Source: Thermoplasmata archaeon
GTDB taxonomy: Archaea; Thermoplasmatota; E2; UBA202; JdFR-43
DNA: 60,046 nucleotides
Assembly: GCA_021162065.1 (NCBI GenBank)
Contig: JAGGZK010000032.1
Location: forward strand, 1 to 60,046
Direction of reading: 5' to 3'
Shown here: one piece after another, positions 1-60,046 of the stretch
Position numbering within the stretch: the stretch's first letter is position 1
Layout: every line of letters begins with the position of its first letter
Translations under genes and position numbers: made by a program
Notes under the pieces: generated by a model
Databases searched by the model: none
What the model saw: the letters and a program-made list of their open reading frames with translations, nothing else
What the model was told of the DNA's origin: nothing

Positions 1-395
1 GCCCCATCAACAGGGAGAGAATAGCATCCTCCATAATACAGCTGATAAAGGAGGAGGGCAAAAGATACAGGCTGGTTTTCGATTCCCTTTCCACCCTCAT
101 AGTTTATTCAGATGCAAAGGCGGTATTTCGATTCCTCCAGGTTCTGAGCGGAATGTGCAAAAGAAGCAATGTGACATCCCTGTTCAGCATGACAAGAGGA
201 ATGCATGAAGAAATAGAGGTGCAGACCATAAAGCATCTCATGGACGGCGTCATAGAGATGAGGGAGGAGGGCGCCAGATTTCAGCTCAGAGTGCAGGGAT
301 GCGGAGAGGTGATATCCCGACACTGGATAGATTATCTTCTGGAAGGAGAGGAGATACGCCTCACCGGTGCCTTCAGAATGGGAAGAGTTGCGTAA
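1..395 (+). CDS. C-terminal fragment of a KaiC/RecA-superfamily or DUF835-like protein; the 5' end lies outside the window
   Basis: The frame is open from base 3 to TAA at 393-395; the track lists only the Met153 sub-ORF. The translation ...KRYRLVFDSLSTLIVYSD...DGVIEMREEGARFQLRV has the hydrophobic-DSLS strand and downstream layout of archaeal KaiC-like proteins. The P-loop region would be off-window. Confidence 0.45.
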   Translation, partial: PINRERIASSIIQLIKEEGKRYRLVFDSLSTLIVYSDAKAVFRFLQVLSGMCKRSNVTSLFSMTRGMHEEIEVQTIKHLMDGVIEMREEGARFQLRVQGCGEVISRHWIDYLLEGEEIRLTGAFRMGRVA

Positions 396-756
396 TGAGC
401 AGGAGGGCAAAAATAAAGATTGCAATTAATATGGCAATTGTTACAAGCAATCTGCCCATTTTTTCATCGCTGGAAAAAACTATGGGGATTGGGCCTATGA
501 ATATTATGCCCCCTGTTTTCATCTCTGTCTTTTCAGTCGGCGGAAATTCAGTTTTTCCCATTTCATGGGGGAAGGAAAAGAAGAAGCTCAGGAAGGAAAG
601 GAAAATGAGAAGGATGCCAACCATGCTGAATATCCCGCTTCCATAGAAAAAGGGAAAGATGATGAATATCCCTCCTTTTCCCTCTCCAGTAAGAAAAGCA
701 AGGAAAAGAAGGATTGTGCCAGAGATAAATAAAAGTTGAGGAATTCTACTTCCCAT
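373..756 (-). CDS. hypothetical multi-pass membrane protein
   Basis: 127-aa ORF with several long hydrophobic stretches (ILLFLAFL, IFSMVGILLIFLSFLSFFF, LLVTIAILIAIFIFALLLI). Its start overlaps the uppS stop by 11 nt, which suggests co-transcription. No family recognised. Confidence 0.45.
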   Translation of the reverse strand: MGSRIPQLLFISGTILLFLAFLTGEGKGGIFIIFPFFYGSGIFSMVGILLIFLSFLSFFFSFPHEMGKTEFPPTEKTEMKTGGIIFIGPIPIVFSSDEKMGRLLVTIAILIAIFIFALLLITQLFPF

Positions 757-1636
757 ATCTTCTCTGCCTCCTCTGATATGACTGGATGGCCCTCAGGAAA
801 TCGGTCTTTTTGAAGGAGGGCCAGTAAACATCGGCAAAGTATAACTCGGAATAGGCGAGTTGCCATAAAAGAAAATTGGAGACCCTTTCCTCCCCGGATG
901 TTCTCAAAACCAGATCAGGGTCTGGAAGGGGAAGATGGGAAGTATATAGATAGGAAGCGACCACCTCCTTGTTTATCTCCTCCGGCGAGAGTTTGCCTTT
1001 CTTTATATCCTCTCCTATTTTTCTTATGGCCGTGACTATCTCCTCCCTCCCTCCATAGCCTATGGCGATGTTGAAGTAATATTTATCATAATTTTTTGTC
1101 TTTTCCATTACATCCTTGGCTGCCCTTTTAACACCCTCCGGAAGCAGGTCTATCTGCCCTATGACCTTCACCTTCACCTCCTTCTCATTTATTCTCTCAT
1201 CTTCGGCCATCCTTCTCAAATCCTGCTCAAAGAGAGACATAAGATGCTCCACCTCCTCCTTTGGCCTTTTAAAATTATCGGTGGAAAAGGCGAAGACGGT
1301 GAGAATTTTTACTCCCACCTCGTGACACCATTTTATGACGTCCTGCAGCTTATCCTTCCCCATCTCATGGCCTTTATAGGGCGGCATTCCCTGCTCCATT
1401 GCATACCTTCTGTTTCCATCCATTATTATGGCTATGTGCTGGGGGAGAGGATATCTCTTTATCTCCTCCATCAGCTTCTTGGCCAGGATTCTGTCCGTCT
1501 CTCTCCTTATTACTTCAAATACCTTGTTGTTCCTGAGGTGGTGCATAACCTGACGGGCAAATTCCGTCTCTATGGCCCGTTCGCCTATCCTTTCGATTCT
1601 TCTCCTGAACATTTCTGGAATTATAACCGATCTCAC
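746..1636 (-). CDS. uppS: cis-prenyltransferase (undecaprenyl/di-trans,poly-cis-polyprenyl diphosphate synthase)
   Basis: Contains HIAIIMDGNRRYA and RTSGEERVSNFLLWQLAYSELYF, the hallmark UppS motifs. The true start may be an internal Met (MFRRR or MHHLR). Confidence 0.9.
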   Translation of the reverse strand: MRSVIIPEMFRRRIERIGERAIETEFARQVMHHLRNNKVFEVIRRETDRILAKKLMEEIKRYPLPQHIAIIMDGNRRYAMEQGMPPYKGHEMGKDKLQDVIKWCHEVGVKILTVFAFSTDNFKRPKEEVEHLMSLFEQDLRRMAEDERINEKEVKVKVIGQIDLLPEGVKRAAKDVMEKTKNYDKYYFNIAIGYGGREEIVTAIRKIGEDIKKGKLSPEEINKEVVASYLYTSHLPLPDPDLVLRTSGEERVSNFLLWQLAYSELYFADVYWPSFKKTDFLRAIQSYQRRQRRYGK

Positions 1637-2052
1637 TTAAATAATTGTTGTTTTGCAGCACAGCAATAGCAGCATCAAAGTAGACGGCGATAATCGAGGA
1701 GCATTACAAAATTTGCAAAACAAGATACGGCAAGGGAGAAAGATATTATGAAAAAAACAATTTTTACATAATCCAGCGGAAAAAGATTCATAGACAGGGC
1801 CATTCCAGTAATTGTTCCAAAGATTCCTATTTAAAGATACGCCACAGCAACAAAAAACAGAGAAATTTTTTTATCTTCATATTTTTCATCTTATGGATTC
1901 TGAAAAGCATCATTTTAGGTTACATGGGCCTTTGTTTTCTCGGCAAATTCCTCCCATTCCATGAATCTATATTTCTTTTTCTATAAAACTCCTATAAAAA
2001 TTCAGCCACATCATCAAAAGAAGAATGCCTGCATGCCCTCTTTTGATGGAAG

Positions 2053-2063
2053 TTTTTATATAT
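2053..2063 (+). promoter_or_regulatory. TATA-like box upstream of carbamate kinase
   Basis: tttttatatat lies 17-27 nt upstream of ATG 2080, which fits an archaeal leaderless or short-leader promoter. The track's ATG at 2062 sits inside this box. Confidence 0.35.
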
Positions 2064-2079
2064 GCAAGATATTAACTTT

Positions 2080-3003
2080 ATGAAAGCGGTGGTGGCCCTT
2101 GGCGGAAACGCACTGACGGGCAAGAAGAGAGAGGCAGACATAAACAAGCAGTTTTCCGAAATGAAAAAGACCGCCGGCTCCATCGCAAGAATGATAAAAA
2201 ATGGATGGCACATAGGAATAACGCATGGCAACGGCCCGCAGGTGGGGGCGCTGATGCTGCAGCAGAAAGCCGCCATGGATATTGTGCCTCCAATGCCCCT
2301 TCATGTTCTGGGAGCACTCACCCAGGGAGAGATAGGATATATAATCCAGCAGTGCCTTCTCAATGAATTTAAAAGTCAGGGTATCGAAAGAGAAATAGCA
2401 ACCGTGATAACCCAGGTCATTGTGAACGAAAAGGACGAGGCGTTCAAAAATCCCACCAAGCCCGTTGGCCCCGTATACTCATCCACTGAGGCTGAGAACC
2501 TTAGAAAAAGTTATGTGATGGGTAAGGTGGAGGGAGGATGGAGAATTCTTGTCCCCTCTCCAAAGCCCCTCTCAATAGTTGAGTCAGAGATAATAAAGGG
2601 GTTGATGGAAAGCGGCATAGTGGTCATCGCTGCAGGAGGAGGAGGCATTCCCGTTGTCAGAAAGGGCAACATACTTCATGGCGTGGATGCGGTGATAGAT
2701 AAGGATCTTGCATCCCAGAAACTGGCCAATGAGATAGGGGCGGATGTTCTTCTCATCTTAACAGATGTGGAGAGGGTTTGCATCAATTATGGCAGAGAAA
2801 ATCAGGAGGAGCTGGAAGAGGCGAGCATAGAGGAGATGGAAGAATACATGAAAGAAGGCCATTTCCCGCCCGGCTCCATGGGGCCAAAGGTGGAGGCGGC
2901 CATAAATTTCATAAAAAATGGTGGAAAAAGGGCCATAATAACATCCATAGAGAACGCATGGAAGGCGATGGAAGGAAACGCGGGAACGCATATACACAGG
3001 TGA
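2080..3003 (+). CDS. arcC: carbamate kinase
   Basis: MKAVVALGGNAL N-terminus, ITHGNGPQVG, and an amino-acid-kinase-fold C-terminal half. Start moved from 2062 to 2080 to match the usual MK-vv-ALGGNA start and the TATA position. Confidence 0.9.
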   Translation: MKAVVALGGNALTGKKREADINKQFSEMKKTAGSIARMIKNGWHIGITHGNGPQVGALMLQQKAAMDIVPPMPLHVLGALTQGEIGYIIQQCLLNEFKSQGIEREIATVITQVIVNEKDEAFKNPTKPVGPVYSSTEAENLRKSYVMGKVEGGWRILVPSPKPLSIVESEIIKGLMESGIVVIAAGGGGIPVVRKGNILHGVDAVIDKDLASQKLANEIGADVLLILTDVERVCINYGRENQEELEEASIEEMEEYMKEGHFPPGSMGPKVEAAINFIKNGGKRAIITSIENAWKAMEGNAGTHIHR

Positions 3004-3004
3004 G

Positions 3005-4204
3005 TCAAATTTTCTCCATCACCTCTTCAATGCTCACATTTTCCTGCTCTCCCGTCTCCATGTTTTTGAGAACGATTTTACCTTCCTTCCATTCATCGGG
3101 AGCCACAATGACAACGTTCTTTATTCCCTTCTTGTTGGCATAATCCAGGGATTTTCTTATGCTCCTGCCCATTATATCCATCTCTGTGATTATTCCTTCT
3201 CCCCTTAACTTCCTCGCCACCTTTATAGCCTCTCTAAGCATTCCCTCCATATAGGCCACATACACCCTCCTTCTTTCCTCGCTGAAGTCAAATCCTTCCA
3301 TCTCCAGGGCGAGAAGGGTTCTGTCGAATCCTATGGCAAATCCGGAGGTGGGTATTTTTCTTCCACCGAGAAGAGGAACAATATTGTACTCGCCTCCGCC
3401 GCACAGTTGCTTTTCCGCCCCGAGGCGGGGGGCATCCATTTCAAACACCACGCCCACGTAATAGTCAAGACCTCTTGCTATGGAGAGATCTATGCTGTAT
3501 GGAACTCCGAAATCCTCCAGATAACTCACTATCTCCCTCATCCTTTCCGCCTCTTCAAATTCAATGGCGTCCAGGTTGTTGCTTGCTATGAAATCCATGA
3601 ATTTCCCGTATTCCTCCTCACCCATTCTCCTTTCCAGCTCTCCAAACTCCTTCTTGTCTATGAGACGCATTATCTCCGCGTCCCTTGCCCCTATTCCATC
3701 GAGAAAACGGCGAAGGATGTCGAGGTTGCCTACTCTCACCACAATACTCTTCAAACCGCTCTGCCTGAGTACGGAGTAGGCGGTGCTTATCAGCTCCGCA
3801 ATCGCCTCAGGCCTGTCGCTCCCTATCATCTCGCATCCAAACTGCCAGAACTCCCTGTAACGACCTTTCTGGGGGCGATCATATCTGAAGCAATTTCCGA
3901 AATAATAGAATTTCAGGGGCTTTGTCTCCATCTGGAATCTCTCCACATAAAAACGCATCACGGGAGCGGTCAACTCCGGCCTGAGAGCCAGTTTTCTTCC
4001 GGATTTGTCCTCGAAGGCATACGTCTCATCTATGACACCCTCTCCGGATTTGAGGGTGAACAAGTCAAGATGCTCAAAGGTTGGAGTGGCAATCTCCTCA
4101 TAACCATAACTCTCAAAAACCTCCCTCATTCTGCTCTCGAGCCATCTCCTCCTCCTCATTTCTTCAGGGGTGAAATCTCTTGTGCCTCGAGGCCTTGAAA
4201 TCAT
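3005..4204 (-). CDS. hisS: histidyl-tRNA synthetase
   Basis: Class II motifs are present: RPRGTRDF near the N-terminus, FRYDRPQKGRYREFWQFGCE and GFAIGFDR. Start placed at internal ATG 4204 (MISRPRGTRDF). The 27 upstream codons of the track ORF are AT-rich and low-complexity (SSFSSNSININI). Confidence 0.95.
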   Translation of the reverse strand: MISRPRGTRDFTPEEMRRRRWLESRMREVFESYGYEEIATPTFEHLDLFTLKSGEGVIDETYAFEDKSGRKLALRPELTAPVMRFYVERFQMETKPLKFYYFGNCFRYDRPQKGRYREFWQFGCEMIGSDRPEAIAELISTAYSVLRQSGLKSIVVRVGNLDILRRFLDGIGARDAEIMRLIDKKEFGELERRMGEEEYGKFMDFIASNNLDAIEFEEAERMREIVSYLEDFGVPYSIDLSIARGLDYYVGVVFEMDAPRLGAEKQLCGGGEYNIVPLLGGRKIPTSGFAIGFDRTLLALEMEGFDFSEERRRVYVAYMEGMLREAIKVARKLRGEGIITEMDIMGRSIRKSLDYANKKGIKNVVIVAPDEWKEGKIVLKNMETGEQENVSIEEVMEKI

Positions 4205-4289
4205 GGGAATAAAATAGGAGGGGATATTTATATTAATTGAATTTGAAGAGAATGAAGATATGTTTATAAATCGCCCCTCTTCCATATTT

Positions 4290-4332
4290 TCACAGATAAT
4301 TCATTTATAATTAACAAGTAAGTTATCTGTGA
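4290..4332. repeat. perfect 10-bp inverted repeat (tcacagataa / ttatctgtga) with a 23-nt AT-rich spacer in a divergent intergenic region
   Basis: Read directly: arms at 4290-4299 and 4323-4332 are exact reverse complements. It lies between the hisS start (4204, minus) and the start of the + strand gene string at 4383. Confidence 0.6.
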
Positions 4333-4382
4333 TTGATAAACTTAATATAAAATTTACATTTAATATTCTGGAGGTGTGAAAT

Positions 4383-4844
4383 GTGAGGAGACTGTTGTTG
4401 ATAATGCTGGCTGCAGTTCTTTTGGTTCCCCCATTACCCATAATGAAGGCATCATATACCCAGGATGTGGCCATAATAGATATGGAATGTGTATCTGGTT
4501 TCATAACCTATGACAGAGACGAGCGGTTCAGGGCCAAAATATTTAACAGCGGAAACTCAGAAATGAGAGTCGATGTTGAGTGGTATCTGGACGGAATATT
4601 CATCAAGCGGGAATCAGGCGTGAATCTCTCCGCAAATGAATATTCATGGACTCCTCCCGTTGTAATACACTGGCCCGACGATTTTCGCCGCCATACAGTC
4701 ACGGCAAAGGTGATAATCTCCGATTCCGATCCGGAAAACAACCAGAGGAACGAAACCTACCGCGCATCCTTCATAACTCCTATAACATCAATTCCTCTCC
4801 TGGAATTGGTTCTTGGGCTCTTTAACCCGGTGAAATATTTTTAA
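4383..4844 (+). CDS. small secreted/surface protein with a CARDB-like beta-sandwich domain
   Basis: N-terminal signal-like segment (RRLLLIMLAAVLLVPPLPI). The core DVAIIDMEC...RAKIFNSGNSEMRVDVEWYLDG...HTVTAKVIISDSDPENNQRNE matches the CARDB pattern. Hydrophobic C-terminal tail. GTG start at 4383; an alternative ATG is at 4404. Confidence 0.6.
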   Translation: MRRLLLIMLAAVLLVPPLPIMKASYTQDVAIIDMECVSGFITYDRDERFRAKIFNSGNSEMRVDVEWYLDGIFIKRESGVNLSANEYSWTPPVVIHWPDDFRRHTVTAKVIISDSDPENNQRNETYRASFITPITSIPLLELVLGLFNPVKYF

Positions 4845-4876
4845 ATGCATAATCGTTTTAGTGGTGGTGGAGGGAA

Positions 4877-5110
4877 ATGAAGATAACAATTAAGGATGCG
4901 GAGACGGGTAATAGAATAAGTATGGAGGTGGAGGCAGACAACACGGTGGAGGAGATAATTGAGGAGGCGGCAAATTACTGGAAGAAGAATCCGGGCGCTT
5001 ATGTGGTGCGACTGGGAAAGAAAATTCTCCAGGCAGAGCTCACGGTGGAAGAGGCGATGCTCCAGGAGGGGGATGTGATAGAGCTCATACCCGATCCGGA
5101 AGGGGGTTAA
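4877..5110 (+). CDS. ubiquitin-like beta-grasp protein ending in Gly-Gly
   Basis: 77 aa ending ...IELIPDPEGG then TAA. GGAGG lies about 8 nt upstream of the ATG. ISMEVEADNTVEE resembles ubiquitin [13 protein letters not shown]. Gly47-Lys48 sit at the same index as in ubiquitin. Alternating strand/helix pattern is typical of a beta-grasp fold. Confidence 0.75.
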   Translation: MKITIKDAETGNRISMEVEADNTVEEIIEEAANYWKKNPGAYVVRLGKKILQAELTVEEAMLQEGDVIELIPDPEGG

Positions 5111-5629
5111 ATGCCTCTGCCAAGGGACCTGCTTATAAAAAGGATAAAGAATGAACTCAGGGAATGCAGAAGAAATCTTCGCCATCACTTTGTTTTATCA
5201 GACCCGGAAATCAAGAAACTGCCTCTGGAGATAAATGTTACACTGGTGGACACTCCCGGTCCCGTATGGAAGGATGGCAGTGTGGCCCACAAGTACAACC
5301 ATAAACTCAAGATAATAATCACAGAGGAGTATCCATATCAGACTCCAATAGTCAGATGGCGAAGCAGCATCTTTCATCCAAACATAATGCCACCGGAGGA
5401 CGGAGGATATGTCTGCACCAAACTCTTGGACGGATGGAATTTCCGCTCCACTCTCCTTACCTTCATAAAGGGACTGGAGATACTTCTTGCCAATCCAAAC
5501 CCGGATAGTCCTTTCGAAACAGATTCCTGTACCAGAGCCGCGGAATATTTTCATAAACATCCTTATCAGGTGCCGAAGCAGACAAGGAAAAGGCCCATCA
5601 TCATAGAGGAAGATGGTCAGGATAAATGA
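5111..5629 (+). CDS. ubiquitin-conjugating enzyme (E2/UBC-fold) homologue
   Basis: The ATG immediately follows the Ubl stop (TAAATG). Contains RIKNELRE, EEYPYQTPIVRW, IFHPNIMPPEDGGYVC(102)TKLLDGWN and LANPNPDSPFE, which is the canonical HPN...Cys...W...PNPxxP layout of E2 enzymes. The Cys102 codon is at 5414-5416. Confidence 0.85.
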   Translation: MPLPRDLLIKRIKNELRECRRNLRHHFVLSDPEIKKLPLEINVTLVDTPGPVWKDGSVAHKYNHKLKIIITEEYPYQTPIVRWRSSIFHPNIMPPEDGGYVCTKLLDGWNFRSTLLTFIKGLEILLANPNPDSPFETDSCTRAAEYFHKHPYQVPKQTRKRPIIIEEDGQDK

Positions 5630-6239
5630 GGAGATAAGGAAGGAATATACCATAAAGCCCCCGCCCTCCCACCTGATTTTTGAGTATGGGAGGGACAGCA
5701 TGGAAGAATATATGGAAAAACACGGGTATGCCATGGAATCAAGTTATGCAAGGAGAAGCGAGGAGACAAAGGAAAGGGTGGAGGCGATTAAGAGAGAGGG
5801 GCTGGACTTTTATATAAAGGAGGAGGCGATGGAAAAGATACTCAGGCATTGCTATGAGCAGGCATTGAAAGGGAGAGAGAGCATGGGCTTTCTGGTGGGA
5901 GATGTAAGGAAGTGGAATGATGTATATGCTGTTGTATACGACATCGCCACCGCGTCTCTGGAGGCATCCTCCGTTTATGTGAGATTTCACAGAGAAGCCT
6001 TTGAGGAATTGTTTGATGCGCTGGATGAGATTGAGTATGAGTATGTCCTTCTTGGATGGTATCATTCCCACCTGGGCTATTCCAGTTTCATGTCATCCAT
6101 AGATATGGAAACGCAGAGAACATATTTCACCCAACCATATCATGCGGCTCTGGTTGTTGATCCCATAACCAGGGAAATGAAGGCCTTCAGGATAATAAAT
6201 GAAGAATGCGTTGAGATACCCTACGCCATATTCAGATGA
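5613..6239 (+). CDS. JAMM/MPN+ metalloisopeptidase (Rpn11/JAB-type)
   Basis: Complete MPN+ signature: Glu89 in RESMGFLVG, then H151-S-H153-LGYSSFM-S161-SI-D164 (HxHx7Sx2D; cat tcc cac at 6063-6071). The start overlaps the E2 gene by 17 nt and has GAGGA upstream. About 65 N-terminal residues precede the MPN core. Confidence 0.85.
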   Translation: MVRINEEIRKEYTIKPPPSHLIFEYGRDSMEEYMEKHGYAMESSYARRSEETKERVEAIKREGLDFYIKEEAMEKILRHCYEQALKGRESMGFLVGDVRKWNDVYAVVYDIATASLEASSVYVRFHREAFEELFDALDEIEYEYVLLGWYHSHLGYSSFMSSIDMETQRTYFTQPYHAALVVDPITREMKAFRIINEECVEIPYAIFR

Positions 6240-7785
6240 ACTCCCCAATTCTTCTCAGAACAAAATCCCTTCCCAAGGATTGGAGGAAGTAGCCTGCCCT
6301 TGGGCCTTTATCTCTGCCGAGCATTATTCTGTATATTGCTCTAAATGCCTTTCCTGCAGATATTCCGACTTCCTTCGCCGTATCATGTATGCAGGTATGT
6401 ATCTTCTCCGCCTCCCACTCCAGTTCCTCCATTTTTTTCTTCAGGGCAGAAAGAAATTTGATATCCTCCTCACTTAATTCCACATCCGGCTTTTCATGCA
6501 TCAGCTGGAATTTTATCTCCTCGGGAGCATAGTTTTCGAGCCAGTATTTTATCTTCTCATACCTCTCCCTCAGCCTTTCCATGTCGAAGTCCTTTATCTC
6601 ATGCTTTCTGCTGAGTATCTCCACCACCTCCTCAAAATTTCGCCCTATTTGAGCCACCACGGCGAGATGGCGGTATGGAATGCTGAGAGGCATTCTGCTG
6701 GGAATGGAATGGGGCTGGGAGAGTTCATAAACTCTTCTTGCATCTTTTGTCCCCGCTGTCTCCCCCTCCAAGCCAAAGTATATGCGCTCATATCTGTCGT
6801 ATTCATCCACCAAGTCCAGGAGGCCAAAGCCTGTATCGAACTCTATGTGGCGATTTGGCTCATACTTCATGAAGAGGAAACGGAGTACTTCAGAGGGCAG
6901 CATGCGAAGCACCTCTTCAGAGGAAACAGCCACGCCTGTGGAACCATGCATCGCTCCTCTGCCCTTAAGATGGATGAATTCATAAACCAGAGGCATGGGA
7001 GGGGGATGATGGAAAATTTCCTTCACAATGACTTTTCCAGTATCCCATGAACTTCCCGCGGCAGCATGGTCCTTGCCGAAGGCCTCGAAGGTGACACCAA
7101 ATATTTTCCATCTTGCCGGCCAGTCCACCCTCCAGGGAAGTTTTCCCGCCCCTCCTTTCCGCAGATCAACCTCTCCCTCAAATCCGCAGGATTTACATTT
7201 GTAAGAGGCAAGAGGCCATTCATATGCCACAATTTCTCCATTCAGTTTCCCGCATTTCTCGCACTTCACATTGAAGGGCATCCATGTTTCGGGCAGGCCG
7301 CGGTGGGCAATGCTGTTCATTATCTCTCTTATCTTCCCTGCATTATCCATCGCCACCTTTATGGCCTCGTTATATATCCCCTTTCTGTAAACCTCATGGG
7401 CCAAATACACATGGGGCCTTACACCCAAATCCTTCAAACTTTCAAGGAATGGCTCAAGGAAGTGCATGGCATAGTTCTCATGCTCCCCACATGGGCAGGG
7501 TATATCCGCCAGAGGCATTCCCACATATTTTTCATACTCCTCGGGCAGAAAGGGATACACCTTGCGGAGGGGGTCGAAAGTGTCGCCTATGTATATGAGT
7601 TCCGCCTCCGCCCCCCTGTCCTTCAGAGCCCTGTAGATGGCCTCTGTGGTCATCACCTCTCTTAAATTGCCAACATGGATGGGGCCGGACGGCGTTATGG
7701 CCGTGGCAAGAACATGCCTCCTATTTTCCATGGCCAGTTTCTCGGCCACCACATCTGCCCAGTGCACAACAGGAAATGCCCCCAT
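6232..7785 (-). CDS. lysK: lysyl-tRNA synthetase, class I (archaeal type)
   Basis: PSGPIHVGNLREV (HIGH-type motif), an internal Cys-rich insertion (CPCG...CEKCG...CKSCG), and length and layout typical of class I LysRS. Confidence 0.93.
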   Translation of the reverse strand: MGAFPVVHWADVVAEKLAMENRRHVLATAITPSGPIHVGNLREVMTTEAIYRALKDRGAEAELIYIGDTFDPLRKVYPFLPEEYEKYVGMPLADIPCPCGEHENYAMHFLEPFLESLKDLGVRPHVYLAHEVYRKGIYNEAIKVAMDNAGKIREIMNSIAHRGLPETWMPFNVKCEKCGKLNGEIVAYEWPLASYKCKSCGFEGEVDLRKGGAGKLPWRVDWPARWKIFGVTFEAFGKDHAAAGSSWDTGKVIVKEIFHHPPPMPLVYEFIHLKGRGAMHGSTGVAVSSEEVLRMLPSEVLRFLFMKYEPNRHIEFDTGFGLLDLVDEYDRYERIYFGLEGETAGTKDARRVYELSQPHSIPSRMPLSIPYRHLAVVAQIGRNFEEVVEILSRKHEIKDFDMERLRERYEKIKYWLENYAPEEIKFQLMHEKPDVELSEEDIKFLSALKKKMEELEWEAEKIHTCIHDTAKEVGISAGKAFRAIYRIMLGRDKGPRAGYFLQSLGRDFVLRRIGEFI

Positions 7786-7843
7786 GATTTTTATCTTTTT
7801 GGTTTTAATGTAAAAAGAGAATAAGGGAAAAGATGTTCTGCCA

Positions 7844-8065
7844 TTACTCGTACTGTGCTGCCTCGTCTATGGGCTCCTTCACCTCATTTCCCTTTATGAA
7901 AACAGGGTGGGAGATTATGGTTCTCCTGCAGCAGTACCTTCTTACTCCCAGCTCATCCAGCACCTTCTTGGCATCCTCTCCGTCTATGTACACCCTCTTC
8001 TTATACTCCTCAAATATGGAGCCCAGCACCTTTCCGCATGTGAAACATCTCACGGGTATTATCAT
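7844..8065 (-). CDS. rpoN: DNA-directed RNA polymerase subunit N (Rpo10)
   Basis: [13 protein letters not shown]...RYCCRR zinc-binding pattern. Start set at internal ATG 8065, 4 nt after the S9 stop. The track's longer ORF would overlap rps9. Confidence 0.9.
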
Positions 8066-8069
8066 TCTC

Positions 8070-8468
8070 TCACCTGTAGGACTTCTGCCTCCTCTTCCTT
8101 GCTCCTCTGCCAAGCTGCTTCTTGGGCTCCGCCCTCCTTGTATCGCTCACCAGCAGACTTCTGTCATATTCCATGAACATCTGCTTTATTTCCTCATCTC
8201 CTGAAAACTCTGCCAGCGCTTTGGCTATGGCCGTCCTTGCCGCCTCCGCCTGGCTGACGGGCCCGCCGCCCCTGACATTCACCCTTATATCCACCCCCTT
8301 ACTGTATTTTTCCGCAAGTTTGAGGGGCTCCTCCATTATGCTGCGCAGGAATGGCGGAAAGGCTGCAAGGTTCATACTGTTTATCCTCACCACTCCCTTT
8401 CCCTTGGCTATGTATGCCCTTGCAATTGCACTTTTTCTCTTCCCGGATGTAATAATTACTTCTGCCAT
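8070..8468 (-). CDS. rps9: 30S ribosomal protein S9 (uS9)
   Basis: [12 protein letters not shown]..., [19 protein letters not shown] and C-terminal ...RRQKSYR, typical of uS9. Confidence 0.95.
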
Positions 8469-8869
8469 TTTACTCCCAGATACTCCGACAATTCTTTCAG
8501 GGTTATATAGTTTACCGATTTTTTGAGATTCAACCTCTCCATCTCCTTGTCCTTCAGCTCGTCAGGCACACCAATATAAACCTTCAATTTTTTATACGCA
8601 TTCCTCCCCTTCGGCTGCTGATAGGGGAGCATTCCTCTCACGGTCCTCTTTATTATCATATGAGGCATTTTTGGAAAATAGGGACCCTTCCTCTTCGTTC
8701 CACCTATCTCCCTCTTTCTTCTGTATCGGCTTATTATTTCCTCCTTATTTCCATTTATTATCGCCCTTTCCGCATTGACTATAAATATCTCTTCCCCGTT
8801 CAGCAGCCGCTTTGCCACTAGGGAAGCCAACCTGCCTATGGGCATATCACTGGCATCTATAACCGTCAT
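8456..8869 (-). CDS. rpl13: 50S ribosomal protein L13 (uL13)
   Basis: IDASDMPIGRLASLVAKRLLNGEEIFIVNAERAIINGN matches the uL13 N-terminal signature. It sits in the conserved L18e-L13-S9-RpoN order. Confidence 0.95.
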   Translation of the reverse strand: MTVIDASDMPIGRLASLVAKRLLNGEEIFIVNAERAIINGNKEEIISRYRRKREIGGTKRKGPYFPKMPHMIIKRTVRGMLPYQQPKGRNAYKKLKVYIGVPDELKDKEMERLNLKKSVNYITLKELSEYLGVKWQK

Positions 8870-9229
8870 TTAACCACCTATTATTCTTACATTACTCCCC
8901 TTGGGATTTTTCTCCACAAGTTCGCGGATGCTATAGCATTTTCCTCCAGCCTTCTCTATCTTCTCCCTCGCTGTCTTGGAGAATTTCCAGGCTGCCACCT
9001 CTATGCCACCCGCATCTCCCATCCCAAGCACCTTCCCCGGAACGAGGGCAATCTCCCCTTCCTTCAGATGCTTGACTATCTTTCCCACATTAACCTCCGC
9101 CCAGTTCTTGGATGGCTTCTCCAGTTTCCTTGCCACTGCCTTCCAGATGGCGGCATTGTTCTTTCTGGATGCCTCATATAGCATATCAATGGTACGCAGG
9201 AGTTGTGGATTCGTCTTTCTTCTTCTCAT
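8870..9229 (-). CDS. rpl18e: 50S ribosomal protein L18e
   Basis: NPQLLRTIDMLYEASRKNNAAIWKAVARKLEKPSKNWAEVNVGKI is typical of archaeal L18e. Its position directly upstream of rpl13 agrees. Confidence 0.9.
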   Translation of the reverse strand: MRRRKTNPQLLRTIDMLYEASRKNNAAIWKAVARKLEKPSKNWAEVNVGKIVKHLKEGEIALVPGKVLGMGDAGGIEVAAWKFSKTAREKIEKAGGKCYSIRELVEKNPKGSNVRIIGG

Positions 9230-9283
9230 TGGAAGGCAATATAAAAAAGTGTTTTATAAGATTTGCCCTTGCCTCTCATTCCA

Positions 9284-10960
9284 TCACGCCAGTCCGTATA
9301 TCTTTCTGTACGTCTCCGATGATACGATTTCATCCTTTCTCTCCCTGAATTTCTCCACCCTTTCCTTTGCTTCCATGGATTTTTTGACGAGTTTCTCCGC
9401 CCTTTCGCCTGTAACTTTGTGCTTTGAGAGATATCTGTCCCTATGAATGTTTGGAAATACGTTGTATGTGCAGAAGGGTATGAGACGATTACCGGCAAGA
9501 TAATGAATGCTGCATCTCTGGACTCTATTGACATCGTAGTTGTAATAATCTTGGAAATGCATCATCCCAAGGAATAAAAACTGATGATGGAACTTGCCCA
9601 GCGCCCTATAATCTCCCTTCTCTATCACGTCCTCCAGTATCTCTGAAAGTTTATCGCCACTCGGCAGCTCATCCTGAATGATGTATTCCTTCAATTTCTC
9701 CGCCAGTGCCTTCCTCATGCTCCCGTATTTTATGGCATCCGGCACAAGTTTTGCTCCAAACAATGCCTTTTTCAGCGCACTGGACTGAATCTGGGAAATA
9801 TCCCCTATGAATTTATCCACGTCCACGAACTCCGTTATGGGAATAAGCCTATCATGCTCCCTGTCCGCATAGGCATAGGTTGCTATGCCGCACTTCTCAT
9901 TGTTGTAGAAATGAACATGGGGCTCCTTCCCTATTATGTCCGCCAGGGCGGCAACGGTAGGCACAGGATACCATGCCTCCATGCCGAAGTTGAATGCCTT
10001 TCTCATCTCCTCCACTATGTCCGATTGCACCACCCTTAACTTATCCCTGTCTCCCTTCTTTATGTGCCCCACCAGAGATATGGGCTGAAAGTTAACGCCC
10101 CTTATGCCGATGGCATAGTTTCTCATGGCAAATCTTGCTATCTCGGGTGTTTCCTTCAGATTGAGTTGGCTTACCGTGGGAACAAGAACAACGCTTTTTA
10201 TTCCTCCCCTGTGATATGCCTCCAGGGCAAAAGGCATCTCATAATGATTTTTGGCATTACTGTTTGCCTCCGGCCTCATCCCATCGAAGGAGGTGTATAT
10301 GGTTTTCAGCCCCGCTTCCACCCATCTATTCACCCTTTTGATGGTTTCCTCAGGATTCTCAAAATAATCTATTGCCAGTGAGATGGAATTGGTATTGAGC
10401 TGGACATGGGCCGAGCCCATATCCCTCATCATCTTTATCATCTCCGACAAATCCTTTCTCAAACTTGGCTCCCCTCCGGTTATCTGAATGGGTGGGACAT
10501 AGCCGTTGAATCTTTTCGCCACCTCCAGCCCTTCCCTTATTTCCTCCAGCGTTGGCTCATAGACAAAACCGGCCTTCTCCTCATAGAAGAAGCAGTACCA
10601 GCATCTCAAGTCGCATCTGTTGGTGACAACAACATTGAGAAGGGCTGTCGTATTCTTATGCTGCTTGCAGAGCCCGCAACTCACCAGATCTTTACCATGC
10701 TCTATATCCGTATTTATCTTCGCCACATGATATTTTTCAGATGGCTTGAATTTCATTATTTTTTCCCAGTATCCCTTTGTGCCTATCCTTTCCATGGTAC
10801 CGGATTTTTTCAGAAGATATACAACGTCATCCTTCTCCACATAGGCAGCATCTATGGTTTCCGGTATACCCGTTTCCTTCAATGCCGCCTCATCAACGCT
10901 TTTTGTGAATTCCAGTATTTTAAAACCACTCTCCTGGGCAATCTCTTCGAGCGTTTTCAT
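9284..10960 (-). CDS. large radical SAM enzyme, COG1964-like; candidate tetraether lipid synthase (Tes/GDGT-MAS family)
   Basis: CxxxCxxC motif NRCDLRCWYC, preceded by a CGLC pair. About 558 aa with C-terminal GMMHFQDYYNYDVNRVQRCSIHY...IPFCTYN, as I recall for this family. The radical SAM assignment is firm; the Tes assignment is tentative. Confidence 0.6.
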   Translation of the reverse strand: MKTLEEIAQESGFKILEFTKSVDEAALKETGIPETIDAAYVEKDDVVYLLKKSGTMERIGTKGYWEKIMKFKPSEKYHVAKINTDIEHGKDLVSCGLCKQHKNTTALLNVVVTNRCDLRCWYCFFYEEKAGFVYEPTLEEIREGLEVAKRFNGYVPPIQITGGEPSLRKDLSEMIKMMRDMGSAHVQLNTNSISLAIDYFENPEETIKRVNRWVEAGLKTIYTSFDGMRPEANSNAKNHYEMPFALEAYHRGGIKSVVLVPTVSQLNLKETPEIARFAMRNYAIGIRGVNFQPISLVGHIKKGDRDKLRVVQSDIVEEMRKAFNFGMEAWYPVPTVAALADIIGKEPHVHFYNNEKCGIATYAYADREHDRLIPITEFVDVDKFIGDISQIQSSALKKALFGAKLVPDAIKYGSMRKALAEKLKEYIIQDELPSGDKLSEILEDVIEKGDYRALGKFHHQFLFLGMMHFQDYYNYDVNRVQRCSIHYLAGNRLIPFCTYNVFPNIHRDRYLSKHKVTGERAEKLVKKSMEAKERVEKFRERKDEIVSSETYRKIYGLA

Positions 10961-11064
10961 AATGTTTTCCGATTGCCTTAGATGTATTTATAATTTTCTC
11001 AATGGTGAAAAGTGGGCAAGAGTGGCAAGAACAAATAATTAAATAATTCCTTTCTTTTAACATC

Positions 11065-12546
11065 ATGGAAAGGCGGGGACATCTGCTGTTCATTCTGATC
11101 GTGGCTTTAATATTCGTCGCCATCGTTGTTTACAATGAGAGCAGAAAGGAAGGGAGTGTGGAGGCAAAACCCGTTTTTTCAGGCGATTATGATCCCACCA
11201 CGGACATACAAGTAATATTTCGCATAGACAGAATAAGGAAGATAGATTTTGAGCTGAACGAGGAGCCAACCATGGAACTGGAGATATCCATAGATGGGAC
11301 CACATATGAAGTGGGTCCCTGGAAGGGACTGGATGTATACCCGAGGTGGAGGCACATACAGGATGTGGATGACGGCAAGGAAAATGTCAGCATAGAGGTT
11401 AAATTATATGAGATTCAGGGAGAGGAAAAGATTCTGTCTGATATAAGCCCGGCGGATGGAGATTATACGGGTAAGACGCTGAAACTTACATACTCCATAA
11501 AAACTGGCGAGTGGTGGGGTGAAGACTGGCTTGGAGATGAGAATGGCTATGGCCATGCTTCCGGCACGGAAGATGGCAACTATGGGGAAAATGATTATGA
11601 GATATTCTTTGACATATATCAGACAGATGCCGATGGTGACCGCCTAACCTACTGGGAGGAGGTGAATGTTTATCATACCGATCCGAATGCCAGCGATTAT
11701 GGAAAGGATTATGATAATGATGGCGTGCCCATCCAGTGGGAGGATAAATATGGCTATGATCCATTTACCCCAGAAAACCACTCCACCCTCGACCCTGACA
11801 AGGATGGAATACAGAACATAGAGGAGTATTGGATGGAAGAGTGGCATTCCGATCCCTTCTGCCAGGATGTTTTTGTAGAGGTGGACTACATGAAAAATCT
11901 GCTCTTCGGCACCACCACCTTGCCAGAGTACTCAAAGGAAAAGGTGATGTCTGCCTTCACCAAGCACAACATAGTTCTTCACATAGATGATGGGCTGATG
12001 GGCGGCGGCGGGGAGGTGCTGCCCTATGAAAAATTCTACACCCCAGAGAAACTTTCCCTTTATTACAAGGAATATTTCCTTCATAACGGAAGGGAAGAAT
12101 GGAGAAAGGGCATTTTCAGATATGCGGTGATGGTTCACTACACAATACCATCAAGGAAAAATGTGGCCGGCTACTCCTACTGGCCCACCAACGAGGATAA
12201 ATTCTGCGCCTTTGTTGTGGGAACAAGGGTAATCAAGAATTATCGCTTTACTCCACTGGCGAGGCAGACGGCCACGGCAAGTCTATTCATGCATGAACTT
12301 GGCCACACCCTGGGCATATTCTGGCATACCTATCATGGATGCGACAACATGACCACCATTTATCCATGGCTCAGTGGATGGGATATATATGGTAACTACA
12401 AGAGCTGCATGAACTATCGCTATGCCTGGCAGTTGGTGGATTACTCGGACGGCAGTCATGGAGAAGGCGACTTCGATGACTGGAGCCATATAGACCCTGC
12501 TTTCTTTGAGAAGAACTTCTTTGCGGAGCCACCGATAATACTATAA
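11065..12546 (+). CDS. membrane-anchored/secreted zinc metalloprotease with thrombospondin-type-3-like Ca-binding repeats
   Basis: N-terminal TM/signal anchor (LLFILIVALIFVAIVVY). Asp-rich repeats TDADGDRLTYWEE, DYDNDGVPIQWED and DPDKDGIQNIEEY. HEXXH site FMHELGHTLGIFWH (metzincin-like). Confidence 0.7.
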   Translation: MERRGHLLFILIVALIFVAIVVYNESRKEGSVEAKPVFSGDYDPTTDIQVIFRIDRIRKIDFELNEEPTMELEISIDGTTYEVGPWKGLDVYPRWRHIQDVDDGKENVSIEVKLYEIQGEEKILSDISPADGDYTGKTLKLTYSIKTGEWWGEDWLGDENGYGHASGTEDGNYGENDYEIFFDIYQTDADGDRLTYWEEVNVYHTDPNASDYGKDYDNDGVPIQWEDKYGYDPFTPENHSTLDPDKDGIQNIEEYWMEEWHSDPFCQDVFVEVDYMKNLLFGTTTLPEYSKEKVMSAFTKHNIVLHIDDGLMGGGGEVLPYEKFYTPEKLSLYYKEYFLHNGREEWRKGIFRYAVMVHYTIPSRKNVAGYSYWPTNEDKFCAFVVGTRVIKNYRFTPLARQTATASLFMHELGHTLGIFWHTYHGCDNMTTIYPWLSGWDIYGNYKSCMNYRYAWQLVDYSDGSHGEGDFDDWSHIDPAFFEKNFFAEPPIIL

Positions 12547-12585
12547 AAGGAAAATAAAAGGAAAAGGGAAGAGGAAAGGATAGTG

Positions 12586-15543
12586 TCATATGTTGAATAT
12601 CCATACTTTTTGTTCATCCATGGCTGTGTTGCCTGCAGCATCATATGCCACTATTTTTATTTCATGCCTCCCTATAATAGATTCATCCCAGAACCATGTG
12701 AATGGAGAAATATAGCTCGAATTTTTGAATTCACCATCTACATAAAAAGAAACATTTGAAATACCTATATTATCGTCTGCATCTGCCTCTATTGTTACCC
12801 CTCCAATGATTACCGTGAAAGGCGATGGAATTATTTTTCTATCGTTAAGATAAAGCCCATTCCTTGGTTTAACCAGTTCAACAGTTGGGGGAGTCGTATC
12901 TGAAAGAATTGTAAATGTTGCATCGGATATATCTTGCCCAGTGTTAACACCATCTGTCGCAATGACTTTTATGAGGCATTTATCTCCCGGTGGAAGCCAG
13001 CGAGTATCCAAAATATAGTTGTTTCCAGTAACATCTATATCAATAGGAAGCCATGTTTCTCCACTATCATTGCTATATGATATTGCGAATGTAAGTTCAT
13101 CTGCATCTGCATCATATGCTTCCCATGTGATTGTATAATTTTCGCCTGGGTGTAAAATTTCGCCACCATTTGGATGAGTAACTGTAACAGTAGGAGAATT
13201 CTCGCTCACTATCCTACTTGCCAAAACATTTCCATCTTTGTCTCTTAGTTGAATCTCTTTTGTTCCATTTATCCAAGGAATTCTAAGACAAAAACCTGAT
13301 ATATTTGTTTCTACTGGCGACTCCGAAAACTTAACAAAGGAGGTGTTAAAACCTGCAAGACCGAGTAAATTACCATGTTCATCTAAGAAACCAAAGCTAT
13401 AATCCCCAACATCCCCTATCTCAGCATCTACTAAGTTTCTTTGTGAGAGATGATAAAATGGATCTATTTCAACTCTACCATCTCTATAAATCAGCCCACT
13501 AACAACCATTATTTCGGGGGGGTCTTTTGGTATTTTATTCCATAAAATATTGTAACATTCTTTACATATCCAATCATTCCCAAAAGTTTTCGGTGGGATG
13601 GGTGGGCCCATAAAGCATTTTCCTTCTTTCTGCAGGATCCCCTTAATAATCCAATATATAGTAGCAGAACGATCATGATCCTGTAATCCATATGTATGTC
13701 CGATTTCATGTGCAGGGGTAGTCCAGTAATCAACTTCGCAAATTACCACTGGGATGTTGGGATAAGCAAAACCATTTGTGGTTGGAGTAGTATCTGGCGA
13801 GTTTGCGAATATCCAACCCTTCCTAACTAAGCCTACAACACGAACATTTTCATCTGGGCTAGTCACACGAAATCTTCTTCCTAAATTTTTCAACCAATTA
13901 ATTTCTTGTTTTGTCGTAGGTTTTCCGGGTATAGTTGGAAAATATAACCTATATTCATTTTTTACATAACCAGCGCAGTATGAAGTTAGGGGATAAGTAG
14001 CATATATAAATTCTGCAGATTTAAAAGTCGTTTGTTCAAAGCCCCCAAACATGGCATCAGGTCGATTTCTTCCTACTCGAATGTAAAAGAGTTGCAAGTG
14101 CCCTTTTTTCACCTTAAACTCCCCACTTAATTTATTATTATTTATATTTGCTTCTCCTGCTACTGGAACTATTTCCACCTCTATCGTTATTTTCGGCTTA
14201 ATAACCTCCTTCTTAAGATATTTATTAGGTGGTGGAACCCATGGTTCCAGTTTATGAGGACCACCCTTTTTAATGGTCCTTATTTCCTCGCCAACTACCA
14301 CCCCATTAACCTTTACTATTACCTTTGTTTTCACATTTTTATTGAAAGTCGACTTATACCAGATCTCAACGAGAGTCGGCTTCTTCTCCACCAATTCAGG
14401 ACCGGATATTTTTCCAGTTTGACTTATACCAGCACCTTTAACAACCTGAATTGGATAGAACTCCAACAAAATAATATCTGGTGGCGAAATGTTATAATAT
14501 ACCGTTTCCTCATCATATCCATAATTTCCGGCAGCATCGCTTGCCTCTATTTTTATTTTATTCCACCCTTCATGCAATGTTATCGGAATTTCAAAGGAGA
14601 AATTGGTAGTTGGCTCTTCCAGTGGCCAGCTGCTTCCTGTCGCTCCTCCCTCCCATTCATGGGTGTATCCATAGGAAACCACCCCAACATTGTCCGTGAT
14701 GTATCCCCAGGCGGTTATATTGGGTTCAGTAAAAACACTTCCATTTTCGGGGTATTTCTTAACAACAACAGGTGGCTCTGTATCATTTCCAGATATGGTA
14801 ACTATCAACGGCTCAGACCACTCGCTTTCCTCGAGGTAAGGCAAATCTCTCGCCTTTGCTTTAACCTCATATGTCCCGGGCTCATCCCATGCATGAAATG
14901 TCTCAAAAGGCGTTCCAGAAGTAATGGGATCAAGCCATCCGGTGTTGGTACCATCTCCCCAGTCAATTAGATATTCCAGTGAGTCGCCATCTGGATCTGT
15001 TGTTACGGTGTTAAAATGCAAGGTCTCCTTAACCTTTCCTTCAGTTGGGCCTTCCGGCGTGGAGGGTTTATTTGGAGGAGTATTTGACGGGTTATACGTA
15101 ACATTGACACAATCCTCTCCTGTCGCCCCATATATGTTTTTAAATCTCACCGTAATCAGATTCCATCCTTCATGCAGCCCATATATATCTATTCTGAATT
15201 CAACATATTCTGCTGTTTCAAAATAGGACGAATTGGTTTTTGAACCACCCTTCCATTTCCATTCCCATTCCCAGTAGTTCATCCCATTATCATCGCTTGC
15301 ATATCCAAGAACAACTAAATGAGGATCTGTAACAACCGCTCCATCTTCTGGCTGGGTTATGACAACAACGGGTTGCAGCGTGGACAAAGGGCAATTGTTA
15401 TCCCTAAAGATTATGGTAGCAACAACCCTTTCATTTTCCCTTTTCCCCTTTTCATATTCATTACTTATAGTTATCCCACTAACCAAAAACAGAAAGGTTA
15501 TCAACAATACCAACAACCTTCTCATTTTTGCCTCCTTTCTCAC
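12586..15543 (-). CDS. large secreted HEXXH metalloprotease with PKD and Ig-like modules
   Basis: Signal peptide (MRRLLVLLITFLFLVSG). PKD signature DPDGDSLEYLIDWGDGT. Two paralogous modules ending in LHEGWN. Active site PAHEIGHTYGLQDHD. Ig-like C-terminal modules. The start could be Met7 (15525). Confidence 0.75.
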   Translation of the reverse strand: MRKEAKMRRLLVLLITFLFLVSGITISNEYEKGKRENERVVATIIFRDNNCPLSTLQPVVVITQPEDGAVVTDPHLVVLGYASDDNGMNYWEWEWKWKGGSKTNSSYFETAEYVEFRIDIYGLHEGWNLITVRFKNIYGATGEDCVNVTYNPSNTPPNKPSTPEGPTEGKVKETLHFNTVTTDPDGDSLEYLIDWGDGTNTGWLDPITSGTPFETFHAWDEPGTYEVKAKARDLPYLEESEWSEPLIVTISGNDTEPPVVVKKYPENGSVFTEPNITAWGYITDNVGVVSYGYTHEWEGGATGSSWPLEEPTTNFSFEIPITLHEGWNKIKIEASDAAGNYGYDEETVYYNISPPDIILLEFYPIQVVKGAGISQTGKISGPELVEKKPTLVEIWYKSTFNKNVKTKVIVKVNGVVVGEEIRTIKKGGPHKLEPWVPPPNKYLKKEVIKPKITIEVEIVPVAGEANINNNKLSGEFKVKKGHLQLFYIRVGRNRPDAMFGGFEQTTFKSAEFIYATYPLTSYCAGYVKNEYRLYFPTIPGKPTTKQEINWLKNLGRRFRVTSPDENVRVVGLVRKGWIFANSPDTTPTTNGFAYPNIPVVICEVDYWTTPAHEIGHTYGLQDHDRSATIYWIIKGILQKEGKCFMGPPIPPKTFGNDWICKECYNILWNKIPKDPPEIMVVSGLIYRDGRVEIDPFYHLSQRNLVDAEIGDVGDYSFGFLDEHGNLLGLAGFNTSFVKFSESPVETNISGFCLRIPWINGTKEIQLRDKDGNVLASRIVSENSPTVTVTHPNGGEILHPGENYTITWEAYDADADELTFAISYSNDSGETWLPIDIDVTGNNYILDTRWLPPGDKCLIKVIATDGVNTGQDISDATFTILSDTTPPTVELVKPRNGLYLNDRKIIPSPFTVIIGGVTIEADADDNIGISNVSFYVDGEFKNSSYISPFTWFWDESIIGRHEIKIVAYDAAGNTAMDEQKVWIFNI

Positions 15544-15610
15544 CCTGCGAGGTAGGTTTTTTATATATTTCGCCTCGCCCGTTTGCCATCACCTATGATA
15601 GCATATATCA

Positions 15611-16369
15611 ATGCCTCCATTTTTATATATGCCGGTTTTTATAAATTTTGTGGTAGAAGTAAAGATTACTCCTGAAATGCTTGATATTCTGGAGAAAAAA
15701 TATGCAAAATACTGGTGGGATAAAAGGGAGGAAGAGGAATATTCCTCCATAAAATCGGACCCTTTCAAGCTTCTTGTATTTACAATCCTATCACAGACCA
15801 CTTCTGGCGTAAACACAAGAAGAGCCTATAGAGGACTGAAAAATGCCTTCGATGTATCTCCTCGTTCTCTCGCCTTAGCAGATGAGGAAAAAATAGCAGA
15901 TTCCATCAAAGCAGGAGGTTTGCACAGAATAAAGTCAAAAAGAATAAAGGAGATGGCAGAGCACATCCTGAAAAAATGGAATGGAGATATGAGAAAAATG
16001 CTTGATGGGGGAAGAGAGAAGGCAAGAGAAAATCTTCTCTCCCTCCCCGGGGTTGGAGAGAAAACGGCAGATGTAGTCATCTCCTCCCTGTATGGAGAAA
16101 GGGATTCCATTGTGGTAGACACTCATATGCGGAGAATAGCAATTCGCCTTGGAATCGCAACGGAAAAGGCAGAGTATGGTGAGATACAGAAAGCCCTCAT
16201 CAAAATATTCCCCTGGGACAATATTCCTCCAGAAAGAGAGGGAAGAATTCTTGCCCTCTTCTGGCTGATGGCAAAGCACACATGCAACGCAGTAAAACCG
16301 AGATGCCTTGAATGCATTTTGAGAGAGAAATGTGATTTTTTCAGGAAACATCAAAATCAGAATGAATGA
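15611..16369 (+). CDS. nth: endonuclease III / HhH-GPD DNA glycosylase
   Basis: LVFTILSQTTS, helix-hairpin-helix LPGVGEKTADVV, and a C-terminal C-x6-C-x2-C-x5-C [4Fe-4S] motif (CNAVKPRCLECILREKC). A likely alternative start is ATG 15677 (MLDILEKKY). Confidence 0.9.
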   Translation: MPPFLYMPVFINFVVEVKITPEMLDILEKKYAKYWWDKREEEEYSSIKSDPFKLLVFTILSQTTSGVNTRRAYRGLKNAFDVSPRSLALADEEKIADSIKAGGLHRIKSKRIKEMAEHILKKWNGDMRKMLDGGREKARENLLSLPGVGEKTADVVISSLYGERDSIVVDTHMRRIAIRLGIATEKAEYGEIQKALIKIFPWDNIPPEREGRILALFWLMAKHTCNAVKPRCLECILREKCDFFRKHQNQNE

Positions 16370-16438
16370 TATGGAAGCGTCACCCTTCAATCTTTGATTT
16401 TTTGAGAAAATAAAAATAGGGGTAAACATATTTCTCCC

Positions 16439-16579
16439 ATGGAAATGATGGGTATGTGTGCGGTGTGCGGCACACCCGGCGTGATGTTCACCTGTCGCAT
16501 ATGTGGCAGAATGGTATGTGCAACCCATTTTAACCCCGCCACCGGAACATGTGTGGAGTGCGGCGGGAGGATGGTTTGA
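16439..16579 (+). CDS. 46-aa zinc-finger micro-protein (not in the ORF track)
   Basis: Hand translation: MEMMGMCAVCGTPGVMFTCRICGRMVCATHFNPATGTCVECGGRMV-stop. It has three CxxC pairs plus one CxxH pair, enough for two Zn sites. An AT-rich aaaataaaaatagg box lies about 25-35 nt upstream. It fills an otherwise empty gap between nth and the convergent radical SAM gene. Confidence 0.45.
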   Translation: MEMMGMCAVCGTPGVMFTCRICGRMVCATHFNPATGTCVECGGRMV

Positions 16580-16580
16580 A

Positions 16581-17582
16581 TTACAGCACCACGGGTATTT
16601 CCTCACCGCATTTGCCGCATTTTTTACCGTCCATGTCCATTATCTTAGCAGAAAATCCGTATCTTTCTATGAGCAGGTTGCCGCAATTGTGGCAGTAGGT
16701 GTTTTCGTAATCGCCATGGGGCACATTACCCAGATAAACATAATGCAGCCCTTCCTTTTTTGCGATGGTATAAGCGCCAAGGAGTTTTTTGAGAGATGTG
16801 GGGGGCACATTCATCATCCTGTAATGAGGATAGAAGGCAGTAAAATGGATCACCTGCAACTCTCCCATCTCTTTTATAACCCATCGGCAAAATTTTTTTA
16901 TCTCCTCCTCCGAATCATTATGGGAAGGGATAACAAGATATGTGAGTTCCACATGGACACCTCTTCTTTTATATCCCCAACATGCCTCAAGAACCGGTTC
17001 AAGGGAGGCGCTGCACAACTTCCTGTAGAAGGAATTGCTCATGCTCTTCACATCAACATTTACAGCATCGAGATATCTGGAAATGTCATCCAGTGGTTCC
17101 CTGTTAATGTAGCCATTGGTGACAAACACTGTATAAAGATTCTTCTCCCTTGCCATCTTTGCAGTATCAAGTGCATATTCCATCCAGATGGTGGGCTCAT
17201 TATAGGTGAAGGCAATGCCATCACAGCATTCCGCTACCCTCTTTATCGCATCCTCCGGCATTATCTCCGCCAGCGGGTATTCCTCCGGCCTTGCCTGGCT
17301 TATGGTGTAGTTCTGGCAGTGAAGACATCGAAAATTGCATCCGACTGTTCCGAGGGAGTAAACAAAGGTGCCGGGGTGAAAGTGGTAGAGGGGCTTTTTC
17401 TCTATGGGGTCGGCATGGGCGGAGCTGCAGGAGCCGTATATCAGGGTGTAAAGTTTTCCATTTCTGTTTTCCCTCACCCCGCATATTCCCCTTTTCCCTT
17501 CCCCTATTATACAGTTATGGGGGCACAGGGTACATCTTATTTTTCCGTCCCTCTCTTCCCAGTATTTTGCCTCCTTTTCCAC
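16581..17582 (-). CDS. AmmeMemoRadiSam-system-type radical SAM enzyme
   Basis: N-terminal KIRCTLCPHNCIIGEGKRGICGVREN auxiliary Cys cluster, then GCNFRCLHCQN (CxxxCxxC), and a C-terminal CHNCG...CGKCG ribbon. This architecture is as I recall it for the AmmeMemoRadiSam radical SAM family. Confidence 0.8.
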   Translation of the reverse strand: MEKEAKYWEERDGKIRCTLCPHNCIIGEGKRGICGVRENRNGKLYTLIYGSCSSAHADPIEKKPLYHFHPGTFVYSLGTVGCNFRCLHCQNYTISQARPEEYPLAEIMPEDAIKRVAECCDGIAFTYNEPTIWMEYALDTAKMAREKNLYTVFVTNGYINREPLDDISRYLDAVNVDVKSMSNSFYRKLCSASLEPVLEACWGYKRRGVHVELTYLVIPSHNDSEEEIKKFCRWVIKEMGELQVIHFTAFYPHYRMMNVPPTSLKKLLGAYTIAKKEGLHYVYLGNVPHGDYENTYCHNCGNLLIERYGFSAKIMDMDGKKCGKCGEEIPVVL

Positions 17583-17587
17583 ATTTA

Positions 17588-18229
17588 TTATGGTTGCCTG
17601 AATATAAATTTATTTTCATAGGAGACAATAGCCTCCATAACAACAGTCCATGCAGGAAGCACCTCATGATATATGCTCACCACCTCATCCGCCATGTCAT
17701 ATACGGGCGAGAGAAAATCCCCATGTGGAAAACCACCTATTATGCATACAACATCTTCCTCCATTATCTCCCCCATGCTGCCTCTTTTTCCCTCAGGGCT
17801 GAAAAGAATTTTTCTTCCATCAAGTTTTTCCAGCAACTGGGCAAGGGTTTCATTTCTTGCCTCCATCAATGCCTCTCCATTAGAAGGCACTCTCCCTCTT
17901 TCCAGCAACTGCTGCATGAGTCCCTTGAACCTGCCGTAGTTCTTTATTATCCTTGTCTCAGGATTTATGTAAATCACCGTGTCACCTCTCGTATGAATAT
18001 AAACACGGAGCATTCCCTCACGGTTGAGGATGGATTCCATGGCCACCAGAAGGGAGATATGAACTATATCAGGCCTTCCCCTCCTATAGCCACCCTTCAA
18101 AGATTTCATGGCGTTATGGTGGAGGGATGAATCGAGTATTCTGCTCCTGTATCCTCTCACAGAGGGATGCCCCGCAATTTTTTCGGGAATGAGTTCGAGT
18201 TCGCTGTCGGCAAGGACGAGATGCATCAT
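17588..18229 (-). CDS. nep1: rRNA small-subunit pseudouridine methyltransferase Nep1 (EMG1 family)
   Basis: MHLVLADSELELIP...ILDSSLHH...RGRPDIVHISLL...VYIHT are typical Nep1/SPOUT motifs. Confidence 0.9.
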   Translation of the reverse strand: MMHLVLADSELELIPEKIAGHPSVRGYRSRILDSSLHHNAMKSLKGGYRRGRPDIVHISLLVAMESILNREGMLRVYIHTRGDTVIYINPETRIIKNYGRFKGLMQQLLERGRVPSNGEALMEARNETLAQLLEKLDGRKILFSPEGKRGSMGEIMEEDVVCIIGGFPHGDFLSPVYDMADEVVSIYHEVLPAWTVVMEAIVSYENKFIFRQP

Positions 18230-19305
18230 GTTATTATTTTCTCCAGTTCATCCTGCTCGGCGGCCATTTTTATCTCCTGGGCTATTCTTCTGCCCGTGGA
18301 GAGGCCCGGCTGGATCAAATCTGCATAGGGGCTGCCTGAAATGTAAAGATTTGTCCCCGCCACTATCCTTGCGGATATCTCAAAAACCTTTATTTCCAGT
18401 TTGTCCGTCACCACCGCCTCCAGGCAGAAGGGACCTATCATTCCGCCGAAGAGCTTATACGACTCATCCACCACCCTTCTCCCCATCTCGAAAACCTTCG
18501 GAAGGAGGGATTCGCGCATCACTATTGGTATATTCCCTGTAACCACGAAGGATGGATGAATGCCCATACTCTCCAGCTCCGTTATGGAACCCAGGCGATG
18601 CGCCTCATCTATGTTCGCCTCATCTCTTCTGTCTATGGAAAGCACCTCCAGAGTGCCATTCTTCACCCTGTAACCCTCTTTTTTTATTGGCGAGTGGAAG
18701 TAATGGATGTAATACCTCGTTCCTATCAGAAATTCCTGTATGGTGTAGGGTTTGCTCTCATCTATCTTCCTTTTGAAATCCTCGTAATCCTTTGCTATGA
18801 AGAAACCTCTGCCTCCCTTTGCCCCATAGTATTTCACTATGACGGGCCTGTTTATATCCTTAGGATCTTCTATGAGCTCCGGCATTTTTATCCCCGCCCC
18901 CTCAAGCCATTTCCTTTCCTTTTCTCTGTTGGATTCCCACTCAAGCACATATCTGTTGCCGAACGTCGGCACCTCCATTTTCATGAAGTTCTCGGCCCCC
19001 ATATATTCCACAAAGGAGCCGGTGGGAACCACTATGGCATTTTTTGAAATTAATTTCTCCTTTCTCTCCATTATTTCTCTGTAACTCTCCACCACGATGA
19101 ATTCATCTGGCCTGCCAAGGGGAAAAGCATCATAGAACTCCGGTCTGCTACCAACGGAAATTCCTATGCTCCTCAGCCCCTCCTTTCTGGCGCCGTTAAA
19201 AATCTGCAAACTGGAGTGGGAACAGGCCGTGGCTATCGCAAGGTCATTTTTATCATAACCCTTTATCACATCCTCTATTCCCATTACTCCAAATATCATG
19301 CCCAT
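18226..19305 (-). CDS. purP: 5-formaminoimidazole-4-carboxamide ribotide (FAICAR) synthetase PurP
   Basis: IATACSHSSLQIFNGARKEGL and an ATP-grasp-like remainder typical of archaeal PurP. The start may be Met8 (19284), because 19305 would overlap the divergent cupin ORF. Confidence 0.88.
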   Translation of the reverse strand: MGMIFGVMGIEDVIKGYDKNDLAIATACSHSSLQIFNGARKEGLRSIGISVGSRPEFYDAFPLGRPDEFIVVESYREIMERKEKLISKNAIVVPTGSFVEYMGAENFMKMEVPTFGNRYVLEWESNREKERKWLEGAGIKMPELIEDPKDINRPVIVKYYGAKGGRGFFIAKDYEDFKRKIDESKPYTIQEFLIGTRYYIHYFHSPIKKEGYRVKNGTLEVLSIDRRDEANIDEAHRLGSITELESMGIHPSFVVTGNIPIVMRESLLPKVFEMGRRVVDESYKLFGGMIGPFCLEAVVTDKLEIKVFEISARIVAGTNLYISGSPYADLIQPGLSTGRRIAQEIKMAAEQDELEKIIT

Positions 19306-19702
19306 TTTTAAAGATTTTTATGGCCACAAAGGAATGATTATAAAGGGCGGCAATATTCACATTATGTTCTCCAAAAAATATGATGAGGTAAAACTTGAGG
19401 ATGTTAAGGAAGATGGGGCAAAAAATGTGAAGATACAGTGGCTCATTGACGAAAAGGTTGGTAAGACGTTTGCCATGCGCCGCTTTGTTGTCGCCAGAGG
19501 AGGGCACACACCATTGCATCATCATGACTGGGAGCACGGCGTTTTTGTTCTTGCAGGAGAGGGAGCATTGGTTGACAAGGATGGCAACGAGCATCCATTG
19601 AAACCCGGCTACTTTGCCTTCGTTGAGCCCAATGAAATTCATCAGTTTGTGAATAAAGGAGAAGAGGATTTCATCTTTCTATGCGTGATTCCACTGCCAT
19701 GA
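19298..19702 (+). CDS. cupin-domain protein
   Basis: GGHTPLHHHDWEHGVFVLAGEG...KPGYFAFVEPNEIHQF matches the cupin metal motifs G-x5-H-x-H-x3-E and G-x5-P-x-G-x2-H. The real start is probably internal (ATG 19334 or 19364). Confidence 0.75.
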   Translation: MPIFKDFYGHKGMIIKGGNIHIMFSKKYDEVKLEDVKEDGAKNVKIQWLIDEKVGKTFAMRRFVVARGGHTPLHHHDWEHGVFVLAGEGALVDKDGNEHPLKPGYFAFVEPNEIHQFVNKGEEDFIFLCVIPLP

Positions 19703-20199
19703 GAACTCTTTTCCTTTCAAAGGAGGAGGTAAGAAATCCTCTGGCGGATGAGATAAAGAGGGCAGGGAAGATTGTAAAGGAGAAGGGGCTGGTGGAGGGC
19801 AATTATGGCAATATAAGCGCAAGATACGGAAAAAGAATGGTGATAACCGCCACCGGCTCTGATTTAGGAAATCTGAGCAACGAGGATATGGTGGAGGTGG
19901 TGGATTACAATCCCGCTACCGATGTGGCTATGGTAATAGGATTGAAGGAGCCATCGACGGAAACGCCGATGCACTGGCTGCTATACAGGAGAGAGGATAT
20001 AAACGCCATAATCCATGTTCATGCCACCTTCGAAGAGGCGCCCACCTCCGAGAAATACGCCAAGGAGGGAACTCTGGAACTTGCGATGGAGGCGATAAAG
20101 GCATTGAAAAATTCAAAGATTGCCAATCTTAGGGGGCACGGAAGCGTGGCGGTGGGCGTGAACATGGAAGATGCCCTGAGGGTGTTAAAATGCTTGTGA
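19699..20199 (+). CDS. class II aldolase/adducin-family protein (MtnB / Ald2 / fuculose-phosphate-aldolase-like)
   Basis: GNYGNISARYGKRMVITATGSDLGNL...ETPMHWLLYRR...AIIHVHA is typical of the family. The ATG at 19699 forms an ATGA overlap with the cupin stop; the track start is 19681. Confidence 0.8.
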   Translation: MRTLFLSKEEVRNPLADEIKRAGKIVKEKGLVEGNYGNISARYGKRMVITATGSDLGNLSNEDMVEVVDYNPATDVAMVIGLKEPSTETPMHWLLYRREDINAIIHVHATFEEAPTSEKYAKEGTLELAMEAIKALKNSKIANLRGHGSVAVGVNMEDALRVLKCL

Positions 20200-21128
20200 A
20201 TGGCAGGGAAATGAGAAGTTTGTGGTTTGAGGACGGCGTTCTGAAATTAATAGACCAGCGAAAGTTGCCGGCAGAGGTGGAAATTTTTGTTGCCGATGAT
20301 GTGGAAAAGGTCGCCTATGCAATAAGGGAGATGGTGGTGAGGGGCGCCCCAGCCATAGGGTGCGCAGCCGCGTATGGAATGGTGATGGATGGGGATGTGG
20401 CAAAGAAGGCAATGCTGCTCAAATCAACGCGCCCGACGGCCCATGATTTATTTCATGCTGTCGATTATATGGTGGAAAAAATAGGGCAGGGGAAAGATGC
20501 TGTTAAAGCGGCACATGAATATGTGGAGAGCATAATAGACAGATGCAGGAGGATAGGAGAGAATGGAAGGAAGTTGATTAAAAAGGGGATGCGCATACTG
20601 ACGCATTGCAATGCCGGAGCTCTGGCGACAGTTGATTACGGCACCGCTTTAGCTCCCATAAGAATGGCCAAGGAAATGCAACCATTTGTCTGGGTGGATG
20701 AGACTCGTCCACGTCTCCAGGGGTTGCTGACCGCCTGGGAATTAGAGCAGGAAGGTATTGAGCATGCCGTCATCGCAGATAATGCGGCGGGCCATTTCAT
20801 GAGGAAAGGAGAGGTGGACATGGTGATTGTGGGGGCCGACAGAATAGCAGCAAATTATGACTTTGCAAACAAAATAGGCACATATGAGAAGGCGGTGCTT
20901 GCCAAGGAGAATGGAATTCCCTTTTATGTTGCCGCCCCTATTAGCACCTTTGACAAAAGCATAAGGAGTGGAGAGGAAATAAAAATTGAGGAGAGAGACA
21001 TGGAGGAAGTGCTGGGCATATATCCATGGAGGCCGAAAAAGGCAAGAAATCCCGCCTTCGATGTCACTCCTGCAAAATACATAACGGGAATAATAACGGA
21101 GGAGGGGATAATAGAGGTGAATGAATAG
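20190..21128 (+). CDS. mtnA: eIF-2B alpha/beta/delta-family sugar-phosphate isomerase (methylthioribose-1-phosphate or ribose-1,5-bisphosphate isomerase)
   Basis: LWFEDGVLKLIDQRKLP...MVVRGAPAIGCAAAYG...THCNAGALATVDYGTAL...VGADRIAANYDFANKIGTY are classic MtnA/e2b2 motifs. Confidence 0.85.
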   Translation: MLVNGREMRSLWFEDGVLKLIDQRKLPAEVEIFVADDVEKVAYAIREMVVRGAPAIGCAAAYGMVMDGDVAKKAMLLKSTRPTAHDLFHAVDYMVEKIGQGKDAVKAAHEYVESIIDRCRRIGENGRKLIKKGMRILTHCNAGALATVDYGTALAPIRMAKEMQPFVWVDETRPRLQGLLTAWELEQEGIEHAVIADNAAGHFMRKGEVDMVIVGADRIAANYDFANKIGTYEKAVLAKENGIPFYVAAPISTFDKSIRSGEEIKIEERDMEEVLGIYPWRPKKARNPAFDVTPAKYITGIITEEGIIEVNE

Positions 21129-21180
21129 CGCGAATAGAAAGATTTTATATATCCTCCTCTCTTTATCAATGGGTGATGTT

Positions 21181-21963
21181 ATGGACTGGGGAATGAAGAA
21201 TCGTTTATCGAGAATAATTCAGAAGGATGGACATACCGTTATGCTCGCCATCGATCATGGATACTTTCTGGGTCCCACCACCGGCCTTGAAAAGCCCTGG
21301 AAAACCATAGAGCCTCTCGTCCCTTATGCTGATTGCTTAATGCCCACCCGAGGAATCTTAAGAAACTGCATTCCTCCGGACATAGACAAGCCAATAGTGT
21401 TGCGTGTATCGGGAGGAACAAGCATTTTGAATGAAAATTTACTGCATGAGGGAATAATTGCATCCATAGAGGATGCTATTCGCCTCAATGTGAGCGGCCT
21501 CGCCTTCTCCATTCTCGTTGGAGCGAAGTATGAACGCGATACTCTACTCACCTTCTCGGAAATATGCGACATGGGGCAAGAGTATGGAATTCCAGTGCTT
21601 GCCGTGACGGCGGTGGGAAGGGAAATGGTGAGAGATGCAAAATATCTTGCACTGGCATCAAGAATAGCAGCCGAGATAGGGGCGCACATGGTGAAAACCT
21701 ACTACTGCGAGGGCTTTGAGAAGGTGGTGGAGGGCTGCCCCGTGCCCATAGTCATAGCAGGAGGAAAGAAGATTCCCGAAAGAGATGCTCTGGAAATGGC
21801 CTACAACGCCATCCAGGCAGGGGCGGCAGGCGTGGATATGGGAAGAAACATATTCCAGTCGTCCAACCCGCCGGCCATGATACAGGCGGTCAGGGCGGTG
21901 GTTCATGAAAATGCAACGCCAGATGAAGCCTATGAAATATTCCAGCAGGGAGGAAAGGAGTAA
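21181..21963 (+). CDS. class I (DhnA/FbaB/LsrF-type) aldolase
   Basis: LAIDHGYFLGP, VLRVSGGTS, HMVKTYY (putative Schiff-base Lys) and VVIAGG-type strand PIVIAGGKK. Start set at ATG 21181 (MDWGMKNRL) rather than 21121. Confidence 0.8.
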   Translation: MDWGMKNRLSRIIQKDGHTVMLAIDHGYFLGPTTGLEKPWKTIEPLVPYADCLMPTRGILRNCIPPDIDKPIVLRVSGGTSILNENLLHEGIIASIEDAIRLNVSGLAFSILVGAKYERDTLLTFSEICDMGQEYGIPVLAVTAVGREMVRDAKYLALASRIAAEIGAHMVKTYYCEGFEKVVEGCPVPIVIAGGKKIPERDALEMAYNAIQAGAAGVDMGRNIFQSSNPPAMIQAVRAVVHENATPDEAYEIFQQGGKE

Positions 21964-22037
21964 CTAATCCATTCCTGTTTGGAATAACGATGTGCTGAAA
22001 GGTAAAACCCAGGGCAATCTCTCCCTACTACATCACA

Positions 22038-22052
22038 ATATTTTTATATAAT
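22038..22052 (+). promoter_or_regulatory. TATA-like box upstream of the cold-shock gene
   Basis: atatttttatataat lies about 26-40 nt upstream of ATG 22078. Confidence 0.3.
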
Positions 22053-22077
22053 CATCGCATGTAAGAGAGGGATAAAT

Positions 22078-22275
22078 ATGGAAGGAACCGTTGTAAAATG
22101 GGTAAACAAAAAGGGATACGGCTTCATCGAAGTGGAAGGACAGAAGGATATTTTTGTCCACTACTCCGATGTTAAGAAGGACGGATTTGTGAGCCTTAGA
22201 ATAGGCCAGAAGGTGAAGTTTGATCTGGAGGAGACGGATAAGGGGCCAAGAGCAAAGAATGTTGAACCTCTGTAA
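22078..22275 (+). CDS. csp: cold-shock domain protein (CspA family)
   Basis: 65 aa with RNP1-like KGYGFI and RNP2-like IFVHYS. Confidence 0.9.
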   Translation: MEGTVVKWVNKKGYGFIEVEGQKDIFVHYSDVKKDGFVSLRIGQKVKFDLEETDKGPRAKNVEPL

Positions 22276-22719
22276 ATGATTCTCTCTGACAGAGATATAA
22301 GGAATGCGATTTTGAGGGGCGAAATTTCCATAGAACCATTTAACAAAAGCAACCTCACACCCAACGGGTATGATTTAACCATAAATGAGATATACATTGA
22401 TGGCAAAACAGTGGAGAGGGCGGTAATAAAACCCATGACATGGTTTGCTTTGTCCACGCTGGAGTACATAAAATTGAAAAATATCACAGCCCAGTTATGG
22501 ATACGCTCCACCTACGCCAGGAAGGGCGTTGTTGCTTCCTTCGGGAAGGTGGATGCCGGCTTCGAGGGCTGTTTAACGCTTTCCAGCTTCAATACATATC
22601 AGGAGATAGAACTTAAGAAAGGTGACAGATTCTGCCAGATTGTATTCGAGAAAATGCTTTCCACTCCCTCAAAATATTACGAGGGAAAGTACAGAAGTCA
22701 TAAAACAATAAAACTCTGA
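22276..22719 (+). CDS. dcd: dCTP deaminase / dUTPase-family protein (short archaeal form)
   Basis: MILSDRDIRNAILRGEISIEPF...LTPNGYDLT is the typical Dcd/Dut N-terminus. The ATG directly follows the csp stop. Confidence 0.85.
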   Translation: MILSDRDIRNAILRGEISIEPFNKSNLTPNGYDLTINEIYIDGKTVERAVIKPMTWFALSTLEYIKLKNITAQLWIRSTYARKGVVASFGKVDAGFEGCLTLSSFNTYQEIELKKGDRFCQIVFEKMLSTPSKYYEGKYRSHKTIKL

Positions 22720-22756
22720 CCGATAGATAAAAAAGCCCTTTTTCCTTCTCTTTTTT

Positions 22757-24013
22757 ATGGAATTCAGAACCATATCTGATCTTAAAAAATACCTTTCAAT
22801 GCTTGAGCAGAAGAGGCATCATCCCGAGGACTATGTCATAGGAATAGAGATGGAGGGCGCCCTGGTTGATGCCGAGGGTAAACCACTGGATGTGAAGGAT
22901 TTAATTCCCAAACTCAACAGCATATACCACGACTTTGAATTTGATAAAGAAGCGGGGGCCTGCCAGCTGGAGATACGGACATTCCCCAGAAAATTCTCCA
23001 CTGAATCATTGAGGGAGAAGGAGGAGTATTTCCTGGATGTGGTGGAGGAAATTGTGGAGCAGGCGGAGAGGGTTCATAAAACGGAAGCCATATTCCTGCT
23101 GCTCGGTTCAAATCCTCATCCCGATGTGCTATCCGACAGATGGATCACCTCCAGTCAGAGAGCAAAAACGATGGCAGAGTGGAGAAGGGAATTCCCGGAA
23201 GTCAAAATAGCAGGCAAAACCATAAGGCCGGAACATGTTGCCACGGCGATACAATCAATGCACATTCATATCCAGGGCGTCAGCCCCGATGATGTGGCGG
23301 ATAAATATAACCATCTCCTCTACATGGTGCCGGGCCAGATAGCCATATCCGCCAACAGCCCCATTATTGGAGGGGAGTTAGTGGACTATGCGGAGGCAAG
23401 ACTGCTTTTATACGAGATGGCAGATGGCGGCAACGCCGGCCTGCCAAAGCACAGAACATACCCCATTTCATTCCTGGGATATGCCAGATATGTTGACTCC
23501 TTTTCTCCCATTCTTGCAAAATCGCTGACGGAAAAGGTGAAGGAGAGGCATGAGGACAACAGAATAAGGCTGGAGGTGCCTTTCAGGGTGGAGAATAGAG
23601 TTACGCCCATACAGTGTACCATAAGGGAGAATATGGCCATGATTGAGTACATAATAGGGCGCCTTAAGTATGCCCAGAGATGGAGCAGGATGGATTATCC
23701 CTCGCTGAAGGAAATAGAGGTTAACAGAATAGAGGCGATAAGAAAGTCATTGAAGGGAGAGTTCATATGGAATGGAAAGTCAACGAATGTGAGAGATTTC
23801 CTCACCCAGTGCATAGAGAAGGCGGAGAAGGGTCTGGAGGAGCTGGACACAAAGCCGAGATACATCCATTGCCTGAAGAGAAGGGTGAGGAAGAAGAGGG
23901 TGAGTGCCGATGTTGTGAGAGGATGGTACAGAAGGGGAAGCGAAGGGGACAAAATTGCTTATGTGGTAAACAGGGTGTGGGAGCATACCAAGAAAAACAG
24001 ACCCATCATTTGA
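22757..24013 (+). CDS. probable carboxylate-amine ligase (GCS2/YbdK-like); family tentative
   Basis: The 418-aa ORF is clearly coding. IGIEMEGALVD and ACQLEIRTFP resemble the GvE-E-lvd and qlE-t-P motifs of glutamate-cysteine-ligase family 2. This is not a strong match by eye. Confidence 0.5.
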   Translation: MEFRTISDLKKYLSMLEQKRHHPEDYVIGIEMEGALVDAEGKPLDVKDLIPKLNSIYHDFEFDKEAGACQLEIRTFPRKFSTESLREKEEYFLDVVEEIVEQAERVHKTEAIFLLLGSNPHPDVLSDRWITSSQRAKTMAEWRREFPEVKIAGKTIRPEHVATAIQSMHIHIQGVSPDDVADKYNHLLYMVPGQIAISANSPIIGGELVDYAEARLLLYEMADGGNAGLPKHRTYPISFLGYARYVDSFSPILAKSLTEKVKERHEDNRIRLEVPFRVENRVTPIQCTIRENMAMIEYIIGRLKYAQRWSRMDYPSLKEIEVNRIEAIRKSLKGEFIWNGKSTNVRDFLTQCIEKAEKGLEELDTKPRYIHCLKRRVRKKRVSADVVRGWYRRGSEGDKIAYVVNRVWEHTKKNRPII

Positions 24014-25058
24014 TCTCTATTCCTCTCTCCTTTGTTATATGAAATGTTCTTGATTCCACCTCCTTCACATCATTCCTGTTGTTCTTTATCTGGAGAGGAG
24101 GGAGCACCGTACCCTGATCGAATCCCATGAGCCAGGCTGCTGCTGTTCCAGGCCTTACCAGCGGCTGACTCCTTATGCCCAGCACAAAGCCATTTTTAGG
24201 AGCATAGATGTTTCTCTTTTCCCCTGTAAAGGGAGATTTCACCATTCCTATTATCTGCCTCTCCCTCACAACATCTCCCGCCTTAACCTTTGAGTAGAAT
24301 ATGCCTCCTATGCTGGAGTTTATCTCCATGTAATCCTTGAGGAGAATCTGATTTTCCGGGATCTCCACTTTTCCGGGAAGCATGCCGATGTAACGCATAA
24401 AATTCTTCACACCCTTTACTCCTGCTTCGATGAAATATTCATCTATTCTTCCCGCCTCGCCTATTTCAAAGCACACTATAGGTATGCCCCTTTTCCCTGC
24501 TGCCACATTCAGCATCCCGGGATGGCCCTCGTGATAAAAAAGAACCTCTGTTCCTAAAGCCCTTGCATGCTCTATGGGAGGATTGTAACCTGGCACCACC
24601 CTTATTCTCGGATGGGGAACAAGAAGATGCCCCTTCATGCCCGTATGCAGATCAATGCCATAGTCCGCCTTTTTGACGAACTTCTCAAAGAAATGATATG
24701 CTATTCTCTCCGTAACGGTTCCATTTTTTCTCCCGGGAAAAACACGATTGAGATTTTTTCCATCCACAGGATCGACTCTGCTTCTTGCCCTGAAGGCAAG
24801 GGTGTTCACCACGGGCACCGCCAGTATAGTGCCACTAATTTCCTCCGGCTTTATCTCCTCGAATATTCTGTGAATTACCTCTATGCCGTTCAGCTCATCT
24901 CCATGAATGGCGGCATTTAAAAGAAGTATGGGCCTCCTTCTTTTTCCCCTCATGACAAAATAGGGAAGAATAACGGGAGTGCCATCCTCCAGTTCTGTAC
25001 ATTCTATTTTGCTTCTGAATATTTCCCCTTCCCCTATGTTGAGTTTGGGATGCTCCAT
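24006..25058 (-). CDS. succinylglutamate desuccinylase/aspartoacylase (AstE/AspA, M14-like) family zinc hydrolase
   Basis: ILLLNAAIHGDELNGIEVI (HxxE zinc site), then AVPVVNTLAF and DLHTG. Convergent with the preceding gene, overlapping it by 8 nt. Confidence 0.8.
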   Translation of the reverse strand: MEHPKLNIGEGEIFRSKIECTELEDGTPVILPYFVMRGKRRRPILLLNAAIHGDELNGIEVIHRIFEEIKPEEISGTILAVPVVNTLAFRARSRVDPVDGKNLNRVFPGRKNGTVTERIAYHFFEKFVKKADYGIDLHTGMKGHLLVPHPRIRVVPGYNPPIEHARALGTEVLFYHEGHPGMLNVAAGKRGIPIVCFEIGEAGRIDEYFIEAGVKGVKNFMRYIGMLPGKVEIPENQILLKDYMEINSSIGGIFYSKVKAGDVVRERQIIGMVKSPFTGEKRNIYAPKNGFVLGIRSQPLVRPGTAAAWLMGFDQGTVLPPLQIKNNRNDVKEVESRTFHITKERGIEIK

Positions 25059-25179
25059 ATCAGGGTGAGAAATTTAAGAGATTTATATAAATTTCTTTTT
25101 GGGATGCAAGAAATGAATATAGGTTGCATATCCATCCTCATCCAAAAACTTTTTATTCACTTTTCATGTTTTCCAGCAG

Positions 25180-25252
25180 GGGCCCGTGGGGTAGCTTGGC
25201 ATCCTTCCAGCTTGGGGTGCTGGTAACCCGAGTTCAAATCTCGGCGGGCCCA
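25180..25252 (+). tRNA. tRNA-Pro (anticodon GGG)
   Basis: Hand-folded. Acceptor GGGCCCG/CGGGCCC. Anticodon stem CCAGC/GCTGG with loop TTGGGGT. T-arm CCGAG-TTCAAAT-CTCGG. Discriminator A. No encoded CCA. Confidence 0.88.
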
Positions 25253-25331
25253 TTCCCAATACATTCAATAACTACATTATATTTCCTTTAAAATTTAGAA
25301 ATCCTTATAACTGGAATAAATAATTTACACC

Positions 25332-26579
25332 ATGCCCCTCTCCCCGGCCGCCTATGTATTTCCGCTCATGTTATCCGCAGCACTCTCACTTCTTATTTTT
25401 TTCATGGCAATAAGCCGCTCTGCCCCTTATCGGCTACCTCTCGCCGCCCTCTCTCTGCTGATTGTTAACTGGTCTCTGGGATATGCCATGGAACTTTTTG
25501 GAGGGACTATAGAGGAAAAACTTTTCTGGGTGAAGATTCAATATTTCAGCATTGTGGGGGTGCCGCCCCTGTGGCTCATGCTTGTTCTTCAATATGTTGG
25601 GAGGGAGAGATTGGTGAACATGAAAACCTCCCTTCTACTTTCCATAGAACCCGTGATAACTCTCATTTTGGCATGGACCAATGAGTTTCATCACCTAATA
25701 TGGAGCAGAGTTGAACTGCTGGAGAAAGAGCCATTTTCCATGCTTAATCTGCATTATGGAGTATGGGCGGGTGTGAGAATGATATATGTTTATATCCTTA
25801 TATTCTACTCCCTCTTTTTGCTTTTATACACCTCATCATCCACCTTTCGGCTCCATCGTAGATACATCTATATGATGGCTGTGGCAACTATCGCCCCCAT
25901 CATGGGAAACATAGTTTACACAGCAAAAATCACCCATGTTGATTACACCCCGATAATGTTTTCCATCACCACCGCCATACTTGCCTATGGGCTTACGCAC
26001 CACAGAATATTCGATCTGATGCCCGTGGCAAAGGATGTAATAATAGAGAATATGAGGGAGGGGATAATAGTGGTTGACTCAGATTACCGGATAGTAAAAA
26101 TGAATCCTCCCTCAAAGGAATTCATAGGTTTCGATGCAACGGGAAAAAAGGTGGACGAGCTGGACATATATGAAAAACTGGCCAAGTACTGCGAAACGGA
26201 AGAGATAGTGAAAGAGGAAATGGAAATGGAAAAGGGCGGAAAGAAAAAATTCTATGAGATATCCGTTATTCCCCTCTTTGATAGATACAAAAACAAGGTT
26301 GGATGCATGCTGTCCATATATGATATCACCGACATAAAAAAGGCGGATGAGGCAATGAGGAATGCCTATGAGGAAATGAAAAGAGCTCTTGAGAAGGAAA
26401 AGGAATTCAAACTCAAGACAGCACATTACTTTTTCAATCCCCTTCTGATTGCCAAAGGATATCTTGAAATAGCAAGCGAAAAATGCCATCATGAGGAAAT
26501 AGAGAAGGCAAAAAGGGCGGTGGAGAGAATAGAGAAGGTAATAAAGAATATTGTTACAAAAGGGGAGATAAGGGAGTAG
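25332..26579 (+). CDS. membrane sensor: N-terminal 7TM (HisKA_7TM-like) + PAS + DHp-like helix, lacking an ATPase domain
   Basis: Seven hydrophobic segments in the first 220 aa or so. PAS-like IIENMREGIIVVDSDYRIVKMNP. H-box-like TAHYFFNPLLIAKGYLEI. The protein ends about 45 aa later with no N/G1/G2 boxes. Confidence 0.7.
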   Translation: MPLSPAAYVFPLMLSAALSLLIFFMAISRSAPYRLPLAALSLLIVNWSLGYAMELFGGTIEEKLFWVKIQYFSIVGVPPLWLMLVLQYVGRERLVNMKTSLLLSIEPVITLILAWTNEFHHLIWSRVELLEKEPFSMLNLHYGVWAGVRMIYVYILIFYSLFLLLYTSSSTFRLHRRYIYMMAVATIAPIMGNIVYTAKITHVDYTPIMFSITTAILAYGLTHHRIFDLMPVAKDVIIENMREGIIVVDSDYRIVKMNPPSKEFIGFDATGKKVDELDIYEKLAKYCETEEIVKEEMEMEKGGKKKFYEISVIPLFDRYKNKVGCMLSIYDITDIKKADEAMRNAYEEMKRALEKEKEFKLKTAHYFFNPLLIAKGYLEIASEKCHHEEIEKAKRAVERIEKVIKNIVTKGEIRE

Positions 26580-28664
26580 TTATTCTGGTAACATGGGAAC
26601 AAAAGCAGGGTCGCCATAAAGAACACGGGCGTATTTTGTTGGAGGTCCTGTAATGCTGTTGGACTTCATCACAGCCTTTCCTATGGAAGATGCATTGAAA
26701 ATGATTTCATTCTCTATTATCTCCAGCGTTGCCTCCCCCCCTGTCTCTCTTGTGGCCGACACCACCGCAACACTTCCCGCGTGGAGAAACGCCATGGATA
26801 TGCTGCTTTCCGGCGCTATGCCGTCCATCCGCCCCATGAGGCAGGCGGCGGTGAGAATGATGTTGGGAGGGAATGCATAATTCCTCACATGTGCCACATC
26901 CACCACCCTGCTGTAGTAATCAATGCCATATATGGAGGAGAGCATCCAGTACCAGTCTCCATGCCCTTCATATTCCACAAACCCGGCATGGAAGGCATTT
27001 TCCTTTTCCAGTCGCTCCCTACCATTGCGAAGGATTCCAAACACCTCCGTTTCAAATCCGTATTTTCTGAGTTCCCTGGAGTAGGGTATCTGATGGAATA
27101 TGGCGGCCGTCTCCCCAAATCCCTCTCCCGTGATGAAATTGAACTTTTTAATCCACTCATCTCCAGCAAGAGAGGAATAAAAAAGTTCTCTGGAGAGCAT
27201 GAGGGAAACATCCTCTATGCTCATACCCATTATCCTGCCAACAGCAACTGAAAAATTTAATGAGTAGGGATTATCGGAGGGAATACCATAACCCACGTAT
27301 GAATCACCAGTAGATGACTTGTAATAATAGCGGGGAAGCATATTCACATCGCCCACAAGGGCAATGTATTTTATATCAAGTCCATAACTCCTCATCAGAT
27401 TTTCTATCTTCTCCACGCTCCTGTTCACCTTCCCGTTCACAAAAGAATGAATCTCCGGATGATTCCATGCCCCTCCTGCCAAAGAAAATTTGTATTCTTT
27501 ATCCATGATTTCATTCTCTGCCAGCATTACAATCCCGCCGCGCATGGAAGCAAGGTAGGGAGCAAGGGAGGAAAGGGGCATGGAAGGATAGCATGGTGAG
27601 TCATAGAATGAGATGAGGACATCCACATCAAAATCTGTATCCACCATGGATATCCCCCTCTGGGAGAAGAATCCGCCCTTTATGCCCCTGTATATGCTCA
27701 CCTTTATGGTGTATTTTCCACCAGCATTGTTGGCGGGAAACTGGAGATAGCATTTCTCCTCCCTCCATGCATTGCTGAAGGAGTAGGTCACCAGCTCCTC
27801 CCCCCTGTAAACGCTGGCATCTATTATATTTGGCAGGCCTTCTCCAGAGGATGATGCATTTATGAATATCTTAACAAAATTGAAGCCATCCGGCAGTTCC
27901 AGTTCAAAAAACTGGCTGTCGTTTCCCAGAATGTTCACCTCTCTGGCAAAGAGGGTGATTTTGAGATTACTTATGTGACCCTGATAGGAAATCTTATCTT
28001 TTTCCACAGGTTCATGAATGATGGCATCGTGAGGATTTGTCACTGCCATATATGAAAAATTCCTCAACGTTGTGAGATAGCCGTAAAGGGATTTTTCGTT
28101 GATTAGAGGGATATCATGGATGCCGGAAATATTTAGTGGAATAACAGATATTGCCTCCTCTATTCCCATTCCCTGTAGCTCTTCCGATATCTCCGAGGGG
28201 TTTCCCTCGTAAAAAATAAGGGGAATGCCCTCGTAGCAGGAAATCTGGGTTGCAAGGAGGGAGAGGTTATAATAGGCCATATCATGTGGCAGCACCACGG
28301 CTTTGGTGGCGCCCCCGTAAAACTCACGGGCAATCTGAAAAGAAATACTCGTTATATTCCCGACAAACTCTTCCTTGGGATATGAGCAGGGCATATGTGC
28401 GCCCACACTTATTATCCTCTCCGTGCCATAGGAAGATAGGAAGGATGTCATGTAGTTACCCATATCTCCTGCAAAAATTAAAAGAGGAGCAGATTTCATA
28501 AAGGCGATGGGTGTGGCAAGAAGGGTGTAGAAAACATCTGCATTTGAGGCGAATACCACCGTCTTCTCCTCCACATGCTCGGTGGAAAAGGGGGTTGCAA
28601 ATGAAAGTACAAGAAATGCTGCCAGAAGAATGCCAACCTTTCTCACAGCCTTTTTTCTATCCAT
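26580..28664 (-). CDS. secreted peptidase C25 (gingipain)-like cysteine protease
   Basis: Signal peptide (VGILLAAFLVLSFA). YIALVGDVNMLPRYYY...IPSDNPYS, catalytic-His-like VEYEGHGDWYWM, and catalytic-Cys-like IILTAACLMGRMDG. Confidence 0.6.
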   Translation of the reverse strand: MDRKKAVRKVGILLAAFLVLSFATPFSTEHVEEKTVVFASNADVFYTLLATPIAFMKSAPLLIFAGDMGNYMTSFLSSYGTERIISVGAHMPCSYPKEEFVGNITSISFQIAREFYGGATKAVVLPHDMAYYNLSLLATQISCYEGIPLIFYEGNPSEISEELQGMGIEEAISVIPLNISGIHDIPLINEKSLYGYLTTLRNFSYMAVTNPHDAIIHEPVEKDKISYQGHISNLKITLFAREVNILGNDSQFFELELPDGFNFVKIFINASSSGEGLPNIIDASVYRGEELVTYSFSNAWREEKCYLQFPANNAGGKYTIKVSIYRGIKGGFFSQRGISMVDTDFDVDVLISFYDSPCYPSMPLSSLAPYLASMRGGIVMLAENEIMDKEYKFSLAGGAWNHPEIHSFVNGKVNRSVEKIENLMRSYGLDIKYIALVGDVNMLPRYYYKSSTGDSYVGYGIPSDNPYSLNFSVAVGRIMGMSIEDVSLMLSRELFYSSLAGDEWIKKFNFITGEGFGETAAIFHQIPYSRELRKYGFETEVFGILRNGRERLEKENAFHAGFVEYEGHGDWYWMLSSIYGIDYYSRVVDVAHVRNYAFPPNIILTAACLMGRMDGIAPESSISMAFLHAGSVAVVSATRETGGEATLEIIENEIIFNASSIGKAVMKSNSITGPPTKYARVLYGDPAFVPMLPE

Positions 28665-30253
28665 TCTGGAACCTCTTCAATTTTCACTCTCACCTGCTCC
28701 GTGGTATCTCTAAAACGTATGGTTACCGTGTTATCCTCCTTGCTCTGATAATCAACGGTTATGCAGAAGGGAGTCCCTATCTCGTCCATTCTTGCATATC
28801 TCCTCCCTATGCTCCCGCTCTCGTCATAGAAGGCCATTATGCCCCTCTTCCTGAGTATCCTTTCAATATTTCTGGCTATTTCCGGCAGTCCATCCTTGCT
28901 GACAAGCGGAAACACACCTGCCTTTATGGGAGCCATGGAAGGTGGAAGTGAGAGAAGCACATATCTCTCCCCCTCCTTTTCCGTCTCCCTGTAATTATGC
29001 TCCAGAATGAAATAAAAGATTCTGTCTATGCCATGGGAGGGCTCTATCACATGAGGTATGAATTTTTTGCCGCTCTCCACCACCTCCTCCTCCACAATTT
29101 CAAAGTATTCTCCCCCTATTTTCATCTCCTCCCCATCAATGTTTACCGTAACATTCTCCATATCTCCATCCACATCAACCTTTTTCAGCTCCTCCGCAAT
29201 CTTAACGGCCTTCTTTCTGAAATCCCTGCCAAGCAGATTCATCTTCGGCTTGGTGATCCTTCTCCTCACCTTTCTCGGCTCATCGTATTTCTTGAATGCC
29301 CTCATATCCACGCCCGTTGCCTTCATATGCGCCTCCAGGTCATGGGCGGAGCGGTCCGCTATCCCCACACACTCCACCCATCCAAATCTCTCGGAAAATA
29401 TCTCGGCGTCCCAGCACTCTCTTGCGTAATGGGCGAGTTCCTCCCTCTTATGCTGTCTGAACCTTATCCTCCCTTTGTCTATCCCCACACTTGTGAGGAA
29501 TCTGTGGGTGAGGACGAGGTAGTAGGCCATGGCCTCGCTTCCCACTATGCCCTCCTCCACCGCCTGCCCCGCCTCCATCACCATTTCCTCGTCGTCCATT
29601 GTAAGGAGCGTGAGTTTTTCTTTCTTTATCTCCTCAAATCTCTCGTGGCTTTTCTCATCCGGCTCGAAAAATATCTCCGCCTCCGCCATGGAGAACTCTC
29701 TCAACCTTATGATGCCCTGTCGGGGAGAAACCTCGTTTCTGAACCCCTTTCCTATCTGAACAACTCCGAAGGGCATCTTCTTGCGAAAAAATTCATAGAG
29801 AAACGGAAAATCAACGAATATGCCCTGGGCCGTTTCCGGACGCAGAAAGGCCATCTCCTGCTTTTTTGCCCCTATTCTCGTTTCGAACATGAGATTCAGT
29901 TTTCCCTCCACCATCTCCTCGCTGCCGCAGAGGGGGCATTTTCCGGCAACATCCTCTTTTTTGAAACTGGCCCCACATTTTTTGCAGGTTACAATCTCAT
30001 CTATGAATTCATCCACATGCCCCGACGCCTTCAGAACATCATAGGGAGTTATTACTGGAGTCGAGATCTCAAAAAATCCCTCGCCTATAACATAAAATTC
30101 CCTCCATTTGTTCTCTATATTGTTTTTGAGAAGCGTTCCCAGAGGGCCATAATCATAGAATCCCGATTCTCCTCCATAAATCTCATAGGAGGGATAGAGG
30201 AAACCCCTCCTCTTGGCAAGAGATATTATTTTCTCATATATCTCCTCCTTCAT
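28643..30253 (-). CDS. glyS: glycyl-tRNA synthetase (archaeal/eukaryotic alpha2 type)
   Basis: RRGFLYPSYEIYGGESGFYDYGPLG, FRNEVSPRQGIIRLREFSMAE (motif 2) and PHVIEPSHGIDR (motif 3 region). Confidence 0.95.
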   Translation of the reverse strand: MKEEIYEKIISLAKRRGFLYPSYEIYGGESGFYDYGPLGTLLKNNIENKWREFYVIGEGFFEISTPVITPYDVLKASGHVDEFIDEIVTCKKCGASFKKEDVAGKCPLCGSEEMVEGKLNLMFETRIGAKKQEMAFLRPETAQGIFVDFPFLYEFFRKKMPFGVVQIGKGFRNEVSPRQGIIRLREFSMAEAEIFFEPDEKSHERFEEIKKEKLTLLTMDDEEMVMEAGQAVEEGIVGSEAMAYYLVLTHRFLTSVGIDKGRIRFRQHKREELAHYARECWDAEIFSERFGWVECVGIADRSAHDLEAHMKATGVDMRAFKKYDEPRKVRRRITKPKMNLLGRDFRKKAVKIAEELKKVDVDGDMENVTVNIDGEEMKIGGEYFEIVEEEVVESGKKFIPHVIEPSHGIDRIFYFILEHNYRETEKEGERYVLLSLPPSMAPIKAGVFPLVSKDGLPEIARNIERILRKRGIMAFYDESGSIGRRYARMDEIGTPFCITVDYQSKEDNTVTIRFRDTTEQVRVKIEEVPEWIEKRL

Positions 30254-31098
30254 TCTAACACTGCCTTCATGAGGTCCACATCATAAACCATTCCTATTAT
30301 ATCATCCGTCTCGTCCATCACAGGCAGCTGGTCAACGCCGTTGTCCAGCATTTTCTTGGCCACCTCTGATATGGGCGTTTTTCTGTACACGGTTATGACG
30401 TCCCTCACCATCACCTCCCCAACGGGCACGGGCGGAAGTTCTATTTTCGATGTTTCATAATAGAGGCGCATCACGTCCCTTATTCCCTCCCATGTCCACA
30501 CATCCTCATCCTCTCCTATGCCCAGATTGGAATTCACCACCGATTCCTTGAGGTGGGAGAAGGTGAATAAATCTCCGTCCGCCACTATGCCCGCAAGATT
30601 GCCCTCATCGTCCAGCACGGGCAGGGCGGAGGCGTTGGTGAGGCGGAATATTTTCATAACCACAGGCAGAGGCGTCTCCGTGTAGATGGGAATAAACACA
30701 GGAGAAAGATATTCATCAACCGTCCTTTTTCCCTTTTTTGATATAACCTTGAGTATATCCGTGGGCGATATAACGCCTACAAGTTTGTCATTTTTGATGA
30801 CCGGAATGCCATGAATTCTCTTTTCATAAAATATCTTTGCGGCGGTTTTCAAACTTGCTTCTGGAGATATAACTATGGGGTTTCGATTCATGAGAAGAGC
30901 GAGTTGAGTTTCCTCCGGATTTTTAAATATATCATTTCTTGTTACTATTCCTGCAAAAATCTTTGTCCCTGCCTTCACCACAGGAACTCCAGAGACCTCA
31001 TACTTTCCGAATATTCTGAGAACATCCTCCCTGTTGCCGGGCACCTCCGCATATATGGGATTGCTGTTCATAACATCCTTTACCTTCATCTTTTTCAT
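30250..31098 (-). CDS. CBS-domain protein (four CBS repeats)
   Basis: Repeated VxDVM...V...D.....GIVTxxDI patterns (VKDVMNSNPIY..., GIVTRNDIF, GVISPTDILK, GIVADGDLF, GMVYDVDLMK). Confidence 0.9.
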   Translation of the reverse strand: MKKMKVKDVMNSNPIYAEVPGNREDVLRIFGKYEVSGVPVVKAGTKIFAGIVTRNDIFKNPEETQLALLMNRNPIVISPEASLKTAAKIFYEKRIHGIPVIKNDKLVGVISPTDILKVISKKGKRTVDEYLSPVFIPIYTETPLPVVMKIFRLTNASALPVLDDEGNLAGIVADGDLFTFSHLKESVVNSNLGIGEDEDVWTWEGIRDVMRLYYETSKIELPPVPVGEVMVRDVITVYRKTPISEVAKKMLDNGVDQLPVMDETDDIIGMVYDVDLMKAVLE

Positions 31099-31103
31099 CG
31101 GGT

Positions 31104-31904
31104 TTATGAATGCTCATGGTTTTTTAAAATTTCCCCAAAAAAATCTGAAGGAGTTTTAGAAATCATTTTAAATGCCTCCCTCTCCTCCACACCAAAGTTA
31201 TTGATTACATATCTTGCCTCCTCCCTTATATCCGGCGCCACCAGCATGGCATTGTCCGTGCCAAGCATTACCTTTGCCTTCTTTTCCAGAAGAATTTTTA
31301 ATGGGGGAGAGAGGCCGAAAAAAGCATTTGCCCTCGGGCATACTACAACACCTATGCCTCTGGACACCACCTCACTTATATCCTCCTCAGTTGCATAGCA
31401 TAGATGAACTATGAAATCCGGCTTTAAGTCCAGCACCATGCCAATGTCTTCCCTCCTTGCCTCACTCACATGAAGAGCAAACATTTTTCCTGCTTCCCTT
31501 ACATGATGGGATATGGCCTCCATCTCCCCATAATCCCAGTCGGAAATGCTGCTCAGCCCGATACCATCTGCCATGGAGAGTATTCTTTCCATCCCCTTCT
31601 CATTATATTTCATGGAGGAGGGGCGGCCCATTATTATGGCCCTTATTTTCCTGCCCTCCATTGCCTCCAGGAGCATCTCTATGCCGTCAACGCCGCCCTC
31701 CCTGAAATCAATGAAAACATCTGTGCCGCATTTCTCCATAACCCCGATGGCTTTCTTCATTCCGGAAATTATCTCCTCCCGGCTCGCTGATGAAAGCATT
31801 CTGTGCTTGTATCCATGAGGAGGTGCCACTAACTGCTCTATAGTCATCCCGTGGGGAGCCTTCAAAAACGCATCTCCTATGTGGGTGTGGGAATTGAAAA
31901 TCAT
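31104..31904 (-). CDS. amidohydrolase-superfamily metal-dependent hydrolase
   Basis: N-terminal NSHTHIGD (HxH metal site), FALHVSE and GTDNAML near the C-terminus, in the typical amidohydrolase arrangement. Substrate unknown. Confidence 0.7.
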   Translation of the reverse strand: MIFNSHTHIGDAFLKAPHGMTIEQLVAPPHGYKHRMLSSASREEIISGMKKAIGVMEKCGTDVFIDFREGGVDGIEMLLEAMEGRKIRAIIMGRPSSMKYNEKGMERILSMADGIGLSSISDWDYGEMEAISHHVREAGKMFALHVSEARREDIGMVLDLKPDFIVHLCYATEEDISEVVSRGIGVVVCPRANAFFGLSPPLKILLEKKAKVMLGTDNAMLVAPDIREEARYVINNFGVEEREAFKMISKTPSDFFGEILKNHEHS

Positions 31905-34258
31905 TTTGGTATGCGTATCTCAAACCTAGCCCCTCTTCCGTTCTCTGCATCCCTCACCACTATGCTCCCGTTCATATCCTCCACTATCTTCTTTACCAGA
32001 TACAGCCCCAGACCGCTTCCTCTGCTTTCCTTTCCCTTGTACCCCATATCAAATATTTTCCTTCTTTTATCATCATCTATTCCTTTCCCATCATCTTCAA
32101 TGATAAGGAGTATATGATTCTCTTCCTCCCTCGTTTTTACGACTATCCTGCTTCCTCCTGAATGAACTATGGCATTCCAGAGGATGTTGGATATCACCTC
32201 CTTAAAAAGTTCATTGGTTTTCATCTTCCTGACTTTTATTTCCTTCTCCACCTCCATTCCCCTGGCATCAATTTCAGCATTATACTCCTTTACCAGAGAA
32301 TCTACCATTTCCTCAATATCCCTCTCCTCCCTGCTGCTCTCCTTTTTGAGTATGAAGAGCTTTCTCACATTGTCAATTATCTCCAGTGCCGACCGGCATG
32401 ATTTCATGGCATTGCCCGCAAGCTCCTTCGCCTCTCCCCCAAGCTCCTCGTCCATGAGGAGCTCGAGATATCCTACGATTAACTGGAGTTTGTTGGCCAC
32501 ATCATGTCTGAGCAAAGCATTGTAAAAATCTGCCTCCTTTTCCGCCTCCTTCAATTCCGTTACATCATGAATTATGCCGTCTATGTATCTCTCGCCGTCT
32601 TCCTCCACAATGGCGGCATACTCCACCCCTGTCAGGGTCTTTCCATCGTTTCTCACATATTCAATCTCCTGATTTCTTACATAGCCATTTTTCTTCAATT
32701 TCTCCAGAAAAATTTCTCTCTCCCGGGGGTTTCTATAGAGATGCCTTAATTCCATTCTCTCCAGTTCCTCTCTTGTGTAACCAAACAGTTTCTCGAGAGC
32801 AGGGTTCACCTCTATTATTCTCCCCTCCATATCCACACGGTAAATTCCCTCTGGAGAATTCTCAAAGATGCTTCTGTAATTCCTTTCTGAATTCTTCAGG
32901 GCCTCCTCCGCCATTATTCTTCTTATGGCAGATGCCACCTGTGCGGATATTAATTTTAGCATCTCCCTCTCCTCATTGCCATAAGCCCTCTCATTTTTGT
33001 AATCCTGAACAGCCATTACCCCCACAATTTTTTTGCCCATCCTCAACGGCACTCCCAGCCAGCATGCCGAGGGGGTGCTTATTCTTTCCACTTCCCCTCT
33101 CCTTTCCATCTCCTCAAAAACTTTGGGAGTAACAAGGACGGATTTTCCGTTTCTGATAACATATCCGGTAAGACCTCTCATGAGTTTCTTTTCTTCGGGC
33201 TTTTCTCCATGTTCATCTGCGAAATATGGAAGAGAAAGTTTCCCTTTATCCTCCTCATAGATGGCAATGAAAAAGTTCTCGGCGGGCATGAGTTCCTTTA
33301 CTGTCTCATGAATAGAGCGAAGCAGATCCTCCAGAGATTTGGCGGAGTAGGATGCCTCTGCTATGTGATACATGGCATCCCTTATGCTATCCATTTTCTT
33401 CCTGTAGGTGATGTCCTCCACCGTCCCAACAATGTGAACTATTTTTCCATCCTTCTTCACCGCCCTGGCATTTTCCTCAATCCATATGATGCTGCCATCC
33501 CTGCGATAAACTTTCGAGATGAATTCCCTCACTTCCCCATCTCTTTCAAGCAATCTCAGAAATTCCTTTCTCATCTCTGGATTGACATAAATCTGCTTTC
33601 CTATATCCTCCACTGATGCAAGGAGACTCTCGGGAGAATCATAGCCATATATCTTGGCAAGGGCTGGATTAACCTGAAGATGTTTTCCATCGGGAGTGCT
33701 TTTATATATGCCCATCACCGCATTCTCGAAAATTTCCCTGTATCTCTCCTCCGCCTCCTTCAGCCTGTTTTTCAACTCCACGTTCTTGAAGGCGGCCGCC
33801 AGGACGCTGGCAAAGAGTTCCAGAATCTCTATGTCATCGCTGGAAAATCCATCCACCTCTTTCTTCTCCACATCTATTACCCCTATGAGATCGTTCCCAT
33901 AAACCACCGGCACTGATACCTCGCTTTTTATTCCGCTGGCCGCCTCTATATACGCCTCCTCTCTGCTCACATCCGGCACATAAACCGTTTTCTTTTCCCT
34001 GGCACATTTTATGACGATTCCCTTCTCACCGTCCAGTCTCAGAGGGATGCCGGGCTCATATATTCCCAGGGTCTCCACTATCCTGAGTTCATTTCCCTCC
34101 TTGAGAAGAAGGGCAAATATGTCAAAATTCAGCACCTTCTGAAGGGCGGACGAGAATATGCTGCATATATCCTCAACAGAACCCGCCAGAGTCAAGGAAG
34201 AGGATAAATTATAAAGATCCACAAGGCGCTCCCGCATTATGGAAAAAGAGGGCAGCAT
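31901..34258 (-). CDS. cytoplasmic GAF-PAS-GAF-PAS sensor histidine kinase
   Basis: Two GAF-like and at least three PAS-like segments. H-box FYNALLRHDVANKL. ATPase boxes NAIVHSGG, EDDGKGI and GSGLGLYLV. Confidence 0.9.
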   Translation of the reverse strand: MLPSFSIMRERLVDLYNLSSSLTLAGSVEDICSIFSSALQKVLNFDIFALLLKEGNELRIVETLGIYEPGIPLRLDGEKGIVIKCAREKKTVYVPDVSREEAYIEAASGIKSEVSVPVVYGNDLIGVIDVEKKEVDGFSSDDIEILELFASVLAAAFKNVELKNRLKEAEERYREIFENAVMGIYKSTPDGKHLQVNPALAKIYGYDSPESLLASVEDIGKQIYVNPEMRKEFLRLLERDGEVREFISKVYRRDGSIIWIEENARAVKKDGKIVHIVGTVEDITYRKKMDSIRDAMYHIAEASYSAKSLEDLLRSIHETVKELMPAENFFIAIYEEDKGKLSLPYFADEHGEKPEEKKLMRGLTGYVIRNGKSVLVTPKVFEEMERRGEVERISTPSACWLGVPLRMGKKIVGVMAVQDYKNERAYGNEEREMLKLISAQVASAIRRIMAEEALKNSERNYRSIFENSPEGIYRVDMEGRIIEVNPALEKLFGYTREELERMELRHLYRNPREREIFLEKLKKNGYVRNQEIEYVRNDGKTLTGVEYAAIVEEDGERYIDGIIHDVTELKEAEKEADFYNALLRHDVANKLQLIVGYLELLMDEELGGEAKELAGNAMKSCRSALEIIDNVRKLFILKKESSREERDIEEMVDSLVKEYNAEIDARGMEVEKEIKVRKMKTNELFKEVISNILWNAIVHSGGSRIVVKTREEENHILLIIEDDGKGIDDDKRRKIFDMGYKGKESRGSGLGLYLVKKIVEDMNGSIVVRDAENGRGARFEIRIPK

Positions 34259-34330
34259 TTATAATTCTTGCTTTTTAATTCAAATCATGCAAAATCACAA
34301 TACTTTTTTACATTTCAATGTTATGACATC

Positions 34331-34726
34331 ATGAAGAGAGTAAGGATAAGCTTCACCATTCCAGAGGACATAATGAAAAAATTTGAGAGCACATTCAAAA
34401 AGATGGGATACAAGAACAGAAGCCATGCCATATCCATGGCCATTCATGACTACATTGTTGCCCATAAATGGACTGAGTTGAAGGGAAAAATATCAGGTGC
34501 CATCCTCCTCACCTACGAGCATCATGGGAAAATAAATGATGATCTGGTGGATGTGCAGCATCACTACAATGACATCATAAATGCCAGCATGCACATTCAT
34601 CTCAACAGAGACAACTGCCTGGAAATAATAGCCTTTACCGGAGACGCCAGAAAGGTGAAGGAGTTATTCAAAAAACTCCAGGGAATGGGAGGAGTGATTT
34701 CAATAAAGATGGTCACTGCTGCCTGA
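34331..34726 (+). CDS. nikR: NikR-like ribbon-helix-helix transcriptional regulator with a C-terminal metal-binding (ACT-like) domain
   Basis: MKRVRISFTIPEDIMKKFE...GYKNRSHAISMAIHDYI (RHH), then the His-rich HHGKINDDLVDVQHHYNDIINASMHIH. ATG 34331 preferred over the TTG at 34268. Confidence 0.75.
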   Translation: MKRVRISFTIPEDIMKKFESTFKKMGYKNRSHAISMAIHDYIVAHKWTELKGKISGAILLTYEHHGKINDDLVDVQHHYNDIINASMHIHLNRDNCLEIIAFTGDARKVKELFKKLQGMGGVISIKMVTAA

Positions 34727-35576
34727 AGACAAGAGTATCATCGAAATTTCTGGCATATCTTTCCATAACTTTCTGCAGGGATGGAAAATTCTGGGCACCC
34801 ATCCTTTCGACCACAAAGGAGGCAAAGGTGGAGGCGAACCTGCAGCATTTTTCCATCTCATTTCCGTTCAGAAAAGCAAACCAGAATGCCGCCTTGTAGG
34901 CATCCCCCGCACCCGTGGCATCGACAAAGCGAGATGGCTTTACTGCATTTATTTTTACATTTCTCCCATATATTCTGCTCCCCCTGGCCCCCAGAGTGAC
35001 TATGACGTTTTTTCCTTTAAGAGAGACTCTCCTCCTTATATAGGCGACCTCTTTCTCATTGCAGAAAATTATATCCGCCATCTCCGCCATGTAAGTAAGA
35101 TGGCGGCTGTCATATTTTCTCATATCCTGTCCGGGCTCGAAGGCGAAAAATTTTGCCTTCTCCGCCATTTTCATCGCCAGGGAAGGATGACAGGGGGCTA
35201 TGTGGAGATATTCGCTCTCTATCCCCTCCATATTCTCCATCTCCTCTGATGCGCCCCAGAAAAAATAGGATTTCTGGGTTTCAGAATCGTTGAATACGAA
35301 GGCGGAGGGTGTTTTTTTATTGCTTCTTTTGAGTATCAGTTCCACCCCTTTCTTTTTTAGATGCCGTTCATATCTCGCAAAATCCCTTCCCGCAGCAGTA
35401 TAAAGAATGCCTTTTCCTCCAAGAGATGAAAAACCCACTGCTATGTTGGCGCCGCCTCCTCCATAATATCTTCCCCACTCCCTTATGTATGCCGATTCAT
35501 CCTTTCCCGGCTGCCTTTCCACACTGAATATGTAATCGTAGGCCGCATGCCCGACAACGGTAAGTGCTGGCTTCAT
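34713..35576 (-). CDS. PfkB-family carbohydrate/nucleoside kinase
   Basis: GGGGANIAVGFSSLGG and DATGAGDAY are the PfkB signature motifs. Confidence 0.85.
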   Translation of the reverse strand: MKPALTVVGHAAYDYIFSVERQPGKDESAYIREWGRYYGGGGANIAVGFSSLGGKGILYTAAGRDFARYERHLKKKGVELILKRSNKKTPSAFVFNDSETQKSYFFWGASEEMENMEGIESEYLHIAPCHPSLAMKMAEKAKFFAFEPGQDMRKYDSRHLTYMAEMADIIFCNEKEVAYIRRRVSLKGKNVIVTLGARGSRIYGRNVKINAVKPSRFVDATGAGDAYKAAFWFAFLNGNEMEKCCRFASTFASFVVERMGAQNFPSLQKVMERYARNFDDTLVFRQQ

Positions 35577-35578
35577 GG

Positions 35579-37576
35579 CTATATGTTAAAGATGAGGGCA
35601 CTCTTCTGATCTTCCACCTCTTCTCCCTCTCCATAGCCCACAACCTTTAGGGTTCTTGAGCCAAAGGACATTTCATCCAGCAGATACTCATAGGGCGCCT
35701 CCTCATCCACATATTTCAGCTCTCCATCAACATAAAACTCCACCTTTTCCACATTGTACGCCGCCGCTTCTATGGTTATCTTGCCCAGGATTATGGTCTT
35801 TCCGAAGAGAGTCGGCATTATTTCCCTGTCTCCAAAATATAGATAGCCATCAGAGGGCTTATTCAGATAAACTATGGGACTGGTGGAGGAATAGCCGCCT
35901 ATCATCAGACTGGGATCGCCGAAAAGTGTCCATTCCTCTATTGTCTTGTACTGTATCGCATCATTCAATCTCTGGGTCATGATGTAGGTGGAGATGGAAT
36001 TACCCCACATCTCTCCAAGATGACTGCCAATCTTGAAGTTTTTGCAGAGAAGCACGTCCATATACCCAGACAGTCCGCTGGGTGCATAATCGCCAAGATA
36101 CCCCCATGAAAGTCCTGCCGCAGCAAATGTTGCTATGCCTCCTCCAGTACTTTTTCTCACCAGTTGCCAGGCAAGACAGGTGCCTTTGTCAAACTGGCCC
36201 GTCTCGCACGCGCTCAGAATAACAACAGGCGTTCTTTCATTGTTGGAGAAGGATGCCACATCCGTTATATCGAAACCCAGCCAGGTGTCGAAATCGCCCG
36301 GAGGATGTGTCGCCCAGCTCACCCTGTTGCCGTGGCCCTCGAAGTTGAAAAGGGCGCCGCCCTCGCTGAATTTTTCCTTTATGGAGGCCTTGCTGAGAGT
36401 CCCATCGGATGTGAAAATATATTCTCTCTCAAAGGAGGGCAGATAAGAAAATGCCTTCTCCTTTATGACCTCTCCCTCATAAACGCCGTCGTTATCATCA
36501 TGGCTGTCGCCGGCAAAGGCAACGGCCTTATTCATCCACTCCGCTCCGCTGGCCAGGTTTTCGTAGGTGATGATTTTCTGTATCACATTTTTCACATCCG
36601 TATCGCTGCTGCAGGCCAGCCTGCCTATATATACATCGGGATACCCATCCACATCGTCCCTCTGCCCGTTGTGGTCATATTCCGCATAATACCCGTTGCC
36701 GTTGGTATCCCATGAGGAGAATTCGCCATTTCCATCATATATGTCCGCATAGTATAAATCGCTTGCAAATCTTGCCTCATTGCCATCGTAGGCATATGAA
36801 TATCTCACCGGGATATCGTCTGCGCTCCCCACAAGAAGAACATATTTTATGCCGTATCTATCAAGGGCATCCTTTATGGCATACTTTATATCCTCCTGTT
36901 CGTCATTTCCAAAATATTTGCTGTAGATTTCATTCAGTCCCATCACAAGCGTTCTCACCCCATGGCTCTCCTTATGGAGTCTCAGCGTTTCCACCTCATC
37001 CAGCCATTTGTCAGGAGCGATTATGAGCAAATCATAGGAATCTGTAGAAACAAAGGGAATCTTTGCCGTTTCATAATCAACATTCACATCGAAGTGATGG
37101 GCGTATTCCATAACATTTCTGGCAGGATTGTACTGCACCGGATAAAGATATAGAGTGATGATTGTGGACAGCTTTCCGTTCCTCAAACCTGCACCGACCT
37201 GGAATTCATACCATGTTCCGGGATAGAAGGCATCTCTGGAATAAATATCGCCTTCCATAACCTCATTCCCGCCCTCCCCCATAATCCGGGCAGGAGGAGA
37301 GGGGATAATTTTTTTGTCGAGGGAAATGGACTCCACGTCCCTGGCTTTTACATCTATCCCTTCTACCTTGCTCCCGAATGGAAGAACGTATTCCCTGACA
37401 TAATATGGAATAATTGGATAGCCAGAACTGAGAGCATAGCTGGCATTGTTGAGATGCACCATGCAGTACTCGCCGTATGGCACTATTGATATCCCGTCCT
37501 CGCCAGAAACTCTCTGAAATCCTGCCCCAGTGAACACTAACAGCGCAGCAATTAACACTGCAACCCCGTATCTCAT
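35579..37576 (-). CDS. secreted peptidase C25 (gingipain-like) cysteine protease with a shared C-terminal Ig-like module
   Basis: Signal peptide (AVLIAALLVFTGAG). DLLIIAPDKW...YVLLVGSADDIPV...ASDLYYADI, catalytic-His region FNFEGHGN, and catalytic-Cys region VVILSACETGQFD. C-terminal ...VEFYVDGELKYVD...ALIFNI. Confidence 0.75.
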   Translation of the reverse strand: MRYGVAVLIAALLVFTGAGFQRVSGEDGISIVPYGEYCMVHLNNASYALSSGYPIIPYYVREYVLPFGSKVEGIDVKARDVESISLDKKIIPSPPARIMGEGGNEVMEGDIYSRDAFYPGTWYEFQVGAGLRNGKLSTIITLYLYPVQYNPARNVMEYAHHFDVNVDYETAKIPFVSTDSYDLLIIAPDKWLDEVETLRLHKESHGVRTLVMGLNEIYSKYFGNDEQEDIKYAIKDALDRYGIKYVLLVGSADDIPVRYSYAYDGNEARFASDLYYADIYDGNGEFSSWDTNGNGYYAEYDHNGQRDDVDGYPDVYIGRLACSSDTDVKNVIQKIITYENLASGAEWMNKAVAFAGDSHDDNDGVYEGEVIKEKAFSYLPSFEREYIFTSDGTLSKASIKEKFSEGGALFNFEGHGNRVSWATHPPGDFDTWLGFDITDVASFSNNERTPVVILSACETGQFDKGTCLAWQLVRKSTGGGIATFAAAGLSWGYLGDYAPSGLSGYMDVLLCKNFKIGSHLGEMWGNSISTYIMTQRLNDAIQYKTIEEWTLFGDPSLMIGGYSSTSPIVYLNKPSDGYLYFGDREIMPTLFGKTIILGKITIEAAAYNVEKVEFYVDGELKYVDEEAPYEYLLDEMSFGSRTLKVVGYGEGEEVEDQKSALIFNI

Positions 37577-37599
37577 GCAGTTTAAAGTTCTGTTTCTAT

Positions 37600-37866
37600 T
37601 TAAACTTTTGCGATTAGTCTCTCGAATCGCTGTGCCACTCTCCCCATCTCGGAGAATCGGTCATAAGAGAACACCCTTGCTATCTCTTTTCCAAGCACAA
37701 ATATTGCCTTTTTGTGGGCACTCTTTGACTTATGTATGTGGTATGGGTATATGCCCAGCTTCTCATATTCCTTAAACGCACCGTTTTTCCCGTCCAGCTG
37801 CTTCTCCAGCTCATTCTTTATCTGCAGCAGCAGAGCATGCAACTGGATCAATTCTTCTTTCTGCAT
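37600..37866 (-). CDS. small conserved archaeal protein, UPF0058-like
   Basis: Start set at internal ATG 37866 (MQKEELIQLHALLLQIKNELE...HIHKSKSAHKKAIF), about 88 aa. A TATA-like atatttaaaaac lies about 30-40 nt upstream on the minus strand. The family call is from memory of UPF0058 N-termini. Confidence 0.5.
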   Translation of the reverse strand: MQKEELIQLHALLLQIKNELEKQLDGKNGAFKEYEKLGIYPYHIHKSKSAHKKAIFVLGKEIARVFSYDRFSEMGRVAQRFERLIAKV

Positions 37867-38332
37867 CCCCAACCCCTCCACTACATATATGTATAGGGTG
37901 TTTTTAAATATTTCGGTCGTGCCATATGGAGTGGAGAAAAAATTGAAATTATGAAATATTTGCAAACAGGTTGAATTTTTTGATACAAAATCATCCATAA
38001 TGGCAACGAAGGCGGAAAAAATCTTTATTTCTCCCCTCCCTTAACAATGTGGACAGAACATATGAAAGAGGGGCAATGCTTGAAAGGAAGGCTGTTATGA
38101 AGCACGGAAGGAAAAAGATACCGGGCACTTTTTATAGTTAAAGGAGATAGGATAATATTTCGCTCTCTTATTGGGAGGAAGGAATTCATATTCCATAGAA
38201 CGGAGATAGTGGATATGGGAATTGAAGGTGGCGTTAGAAAAAAACTTTACATAGTCACGGGCAAACAAAAATATCTTTTCTCCATGAAAAATGTCGGGGA
38301 TGTATACAATCTTCTTCTTGCCCTCCCCCAAC

Positions 38333-38344
38333 ATTTATAAAAAT
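38333..38344 (+). promoter_or_regulatory. TATA-like box upstream of the Ntn-hydrolase/PQQ gene
   Basis: atttataaaaat ends about 18 nt before ATG 38362 (box centre about 23 nt upstream). Confidence 0.35.
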
Positions 38345-38361
38345 CCATCCAATACAATAAC

Positions 38362-40911
38362 ATGAAGTTGCTCTCCCTGCTGATTGTATTCGCTTTCATC
38401 TCTCCCCTCAATTATGCCATAGAGGTGGACAACAACGGCACCTACGAAAACGCATGCCGTTACAACGTCAATGGTTTCATCTACCTTCACATAGAGGGCG
38501 AACCCTACGAGCGGGGATACCAGCATGGCTACCTTCTCTATGCGGAGATAGCAGATATGATTTACAGATGGAGCAACATCATCCACAACTGCCCCGTGAT
38601 GATTAAATACCTTCCCATAGATGAAAACTCCTCCAAATATGAGGAATTATCCGAAAAATGGTGGAATGAATGCAAAAAACTCTCCATGAAAATCTTCTGG
38701 CCCTATTATCCGGAGGAATACCGGGAGGAAATAAGAGGAATAGCGGATGGCGCCCGCGCCCGGGGTGTGGAGATATACGGGGATCCCATAACATATGAAG
38801 ACGTGCTCACTCTCAATGAGATGTATGAACTTATGAGCATTCTGGTGAATCCGACGAAGAGCTTCCACATGCTCAAGGATGTCTTTCATTCCCTTTCCTC
38901 CGTATGCCCGTCCCTTGCGGGAAAGGAGATGGAATTTGCCTCTGCCTTTTATCCTGTGCACCACTGCAATGGGTTTGCGACCGTCGGCGACGCCACAAAG
39001 GACGGCAGAATTGTGATAAGCGATTCCGTATGGTGCGGTGGATGGTGGTACTCCTACTACATAGCCCAGAGATGGAATGTCATACTGGACATAGAACCCA
39101 GCAAGGGACACCGCCTTATAATAGCCACATCCCCCGGCTACATCTGGAGCGATGAAGATTACTGGCAGAACGATGTGGGGCTTGCCATGGTGGAAACAAC
39201 CTTCATCCAGGGAGTGTACCGGCTGAAGGGGCTGCCCCTTGCCATAAGGGCAAGGATGGCGATTCAGTATGGCGACACCATAGATGATGTCATTCGCTAC
39301 CTTCTTACGGAAAATACGGGCGTCATGAATGCCCAGTGGCTCATAGCAGATGCGGAGGCCAACGAGATTGCCCTTCTGGAATTCGGGCTTTATCACTACA
39401 ATGTCATAAGAAAAAGCAACGGCTTTTTATGGAGCGCCAATAATCCCTTCGATTTCTGGGTGAGAAGGGACATACTCGGGTATGAGATAATTAAGGCGCC
39501 CATCTTCAGGCTTGCACATATGCTGCTCAACACCAGCGGATATGAGTACTACACCCTCTTCTATACCCCCTCAGACAGAGACATAAAATTTGAGGAACTG
39601 GGGAATAAGTACTATGGAGAAATAGATGTCGATGTGGTAAAAAAGATAATGAGCACGCCCCCCATAACGGATTTCACCACAGACTGCAAGATAACGGATG
39701 GCAGAATGATATTCAACAACACCCTCTGGGCATTCTGGGGGAATCCAACCTATGTGTGGAACACCTCATCTCTCAGCAAACTGAAGGGGGTAAGAGATGT
39801 GCCCCCTGCAGGATGGGTTAAAATATATGGTGTCCCCTACGGGTTTGAGCCAGAGTATGAAAAGGGGAATATGGGAAAGGGAAGAAATGCCCGGCTGCTA
39901 TGGAGTTATGAGCTCGGGGGAATGAATTATGAGAGAGCAAGGATGTTCACCGATGGCAGCAACATATACGCGGCATATAAGGACATGCTCTATGCCATGA
40001 ATGAAAATGGAAGCATGCTCTGGAAAAGAGAACTCGATGGAGACATAAAGGATGCATATGTGGGGGATGCATTATATGTCATCACCGCCAACAAGTCCTA
40101 TGCCTTTTCCCCGAATGGAGAGCAGGTATGGAGCGGGAGAGGAGGAGATGATATACTGGAGGGAGACGGAAAAATTTACATTGCAGATGGGGAAGGAGTG
40201 TATGCGGATAAAGAGATATTTCCGAGGGGGGCAAATCTGCTTGCCTACCATAAGGGCATATACATGGCATATGGAGACCGCCTCATCGCCCCAGAATGGA
40301 ACTTTACGGCAGGGGGCGAAATAGCGGATGTGGAGATTGGAGGCGATACTTATGTGGCAAGTGCCGATGGAAATGTGTATTGCCTTGATAGCAATGGGAA
40401 CATAAAATGGAAGCGGGGAGCGGGATGGTGCATATCGGATGTGGAAGAAGACGATGGCAGGATATACGCATCCAGCTACGACGGAAATGTATATTGCATG
40501 GGCGATGATGGAAGCATTTTATGGATATTCAGCTGCAATGGTTCTGTGAGCGATATAGAGGAATATGGGGACATGATATATGCTTCCTCCACCGACGGGA
40601 GAATGTATGCCATAAATAAAAGCAATGGAGAGGTGGAATTCAGCTTTGCGCCGGCCTATGAAATAGAGGGAACATACAACTATATAACCACACCCCTCTC
40701 CAACATAGTGGCAACCTCTGGAAAGATATTCTTCAGTGCAGCGGGGAGCATATACTGTATTGATGCCGAAACCATGGAAAAGGATGTGGGAGGGAGAAGC
40801 AAAACAAAAACCCAGTCCATTCTTCTTGGCGTAATCGCGGCAATCATAATTTTATTGCTCATCTTTCTCATTTACAGGAAGTACAGAAAACTTGAGGGTG
40901 AAGAGGAATAG
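38362..40911 (+). CDS. surface protein: peptidase C45/acyltransferase-like Ntn-hydrolase domain + PQQ-type beta-propeller + C-terminal TM anchor
   Basis: Signal peptide (LLSLLIVFAFISPL). IEGEPYERGYQHGYLL and HHCNGFATVGDATKDGRIV give a C45/AAT-like pattern with a candidate nucleophile Cys. Repeated DGNVYCLDSNGNIKWK, DGNVYCMGDDGSILW and DGRMYAINKSNGEVEF (PQQ-like blades). C-terminal ILLGVIAAIIILLLIFLIYRKYRK. Confidence 0.65.
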   Translation: MKLLSLLIVFAFISPLNYAIEVDNNGTYENACRYNVNGFIYLHIEGEPYERGYQHGYLLYAEIADMIYRWSNIIHNCPVMIKYLPIDENSSKYEELSEKWWNECKKLSMKIFWPYYPEEYREEIRGIADGARARGVEIYGDPITYEDVLTLNEMYELMSILVNPTKSFHMLKDVFHSLSSVCPSLAGKEMEFASAFYPVHHCNGFATVGDATKDGRIVISDSVWCGGWWYSYYIAQRWNVILDIEPSKGHRLIIATSPGYIWSDEDYWQNDVGLAMVETTFIQGVYRLKGLPLAIRARMAIQYGDTIDDVIRYLLTENTGVMNAQWLIADAEANEIALLEFGLYHYNVIRKSNGFLWSANNPFDFWVRRDILGYEIIKAPIFRLAHMLLNTSGYEYYTLFYTPSDRDIKFEELGNKYYGEIDVDVVKKIMSTPPITDFTTDCKITDGRMIFNNTLWAFWGNPTYVWNTSSLSKLKGVRDVPPAGWVKIYGVPYGFEPEYEKGNMGKGRNARLLWSYELGGMNYERARMFTDGSNIYAAYKDMLYAMNENGSMLWKRELDGDIKDAYVGDALYVITANKSYAFSPNGEQVWSGRGGDDILEGDGKIYIADGEGVYADKEIFPRGANLLAYHKGIYMAYGDRLIAPEWNFTAGGEIADVEIGGDTYVASADGNVYCLDSNGNIKWKRGAGWCISDVEEDDGRIYASSYDGNVYCMGDDGSILWIFSCNGSVSDIEEYGDMIYASSTDGRMYAINKSNGEVEFSFAPAYEIEGTYNYITTPLSNIVATSGKIFFSAAGSIYCIDAETMEKDVGGRSKTKTQSILLGVIAAIIILLLIFLIYRKYRKLEGEEE

Positions 40912-40951
40912 ATAATATTTAAATCCCATTTCCTTTTTCATAGTAAGTCCT

Positions 40952-41034
40952 GCAGGGGTAGCCAAGCGGTCAACGGCGCAAGGTTCAGGGCCTTGTGGCG
41001 CAGGCCTTCGTGGGTTCAAATCCCACCCCCTGCA
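40952..41034 (+). tRNA. tRNA-Leu (anticodon CAG), long variable arm
   Basis: Acceptor GCAGGGG/CCCCTGC. Anticodon stem CAAGG/CCTTG with loop TTCAGGG. Long variable arm. T-arm GTGGG-TTCAAAT-CCCAC. Discriminator A. TATA-like aatatttaaat about 30 nt upstream. Confidence 0.9.
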
Positions 41035-41058
41035 TAAGGTTTATAAATATCCTACGGA

Positions 41059-41487
41059 ATGAATATTATGAAAGGCGGTATCATCTGCATTCTTGTTTTT
41101 GCCCTTCTTATTATTTCACCATTTCCCATTTCAAATGCAAAAAATATCGGCCAGCCAGATGTGGAAATTCATTTTGCATGGATTGATTGGGGTTTCGTCA
41201 TTCTCGTCTGGAACAAGGAAAATGAAAGCATTCATAACGTCTTCATCAAACAGTTGAGCATCTCCGGCATTGTTTTTCTGGGGGGAACATGGCTGGACCA
41301 TATAAAGGAGGTTGGAGGAAAATCTCTTCGGCAACTTATTGTGCCTGCATGGGGGCTAGGAAAATGCCTGGTGGAGGCAACCATAAGTTATGAATATGAG
41401 GGAGAAACCTATGAGACAACCATCTATGGATATTTCACAATCTTGGGCAGCTTCACCTATCTCCTCACCGAATGGCAGGACTACTGA
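41059..41487 (+). CDS. hypothetical small secreted protein
   Basis: 142 aa with an N-terminal signal-like segment (GIICILVFALLIISPFPISNA). No recognisable motif. Confidence 0.4.
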   Translation: MNIMKGGIICILVFALLIISPFPISNAKNIGQPDVEIHFAWIDWGFVILVWNKENESIHNVFIKQLSISGIVFLGGTWLDHIKEVGGKSLRQLIVPAWGLGKCLVEATISYEYEGETYETTIYGYFTILGSFTYLLTEWQDY

Positions 41488-41690
41488 ATAATCATGTCCT
41501 TAAAATCGCACACATGAAATTCATATTTTATTTTACCGTCTATTTTGCATAATCCGAAGTAAATCCCGTTGTATGGGATTGGATCCTTCTCCCAGTATTT
41601 ACAATTGGAACACATGGTCATATCTCCCCTCATAATCACAAGAGGTTTACTTTTCTCCACCTCCTGCATGAAGCAGGAGCATAATGGCAT
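41481..41690 (-). CDS. hypothetical small Cys-containing protein
   Basis: ORF directly downstream of and co-directional with the response-regulator gene. The core MCSNCKYWEKD...GLCKIDG...HVCDF has 4 Cys. The start is ambiguous (41690, 41633, 41621 or 41615). Confidence 0.3.
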   Translation of the reverse strand: MPLCSCFMQEVEKSKPLVIMRGDMTMCSNCKYWEKDPIPYNGIYFGLCKIDGKIKYEFHVCDFKDMIIQ

Positions 41691-41745
41691 TTTTAAACCA
41701 TAATGTAAAGGCCACTATACATAATCCACGTATAACTCAAACATG

Positions 41746-42765
41746 TCAAATTGTGTTGACATTGTAGTAAACTATGCCCTTACCCTTCCTTTCCAGTCCC
41801 GTGAGTATCTCCAGCAACTCCAGTATTCTCTCTCCGTTATCCGAAAGATAATAGCCCCCTTCACCCTTCTCCACTGCTCCAAGAGAAACAAGTTTTTTAA
41901 GATGAAATGCAAGTTTTGAGGATTGTTGTTTCAACCCCATTTCCTTCATTATACGGGCGTAGGGAAGAGGATGCATCATTCCGAGGAGATGTATTATCTC
42001 CCTCCTCATCGGGTGACTGTAGGCGGCCATCATTTTCTCCAGCACAGGTATTATCACATTCCCTATACCCTCCTCGAGCATGAGAATTTCCTTAGGTGAT
42101 TTATAAACTATGACCGCCATACTCCCATTGGCCGTTATGGAAAGAAGGGAGTTAAAGTATTTTATCACTCCCTCCCTCCCATATTTATCAATCAATCCTT
42201 CAAGGCCAAATATTACTATGGCGTCCTTTTCTCCACTAAAATCTTCGCTTATCCTTGTCATCTCATCAATGGAAAAATTTCCTCTATCTGTAAAAATCGT
42301 TCTCTCCGGTTTGATGAAATGTTTCTCTCTTATGATCTCAGGAGGCAGCGAGGTCACAAGAAGGATTCTTTTCCTGCCCACAAGCAATTCCTTCAAACTT
42401 TTTCCCTTTCTTTTCTCCCTCACCCTCTCAATCGCCCCCATAACCCTATCCATTTTTATGGGTTTTTCTATGTAATCGGCCGCCCCCAGTTTCATTGCCT
42501 CCACAGCACTTCCCACCTCTCCATATCCTGTCACAACTATGAAATCCACATCCATGCCCTCCTCCCTGGCCCATTTTATTATCTCCATACCGTGGATATC
42601 TGGCATCTTGAGATCGAGAATTACAACATCATAGGCATCTTTTTTCATCTTTTTCTTTGCCTCCTTCCCTCCTGTGGCGCCATCCACGGTATAATTTTTC
42701 ATGGAGAGATACTTCTTCACCTGCTGAACAAATATCGGGTTGTCGTCCACCACCAGCAGATTCAT
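41746..42765 (-). CDS. response regulator: REC + DUF835-like + ArsR-type winged HTH
   Basis: REC: LLVVDDNP...DVVILDLKMPDIHG...ADYIEKP. Middle: ILLVTSLPPEII...AIVIFGLEGLIDKYGREGVIKYFNSLL (DUF835-like). C-terminus: SHPMRREIIHLL...LAFHLKKLVSLGAVEK (wHTH). Confidence 0.85.
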   Translation of the reverse strand: MNLLVVDDNPIFVQQVKKYLSMKNYTVDGATGGKEAKKKMKKDAYDVVILDLKMPDIHGMEIIKWAREEGMDVDFIVVTGYGEVGSAVEAMKLGAADYIEKPIKMDRVMGAIERVREKRKGKSLKELLVGRKRILLVTSLPPEIIREKHFIKPERTIFTDRGNFSIDEMTRISEDFSGEKDAIVIFGLEGLIDKYGREGVIKYFNSLLSITANGSMAVIVYKSPKEILMLEEGIGNVIIPVLEKMMAAYSHPMRREIIHLLGMMHPLPYARIMKEMGLKQQSSKLAFHLKKLVSLGAVEKGEGGYYLSDNGERILELLEILTGLERKGKGIVYYNVNTI

Positions 42766-45700
42766 TCTCCACCTCCCGGAAGGATTATTCTGACCTCCGT
42801 TCCCTTCCCGGGCTCGCTTTCAATCTCCATGCGTCCTTTATGCGCCTCCACAATCCACTTTGATATGAATAGCCCCAATCCACTTCCTTCCCCTGCCGGG
42901 CGGGTTGAAAAGAACGGTTTCATGGCGTTTTTAAGAACATCTTTGCTCATACCTGTGCCGTTGTCCCTCACCATGATTTTTATTTTCTCCCCTTCCTCAC
43001 ATTCCACTATCACATAATGACCTTTCTTTCCCTCCTCTCTGGCAAGAACCGCATTCTTTACTATGTTCACAAAGCACTCCATTATCCTCTGCCTATCTCC
43101 CCTAAAAATGCATGGATTCATTCTGTTCTGTATGATTACCCCCTCCATGTAGCATGTTCTTCTCACCTTCTCAATCGCCTCATCCATCACCGCCTTCAAA
43201 TCGAATTCTGTCATCTCTCTTATTTCCTTTCTGGAGAAATTGAGAATGTCCCTCACTATGGAGGCGATGTTATTCACCTCCCTCCTTATTATCTCCATCT
43301 CTTCCTTCTCTTCTGATATGGAGGCAAGATATTCAGCCGTCACTGCTATGTTGGACAGAGGCGTGTTGATTTCATGGGCAATCACCGCCGCAAGCCGCCC
43401 CAGAGCGGCAAGTTTTTCCTTCTCCTTTATCACCTCCTCCATCTTTTTCTTCTCGGTCAAATCCATGTAGGTGAGGGCAAAATAAACATTCTTCTCCTCC
43501 CTTATGAGAGAGCCCGCCACCAGAACAGGAAATATGCTTCCATCCCTTCTTTTATGGAAAACCTCCATGGGTTCCAGATACCCCTTTTCCAGAAATCTCT
43601 TTCTTGCATCCGGAATTTGCTTTACACTTTTCTCAGGGACTATGTTGCCAAGAGATTTTCCAATGAGTTCCTCCGGTTTATATCCATGGAGGGATGCAAA
43701 ATATTCATTTATGTAGGTTATCTTTCCCCTATCATTGAGAATGATGACGCCATACTGAGCCGTATCGGCAATTCTCTTGAACTTTTTCATTTCCCTCTCC
43801 ATCATCTTTTTCTCCGTAACATCCATCCCAACGGCCACAGAGCCAATGATTGTGTCATCGACCACTATATTTTTTGAATACCAGGATATTACTCGCTCCC
43901 TCCCATCCTTTGTTACTATAGTGGTTTCAAAATCCTCCACCTTTTCTCTGCCCTCTATTATATCCCTCGCCTTATTCAAAATTTTATTTCTGTACTCCTC
44001 ATCTGGATAAAGCCATTCCCATATTCTGTTGTGACCCACAACCTCCTCCATGGTGTAACCGCTTATTGCCTCAGCCGCCCTGTTCCACAGAATAACATTT
44101 CCTTCAGTATCGAGAGTGTTTATCCATATGTTTGCGTTATTTATGAGTGCCTCAAGATACTGATTCAGTTCCTTTATCCGTTCCTCCGCCGCCTTGATGG
44201 CGGTGATGTCCATATCCACGCCTCTGTAGCCAACAAGATTTCCGTCTCCATCGAGTATCGGCACACCACTGGTGAGTAGCCATCTCTCCTCGCCATTTCT
44301 GTGCATGTTTCTGTTGAGGAAGTCCACAAATGGTTTCTTCTCCCGGAATATTTCGAAGGCCCTTTCCTTGAGTTCCTCTCTGTTCTCAGGATGGAAGAAA
44401 TCGTAAAAATGCTTCTTTCCCACCACCTCTTCCGGGGAATAGCCGAGTATTTTTTTCACCGCACTGTTGGAGTAGGTATAGAGGCCTTCAGTATTTACCT
44501 CCCATACCCACTCGTTGGCATTCTCCATAACCTCCCTGAATCTTTTCTCGCTTTCCTTTAATAAGTTCTCCATTTCCTTTTCCTCTGTGACATCTCGATA
44601 GTTGATGACTATCCCTCTTACTATGGGGTCATGCAGCAAATTTCTGGCATTTATTTCCACGGTTCTCCATTCTCCTCTTGCATTTTTCACCCTCAAAAAG
44701 TCATGAAAAGCCTCACTGGGTTGGAAGAGCATATTCTTAAGAGCATTCATCGCTATATCGACATCTTCGGGGTGGACAAATTCCAGAGTGGAACGACCAA
44801 TAACCTCGTCTGGTGAATAACCCATGATTTTTTCCACAGAAGATGTAACATACTTTATTTCCGCATTTTCATCATGCACCATTACCACGTCCCATCCCTT
44901 TTCGAGCAACGTTTGGAAATATATTCTGCTTCTCTCCAGCTCCTCCATCATTTTTTTCTCCAGTGTTATATCTCTGGTAAAAATGGCGATCTGTTTTACT
45001 TTTCCGTCATAATCAAAAATCGGGTAGAAAACATTGTGGAACCATTTTCCTGCCCTCGTATCTTCGAATTCAACCGGCCTACCTGTTTTCATAACTTCAA
45101 ATACCTTTGCTGTTCTTTTTTCGTATACATCTGCAGGCAGATGTTCTTTTATGTTGGTTCCCTTGAGTTCGCTCTTTGATTTTCCGAGGGATTCTGCCAT
45201 GGCATCGTTTATTTCCAGTATTTTTCCAAAATCGGTCTCATCAACACTCGCAAGGAGAACCATATCATGGGTGGCATCCAGTATGGAACGTAACTTCCTT
45301 TCATTCTCCTCCAGTTTTTTCCCCACCATAACCCTCTCCGTTATGTCATGGAAATTGAATATCAGGCCATTAATGGCTGGATCATCGAGCATATTCCTTC
45401 CAACAATCTCAACAAATTTCCATTCTCCTTCCTTGGTCTGGATTCTGTACATCGCACGTATCGCTCTGGAAGGATTTTCCAGCATTTTCCTGTGCTGCCA
45501 TATACATGCATCCATGTCCTCCAGATGGATAAAGGAGAGGGCGCTCTTCCCGATTACTTCCTCTGGCTGAAAACCAAGAACCTCCTTTATGGATGGAGTT
45601 ATGAACTTTATAACAGCATTCTCATCCACCACCATGGTTATATCGGAACTCTTTTCCAGAATTGTCTGGAAATACATTCTGCTTCTCTCCATCTCCTCTC

Positions 45701-46412
45701 TCATCTCTGTGAGAGAAACCATATTTCCTATTTTGATTGCAACTTCCTTTACCGCCTTCTCCTCCTCTGGGAGGAACTCTGCTTCATCATATTCAGGGGG
45801 CTCCTTTATATAGCCCACCTCCAGATAACCCTCCTCTATTCCATTTACCACAATCTTTTCTCTTATTTTTCTTTCCCCCTCTGCACCATCTGTGGCATAT
45901 TCCTTTCCCCTGAAAAGTATTTTGGCATAGGCGAGTTCGGGATGCTGCATCATTTTGGGGATTAGGGTAACAATCCTCTGCATAAAACCCTCTACAGATT
46001 TTGCCTCTCTCGCCAGCACCCCTATATCATAGAATATCTGGAGTTCATTCAATTTTCTGGCAAGGGAAATGAGGATATGCTGACGAATTTTTTCAATATC
46101 ATCGCTACTCTCCTCCTGAAAAATAATCAGCATGTACTCATCCCCTCCATGAAGAAGAGAGGAAAACAGCACCCTTACCTCTCTTTCCTCTCCCTTAAGT
46201 GTTAGGATTTTTGTCTTTTTTGTTGTCTGGATCACATTTATGTCGGCAAAAAAATCTCTCCATCTTTTACCTACTATTCTCTCCGCATCCCCTGCATCAA
46301 GAAGAATAACCGCCTCCCGGTTGACCGCCTTTATCTGCTCCCCCTCCACCACCATCATCCCGTGGGGGGAGAGATCCATGGCTTTTTCTATTAAATCTTT
46401 CACATCCTCCAT
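42762..46412 (-). CDS. 1216-aa multi-PAS/GAF sensor histidine kinase
   Basis: Many PAS-like repeats (for example ...VMVHDENAEIKYVTSSVEKIMGYSPDEVIG). H-box AHEINTPLSNI. ATPase boxes NAVLAREEG, VRDNGTGM and GSGLGLFISK. 4-nt overlap with the response-regulator gene. Confidence 0.9.
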   Translation of the reverse strand: MEDVKDLIEKAMDLSPHGMMVVEGEQIKAVNREAVILLDAGDAERIVGKRWRDFFADINVIQTTKKTKILTLKGEEREVRVLFSSLLHGGDEYMLIIFQEESSDDIEKIRQHILISLARKLNELQIFYDIGVLAREAKSVEGFMQRIVTLIPKMMQHPELAYAKILFRGKEYATDGAEGERKIREKIVVNGIEEGYLEVGYIKEPPEYDEAEFLPEEEKAVKEVAIKIGNMVSLTEMREEMERSRMYFQTILEKSSDITMVVDENAVIKFITPSIKEVLGFQPEEVIGKSALSFIHLEDMDACIWQHRKMLENPSRAIRAMYRIQTKEGEWKFVEIVGRNMLDDPAINGLIFNFHDITERVMVGKKLEENERKLRSILDATHDMVLLASVDETDFGKILEINDAMAESLGKSKSELKGTNIKEHLPADVYEKRTAKVFEVMKTGRPVEFEDTRAGKWFHNVFYPIFDYDGKVKQIAIFTRDITLEKKMMEELERSRIYFQTLLEKGWDVVMVHDENAEIKYVTSSVEKIMGYSPDEVIGRSTLEFVHPEDVDIAMNALKNMLFQPSEAFHDFLRVKNARGEWRTVEINARNLLHDPIVRGIVINYRDVTEEKEMENLLKESEKRFREVMENANEWVWEVNTEGLYTYSNSAVKKILGYSPEEVVGKKHFYDFFHPENREELKERAFEIFREKKPFVDFLNRNMHRNGEERWLLTSGVPILDGDGNLVGYRGVDMDITAIKAAEERIKELNQYLEALINNANIWINTLDTEGNVILWNRAAEAISGYTMEEVVGHNRIWEWLYPDEEYRNKILNKARDIIEGREKVEDFETTIVTKDGRERVISWYSKNIVVDDTIIGSVAVGMDVTEKKMMEREMKKFKRIADTAQYGVIILNDRGKITYINEYFASLHGYKPEELIGKSLGNIVPEKSVKQIPDARKRFLEKGYLEPMEVFHKRRDGSIFPVLVAGSLIREEKNVYFALTYMDLTEKKKMEEVIKEKEKLAALGRLAAVIAHEINTPLSNIAVTAEYLASISEEKEEMEIIRREVNNIASIVRDILNFSRKEIREMTEFDLKAVMDEAIEKVRRTCYMEGVIIQNRMNPCIFRGDRQRIMECFVNIVKNAVLAREEGKKGHYVIVECEEGEKIKIMVRDNGTGMSKDVLKNAMKPFFSTRPAGEGSGLGLFISKWIVEAHKGRMEIESEPGKGTEVRIILPGGGE

Positions 46413-46461
46413 TTCTCAGATATTAATTTTTGGGACATATTTAAATATTACATGCCATGCC

Positions 46462-46836
46462 TCATTCAATACTGAGCATCAGCAGAATCAGGAGAGCAAA
46501 GGTTTCAAAGAAGGGAGGTATCAGAGGGAACACAAAAAGCAGGAGTCGCTGAAGCAAAAGAACACCTATGAAGAATACAAGGCCAAGGGTAAAGGACGAT
46601 TTTGTCTTCCTATAGCTCGATATGTATATCACCAACACAACAAAAAGAAGTATGACGTTTATCAGCACTGCCGCAATGTAGATGGTTTTAAATAGAGATG
46701 TGCCAAATTTCGCCCTCATCAAATCCTGCCATCTCTGGCCATTGCTTGGTGGTTCATGGGTGGCAGCATATGCCATACCTGCAACCATGTTGAAGATGAT
46801 GGCAAGCGTTATCACAAGAGCTACTCCTCTTTTCAT
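46462..46836 (-). CDS. hypothetical membrane protein (signal/TM plus about 3 TM)
   Basis: Hydrophobic segments ALVITLAIIFNMVAGMAYA, IYIAAVLINVILLFVVLVIYI, LGLVFFIGVLLL and FALLILLMLSI. It starts 1 nt after the upstream HTH gene's stop. Confidence 0.5.
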   Translation of the reverse strand: MKRGVALVITLAIIFNMVAGMAYAATHEPPSNGQRWQDLMRAKFGTSLFKTIYIAAVLINVILLFVVLVIYISSYRKTKSSFTLGLVFFIGVLLLQRLLLFVFPLIPPFFETFALLILLMLSIE

Positions 46837-46837
46837 A

Positions 46838-47167
46838 CTATCTCATCCCTCCTCCCTTTATTTTATTTTTCCCAATTTTATCCCAAATCTCTCTGAAATG
46901 GGATATGTTCTCCTCCAGAATCTCGGAGATGAAATACATTTTTCCATAGCCCTCCCCCATGGAGGAAATCAAACTGTTTTTCTCCAGTATTTTGAGATGA
47001 TGTCTCACCGTCTTATAGTCCATGTCCAGTTTTTTTGCCAGCTCATTGGCATTCATGGGGTTCTTCGTTAATTCCTCGAGGATTCTGCCCCTATTTATGC
47101 CCCCTGCTGTGCCCGCCAGCAGCCACCAGAGTATCTTTTTGACAGGGTTCAATGGAATAAAATGCAA
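46838..47167 (-). CDS. ArsR-family winged helix-turn-helix regulator
   Basis: INRGRILEELTKNPMNANELAKKLDMDYKTVRHHLKILEKNSLISS is the typical ArsR/wHTH core. Confidence 0.8.
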   Translation of the reverse strand: MHFIPLNPVKKILWWLLAGTAGGINRGRILEELTKNPMNANELAKKLDMDYKTVRHHLKILEKNSLISSMGEGYGKMYFISEILEENISHFREIWDKIGKNKIKGGGMR

Positions 47168-47184
47168 TTGTTACTTATAAATAC

Positions 47185-48213
47185 TTAGGAAATTTTTTCC
47201 AGCGCCATTTTCTCCCTGAACTTTCTGACCTCATCCACATCTGGCAGTTTTATGGCAGCACCCTTCCTCTTTAATCTCCTGTTGTACTCCTCAACACCAA
47301 TCTCTTCCAGTATTTCCTTTCCCTTCTCCCTTATCTCGTCGAGTTTTTTATTCACCTCATCAACCGTATTTCTGAGCAGGAGGGCAAGGGATACTAAGGA
47401 AGCATTAAGCCCTCGGGGCAACCCCTCCATGATTATATCCCTATCCGGCACCCTCACACCCCATGAAGGTGGCTCATTAAAATTCGAGATGGGCAGCCCC
47501 ATTCCTGCCTCCAGATAATCCGAGAAGGTGGGATCGAGCTGAATCCATCTGCCGCCTATATAAAATTCCGCACATCCATGGAGTGAATCCAGAAATCCGA
47601 GCATCTGATACGTTTCCATCAGCACGGGGTCATCCTTAAGCATGACATCCACCAGTTCATCTACCGGGGTAAAGGCATACAGGCGATATCTGGCCTTTAT
47701 GCCCGCCGCCCTGGCAAGTGCTATAAAGAGAGACATCTGATCCAAGCATACGCCCCCTTTACTTTTTAATGTGCCCGTTGCCCCTCCCATGGGTTTAAAT
47801 ATGAGATATTTTTGATTTTTGACAAAGTAATAGATTCTTCTGAGATACTCCTCAGTGCTTATTTCTCCAGCCCCAAACTTTCTGGCGAGCGCCCTTATAT
47901 TTTTGTTATCACACTGGCATAACCGGGTGGGGCGAAGATATTTCTCTCTGCTCACATCTGGAAGGGAATCGAAATCCTCTATTTCCAGCATTCTTGTGCT
48001 GCTGTATTCGCTCTCATCCTCCAGATGTTTCCACGGAGCCATCCCCGCCCTCAATCTCCTTTTCCATGCGCCCACATTCTTAACCATGCTTCTGGGATTC
48101 CTGGCTATGGCGTATGAAAGCGGCGCCACCGTCTTCAGCAGATTTCTAACTATGGTCGGTGGGGGTATATCGCCCAGATCCATCTTCTCTCTCACCCATT
48201 TCATTTCAATCAC
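47185..48213 (-). CDS. transglutaminase-like (papain-fold Cys-His-Asp) domain protein
   Basis: GGVCLDQMSLFIALARAAGIKARY (nucleophile Cys context), HGCAEFYIGGRWIQLDPT (His ... Asp). Coiled-coil/charged C-terminal tail. Confidence 0.7.
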   Translation of the reverse strand: MIEMKWVREKMDLGDIPPPTIVRNLLKTVAPLSYAIARNPRSMVKNVGAWKRRLRAGMAPWKHLEDESEYSSTRMLEIEDFDSLPDVSREKYLRPTRLCQCDNKNIRALARKFGAGEISTEEYLRRIYYFVKNQKYLIFKPMGGATGTLKSKGGVCLDQMSLFIALARAAGIKARYRLYAFTPVDELVDVMLKDDPVLMETYQMLGFLDSLHGCAEFYIGGRWIQLDPTFSDYLEAGMGLPISNFNEPPSWGVRVPDRDIIMEGLPRGLNASLVSLALLLRNTVDEVNKKLDEIREKGKEILEEIGVEEYNRRLKRKGAAIKLPDVDEVRKFREKMALEKIS

Positions 48214-49640
48214 CTCATGCTCTCAACCATAAGCTCCCTCATCAGGTTGCCGCATCCCTTTGCTTCCGCCCCCCGCATCCTTGTTATTTCTCCGTCTATA
48301 ACAATGCCTTCCCTTCCGCATTCGGGGCAGGATTCCAGAAGTTTGACCTTGTCACCGGTAATAATGAAGCCGGGGTAGCTGTTGGCGGCAGGGTCAAGGA
48401 ATGCGAATCTTCCCTCCTCTCCATATCCGACCGGTTCGTAGTTTTCATCCAGGACCATGGGATATATCCAAGGCGGAATATGCTTGTATCTTGCCTCACA
48501 TTCAAGGGCAAGGCCGTTCATCTCCGACATACCATAGACATCCCTGTAATTTTCCTCACCTATGCCGAAATACTCCTTCACCATGCTCGCCATTTCTGAA
48601 GGAGAAATTTTCATACCTTCATGTATCTTCCATCCACCTCCTGTGATGATAACGGAGTTGCTTCTTCCCATGTCGAGATAAACCTCCTCTCCCTTCATTA
48701 TATTCATGAGGTCGTACAGCTGAAAGGGAAATGTTATCATGTACATCTGCTCTCCCTTTTTATCCATCTCCTCCAGCAGGCGCAGCAATTTCATCTGCCC
48801 TTTCTTCATCGCCTTCTGTATCACCAAGAGTTTCATCTTATCCTTTATTCCGTTTATCTGCCCCGCCATGATTTTTATTACATCCATGGTTAACTCCTTC
48901 TCTGTGAGGAAATGGCGATGATCATCGTCTGCCACCTTTGTGCCCTCGGCAACCCATCTCCCCATGGTGAGATATGTTTTTACCGGTCCGGGATATATCA
49001 CATGGGCATTGTCATCTGGCGGGAAGATGGAGAATAGCAGCACTTTATCGGCGGCGTAGAAGTTTCTTTTTCTGGTAACCACATCCCTAAACATAAAACT
49101 GAACTTTCCTGTGGTGCCGGAAGAATGGGTAACGAGTCCATTAAGTTTTTTCTCAGCCCAGGAGAAGAATTCGTTGAGGGATTTGCCCCTGAAGTCATAA
49201 TCACCTATGTCGATTGAGGAAACGGTGTATAACCACTCATACAGCTTCCTCGGCTCCTCACCGGGATAATCCTTGAAGAAGGTGTCGGGAAGCATGGGGA
49301 TTTTTGAAAAATCCTCCTCTCCCTTTATGTCATCGGGTGAAACACCATTATCCTTGCAGTAATTGTGGTAAAAGAGATTGTTGTTGTAATGATGATGGAA
49401 CGCCTCCTTTATGGCCCTGTTTCTTGTCTCTTCCGCCTCCACTCTGCTGTAGAGGAAATAGTCATCCATTCCATATATAAGCCTATCCACTTCCTTCCAC
49501 TCATTCTCCGGTATATAGAAAAGTTCTTTCATACGGGTGAGGAATTTATTCATGGGAAGCAAAAGATGGAAACAAATATAATGTTTCTTTAAAGCCATCT
49601 TTAAAGCCATTAAAATTTTGTTATACTGTTCCAGCGCCAT
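48210..49640 (-). CDS. LuxE-like acyl-protein synthetase / adenylate-forming (ANL-PaaK-type) enzyme
   Basis: FHHHYNNNLFYHNYCKDNGVSPDDI...FSKIPMLPDTFFK and the P-loop-like THSSGTTGKFSF match my memory of the LuxE/PaaK family. C-terminal CPECG. The probable true start is ATG 49553 (MNKFLTRMKELF). ATGA overlap with the downstream transglutaminase-like gene. Confidence 0.65.
   Translation of the reverse strand: MALEQYNKILMALKMALKKHYICFHLLLPMNKFLTRMKELFYIPENEWKEVDRLIYGMDDYFLYSRVEAEETRNRAIKEAFHHHYNNNLFYHNYCKDNGVSPDDIKGEEDFSKIPMLPDTFFKDYPGEEPRKLYEWLYTVSSIDIGDYDFRGKSLNEFFSWAEKKLNGLVTHSSGTTGKFSFMFRDVVTRKRNFYAADKVLLFSIFPPDDNAHVIYPGPVKTYLTMGRWVAEGTKVADDDHRHFLTEKELTMDVIKIMAGQINGIKDKMKLLVIQKAMKKGQMKLLRLLEEMDKKGEQMYMITFPFQLYDLMNIMKGEEVYLDMGRSNSVIITGGGWKIHEGMKISPSEMASMVKEYFGIGEENYRDVYGMSEMNGLALECEARYKHIPPWIYPMVLDENYEPVGYGEEGRFAFLDPAANSYPGFIITGDKVKLLESCPECGREGIVIDGEITRMRGAEAKGCGNLMRELMVESMR
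49587..49610. repeat. perfect tandem duplication of a 12-bp unit (ctttaaagccat x2)
   Basis: Read directly at 49587-49598 and 49599-49610. On the minus strand it reads ATGGCTTTAAAG twice (MALK MALK in the track ORF). It contains two TTTAAAG TATA-like elements. Confidence 0.6.
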
Positions 49641-49701
49641 AAATCCACAATTTCCGACTTAACCGAAACATTTATAAACTCTTTTACATTTTGATAGCAT
49701 T

Positions 49702-50103
49702 ATGCTATCAAACCCACCCATAATCCTGGTTGTTGAGGACGACAAGCTCATTCAGGATTTAATAGAGAAATGGTTATCCACTCTGGGGGTGGAGCTGCAT
49801 TTCGCCTCCAACGGGCTGGAAGGAGTAAGAAAATACGAGGAGCTAACCAGGGCAGGAAGAAGGCCCGATCTGGTTGTCATGGATATAGGATTGCCGATAA
49901 TGGATGGAGTGGAAGCAACGAGAGAAATAATGAAAATAGATCCTGAGGCGAGGATATATGGCTTCACCGCCTTCTACGGCACCCATAAAGCGGAGCAGCT
50001 GCTAAATGCGGGGGCCATCGATGTCATACCGCGCTCCGTGGGCTTTGAAATATTCACCAGAGTCATCAGAGATGCCCTCATGGAGGAAGCCATGATGCAT
50101 TAA
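49702..50103 (+). CDS. stand-alone CheY-like response regulator receiver
   Basis: ILVVEDDKL..., PDLVVMDIGLPIMDGVEATREI and TAFYG...A. A TATA-like catttataaac lies about 25 nt upstream of the ATG. Confidence 0.9.
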   Translation: MLSNPPIILVVEDDKLIQDLIEKWLSTLGVELHFASNGLEGVRKYEELTRAGRRPDLVVMDIGLPIMDGVEATREIMKIDPEARIYGFTAFYGTHKAEQLLNAGAIDVIPRSVGFEIFTRVIRDALMEEAMMH

Positions 50104-50546
50104 TTGCCCAGCATGTCTCTTTTGATTTCATCAAAGAGCTCATCCACGTTGTTGAAATTCTTCACTCCAACCTCCCAGGTCATCAGCCCATACACTCTTT
50201 TTCCAAATTCGAGAGCATATGCTATCTCCGATAAAGTGCCGTAATGGCCATCCACCGCTATCACTATATCCCCGTTCATGGCAACCATGGCATTTCTTGC
50301 GTAACCTATCCCTGTAACTATTACATAATCGAGATACGGGTTTCCTTCCTCCCTGTCCTCTCCGGGAAGAATGCCTATGGTCACATCACCCTCCTCCTTT
50401 GCCCCCTTGGCGGCAGCCTCCATAACACCCCCTCTGCCTCCTGTTATGAGGACGGCGCCCATTCTTGCCACCCTTCTTCCAACCTCCTCCGCCATTTCAT
50501 ATATCTCGGGGCTGCAGTTCTCTCCGCCCACCACGCTTACATACAT
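50100..50546 (-). CDS. TIGR00725/LOG-like (SLOG) Rossmann-fold protein
   Basis: VSVVGG...LITGGRGGVMEAAAKGAKEEGG-type motif (ITGGRGGVMEAAAKGA) and GYGTLSE-like HYGTLSEIAYAL. Confidence 0.75.
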   Translation of the reverse strand: MYVSVVGGENCSPEIYEMAEEVGRRVARMGAVLITGGRGGVMEAAAKGAKEEGDVTIGILPGEDREEGNPYLDYVIVTGIGYARNAMVAMNGDIVIAVDGHYGTLSEIAYALEFGKRVYGLMTWEVGVKNFNNVDELFDEIKRDMLGN

Positions 50547-50620
50547 GCTATTTTTATGGGAAATGCGTTAAAAGAATTTGCCCTCAAAATTTTAAAAGGG
50601 ATGAATGCATATCAAATTGA

Positions 50621-51730
50621 ATGAGGATTCTGCATGTCGCCGACACCCATCTTGGCTATTCCGCTTACCATAAGCTTGCTGACAACGGCATAAACCAGAG
50701 GGAGATGGACACCTACAATGCCTTCAAAGAGGTGATAGATTATGCCCTCCAGCACAGACCAGATATTTTCATCCATGCGGGCGACCTCTTCGACACCATA
50801 AGGCCCAGCAACAGGGCCATCTACTTTGCCCTTCAGCAACTGCTTCGCCTCTCTAAAGCAAAGATTCCCACCATAATCATCTCCGGCAATCACGAAACGC
50901 CCAAATTGAGGGAGACAGGAAGCGTTTTCAGATTATTTGAGCATCTTGATAACATCTACCCTGTTTACCGAGGGAAACTGGAGGTTATTGAGATAGGAGA
51001 TGCAAAAATACATGCAGTTCCCCACTGCCATTCCACTGATGAACTTAAAAAGAATATAGAGGAGGCCACCCCGGAAGAGGGGAGAGTAAACATAATGGTG
51101 CTTCACGTGGGGGTGATGGGGATAAAGGATTTCAGCTACACCAGGGGAGACTTCAACGAGCAGGTGGTGCCGGCGGGTTATCTCTCCCCAGCATTTGATT
51201 ACATCGCCTTAGGGCATTATCACAGGGCAACGGAGGTAACGGCAAACTCCTTCTATTCTGGCTCCACCGAGCATTTTTCATTTAAGGAGGCGGGGGAAAC
51301 AAAGGGATTCTACGTGGTGGAGATTGGCGATAGCCTAAAAACAAATTTTGTACCCGTGAACGCCAGGGAGATGCTCGATATGGGGACCATAGATTGCTCT
51401 TCTCTTACTGCTGAGGAGGTGGAGAAGGCCATAATCGAAAAACTTGGTGGGGAGATAGAGGATAAAATAATAAGGGTGAGACTCGCCAGAATCGAAAGGG
51501 GAAAATACAAACAGATTTCCTGGGAAAGGATAAAGAGGGTTGCCTCCCCCGCCCTTCACTTCGAGATAGATTATGACCTGAAGGAGATGGAGCAGGAATT
51601 GATGGGGAGGAGCAGAATTGGTAGCCTGGAAGAGGAATGGAAGGAGTTTATCAAACAGGTGCCTATTGAGCACGATAGAGAGGAAATAGAGAAACTTGCC
51701 CTCAAATATCTCTCGGAGGTGAGTTCTTGA
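50621..51730 (+). CDS. mre11: DNA double-strand-break repair nuclease Mre11
   Basis: Phosphoesterase motifs HVADTHLG, HAGDLFD, GNHE and HCH/GHYH. Confidence 0.9.
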   Translation: MRILHVADTHLGYSAYHKLADNGINQREMDTYNAFKEVIDYALQHRPDIFIHAGDLFDTIRPSNRAIYFALQQLLRLSKAKIPTIIISGNHETPKLRETGSVFRLFEHLDNIYPVYRGKLEVIEIGDAKIHAVPHCHSTDELKKNIEEATPEEGRVNIMVLHVGVMGIKDFSYTRGDFNEQVVPAGYLSPAFDYIALGHYHRATEVTANSFYSGSTEHFSFKEAGETKGFYVVEIGDSLKTNFVPVNAREMLDMGTIDCSSLTAEEVEKAIIEKLGGEIEDKIIRVRLARIERGKYKQISWERIKRVASPALHFEIDYDLKEMEQELMGRSRIGSLEEEWKEFIKQVPIEHDREEIEKLALKYLSEVSS

Positions 51731-54126
51731 GGCTTATATCCATGGAACTCCACAATTTCAGGAAGTTCAAACATGCTGAGATAAATTTTCCCGAGGGCAT
51801 AATGGGGCTGGTGGGCAGCAATGGAGCCGGTAAATCCACCATTATAGAGGCGATAGGATGGGCCATCTACGGCAACCGAGCGGCAAGAACAAAGAAGGAC
51901 ATGATAAAGAGGCAAAATGCTTCTCCTAATGAAGAGTGCTGGGTAAAACTGGTTTTTGAAATGGGGGGAAATGTGTATGAGGTCTTCCGCATGATAACCA
52001 GAAACTCCACGGATGCAAGGGTGAAGGTGAATGGAAGAATCACCGCATCCTCCACTCAAGGCGTAACAGAATACCTGGAGAAGATGCTCGGCATGGACTA
52101 TGATTCCTTTTACACATCCATAGTGGCAAGGCAGCAGGAGCTCAACGCCCTATCAAACAAACAGCCCGGGGAGAGGAAAAAGAGCATGATGAAGATGCTC
52201 GGCATAGACGTGCTGGATGACGCCATAAAGAGGGTGAGAGAGGACAGGAGAAGCATGGAGAGGAGCGTGGAATATCTCGAGCAGAATCTGAAGGATATGG
52301 AGGAACTTGAAAGGACAAGGGAGGAATTGAAAAAGAAAAGGGAGGAGTACGTAAAAAGAACGGAGGAACTGTATCAGAGCAGGGAGAGGGCGGAGGAAGC
52401 GAAGAGGAAAGCAGAGGAGAGGAGGAGGGAGGAGAGGGAAAAGGCGGAGAAATTCAAGAAACTGGACGGAAAGAGGAACATTCTGAGGGAAAGGAAGGAA
52501 GGAAAGGAAAGGATGGCGATGAAGAAAGAAAAGGAACTGGAGGAGCTGACGGCAAAGGAGGAAGAGTATGCCCGTCTGAAGATATATGTGGAGGAGTACA
52601 GGAAATTGAAGGAGAAGAAAGAGCAGATGGAGGAGGCGAGGAGGGCCTATCTGGAAAGAAAGAGTCTGGAGGAGCAGATAAAGGAGATTGAGGAGGAGTT
52701 GAAGAATCTGGATGGGACAATACAGAGATTGGAAAAGCAAATGGAAGGCATGGCAGAGGAGGAGGCGCTGGAAAGGGTAAGAAAGGAAAGAAAGGAGATT
52801 CAGGGCAGAATAAAAGCGATGGAAATGGAGAGGGAAAGGATAGGGGCAGAGATAAAATCACTGGAGAGAAGGAAGAAGGAGATGGAAAGGAAGAGGGAAG
52901 AGATGGAAAATCTGGGGCCCGAGAGCAATTGCCCCACCTGTGGAAGGCCTCTGGGAGAGGTGTATGAGGAGATTCTTGAAGAATATGTGGGAGAAATTTC
53001 TGAAATTGAGAAGGAAATGAGGAGGATGGAGGAAGAGAAGGAGGCCTTAACCAGAGAACTGGAGGCGCTCCGGGAAAGAGAGATGGAAGCGGAGAAAACG
53101 GAGAGGGAAAAGGAAGAGGAGGTGAGGGAGCGGGGCAACATTGTGATAAAAATAAAGTCATATATGGAAAATAAAGAGGAGAAGAGGGCAAAAAGGGAGG
53201 AGATGAAAAGGAAAATTTCTCTGCTAGGAGAATTTGTGTTTGATGAAAACACCTATCAAAAACTGGTTTCTGACCTGGAGCGGGTGGAGAAACTGAAGGA
53301 TAAAGCCATAGTGCTGGAAGGAGAGATAAGCAAAATACCTTCCCTTCGGGAAGAGATGGAACTGCTGAGGAAGGATATAGAACAGATTGGGGAGGAAATT
53401 GCCGAATGCGAGAGAGAAATTGAAAAAATCAACTTTATTCCCGAGGAATATGAGAGGGTGGAGAGGGAATATGAGGAGGCCATAAATCTCCTTAACTCCA
53501 TAAATGTGGAGATAACCCGCATAGAGGGGAAGATAGAAACGGTGGAGGCGGAGATAAAAAAAGTTGAGGAGGAGATGGAGGAGCAGAAGGAGATGAGGGA
53601 TAAAATAAAGGAGATGAGAAAACAGATTGGAATGCTTGAAACTCTGGCTGGGGACAGGGATACAGGCCTCCTCAACAATTTCAAAAACTATCTCATATCA
53701 AAAATAGGGCCACTCCTCTCCCATTACGCATCCCACTTTCTCTCCCTCTTCACCGATGGGAAATACAAGGAAATAGAGATAGATGACAACTACAACATAT
53801 TGATATATGACAGGGGGGAAAAATTTGAGCTTGACAGGTTTTCAGGAGGGGAAAAGGATGTTGCCAACCTTTCCCTCCGCCTTGCCATCTCCGAGTTGAT
53901 AGTGCAGCGCTCCGATGTGGTCTTCGAGTTCATCGCTCTGGATGAAATATTCGGCTCCCAGGATAGAGAAAGGCGGAAAAACATACTCAATGCCTTGGCG
54001 GAGTTGAAGAAGCAGTTCAGACAGATTATACTCATAACCCACATAGATGAGATAAAGGAGGCGATGGAGCACATAATAAGGGTGTACGAGGATGATGAGG
54101 GCATTTCCCACATATCCATTGAATAA
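51727..54126 (+). CDS. rad50: DNA double-strand-break repair ATPase Rad50
   Basis: Walker A GSNGAGKST. Long Glu/Lys/Arg coiled coil with central zinc hook CPTCGRPL. Signature FSGGEKD. Walker B FIALDE. 4-nt overlap with mre11. Confidence 0.95.
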   Translation: MRLISMELHNFRKFKHAEINFPEGIMGLVGSNGAGKSTIIEAIGWAIYGNRAARTKKDMIKRQNASPNEECWVKLVFEMGGNVYEVFRMITRNSTDARVKVNGRITASSTQGVTEYLEKMLGMDYDSFYTSIVARQQELNALSNKQPGERKKSMMKMLGIDVLDDAIKRVREDRRSMERSVEYLEQNLKDMEELERTREELKKKREEYVKRTEELYQSRERAEEAKRKAEERRREEREKAEKFKKLDGKRNILRERKEGKERMAMKKEKELEELTAKEEEYARLKIYVEEYRKLKEKKEQMEEARRAYLERKSLEEQIKEIEEELKNLDGTIQRLEKQMEGMAEEEALERVRKERKEIQGRIKAMEMERERIGAEIKSLERRKKEMERKREEMENLGPESNCPTCGRPLGEVYEEILEEYVGEISEIEKEMRRMEEEKEALTRELEALREREMEAEKTEREKEEEVRERGNIVIKIKSYMENKEEKRAKREEMKRKISLLGEFVFDENTYQKLVSDLERVEKLKDKAIVLEGEISKIPSLREEMELLRKDIEQIGEEIAECEREIEKINFIPEEYERVEREYEEAINLLNSINVEITRIEGKIETVEAEIKKVEEEMEEQKEMRDKIKEMRKQIGMLETLAGDRDTGLLNNFKNYLISKIGPLLSHYASHFLSLFTDGKYKEIEIDDNYNILIYDRGEKFELDRFSGGEKDVANLSLRLAISELIVQRSDVVFEFIALDEIFGSQDRERRKNILNALAELKKQFRQIILITHIDEIKEAMEHIIRVYEDDEGISHISIE

Positions 54127-54159
54127 AAGATATATACGGATTTATTTTAACACACTAAG

Positions 54160-54231
54160 GGGCCGGTAGATCAGTGGAAGATCGCTTGCTTCGCGAGCAA
54201 GAGGTCGCGGGTTCAAATCCCGCCCGGTCCA
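54160..54231 (+). tRNA. tRNA-Ala (anticodon CGC)
   Basis: Acceptor GGGCCGG/CCGGTCC with a G3:U70 pair (Ala identity element). D-stem GATC/GATC. Anticodon stem CTTGC/GCAAG with loop TTCGCGA. T-arm GCGGG-TTCAAAT-CCCGC. Confidence 0.9.
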
Positions 54232-54301
54232 TTTTCATTTTAAGATAGGGTTGCGTAGATACCATGCAAACATTTTTTATTCCCGAAATATTTCATTATT
54301 G

Positions 54302-54850
54302 ATGGAGAGAGTTCGCATAAGGGACATAATGAACTATAATCCCGTGATAATAAACGGCAAGGCAAGTGTGCTGGATGCTGCCAAGGAGATGAAAAGTGAG
54401 AAGGTGGGCAGCATTATAGTTGTGGAGAACGGGAAGCCCACAGGAATTCTTACAGAGAGCGACATACTGAGGAAAATTGTGGCCGAGGAAAAAAATCCTG
54501 CCGATGTCACTGTCGATAAAATCATGAGTTCCCCTCTCATCACCATCTCCCCAGATGCAGGAATGGACGAAGCAGTGAGGATAATGGGGAAACACATGAT
54601 AAGAAGATTACCTGTGGTGGAGAATGACAAACTCGTGGGGATGGTCACGGAAAGGGACATAATGGTCATATCTCCTCTTCTCATGGACATAGTGGAGGAG
54701 TGGGCGGAGATCACGAGGGAAAAACTGGAATACAAGAGGGGTGAGAAATATTTCCCCGGTAAATGCGAGGAGTGCGGGATGCTCACCACCCGTCTTCGCA
54801 ATGTCAATGGGCGTCTCTTATGCGAATCCTGTGCGGAAATGATGAGGTGA
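54302..54850 (+). CDS. CBS-pair protein with C-terminal zinc ribbon
   Basis: Two CBS repeats (IRDIMNYNPV..., GILTESDILRK; VDKIMSSPL..., GMVTERDIM), then CEECG-x16-CESC. ATG 54302 preferred over the TTG at 54251. Confidence 0.85.
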   Translation: MERVRIRDIMNYNPVIINGKASVLDAAKEMKSEKVGSIIVVENGKPTGILTESDILRKIVAEEKNPADVTVDKIMSSPLITISPDAGMDEAVRIMGKHMIRRLPVVENDKLVGMVTERDIMVISPLLMDIVEEWAEITREKLEYKRGEKYFPGKCEECGMLTTRLRNVNGRLLCESCAEMMR

Positions 54851-54856
54851 TTTGTT

Positions 54857-55651
54857 ATGAAAGTGAAAGATGTGATGACGAAGGAAATTATTTATGTGAG
54901 TAAAGGGGACGATCTCTACCATGTGCTTACTCTTATGGAAAAGCACAACATAACCAAACTCCCCGTGCTGGATGATGGCAAAATAGCGGGCATAGTGACG
55001 GATAATCAGATAGCAGAGAAGCTGGGGAGTTTCAGAAGCAAGGGAGTGCCTGCATCACGCATGCATGCCTCAACTGTAATGGAAAAGGATTTTGAGAGGA
55101 TTTCCCCGGATACGGAGATAAAGGAGATTCTCAAGAGTGTAGGTGAGCCAGGGCCAACAATGCTTCCCGTTGTTGTGGACGATGCCCTTGTTGGAGTTGT
55201 CACCAAGGCGGATTTGCTTCCTCTTGTGAAAAGCGAGGAAAGCATAGAGAAGATAATGAAGGAAAATGTTATTACCGTAAAGCCGGGGGACAGGGTAATA
55301 CATGCGCGCCGCCTGATGATGGAGAATGATGTGGCCCGCCTGCCTGTGGTGGATGAGGGCAAGGTTGTGGGCATCATATCTGATAAGGAGATAGCCTTTG
55401 CCCTGGCCAGCATCAAAAAGAGTTTTCCCATGGGGAAGCAGCAGAATCAGCTGAGAAATCTGCTGGTGAAGGATGTGATGAAGAGCAACGTTGTCACGGC
55501 AAAGAGGGACATATCCATAAAGGAGGCGGCACAAATCATGATGGAAGAGGAGGTGGGCTGCATACCCATCGTCGATGATGATGGAAAAATCGAGGGCATA
55601 GTCACAAGAACGGACCTGCTTCACCATCTAAGGGAAGAAATGGAGTCATAG
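54857..55651 (+). CDS. CBS-domain protein (four CBS repeats)
   Basis: VKDVMTKEIIY..., GIVTDNQI, GVVTKADLL, GIISDKEIA and GIVTRTDLL repeats. Confidence 0.9.
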   Translation: MKVKDVMTKEIIYVSKGDDLYHVLTLMEKHNITKLPVLDDGKIAGIVTDNQIAEKLGSFRSKGVPASRMHASTVMEKDFERISPDTEIKEILKSVGEPGPTMLPVVVDDALVGVVTKADLLPLVKSEESIEKIMKENVITVKPGDRVIHARRLMMENDVARLPVVDEGKVVGIISDKEIAFALASIKKSFPMGKQQNQLRNLLVKDVMKSNVVTAKRDISIKEAAQIMMEEEVGCIPIVDDDGKIEGIVTRTDLLHHLREEMES

Positions 55652-57112
55652 AAGAGGCATCTCTCGAAGCCACGATATGTCGCTGAAATAAAGCATTCTT
55701 ATGTCCTTAAGGCCAAGTATAATCATGGCCATCCTCTCCAGCCCCAGCCCCCAGGCCAGCACCGGCTCTTTTACACCGAAGGGCAGCGTAACTTCGGGCC
55801 TGAATATTCCTGCTCCTCCCAGTTCAATCCATTTACCCTGCCACTCCACCTCTATTTCCAGAGAGGGTTCTGTGTAGGGAAAATAGGAGGGCCTGAATCT
55901 TATATTCTCAAAACCCATCTTGGTGTAGAACTCTCGCAGTATGCCCTTCAACATGGGAAAGTTTGCATCTCTTTCATAAACTATCCCCTCCACCTGGTGA
56001 AACTCCGGAAGATGGGTGGAATCTATGCTCTCCCTTCTGAAAACCCTCTCGACGGAGAAAACCTTTGCCGGCGGCTCGGGGTGCATGGCGAGATATCTTA
56101 TTGTGTTCACCGTGGAATGGGTTCTGAGAAGTGCCCTTCTGCTTTCCTCTCTGTTGAACTTGTATCCCCATCCCTTTGAACCTGTCTCGCCTCCATCCTC
56201 ATGCACCCTCGCTATTTTTTCTATGAGTGAGTCCTCCACATCAATGGTGGACGGCCTTCTGCAGTAAAAGGTGTCCTGCATGTCCCGTGCAGGATGATCC
56301 TGCGGGATGAATAACGCATCCATATTCCAGAAGCAGGACTCCACATAACTCCCCTTTATCTCCGTGAACCCCATCTCGGCAAATATTCTTCTTATCTTTT
56401 CGATGAGCTGATTAAGGGGATGAAGTTTTCCAGGATATACGGAGGGAGCAAATGCCCTCACGTCATATTTCCTGAATTTCTTGTTTTTCCACTCCCCACT
56501 TTTTATCATCTCCGGTGTTAGTTGAGAAATCTCCTCCTCAATGGTTATCCCCTTGTTATATACATCCCATCCCTCCTCAGTTAAGATTATATTCCTGACG
56601 ATTCTTTCCCTCTCCCTTATCGCCTTCCTTTTTTTGAGGATGGATAGCAGTTCCTCGTCTATGTCGATGTCGCCCCCTTCTATTCTTTCAAGCGCCTCCT
56701 CCTCCGGCTGCTTTTTCTTCGCCTCCTCCCTCCCCTTTTCTGTCACAACAAGGAATTTCTCATCGCCCTCCTTCACTATCTCGCACCACCCCTTCCTTTT
56801 CGCCCATCCCACCGCTATTGCTGCCTCCTTTCCGAATTTCTCGTCCAGTTCACGCAGGGAAACTTTATCGACTCCCTGAAGAATTTTTTTCTCCGGCAGC
56901 CCCTCCTCTAGAAATCTCTGCCCCTCCTCCGTGACTTCATATTCCTTAAAAAGGTTTTCCTCCACCCTCACCAGTCCCTTGCTCTGGAGCCAGGAGGCGG
57001 CGTTCATGGTTTTCACCATCTCCATGTCCACCTCCTCCGGCATTGCTCTGCCGCCATGTTCTCCGAGAAACAGAAGTAGTTTTTTTTCCATGGGGGAAAG
57101 TGCTTCCATCAA
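55646..57112 (-). CDS. pheS: phenylalanyl-tRNA synthetase alpha subunit
   Basis: N-terminal wHTH repeats, HPARDMQDTFY, FRPSYFPYTEPS (motif 2 region) and LAWGLGLERM (motif 3). Confidence 0.95.
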   Translation of the reverse strand: MMEALSPMEKKLLLFLGEHGGRAMPEEVDMEMVKTMNAASWLQSKGLVRVEENLFKEYEVTEEGQRFLEEGLPEKKILQGVDKVSLRELDEKFGKEAAIAVGWAKRKGWCEIVKEGDEKFLVVTEKGREEAKKKQPEEEALERIEGGDIDIDEELLSILKKRKAIRERERIVRNIILTEEGWDVYNKGITIEEEISQLTPEMIKSGEWKNKKFRKYDVRAFAPSVYPGKLHPLNQLIEKIRRIFAEMGFTEIKGSYVESCFWNMDALFIPQDHPARDMQDTFYCRRPSTIDVEDSLIEKIARVHEDGGETGSKGWGYKFNREESRRALLRTHSTVNTIRYLAMHPEPPAKVFSVERVFRRESIDSTHLPEFHQVEGIVYERDANFPMLKGILREFYTKMGFENIRFRPSYFPYTEPSLEIEVEWQGKWIELGGAGIFRPEVTLPFGVKEPVLAWGLGLERMAMIILGLKDIRMLYFSDISWLREMPLL

Positions 57113-57146
57113 TTTGAATAGGAGCAGGATATAAATGGATTTCTTT

Positions 57147-59822
57147 TTAGAGATTGAAAATCCACACCTTTATGCTTTTTTCCAGAATTTTTCCGGTTAT
57201 GGTGTGAACCACCACCTTCAACTCGTGTCTGAAAAATATTCTCTCATCCCATGTCCATGTGTGGTTGTTGAAAGGATCCACATATCTTACAACTCCGTCA
57301 ACAACATATTCCGTATAGTCCTCCCAGACGGGCCCATACACATCCATTTCCACATCTATTTTCCCTATCACCACAGTAATCAGGGAGGGCAATATCTTCC
57401 TGTTGAAGATGTAAATGCCTCTATAGGGCTTTTTTATTATCACATCCACATCTGCCTTCTTTAAGGCCACACTTATCCATAACGTCTCATTTTCCCCTAT
57501 TTTATATTCATCGGTGGAATTCCATTCATAGCAATCCCCAAAGAAATGGAGATAAATTTTTCCGGCAGCCGTTTTTATACTGTAAAATCCGTCCTCATTT
57601 GTAACGGTACTGTTCCAAATTTCGTATCCTTTCTCACCCTCCCAGTAAAGATAGACGGAGGCATGTGAAATTGGTTCTCCCGTGCTCTCATCATAAACAT
57701 AGCCACATACCACAGAATTTTCCACTGGAAACGGATAAAGGGAGATATTAAGCCACACGGTCTCGTTCTCCTCAACCGAGAGGTCAGGAAGATATTTTCT
57801 GAAATATCCGTAGGAATAGAAGGAGAGATATATCCTGCCCTTTGCCACGTTTATTGAATAAAAACCGCTCTCATTGGAGTAAGTGTAATTCCATTCTTCA
57901 TGACCCTCATCATCCTCCCATCTGAGATAAACCTCCACATCCTTTAGGGGTTCTCCACTCACCTCATCATTGATGTAGCCACATACCACAGTATTTTCTT
58001 CCGGGCGGGGAGTGAGAGAAACATTCTGCCATAACTTCTCGTTTTCGCTTATGTTGATATACTCTGTGGACCTGGAAAAATGGCCAGAGGAATAGAAATG
58101 CAGTTTTACTCTTCCAGCAGCCACATTCATGGTGTAGAATCCGCTTTCATCTGTATTGGTGGCATTCCACATGCTGTTTCCTGCTTCTCCCCTCCAGTCC
58201 ACCACCACATCTGCGTTTTTCAATGGCTTTCCCGTGTCCTCATCATAAACATAGCCGCATACCACAGAATTTTCCACCGGAATGGGGTAGAGGGACATAT
58301 TAAGCCATATGGTCTGATGCTCATAAACGTAAAACCATTCAGTCCTTTCTTCAAAATAGCCGTCTGCATAAAAGGACATGTATATCTCTCCCTGCGCCAC
58401 ATTTATTGAATAAAAGCCCTCCTCATTGGTGGAGGTTACATTTGTGTAATCGCCATCCTTCCCATCACTCCAGCGAAGGTATATGGTGGCATTTTTAATT
58501 GCCTCCTTGCTTGCCGCATCCCTCACATACCCGCAGATGACCGCGTTTTCCTCAGGATAGGAAATGAGGGAAGCGTTGAACCATATATCTTCTCCTTCGC
58601 CAATAATGAGGATGTTCCCATAATTAGGAAAATATCTGGCGGCATAGAAGGAGAGGATTATTTCTCCCGACGGAACCGGCATGGTGTAAAAACCATTGTC
58701 GTCGGTATGGGTTGAATTTGAGAGTGAATGGCCGGCATCGTCCCTCCATGTGGCAACCACGGTGGCATTCCTAACAGGGCTGCCCGTTGAGTTATCCACA
58801 ACATAACCTCTCACACCGGCATTTATTGGAGGAAGTGGATAGAGGGAAATGTTTAACCATATGGTTTCGCCTGCTTTAATGTCATAGTATTCAAATTCCG
58901 AGAAATATCCGTCCTTGGAGAAATAGAGGGAGATATGTCCCTCAGCCGTATTGAGGGAGTAAAATCCATTTTTATCCGATTCTGTGGACTTATGTTTCGA
59001 GTGTTTGCCATCATCCCACCATAGATGCACCTCCACTCCTTCAACACCCTCTCCACCCTCCACATTCTTCAAATAGCCGCATACAACAGCATCCTCGGGA
59101 GGAGCCGGGGGCAGAGAAAGATTTACCCACAGCCTTTCCCCATCTTTGATAGAATAGATGTCGCTCATCTCATAAAGATAGCCCTCGGCATTCGCACCCA
59201 CATTAATTTTTCCAGGTGGTACCCTGATTTCATAAAATCCGTTTTTGTCTGAGGTGGAAATGTTCCATATGGTGTTATTTTTATCATCCTCCCAAAGCAC
59301 ATCAACCCTTGCATTCTCTATTGGCTGACCCGTTTCATTATCCCTTATATACCCGCAGACAGTGGAGTTTTGAGGCGGTGCCTTCCTCATGGAGATGTTC
59401 ACCCAGAGCGTTTCATATTCTTTAATCTCAAACTCTCCCACCTTCTCAAAATAATAGCCCATGGCATTGCAGTAGACATATATCCTTCCTGCTTCCAGAT
59501 ATATGCTGTAAAATCCTTCCTTATCTGTGGTGAGATTGGTGAGAATGTCGCCATGGAATACATGCACGATGGCGTTCTCTATTGGCTGACCTGTCTCATT
59601 ATCCCTAACATATCCGCACAGCAATGAATTCTGGAGAGGAACAGCTCCATGAAATGTGGCATTTCTCATCCTTTCAAGAAATTCCTCCCAGATGCAGGGC
59701 ATCTCAATATTGCTGCTGTGTGAGACATTTTCATGATGAGTATTGCCATCCACATCCGGAATGGTAATGGAGATGAGTAAAAGGATAGTAACGCAAAACA
59801 CCTTCCAGCCTCTCACCTCCAT
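57147..59822 (-). CDS. secreted protein with eight tandem CarboxypepD_reg-like (carboxypeptidase regulatory-like) repeats and a shared C-terminal module
   Basis: Signal peptide (KVFCVTILLLISITIP). Eight repeats of about 85-95 aa, each with [CR]GY-x-x-D/N...G-x-P[IL]-x-N/D-A-x-V...T[DN]..G[FY]Y...A.GY/F...W.N[IV]SL. C-terminal ...YVVDG...KVWIFNL. Confidence 0.7.
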   Translation of the reverse strand: MEVRGWKVFCVTILLLISITIPDVDGNTHHENVSHSSNIEMPCIWEEFLERMRNATFHGAVPLQNSLLCGYVRDNETGQPIENAIVHVFHGDILTNLTTDKEGFYSIYLEAGRIYVYCNAMGYYFEKVGEFEIKEYETLWVNISMRKAPPQNSTVCGYIRDNETGQPIENARVDVLWEDDKNNTIWNISTSDKNGFYEIRVPPGKINVGANAEGYLYEMSDIYSIKDGERLWVNLSLPPAPPEDAVVCGYLKNVEGGEGVEGVEVHLWWDDGKHSKHKSTESDKNGFYSLNTAEGHISLYFSKDGYFSEFEYYDIKAGETIWLNISLYPLPPINAGVRGYVVDNSTGSPVRNATVVATWRDDAGHSLSNSTHTDDNGFYTMPVPSGEIILSFYAARYFPNYGNILIIGEGEDIWFNASLISYPEENAVICGYVRDAASKEAIKNATIYLRWSDGKDGDYTNVTSTNEEGFYSINVAQGEIYMSFYADGYFEERTEWFYVYEHQTIWLNMSLYPIPVENSVVCGYVYDEDTGKPLKNADVVVDWRGEAGNSMWNATNTDESGFYTMNVAAGRVKLHFYSSGHFSRSTEYINISENEKLWQNVSLTPRPEENTVVCGYINDEVSGEPLKDVEVYLRWEDDEGHEEWNYTYSNESGFYSINVAKGRIYLSFYSYGYFRKYLPDLSVEENETVWLNISLYPFPVENSVVCGYVYDESTGEPISHASVYLYWEGEKGYEIWNSTVTNEDGFYSIKTAAGKIYLHFFGDCYEWNSTDEYKIGENETLWISVALKKADVDVIIKKPYRGIYIFNRKILPSLITVVIGKIDVEMDVYGPVWEDYTEYVVDGVVRYVDPFNNHTWTWDERIFFRHELKVVVHTITGKILEKSIKVWIFNL

Positions 59823-59928
59823 TTTATCCCATTTTATAATTAATCCGTTTATAAAAGATTTTCTCTGCTCATCAATAAAGCAGATACGGGAACAGAAAGT
59901 TTAAAAAAATCCTCCATATTCATGTTTA

Positions 59929-60039
59929 CCCGGCGTAGCTCAGACTGGCTAGAGCGGCGGACTGTAGTTGCAGCCAAGCGGGCCATAACCCACCGCCGCA
60001 GAAATCCGCATGTCCCCGGTTCAAATCCGGGCGCCGGGA
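59929..60039 (+). tRNA. tRNA-Tyr (anticodon GTA) interrupted by an intron of about 36 nt at the canonical 37/38 position
   Basis: Acceptor CCCGGCG/CGCCGGG with C1:G72 (archaeal/eukaryal Tyr identity pair). D-stem GCTC/GAGC. Anticodon stem GCGGA...TCCGC is split. Loop CTGTAG|intron|A. T-arm CCCGG-TTCAAAT-CCGGG. The mature length would be 75 nt. Confidence 0.85.
59968..60003 (+). other. tRNA-Tyr intron (putative bulge-helix-bulge substrate)
   Basis: 36 nt lie between G37 (59967) and A38 (60004). Intron 5' TTGC can pair with intron 3' GCAG. Intron CCGCCGC is complementary to exon GCGGCGG. The exact splice points are inferred, not proven. Confidence 0.55.
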
Positions 60040-60045
60040 TTTTTT
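60040..60045 (+). terminator. oligo-T tract directly after tRNA-Tyr
   Basis: TTTTTT immediately follows the discriminator base. Oligo-T is the usual archaeal termination signal. Confidence 0.4.
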
Positions 60046-60046
60046 A

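Follow-up and report, generated by a model that had tools for sequence, protein, structure and literature searches.

Among the described systems in which one module marks many exported proteins, the T9SS CTD of Bacteroidota (PF18962 / TIGR04183) is a single terminal β-sandwich of ~80–100 amino acids, carried by many unrelated exported hydrolases that include members of Peptidase_C25, the family to which the T9SS sortase PorU itself belongs. PGF-CTERM-type signals, the counterpart of archaeosortase A, are likewise C-terminal on surface and exported proteins of archaea; these signals are short and tripartite (a motif, a transmembrane helix and a basic tail) and are processed and lipid-modified. 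In Gram-positive bacteria, SLH domains and type-II dockerins are folded modules for non-covalent anchoring or docking that occur, usually at one terminus, on anchoring scaffoldins and many exoenzymes as well as on a cohesin-bearing protein. A further point of comparison is the Big_7 family, which includes the CbhA X1 'fibronectin(III)-like' modules of C. thermocellum (3pdd, 3pe9 and 3pdg) and the CelAly B1 domain (9kvu). To our knowledge, no anchoring role has been established for the CbhA X1 modules, which turned out to be the closest solved relatives of the module described here.

This module closes three genes of the window (the whole stretch of DNA that was analysed, 60,046 nucleotides), all of which are encoded on the minus strand; translated on the plus strand, the three stretches are meaningless. 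The first gene (12586..15543, minus strand) encodes a 985-amino-acid exported zincin-like metalloprotease with a signal peptide, PKD, an HEIGH motif and, besides the tag at its end, two generic Big_7-like modules inside the protein. The second (35579..37576, minus strand) encodes a 665-amino-acid exported Peptidase_C25, with a propeptide and a catalytic domain that closes with 'GDPSLMIGGY' ~7 amino acids before the terminal tag begins, and the third (57147..59822, minus strand) encodes an 891-amino-acid exported protein in which eight CarboxypepD_reg domains are followed by the tag. The N-termini of all three proteins are signal-peptide-like, each beginning with residues rich in K/R and continuing with a hydrophobic segment. 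The genes next to the three in the window have housekeeping roles and no relation to them; they encode a PfkB kinase, PheRS alpha, histidine kinases and a Rad50-like protein.

The original prediction, made from the letters of the window, was that the extreme C-termini of three otherwise unrelated proteins share a module. The minus-strand ORFs reproduced exactly the three C-termini on which it was based, at the positions that it gave, and the shared module is real: the tails are 35–42% identical with 22 invariant columns (BLASTP E values of 1e-23 and 4e-23), a similarity far beyond chance, and the zincin with PKD, the Peptidase_C25 and the eightfold CarboxypepD_reg protein have no other domain in common. 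The folded module begins ~12 residues farther upstream than had been proposed, at strand A ('PPTVELV'), which gives it a length of ~105–110 amino acids. With this extent, copy 1 spans 12586..12918 (~110 amino acids plus the stop codon; a Big_7-type β-sandwich with an inserted hairpin), copy 2 spans 35579..35908 at the C terminus of the Peptidase_C25 gene, and copy 3, clearly homologous to the other two, spans 57147..57479, each on the minus strand. The common ending [VL][WI]IFN[IL] proposed for the three proteins was correct for these three but did not extend to the family, in which only ~30% of 116 full-length modules have it, and we dropped 'IFN[IL]-stop' as a candidate for a terminal recognition motif.

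Although the sequence had been taken to differ from known domains, Pfam identified the module as a divergent Big_7 (PF17957), with scores of 40.3 bits for the P0002 module (copy 1) and 29.4 bits for the P0003 module (copy 2) against a gathering score of 24.1 bits, and mostly 26–85 bits for the remaining family members. The P0004 module (copy 3) had no Pfam match, yet it is 40% identical to the P0002 module. A search of NCBIfam found no model for the module, and the protein atlas returned Big_7 labels or nothing. The guess of an Ig-like β-sandwich was supported by an AlphaFold2 model, based on 26 paralogues, which was an all-β sandwich with a pLDDT of 95.9. The best structural match of the model was the CelAly B1 domain (9kvu, Z 13.4), and the CbhA X1 modules scored nearly as well (3pdd, Z 13.0 with 95 residues aligned at an rmsd of 1.9; 3pe9, Z 12.6), with rmsds of 1.6–1.9 Å for the top matches; the Foldseek match to solved Big_7 relatives had an E value of 6e-7, and a PDB profile match to 3pdd had one of 9e-22. 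The homologous core that the module has in common with these structures contains the motifs VEFYvDG, PY.W and AyD.aGN. A homodimer prediction for the module scored 0.07, against a mark of 0.42, and we let it weigh on neither side of the question of binding.

By sequence, the solved Big_7/X1 structures align only with profile positions ~44–109, which correspond to the core, indicating that the N-terminal third of the module is specific to the subfamily. This third is made up of strand A and, after it, a meander of three strands. The insert of the subfamily, a β-hairpin/meander of ~20 residues between strands A and B that is absent from the solved Big_7/X1 structures, has the consensus [KR]P..G.[LI]Y.f.R.I.p....t.IIG; in copy 1 it occupies 12799..12870 on the minus strand (KPRNGLYLNDRKIIPSPFTVIIGG) and bears the P, Y and G that are nearly invariant in the family. 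Across all 116 full-length modules, no columns other than Y24 (100%), G42 (99%) and P18 (98%) are nearly invariant, and these three all fall in the insert. The module is thus a lineage-specific, hairpin-bearing subfamily of Big_7 with a known fold.

Because the module belongs to Big_7, whose core occurs at any position, one half of an objection that the original prediction had raised against itself, that the module might be a common Ig-like domain found anywhere in proteins, applies to it. A 26-copy profile matched 29,841 representatives in a library of 1.84 billion proteins, and the best 150 of these 29,841 matches were giant tandem Big_7 proteins, with 6–50 repeats that covered only profile positions ~34–112. 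The Big_7 core is therefore generic, occurring in tandem and at any position in ~30,000 proteins. The other half of the objection failed for the hairpin-bearing subfamily, as seen in a second database search in which matches were re-scored domain by domain as full-length or core-only. The full-length matches (profile positions 2–113, ~54–140 bits) numbered 81, each the sole copy in its protein, and all 81 ended 0–17 amino acids from the C terminus (78 of them within 12 amino acids), whereas the 154 core-only matches in the same protein set (15–55 bits) were in tandem and at any position in 39 proteins. The same held in the source genome itself, with 32 full-type modules versus 17 core-only Big_7 domains that ended at relative positions from 0.43 to 1.0.

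The source genome, from a sediment archaeon, is 1.38 Mb with ~1,300 genes and 95.9% complete. A scan of it with an HMM built from the three copies found the module in 35 ORFs, in 32 of which it ends no more than 11 amino acids before the stop codon. Two of the exceptions are weak, atypical matches on adjacent PQQ-propeller ORFs, in which the module ends 29–32 amino acids before the stop. The other is an ORF of 1197 amino acids (C67:12705-16295) with the module at residues 64–163, near the N terminus, in the order 22-residue signal-anchor, module, LTD, Peptidase_C11 and generic Big_7. Five of 30 relatives, which belong to two families, have orthologues with the N-terminal module, 56–65% identical, and this placement is a genuine architecture. 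A free C terminus is therefore not obligatory, given that one conserved orthologue group has the module at its N terminus; there, the module is membrane-proximal, since it directly follows the signal-anchor.

That the tag goes with signal-peptide cargo was borne out in 27 of the 29 tagged genes with an intact 5′ end, which have signal-peptide-like N-termini (K/R plus a hydrophobic segment), and not in the other two; five ORFs cut by contig ends and one 115-amino-acid fragment were left out of this count. By a census that used a crude heuristic, the genome has 154 exported-looking ORFs of at least 250 amino acids, of which 27 are tagged, 22 carry a membrane helix at the C terminus and 6 a lipobox. 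The tagged peptidases of this genome comprise three C25, two C1 and two M28 peptidases together with S15, M14, InhA-like and zincin members, and the other tagged cargo includes PKD, NosD/β-helix, cohesin and CarboxypepD_reg proteins. Such catalytic diversity of the cargo makes a substrate-specific role unlikely.

One alternative is that the module plays no part in sorting or anchoring and is a passive Ig-type accessory, either a stabilizing or spacing 'foot' or a generic binder of particles or polymers (as CBM or PKD domains are), that would be terminal and abundant only because recombination spread a 3′ cassette within the lineage. Big_7 is, after all, a generic domain of extracellular enzymes, the best structural matches of the module are accessory modules of glycoside hydrolases, its linkers to the catalytic domain are short, and many C25 paralogues do without it; moreover, the modular shuffling of a merely structural domain could give the same position and copy number. 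We nonetheless judge a passive role unlikely, because generic Big_7 is tandem and unconstrained while the hairpin form occurs once per protein and is terminal in >95% of cases, because conservation is strongest in the insert and not in the core, and because the cargo spans peptidases, glycosidases and non-enzymes.

The module was found in all 40 related genomes searched, with 9–54 matches in each of the 38 genomes of the same order and 10 and 2 in those of two other families. Across the class, 160 of 197 genomes were positive at E <= 1e-18, including 108 of 108 in one family, and four families were nearly all negative (0/4, 1/32, 1/2 and 0/1). In a sample of 301 genomes from the phylum, positives appeared only in the same families and, with weaker matches, in family f34 (2 of 3 genomes); f34 and the rare positives of the negative families have a related insert-bearing form that lies near the C terminus but is less strictly terminal. 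The nearest named homologues belong to MAGs named 'Thermoplasmatales archaeon' or 'Thermoplasmata archaeon' at NCBI. One named homologue lies on a 2.5-kb contig labelled Aquificota. Relatives also have tagged genes packed closely in arrays of three to five neighbors that run in one direction, with GH13 amylases, a GH31-like protein and an F5/8-C protein among the passengers.

The hairpin module is thus confined to one large clade of Thermoplasmatota, in which it closes ~35 exported proteins per genome. Big_7 as otherwise known is tandem or internal, and the tag module differs from it in its additional ~20-residue A–B hairpin, its single-copy and terminal occurrence, and its restriction to one archaeal clade. 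In the full-text literature we found no description of this hairpin-bearing subfamily; what is new is the hairpin-bearing, terminal, clade-wide form, the fold and the Big_7 family being already known.

The original prediction suggested that the module is a sorting, anchoring or secretion tag. Its position, its signal-peptide cargo and its Ig fold are all as expected of such a tag, but no sortase-like partner was found. Archaeosortase (PF09721) had no match in the 95.9%-complete genome, although the M. jannaschii control was positive, and none of the three modules has a hydrophobic tail or helix, their C-termini ending in a β-strand (..v.ifNl). Hence, although the tag resembles PGF-CTERM in occurring in archaea, at the C terminus and on surface or exported proteins, it differs in being a folded soluble domain that lacks the hydrophobic tail, in a genome that lacks the archaeosortase gene. 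The PPC and SLH models of Pfam and NCBIfam did not match the module, nor did Dockerin_1 (PF00404), and true dockerins are present elsewhere in the genome; the resemblance to SLH domains and type-II dockerins is one of layout, since their fold and sequence are unrelated to those of the tag.

The T9SS CTD and the tag are comparable in that both are single terminal β-sandwiches at the extreme C terminus of diverse signal-peptide cargo, gingipain-family C25 peptidases included. By analogy, the tag might be a sorting signal that a translocon or sortase (for example, a PorU-like C25) recognizes and removes, possibly adding a covalent anchor. C25 peptidases do occur in every tag-bearing genome sampled, and P0003 matched the PorU model weakly (84.7 bits versus a cut-off of 420). 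However, C25 peptidases also occur in 72 sampled genomes that have no tag, ~20 of the ~24 C25 paralogues in the source genome lack both the tag and a C-terminal helix, and no conserved partner gene was found beside tagged genes, either in the window or in the arrays of relatives. We therefore rejected C25 as a tag-specific sortase, for which there was also no conserved synteny. Moreover, Por_Secre_tail and TIGR04183 had no match at E <= 1 to the modules or the whole proteins (Pfam and NCBIfam), the host belongs to another domain of life, the extreme C-terminal motif is not conserved, and one family places the module internally near its N terminus. C25, the T9SS component whose co-occurrence was examined, showed no association specific to the tag. 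A T9SS-like role is very improbable, and we doubt that the tag is cleaved off as a secretion signal or serves for lipid attachment.

What takes the anchoring position in comparable proteins points to surface retention, although the homologues compared were few and distant. In Thermoplasmatota families that lack the tag, five of five complete C25 ORFs end in a transmembrane helix, and in tag-less sister families the M28 homologues are untagged and carry a lipobox (AGC) at the N terminus; S15 and M14 peptidases had no homologues in those sister families. Of the three cohesin proteins of the source genome, one is closed by the tag and the other two by a Big_7 core, a G-rich linker, a transmembrane helix and a charged tail, in that order. 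The tag is not required by every exoenzyme, as the untagged, helix-less majority of the C25 paralogues indicates.

The tagged cohesin protein, which is the best-conserved tagged protein of the family, also bears on whether the tag is a dockerin-like assembly handle by which the tagged enzymes join each other or a scaffold in extracellular complexes rather than the envelope. Such a handle would follow the logic of dockerins, with one module per enzyme at the end, and would suit both the arrays of relatives, with their three to five tagged enzymes side by side, and the small cohesin–dockerin set of the genome. We consider it quite improbable, because we know of no protein in which receptor domains for the tag are repeated and because the tag sits on the cohesin protein itself, in the slot in which the other two have a membrane helix.

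Taken together, the lack of a match to archaeosortase, to a hydrophobic tail or to a T9SS-type signal, and the presence elsewhere of a transmembrane helix or lipobox in the anchoring role, lead us to favor a retention handle. We suggest, tentatively and from architecture, that the tag may serve as a non-covalent handle that retains exoenzymes at the surface or docks them there. In this proposal, the module would be appended once, at the extreme C terminus, to Sec-exported proteins of this clade of sediment Thermoplasmatota, and would keep the exoenzymes at the cell envelope or docked with a partner on the surface. The peak of conservation in the insert suggests a common ligand, and the conserved insert is the candidate binding site. 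In the N-terminal architecture, the place of the module beside the signal-anchor also fits retention. Counting against retention are the internal position of the module, near the N terminus, in that conserved orthologue group, the many C25 paralogues that do without the tag, and the CbhA X1 modules as closest solved relatives. We also raise, with somewhat more reserve, the broader possibility that the module is a new type of archaeal surface-display tag, a folded, non-covalent anchor that might tether the extracellular degradome (2–4% of genes) of MBG-D-like sediment Thermoplasmatota to an envelope component, replacing anchoring by a membrane helix, a lipobox or archaeosortase.

Two studies place Thermoplasmatota of this kind among the main candidate protein degraders of anoxic sediments (PMC6461988, PMC9123169). 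Whether exoenzymes stay cell-bound or diffuse away decides who profits from hydrolysis. Should the module turn out to be only structural, the result would amount to a well-delimited Big_7 subfamily and not much else. A profile of the tag would fill a gap in annotation, where Pfam sees a partial Big_7 or nothing. As a surface tag, a single recognizable module on ~35 exoproteins per genome would define the surface-exposed degradome from sequence alone, and the tag may open a way into the cell envelope of a lineage that has not been cultured.

One copy of the tag module, the hairpin-bearing Big_7 (PF17957) domain, lies at the N-terminal end of its protein, a Peptidase_C11 (clostripain-family) member encoded elsewhere in the window's own genome, G000 (L049, G000:C67:12705-16295). 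There a long signal-anchor is followed directly by the tag module and then by a lamin-tail domain, an architecture that was kept in 5 of 30 relatives. In the same genome, on the minus strand at C71:20761-21105, a 115-amino-acid stop-to-stop ORF consists of a tag-like module alone, with neither signal peptide nor passenger; it probably represents a pseudogene or a fragment of a gene. Two adjoining PQQ beta-propeller/NosD ORFs (C38:13608-17307, minus strand), which lack an obvious signal peptide, have weak and atypical module matches ending 29–32 amino acids before the ORFs do; the pair may represent a single disrupted gene.

Within the window, the tagged zincin-like metalloprotease gene (12586-15543, minus strand) converges across a 39-bp gap on the gene at 11065-12546 (plus strand). 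Both encode exported HEXXH proteins, and the latter carries no tag and had no Pfam match at E ≤ 1e-4. Also untagged is an 849-amino-acid protein that contains both a Phospholipase B-like domain and a PQQ-type beta-propeller (38362-40911, plus strand). Peptidase_C25 paralogues have undergone a very large expansion in this 1.38-Mb genome, to ~24 loci (for example, C39:16594-18564, C60:10450-12354 and C65:24368-26176), most of which end directly after a GDPSLKIGGY motif, with no C-terminal domain or anchor.

Outside the window, G000 encodes a small archaeal cohesin–dockerin set (C13:191-5222, C63:613-3336, C68:4722-6998 and C15:36659-37984). All three cohesin proteins are exported. A TM helix anchors two of them, and one of that pair has a cytoplasmic tail rich in Cys; the third bears the tag. 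Dockerin_1 forms the C-terminal end of two proteins, and a dockerin gene lies immediately upstream of a tagged C1 peptidase gene.

Lipoboxes are scarce in G000 (~10 by a heuristic count). In high-GC sister families that lack the tag, M28 peptidase homologues (L073–L076, from G177, G158 and G163) have signal peptides with a clear lipobox (...AGC), which suggests that lipoprotein anchoring is in use there.

In relatives, tagged genes also occur in tight, co-directional arrays of 3–5 adjacent members (L102, at G044:C37:902-10132; L103, on G109:C44; L105; and L106). Among their products are GH13 amylases, a GH31-like protein and an F5/8-C protein. The arrays look like polysaccharide-utilisation arrays in which 3–5 neighbouring genes are tagged.

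Follow-up and report, generated by a model that had tools for sequence, protein, structure and literature searches.

Gene content and boundaries of the locus

We analysed a window of 60,046 nucleotides, contig JAGGZK010000032.1 of a Thermoplasmata archaeon assembly (GCA_021162065.1), in which four minus-strand open reading frames (ORFs) lie in close succession. In the direction of transcription, these encode a LuxE-like adenylating enzyme (48210-49640 as called, 476 amino acids; Pfam LuxE, 3.9e-35), a transglutaminase-like (TGase-like) protein (47185-48213 as called; Transglut_core, 7.5e-15), a helix-turn-helix (HTH) protein (46838-47167 as called, 109 amino acids; ArsR-type HTH_5, 1.4e-09) and a small hydrophobic membrane protein without a family match (46462-46836, 124 amino acids). 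A first-pass annotation of this DNA had placed all four ORFs at these coordinates, and the motifs that it quoted, THSSGTTGK, GGVCLDQ, HGCAEFY and QLDP, were all found. The gaps of 17 nt and 1 nt that it gave before the HTH and membrane-protein genes hold for the ORFs as called.

The boundaries of three of the genes can be refined. The LuxE-like gene probably starts at Met30 (49553), giving 447 amino acids (48210..49553) instead of 476. Its homologues are 441-450 amino acids long and, because their alignment with the 476-residue ORF begins only at about residue 28-31, the 5' extension (49554..49640), which carries a tandem 12-bp repeat reading MALK-MALK, is probably non-coding and part of the promoter region. 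Scans for sigma-70 sites and terminators, with models not intended for archaea, returned sites no more numerous than in shuffled sequence. An ATGA overlap had been described between the LuxE-like and TGase-like genes, but the junction (48205..48213) reads AGC ATG AGG TGA TTGAA ATG: a TGA stop, 5 nt and an ATG. This ATG (48204) is preceded by AGGTGA, which resembles a Shine-Dalgarno box, and is the more likely start of the TGase-like gene, giving 339 amino acids (47185..48204). The alternative start is a GTG (48213) that overlaps the LuxE-like stop as GTGA; orthologue matches start at residue 3-4 of this long form. The junction as read here indicates tight translational coupling. For the HTH gene, a conserved TTG (47152) is the more likely start, giving 104 amino acids and not 109, and its orthologue matches begin at residue 2-6.

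The HTH protein scored 38.1 bits against HTH_5 (cut-off 22) and 6.5e-09 against HTH_20; with the NCBIfam subfamilies it reached 40.6 against a cut-off of 55 (NF033788, metalloregulators) and 38.3 against 100 (SdpR-like). We assign it a predicted ArsR/SmtB-type winged-helix fold, without a subfamily. The membrane protein has an N-terminal signal or transmembrane segment and about three transmembrane helices, and Pfam and NCBIfam searches gave no match above cut-off. Its gene sits directly after the HTH gene, and an orthologue was found in 33 of 40 relatives, each time beside the HTH gene. Immediately past the TGase stop codon lies a TATA-like element, TATTTATAAG (47173..47182, minus strand), which is the probable promoter of the HTH and membrane-protein genes. 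The conserved pattern upstream of the HTH gene, TTATAA(G/T), about 21 nt and then TTGAAYCC, is kept in seven loci in which this gene follows the TGase gene and in four of the five with the HTH gene at another site; the remaining one, L111, has GTTATTAA.

These observations bear on whether the four genes form one operon, as the first-pass annotation had proposed. The genes themselves are real and were correctly identified, but they appear to fall into two units: the HTH and membrane-protein genes stay together everywhere, but g1 and g4 are the only genera in which they adjoin the enzyme pair. A single regulated operon, in which the ArsR-type regulator controls the cassette and the membrane protein exports or anchors its product, would fit the common strand and close spacing in the window and the recurrence of the arrangement in those two genera. 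We nevertheless consider it very improbable: wherever both units occur in the remaining genera, the HTH and membrane-protein genes are on a different contig from the cassette, the TATA-like box and the conserved TTG travel with those two genes, and the two paralogous enzyme cassettes of this genome have no HTH or membrane-protein neighbours. The synteny largely refutes this reading, and we rejected it on the grounds that the adjacency is only local and that the HTH-membrane pair has a conserved promoter-like box of its own. The two genes are best viewed as a putative independent transcription unit.

A LuxE-family enzyme and a transglutaminase-fold protein

The LuxE-type identity proposed for the first enzyme was borne out by its match to Pfam LuxE (PF04443), at 121.9 bits against a curated cut-off of 24.9 that all three paralogues in the genome exceed. 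Against the NCBIfam equivalog for long-chain-fatty-acid--protein ligase (NF052244) it scored 123.6 bits, below the cut-off of 550. Judged by its sequence, the protein is a member of the LuxE family and not an orthologue of lux-operon LuxE. Its P-loop is SSGTTGK. A sequence match to LuxE of known structure (chain 7xc6_E, 6.3e-31) brings the KGC and GGGWK motifs of the two proteins into register. The hallmarks of LuxE are Lys238, Arg355 and a flexible C-terminal motif, TRxxKGCxLS, in which Cys364 becomes acylated and then swings to a cysteine of LuxC (PMC9157457). These three residues align with K309 (in GGGWK; codon 48629-48627, minus strand), R425 and C434 (tail motif AKGCGNL; codon 48254-48252, minus strand). 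The [KR]GC tail motif, AKGC434 in the window protein, is present in 37 of 37 LuxE-like sequences, in each of which K309, R425, C434, C352, C409 and C412 are also invariant. C352 and the C409-P-x-C412 motif suggest a metal site, in which H358 or C434 may also take part.

The AF2 model of the LuxE-like protein has a pLDDT of 86, with a disordered tail (below 50 at residues 430-447). The top Foldseek matches are ANL enzymes of the PaaK family (PaaK1 and PaaK2); where ANL enzymes have their C-terminal subdomain, this protein has the [KR]GC tail, and in this it matches LuxE. The reported absence of the LuxC partner also held, as PF05893 had no match in this 95.9%-complete genome and did match in control genomes.

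The second enzyme proved to have the TGase core ascribed to it, scoring 55.6 bits against Pfam Transglut_core (PF01841; cut-off 23) over the full 108-position model. Its Cys-His-Asp triad aligns at C153 (codon 47748-47746), H209 (47580-47578) and D224 (47535-47533), all on the minus strand, and the triad is also present in both paralogues. Across the subfamily, the nucleophile cysteine is found in 50 of 50 sequences and the canonical histidine and aspartate in 34 each. Thirteen sequences exchange the two positions, with Glu at the His site and His at the Asp site. Histidine and an acidic residue are both kept in 47; L048 and L049 lack an aligned histidine. A second conserved cysteine, Cys96 in the motif YLRPTxxC, occurs in 49 of the 50.

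The AF2 model of this protein (pLDDT 91.9) bears helical N- and C-terminal extensions, the latter a helical hairpin. VIA-align gave Z scores of 10.7 against 3isr, 8.2 against TG3 and FXIII, and 6.5-7.5 against arylamine N-acetyltransferases (NATs), or 6.2-7.5 with NAT-type amide synthases included, and Foldseek gave a probability of 1.00 for 3isr and TgpA; the fold matches TGases, NATs and one amide synthase. The second-best structural match was TglA of S. pyogenes (PDB 9crn), of which a literature search found no description.

Conservation and duplication of the gene pair

In 40 of 41 related genomes the LuxE-like and TGase-like genes stand side by side on one strand, with their order unchanged. 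There are three paralogous pairs per genome: each of the three LuxE-family genes here is paired with a member of this TGase subfamily. The gene trees of the two proteins have their major clades in common, and the pair was duplicated as a unit. The genes that flank the other two pairs of this genome are unrelated between the two loci. In a scan of public genomes for the TGase subfamily (loci L015-L050), for which the gene context of metagenomic homologues was read from genome contigs, 33 loci had sufficient upstream DNA, and a LuxE-like gene lay upstream on the same strand at 30 of them (29 adjacent, 1 with an SDR gene between). At L042, L045 and L050 the 2.9-3.8 kb upstream lacked a LuxE-like gene. 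Generic TGases had a LuxE-like neighbour in no case. In 36 of 37 pairs the two open frames, taken from stop to stop, either overlap, as most do, or are separated by at most 4 nt. We saw no fused LuxE-TGase protein among the longer proteins examined, which is weak evidence.

Clustering of the ORFs at 50 loci yielded no third gene or precursor peptide common to all clades. Other neighbours were specific to clades (Mut7-C in 7 loci, MFS in 6, Nramp-like in 10 and SDR in 4), and in the most divergent clade MFS or Nramp-like permeases come after the pair in 16 loci. Neither enzyme matched a PADLOC family at E up to 0.01, and a defence-system reading was dropped for that reason. For the pair, then, synteny is conserved, the first enzyme groups with neither PaaK nor F390 synthetases, and the triad aligns; these are the three points on which the first-pass annotation had said that its pairing of the enzymes would stand or fall. 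Searches for LuxE with transglutaminase-like proteins in archaea, and for acyl-protein synthetase with transglutaminase, returned no paper, and the cassette is absent from the literature searched. Products of the pair are at present annotated as hypothetical, as 'PaaK-like' or as 'transglutaminase-like protease'.

A proposed acyl relay and its alternatives

The logic first suggested for this pair, in which an adenylating enzyme supplies a thiol acyl-transfer fold, is strengthened by the invariant LuxE-type tail cysteine and Lys/Arg pair. We propose that the LuxE-like enzyme would use ATP to convert a carboxylic acid to an acyl-adenylate and would then pass the acyl group to its own flexible tail cysteine, Cys434, as LuxE does. 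The receiver in place of LuxC would be the co-translated TGase-fold protein. The tail would hand the acyl group to the partner nucleophile, Cys153, by transthioesterification, and the Cys-His-Asp site of the partner would resolve the thioester onto an amine, yielding an amide or isopeptide in the manner of transglutaminases and of amide synthases of the NAT type; water would be a less likely acceptor. Such a relay would need neither CoA nor a carrier protein, and the three pairs of the genome would presumably differ in substrate or acceptor. We infer the transfer between cysteines, the amide outcome and everything that concerns the substrate, and we regard an ATP-driven Cys-to-Cys relay from the LuxE-like enzyme to its partner as evenly balanced between right and wrong. 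Somewhat more tentatively, the cassette may be unrecognised amide-forming machinery, in which the LuxE-type tail cysteine is a built-in carrier and the TGase-fold enzyme ligates acyl groups to amines.

With the LuxE-LuxC system (7xc6; PMC9157457) the pair shares PF04443, the adenylation lysine in GGGWK, the arginine and the flexible C-terminal [KR]GC tail, and, carried over by analogy, transfer from a tail cysteine to a cysteine of a partner encoded next to it, independently of CoA or a carrier. It differs in that the partner is a TGase-fold Cys-His-Asp protein and not the aldehyde-dehydrogenase-like reductase LuxC, and in that LuxC, LuxD and LuxAB are all lacking. The window protein is also about 70 residues longer than LuxE, has three extra invariant cysteines (C352 and CPxC) and comes from an archaeal lineage with three paralogous pairs in each genome. 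NATs and NAT-type amide synthases (GdmF, PDB 8oom) have the same papain/TGase-like fold and a Cys-His-Asp triad, and their cysteine accepts the acyl moiety of a thioester before an amine receives it. Their donors are acetyl-CoA or ACP-bound chains, whereas in the proposed relay the adenylating enzyme's tail cysteine would play that part; the likeness found is one of structure (fold) and not of sequence family, and the helical extensions described above are unrelated to NATs.

Prokaryotic TGase-core proteins are often hydrolases and not transferases, which counts against the relay, as do the failure to find a fused form, the three TGase loci without a LuxE-like gene upstream, the two members lacking an aligned histidine and the suggested metal site. 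The TGase-fold protein could be a peptidase, amidase or thioesterase, a reading that we think unlikely but take seriously. It might make the carboxylate that the LuxE-like enzyme then activates, or it might act on the acyl-Cys434 thioester or on the finished conjugate, by hydrolysis or as a proofreading step. The first variant follows the logic of lasso-peptide biosynthesis, in which a TGase-like B protease works with an adenylating lactam synthetase, C, so that a carboxylate adenylator is paired with a TGase-fold enzyme, as here. The lasso-peptide C enzyme is Asn-synthetase-like, however, and not of the ANL/LuxE type, and that system depends on a gene for a precursor peptide and on a RiPP recognition element, neither of which is conserved here; no conserved small ORF was found beside the pairs. 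Among solved structures the closest relative is 3isr, which carries the annotation of putative cysteine protease and is both the best sequence match (PF01841; 4.6e-07) and the best structural match, sharing the core with a nucleophile cysteine at a helix N-terminus followed by histidine and aspartate. Isopeptidases PeiW and PeiP and LapG are among the structural matches, and the intact triad fits hydrolysis equally well. Unlike the present subfamily, which is marked by its LuxE-like neighbour, YLRPTxxC, the C-terminal helical hairpin and one clade with exchanged His and acid positions, 3isr has no adenylating partner and no known function. Against a hydrolase, spending ATP would be futile for a simple thioesterase, and the conserved self-acylating tail needs an acceptor, for which no other candidate is conserved nearby.

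Should the relay operate, its acceptor could be macromolecular. In this special case, an ATP-driven, TGase-like acylation or cross-linking, the cassette would modify proteins by ligating an acyl group or the C-terminus of a peptide or protein to a target lysine or N-terminus. In fold, the partner most resembles TGases that modify proteins (TG3, FXIII and TG2; Z 7.5-8.2), the presence of three paralogous pairs in a small genome suggests a housekeeping role, and the components appear cytoplasmic, with no signal peptide visible in the translations. We nevertheless think protein modification rather improbable, as the permeases that follow the pair in the most divergent clade better fit a small molecule as substrate or product and no target gene is conserved nearby. 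Finally, although JGI labels many homologues 'phenylacetate-CoA ligase PaaK-like', PaaK enzymes head the structural matches and the N-terminal 60 residues weakly match PaaK models, it is scarcely credible that the LuxE-like enzyme is an ordinary PaaK-like acyl- or aryl-CoA ligase with a functionally unrelated TGase-like neighbour, given HMM scores that rule out a PaaK or F390 synthetase identity (PaaK equivalogs, 41.7 bits against a cut-off of 700 and 20.5 against 646; F390 FtsA, 20 against 459; PaaK/F390 matches confined to the N-terminal 50-60 residues), the LuxE-specific tail and Lys/Arg pair, the near-universal synteny with the TGase subfamily and the joint duplication of the two genes.

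If the acyl relay is real, the LuxE principle of activation followed by carriage on the enzyme's own tail cysteine would reach beyond bioluminescence, and an adenylating enzyme feeding a transglutaminase/NAT-like fold would be new chemistry. The amide-forming cassette would in effect be an ATP-driven transglutaminase that dispenses with CoA, a carrier protein and a glutamine donor. A relay this compact, in which two proteins would make amide bonds without a cofactor carrier, would be of interest for biocatalysis. The 'PaaK-like' name may mislead metabolic reconstructions into inferring aromatic-acid degradation. In Thermoplasmatota, three specialised versions per cell would yield acyl-amide metabolites or protein modifications, and the relay would give a function to three gene pairs kept in the small genomes of widespread sediment and hydrothermal archaea.

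Conservation of the LuxE-like and TGase-like gene pair

Each of the four proteins served as a query against 40 related genomes. Counting the window's own genome, the LuxE-like gene (48210-49553, minus strand) and the TGase-like gene (47185-48204, minus strand) were present in 40 of 41 genomes. In these 40 the TGase-like gene without exception directly follows its LuxE-like partner on the same strand. Most of the genomes searched contained three such pairs. Those of the window's genome lie in the window itself (contig C12), on contig C20 (1381-3713, plus strand) and on contig C6 (13971-16275, minus strand), and the paralogues share 32-38% identity for each partner. All three LuxE-family genes of this genome are paired with a TGase-like gene; the remaining four Transglut_core matches are generic.

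We then scanned all prokaryotes more widely, with each species represented by a single genome, and applied hmmsearch to the result; the outcome was a clean split. Full-length members of the TGase subfamily (>260 bits) were found at 36 loci (L015-L050), and a LuxE-like neighbour was absent from all of the generic TGase matches (<100 bits; L051-L094). Upstream DNA was sufficient at 33 of the 36 subfamily loci; at L020, L025 and L039 the contig begins at the TGase gene. A same-strand LuxE-like gene was found upstream in 30 of the 33, directly adjacent at 29 and separated by an SDR gene at L036, and the exceptions were L042, L045 and L050. Measured from stop to stop, the open frames of the two partners overlapped or lay ≤4 nt apart in 36 of 37 pairs. 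Quick maximum-likelihood trees of 37 LuxE-like and 37 partner TGase-like sequences recovered the same major clades, and in both the window-type clade was set off by a long, fully supported branch (100%). These shared clades indicate that the cassette was duplicated as a unit and that its partners diverged together.

Close homologues of the proteins carry the database labels Thermoplasmata, Thermoplasmatales or Thermoplasmatota archaeon and come mostly from hydrothermal or sediment samples. In a sample of 101 genomes spread evenly across the phylum, the LuxE-like family occurred in 14, all within the window's class (families f1, f2, f4 and f6); the remaining classes in the sample yielded none. 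Gene transfer or mis-binning may explain the few loci that NCBI labels place elsewhere, namely a Methanomassiliicoccales MAG (L048) and three bacterial MAGs: Peptococcaceae (L020), Anaerolineales (L039) and Chloroflexota (L050). The archaeal TGase subfamily is represented by full-length members at the three bacterial loci, on contigs binned as bacterial; L050 has an MFS gene nearby, and the 3.8 kb upstream of its TGase gene contain no LuxE-like gene.

Gene boundaries and neighbouring transcription units

An ORF listing of the window returned four minus-strand ORFs with exactly the coordinates of the first-pass annotation: LuxE-like (48210-49640; Pfam LuxE, 3.9e-35), TGase-like (47185-48213; Transglut_core, 7.5e-15), HTH (46838-47167; ArsR-type HTH_5, 1.4e-09) and a hydrophobic membrane protein of 124 aa that matches no family (46462-46836). 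The LuxE-like/TGase-like junction is not the ATGA overlap claimed for it; the sequence there reads AGC ATG AGG TGA TTGAA ATG. The TGase-like gene more likely starts at ATG 48204, which lies 5 nt past the LuxE-like stop and is preceded by AGGTGA, than at GTG 48213, which shares GTGA with the LuxE-like stop codon. Counted on the long form, matches to TGase-like orthologues begin at residue 3-4. Because LuxE-like homologues are 441-450 aa long and their alignment starts at about residue 28-31 of the ORF, the LuxE-like gene probably starts at Met30 (49553), and the 87 nt upstream, which include a MALK-MALK tandem repeat, are probably promoter DNA.

The MALK-MALK repeat corresponds to a tandem 12-bp duplication at 49587-49610 (atggctttaaag twice on the minus strand), and each copy contains a TATA-like element, TTTAAAG. 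The duplication is located in a 148-bp divergent intergenic region common to the cassette and a response-regulator gene (49702-50103, plus strand). This stand-alone receiver-domain gene is convergent, with a 4-nt overlap, with a SLOG cluster-4 gene (50100-50546, minus strand; LDcluster4, 2.7e-42), and the two lie just upstream of the cassette, separating it from mre11-rad50.

The four genes had been read as a single operon. Their order and strand in the window hold, but the HTH and membrane-protein genes are a unit separate from the cassette, and genera g1 and g4 are the only ones in which they come after the TGase gene. Orthologues of these two genes were adjacent wherever both occurred in the related genomes, and in genera outside g1 and g4 that have both units, the cassette and the HTH-membrane unit are on different contigs. 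Immediately 3' of the TGase stop codon (47152-47182 region) is a TTATAA(G/T) box, followed about 21 nt beyond, across a T-rich spacer, by a conserved TTGAAYCC, in which the TTG (47152) forms codon 6 of the HTH ORF as called. This arrangement was kept in 7/7 loci where the HTH-membrane unit follows the cassette and, whatever the neighbour, in 4/5 loci where the unit is placed elsewhere (L108-L112), the exception being L111 with a variant box, GTTATTAA. We infer that the box is an archaeal TATA box for a leaderless or near-leaderless transcript with a TTG start, which would give the HTH-membrane unit its own predicted promoter.

The neighbours of the paralogous cassettes are unrelated: Mut7-C, an AsnC-type regulator and a B12-radical SAM enzyme on C20, and MntP, an alpha/beta hydrolase and enolase on C6. 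The Mut7-C RNase-domain gene (PF01927, 9e-53; L013:3710-4177, contig C20) lies directly 3' of the TGase-like gene and overlaps it, and is a clade-specific third gene of this second pair at seven loci (L013 and six orthologous loci).

Active sites of the two enzymes

The sole strong sequence match of the LuxE-like protein to a solved structure was LuxE of the LuxC-LuxE complex (7xc6_E, 6.3e-31). LuxE is without the ANL C-terminal subdomain, and its Lys238 and Arg355 are required for adenylation and thioesterification; its Cys364, in the flexible C-terminal motif 358-TRxxKGCxLS-367, is acylated and has been proposed to swing into the LuxC active site (PMC9157457). HMMER alignment placed K309 at Lys238 (the lysine of a common GGGWK motif), R425 at Arg355 and AKGC434 at KGC364, and each of K309, R425 and C434 was invariant in 37/37 family members from the loci. 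An AF2 model had a pLDDT of 86, falling below 50 in the tail (430-447), which agrees with the flexible-tail picture of LuxE. By Foldseek, the body of the protein falls among PaaK-family ANL enzymes. We rejected identity with PaaK or F390 synthetase, whose equivalog models matched just the N-terminal 50-60 residues, at 20-42 bits, and orthology to lux-operon LuxE, where the protein reached 124 bits and the cut-off is 550. LuxC, remarked on earlier as absent, was likewise not found in the metagenome-assembled genome to which the window's contig belongs (1.38 Mb, 95.9% complete). C352 (codon 48497-48495) and C409-P-x-C412 (C-P-E-C in the window, 48326-48315) are specific to this family, invariant in 37/37 and absent from LuxE. 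The CPxC is located in a beta-hairpin turn, and C352, C409 and C412 may make up a zinc site that H358 or C434 would complete as a fourth ligand.

The AF2 model of the TGase-like protein (pLDDT 91.9) matched, by VIA-align and Foldseek, the putative cysteine protease 3isr (Z 10.7), S. pyogenes TglA (9crn; Z 8.9), TG3 and factor XIII (Z 8.2), arylamine N-acetyltransferases (Z 6.5-7.5), pseudomurein isopeptidases (Z 6.6-7.0) and the amide synthase GdmF (Z 6.2), with alignment limited to the core (TM ~0.3). A helical N-terminal part of about 90 residues and a C-terminal helical hairpin are subfamily-specific. The canonical triad corresponds to Cys153, His209 and Asp224 and is aligned in each of the three paralogues, in keeping with the Cys-His-Asp core first assigned to the protein. 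Across 50 subfamily members the nucleophile Cys is invariant, and 49 of them carry another Cys, within the motif YLRPTxxC. Glu occupies the canonical His position in 16/50, all among the divergent loci L033-L050; 13 of these have His at the canonical Asp position and an unchanged nucleophile Cys (for example L034:3989-4975), so that His and acid appear to have traded places. This exchange argues for selection acting on a Cys/His/acid site. At the His and Asp positions L045 has Glu and Asn; in L048 and L049, which show no aligned His, the residues are Glu and Val. The most divergent clade comprises L033-L047 and L050.

A proposed acyl relay

Taken by analogy with LuxE-LuxC, the observed facts fit an acyl relay, to which we give about even odds. 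The LuxE-like enzyme would adenylate a carboxylate and form a thioester on Cys434; the tail would then swing over to Cys153 of the partner, and the thioester would be resolved at the partner's Cys-His-Asp site. Such a relay would work like LuxE-LuxC but with a receiver of a different class, and its receiver would work like the NAT-type amide synthases but with a different donor. No paper found in a full-text literature search linked LuxE-type enzymes with transglutaminase-like partners, and no PADLOC model matched either enzyme. Given the transglutaminase/NAT-type site of the receiver, transfer to an amine would be the most economical outcome; a relay in which that site instead ends the reaction by hydrolysis is less likely.

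Comparison of neighbour genes across the loci revealed no conserved precursor-peptide gene near the cassettes. Hints to the substrate come only from the context of the most divergent clade, which has permeases on its flanks (MFS in 6 loci, weakly Nramp-like in 10). An SDR gene lies beside the cassette in 4 loci (L035:6263-7369, L036:1941-2936, L041 and L047); it encodes an NAD-dependent epimerase/SDR, matches the 'male sterility' reductase domain NAD_binding_4 less strongly, and could be a reductive-release enzyme, analogous to LuxC. The permease and SDR context of this clade hints at a small molecule rather than a protein target.
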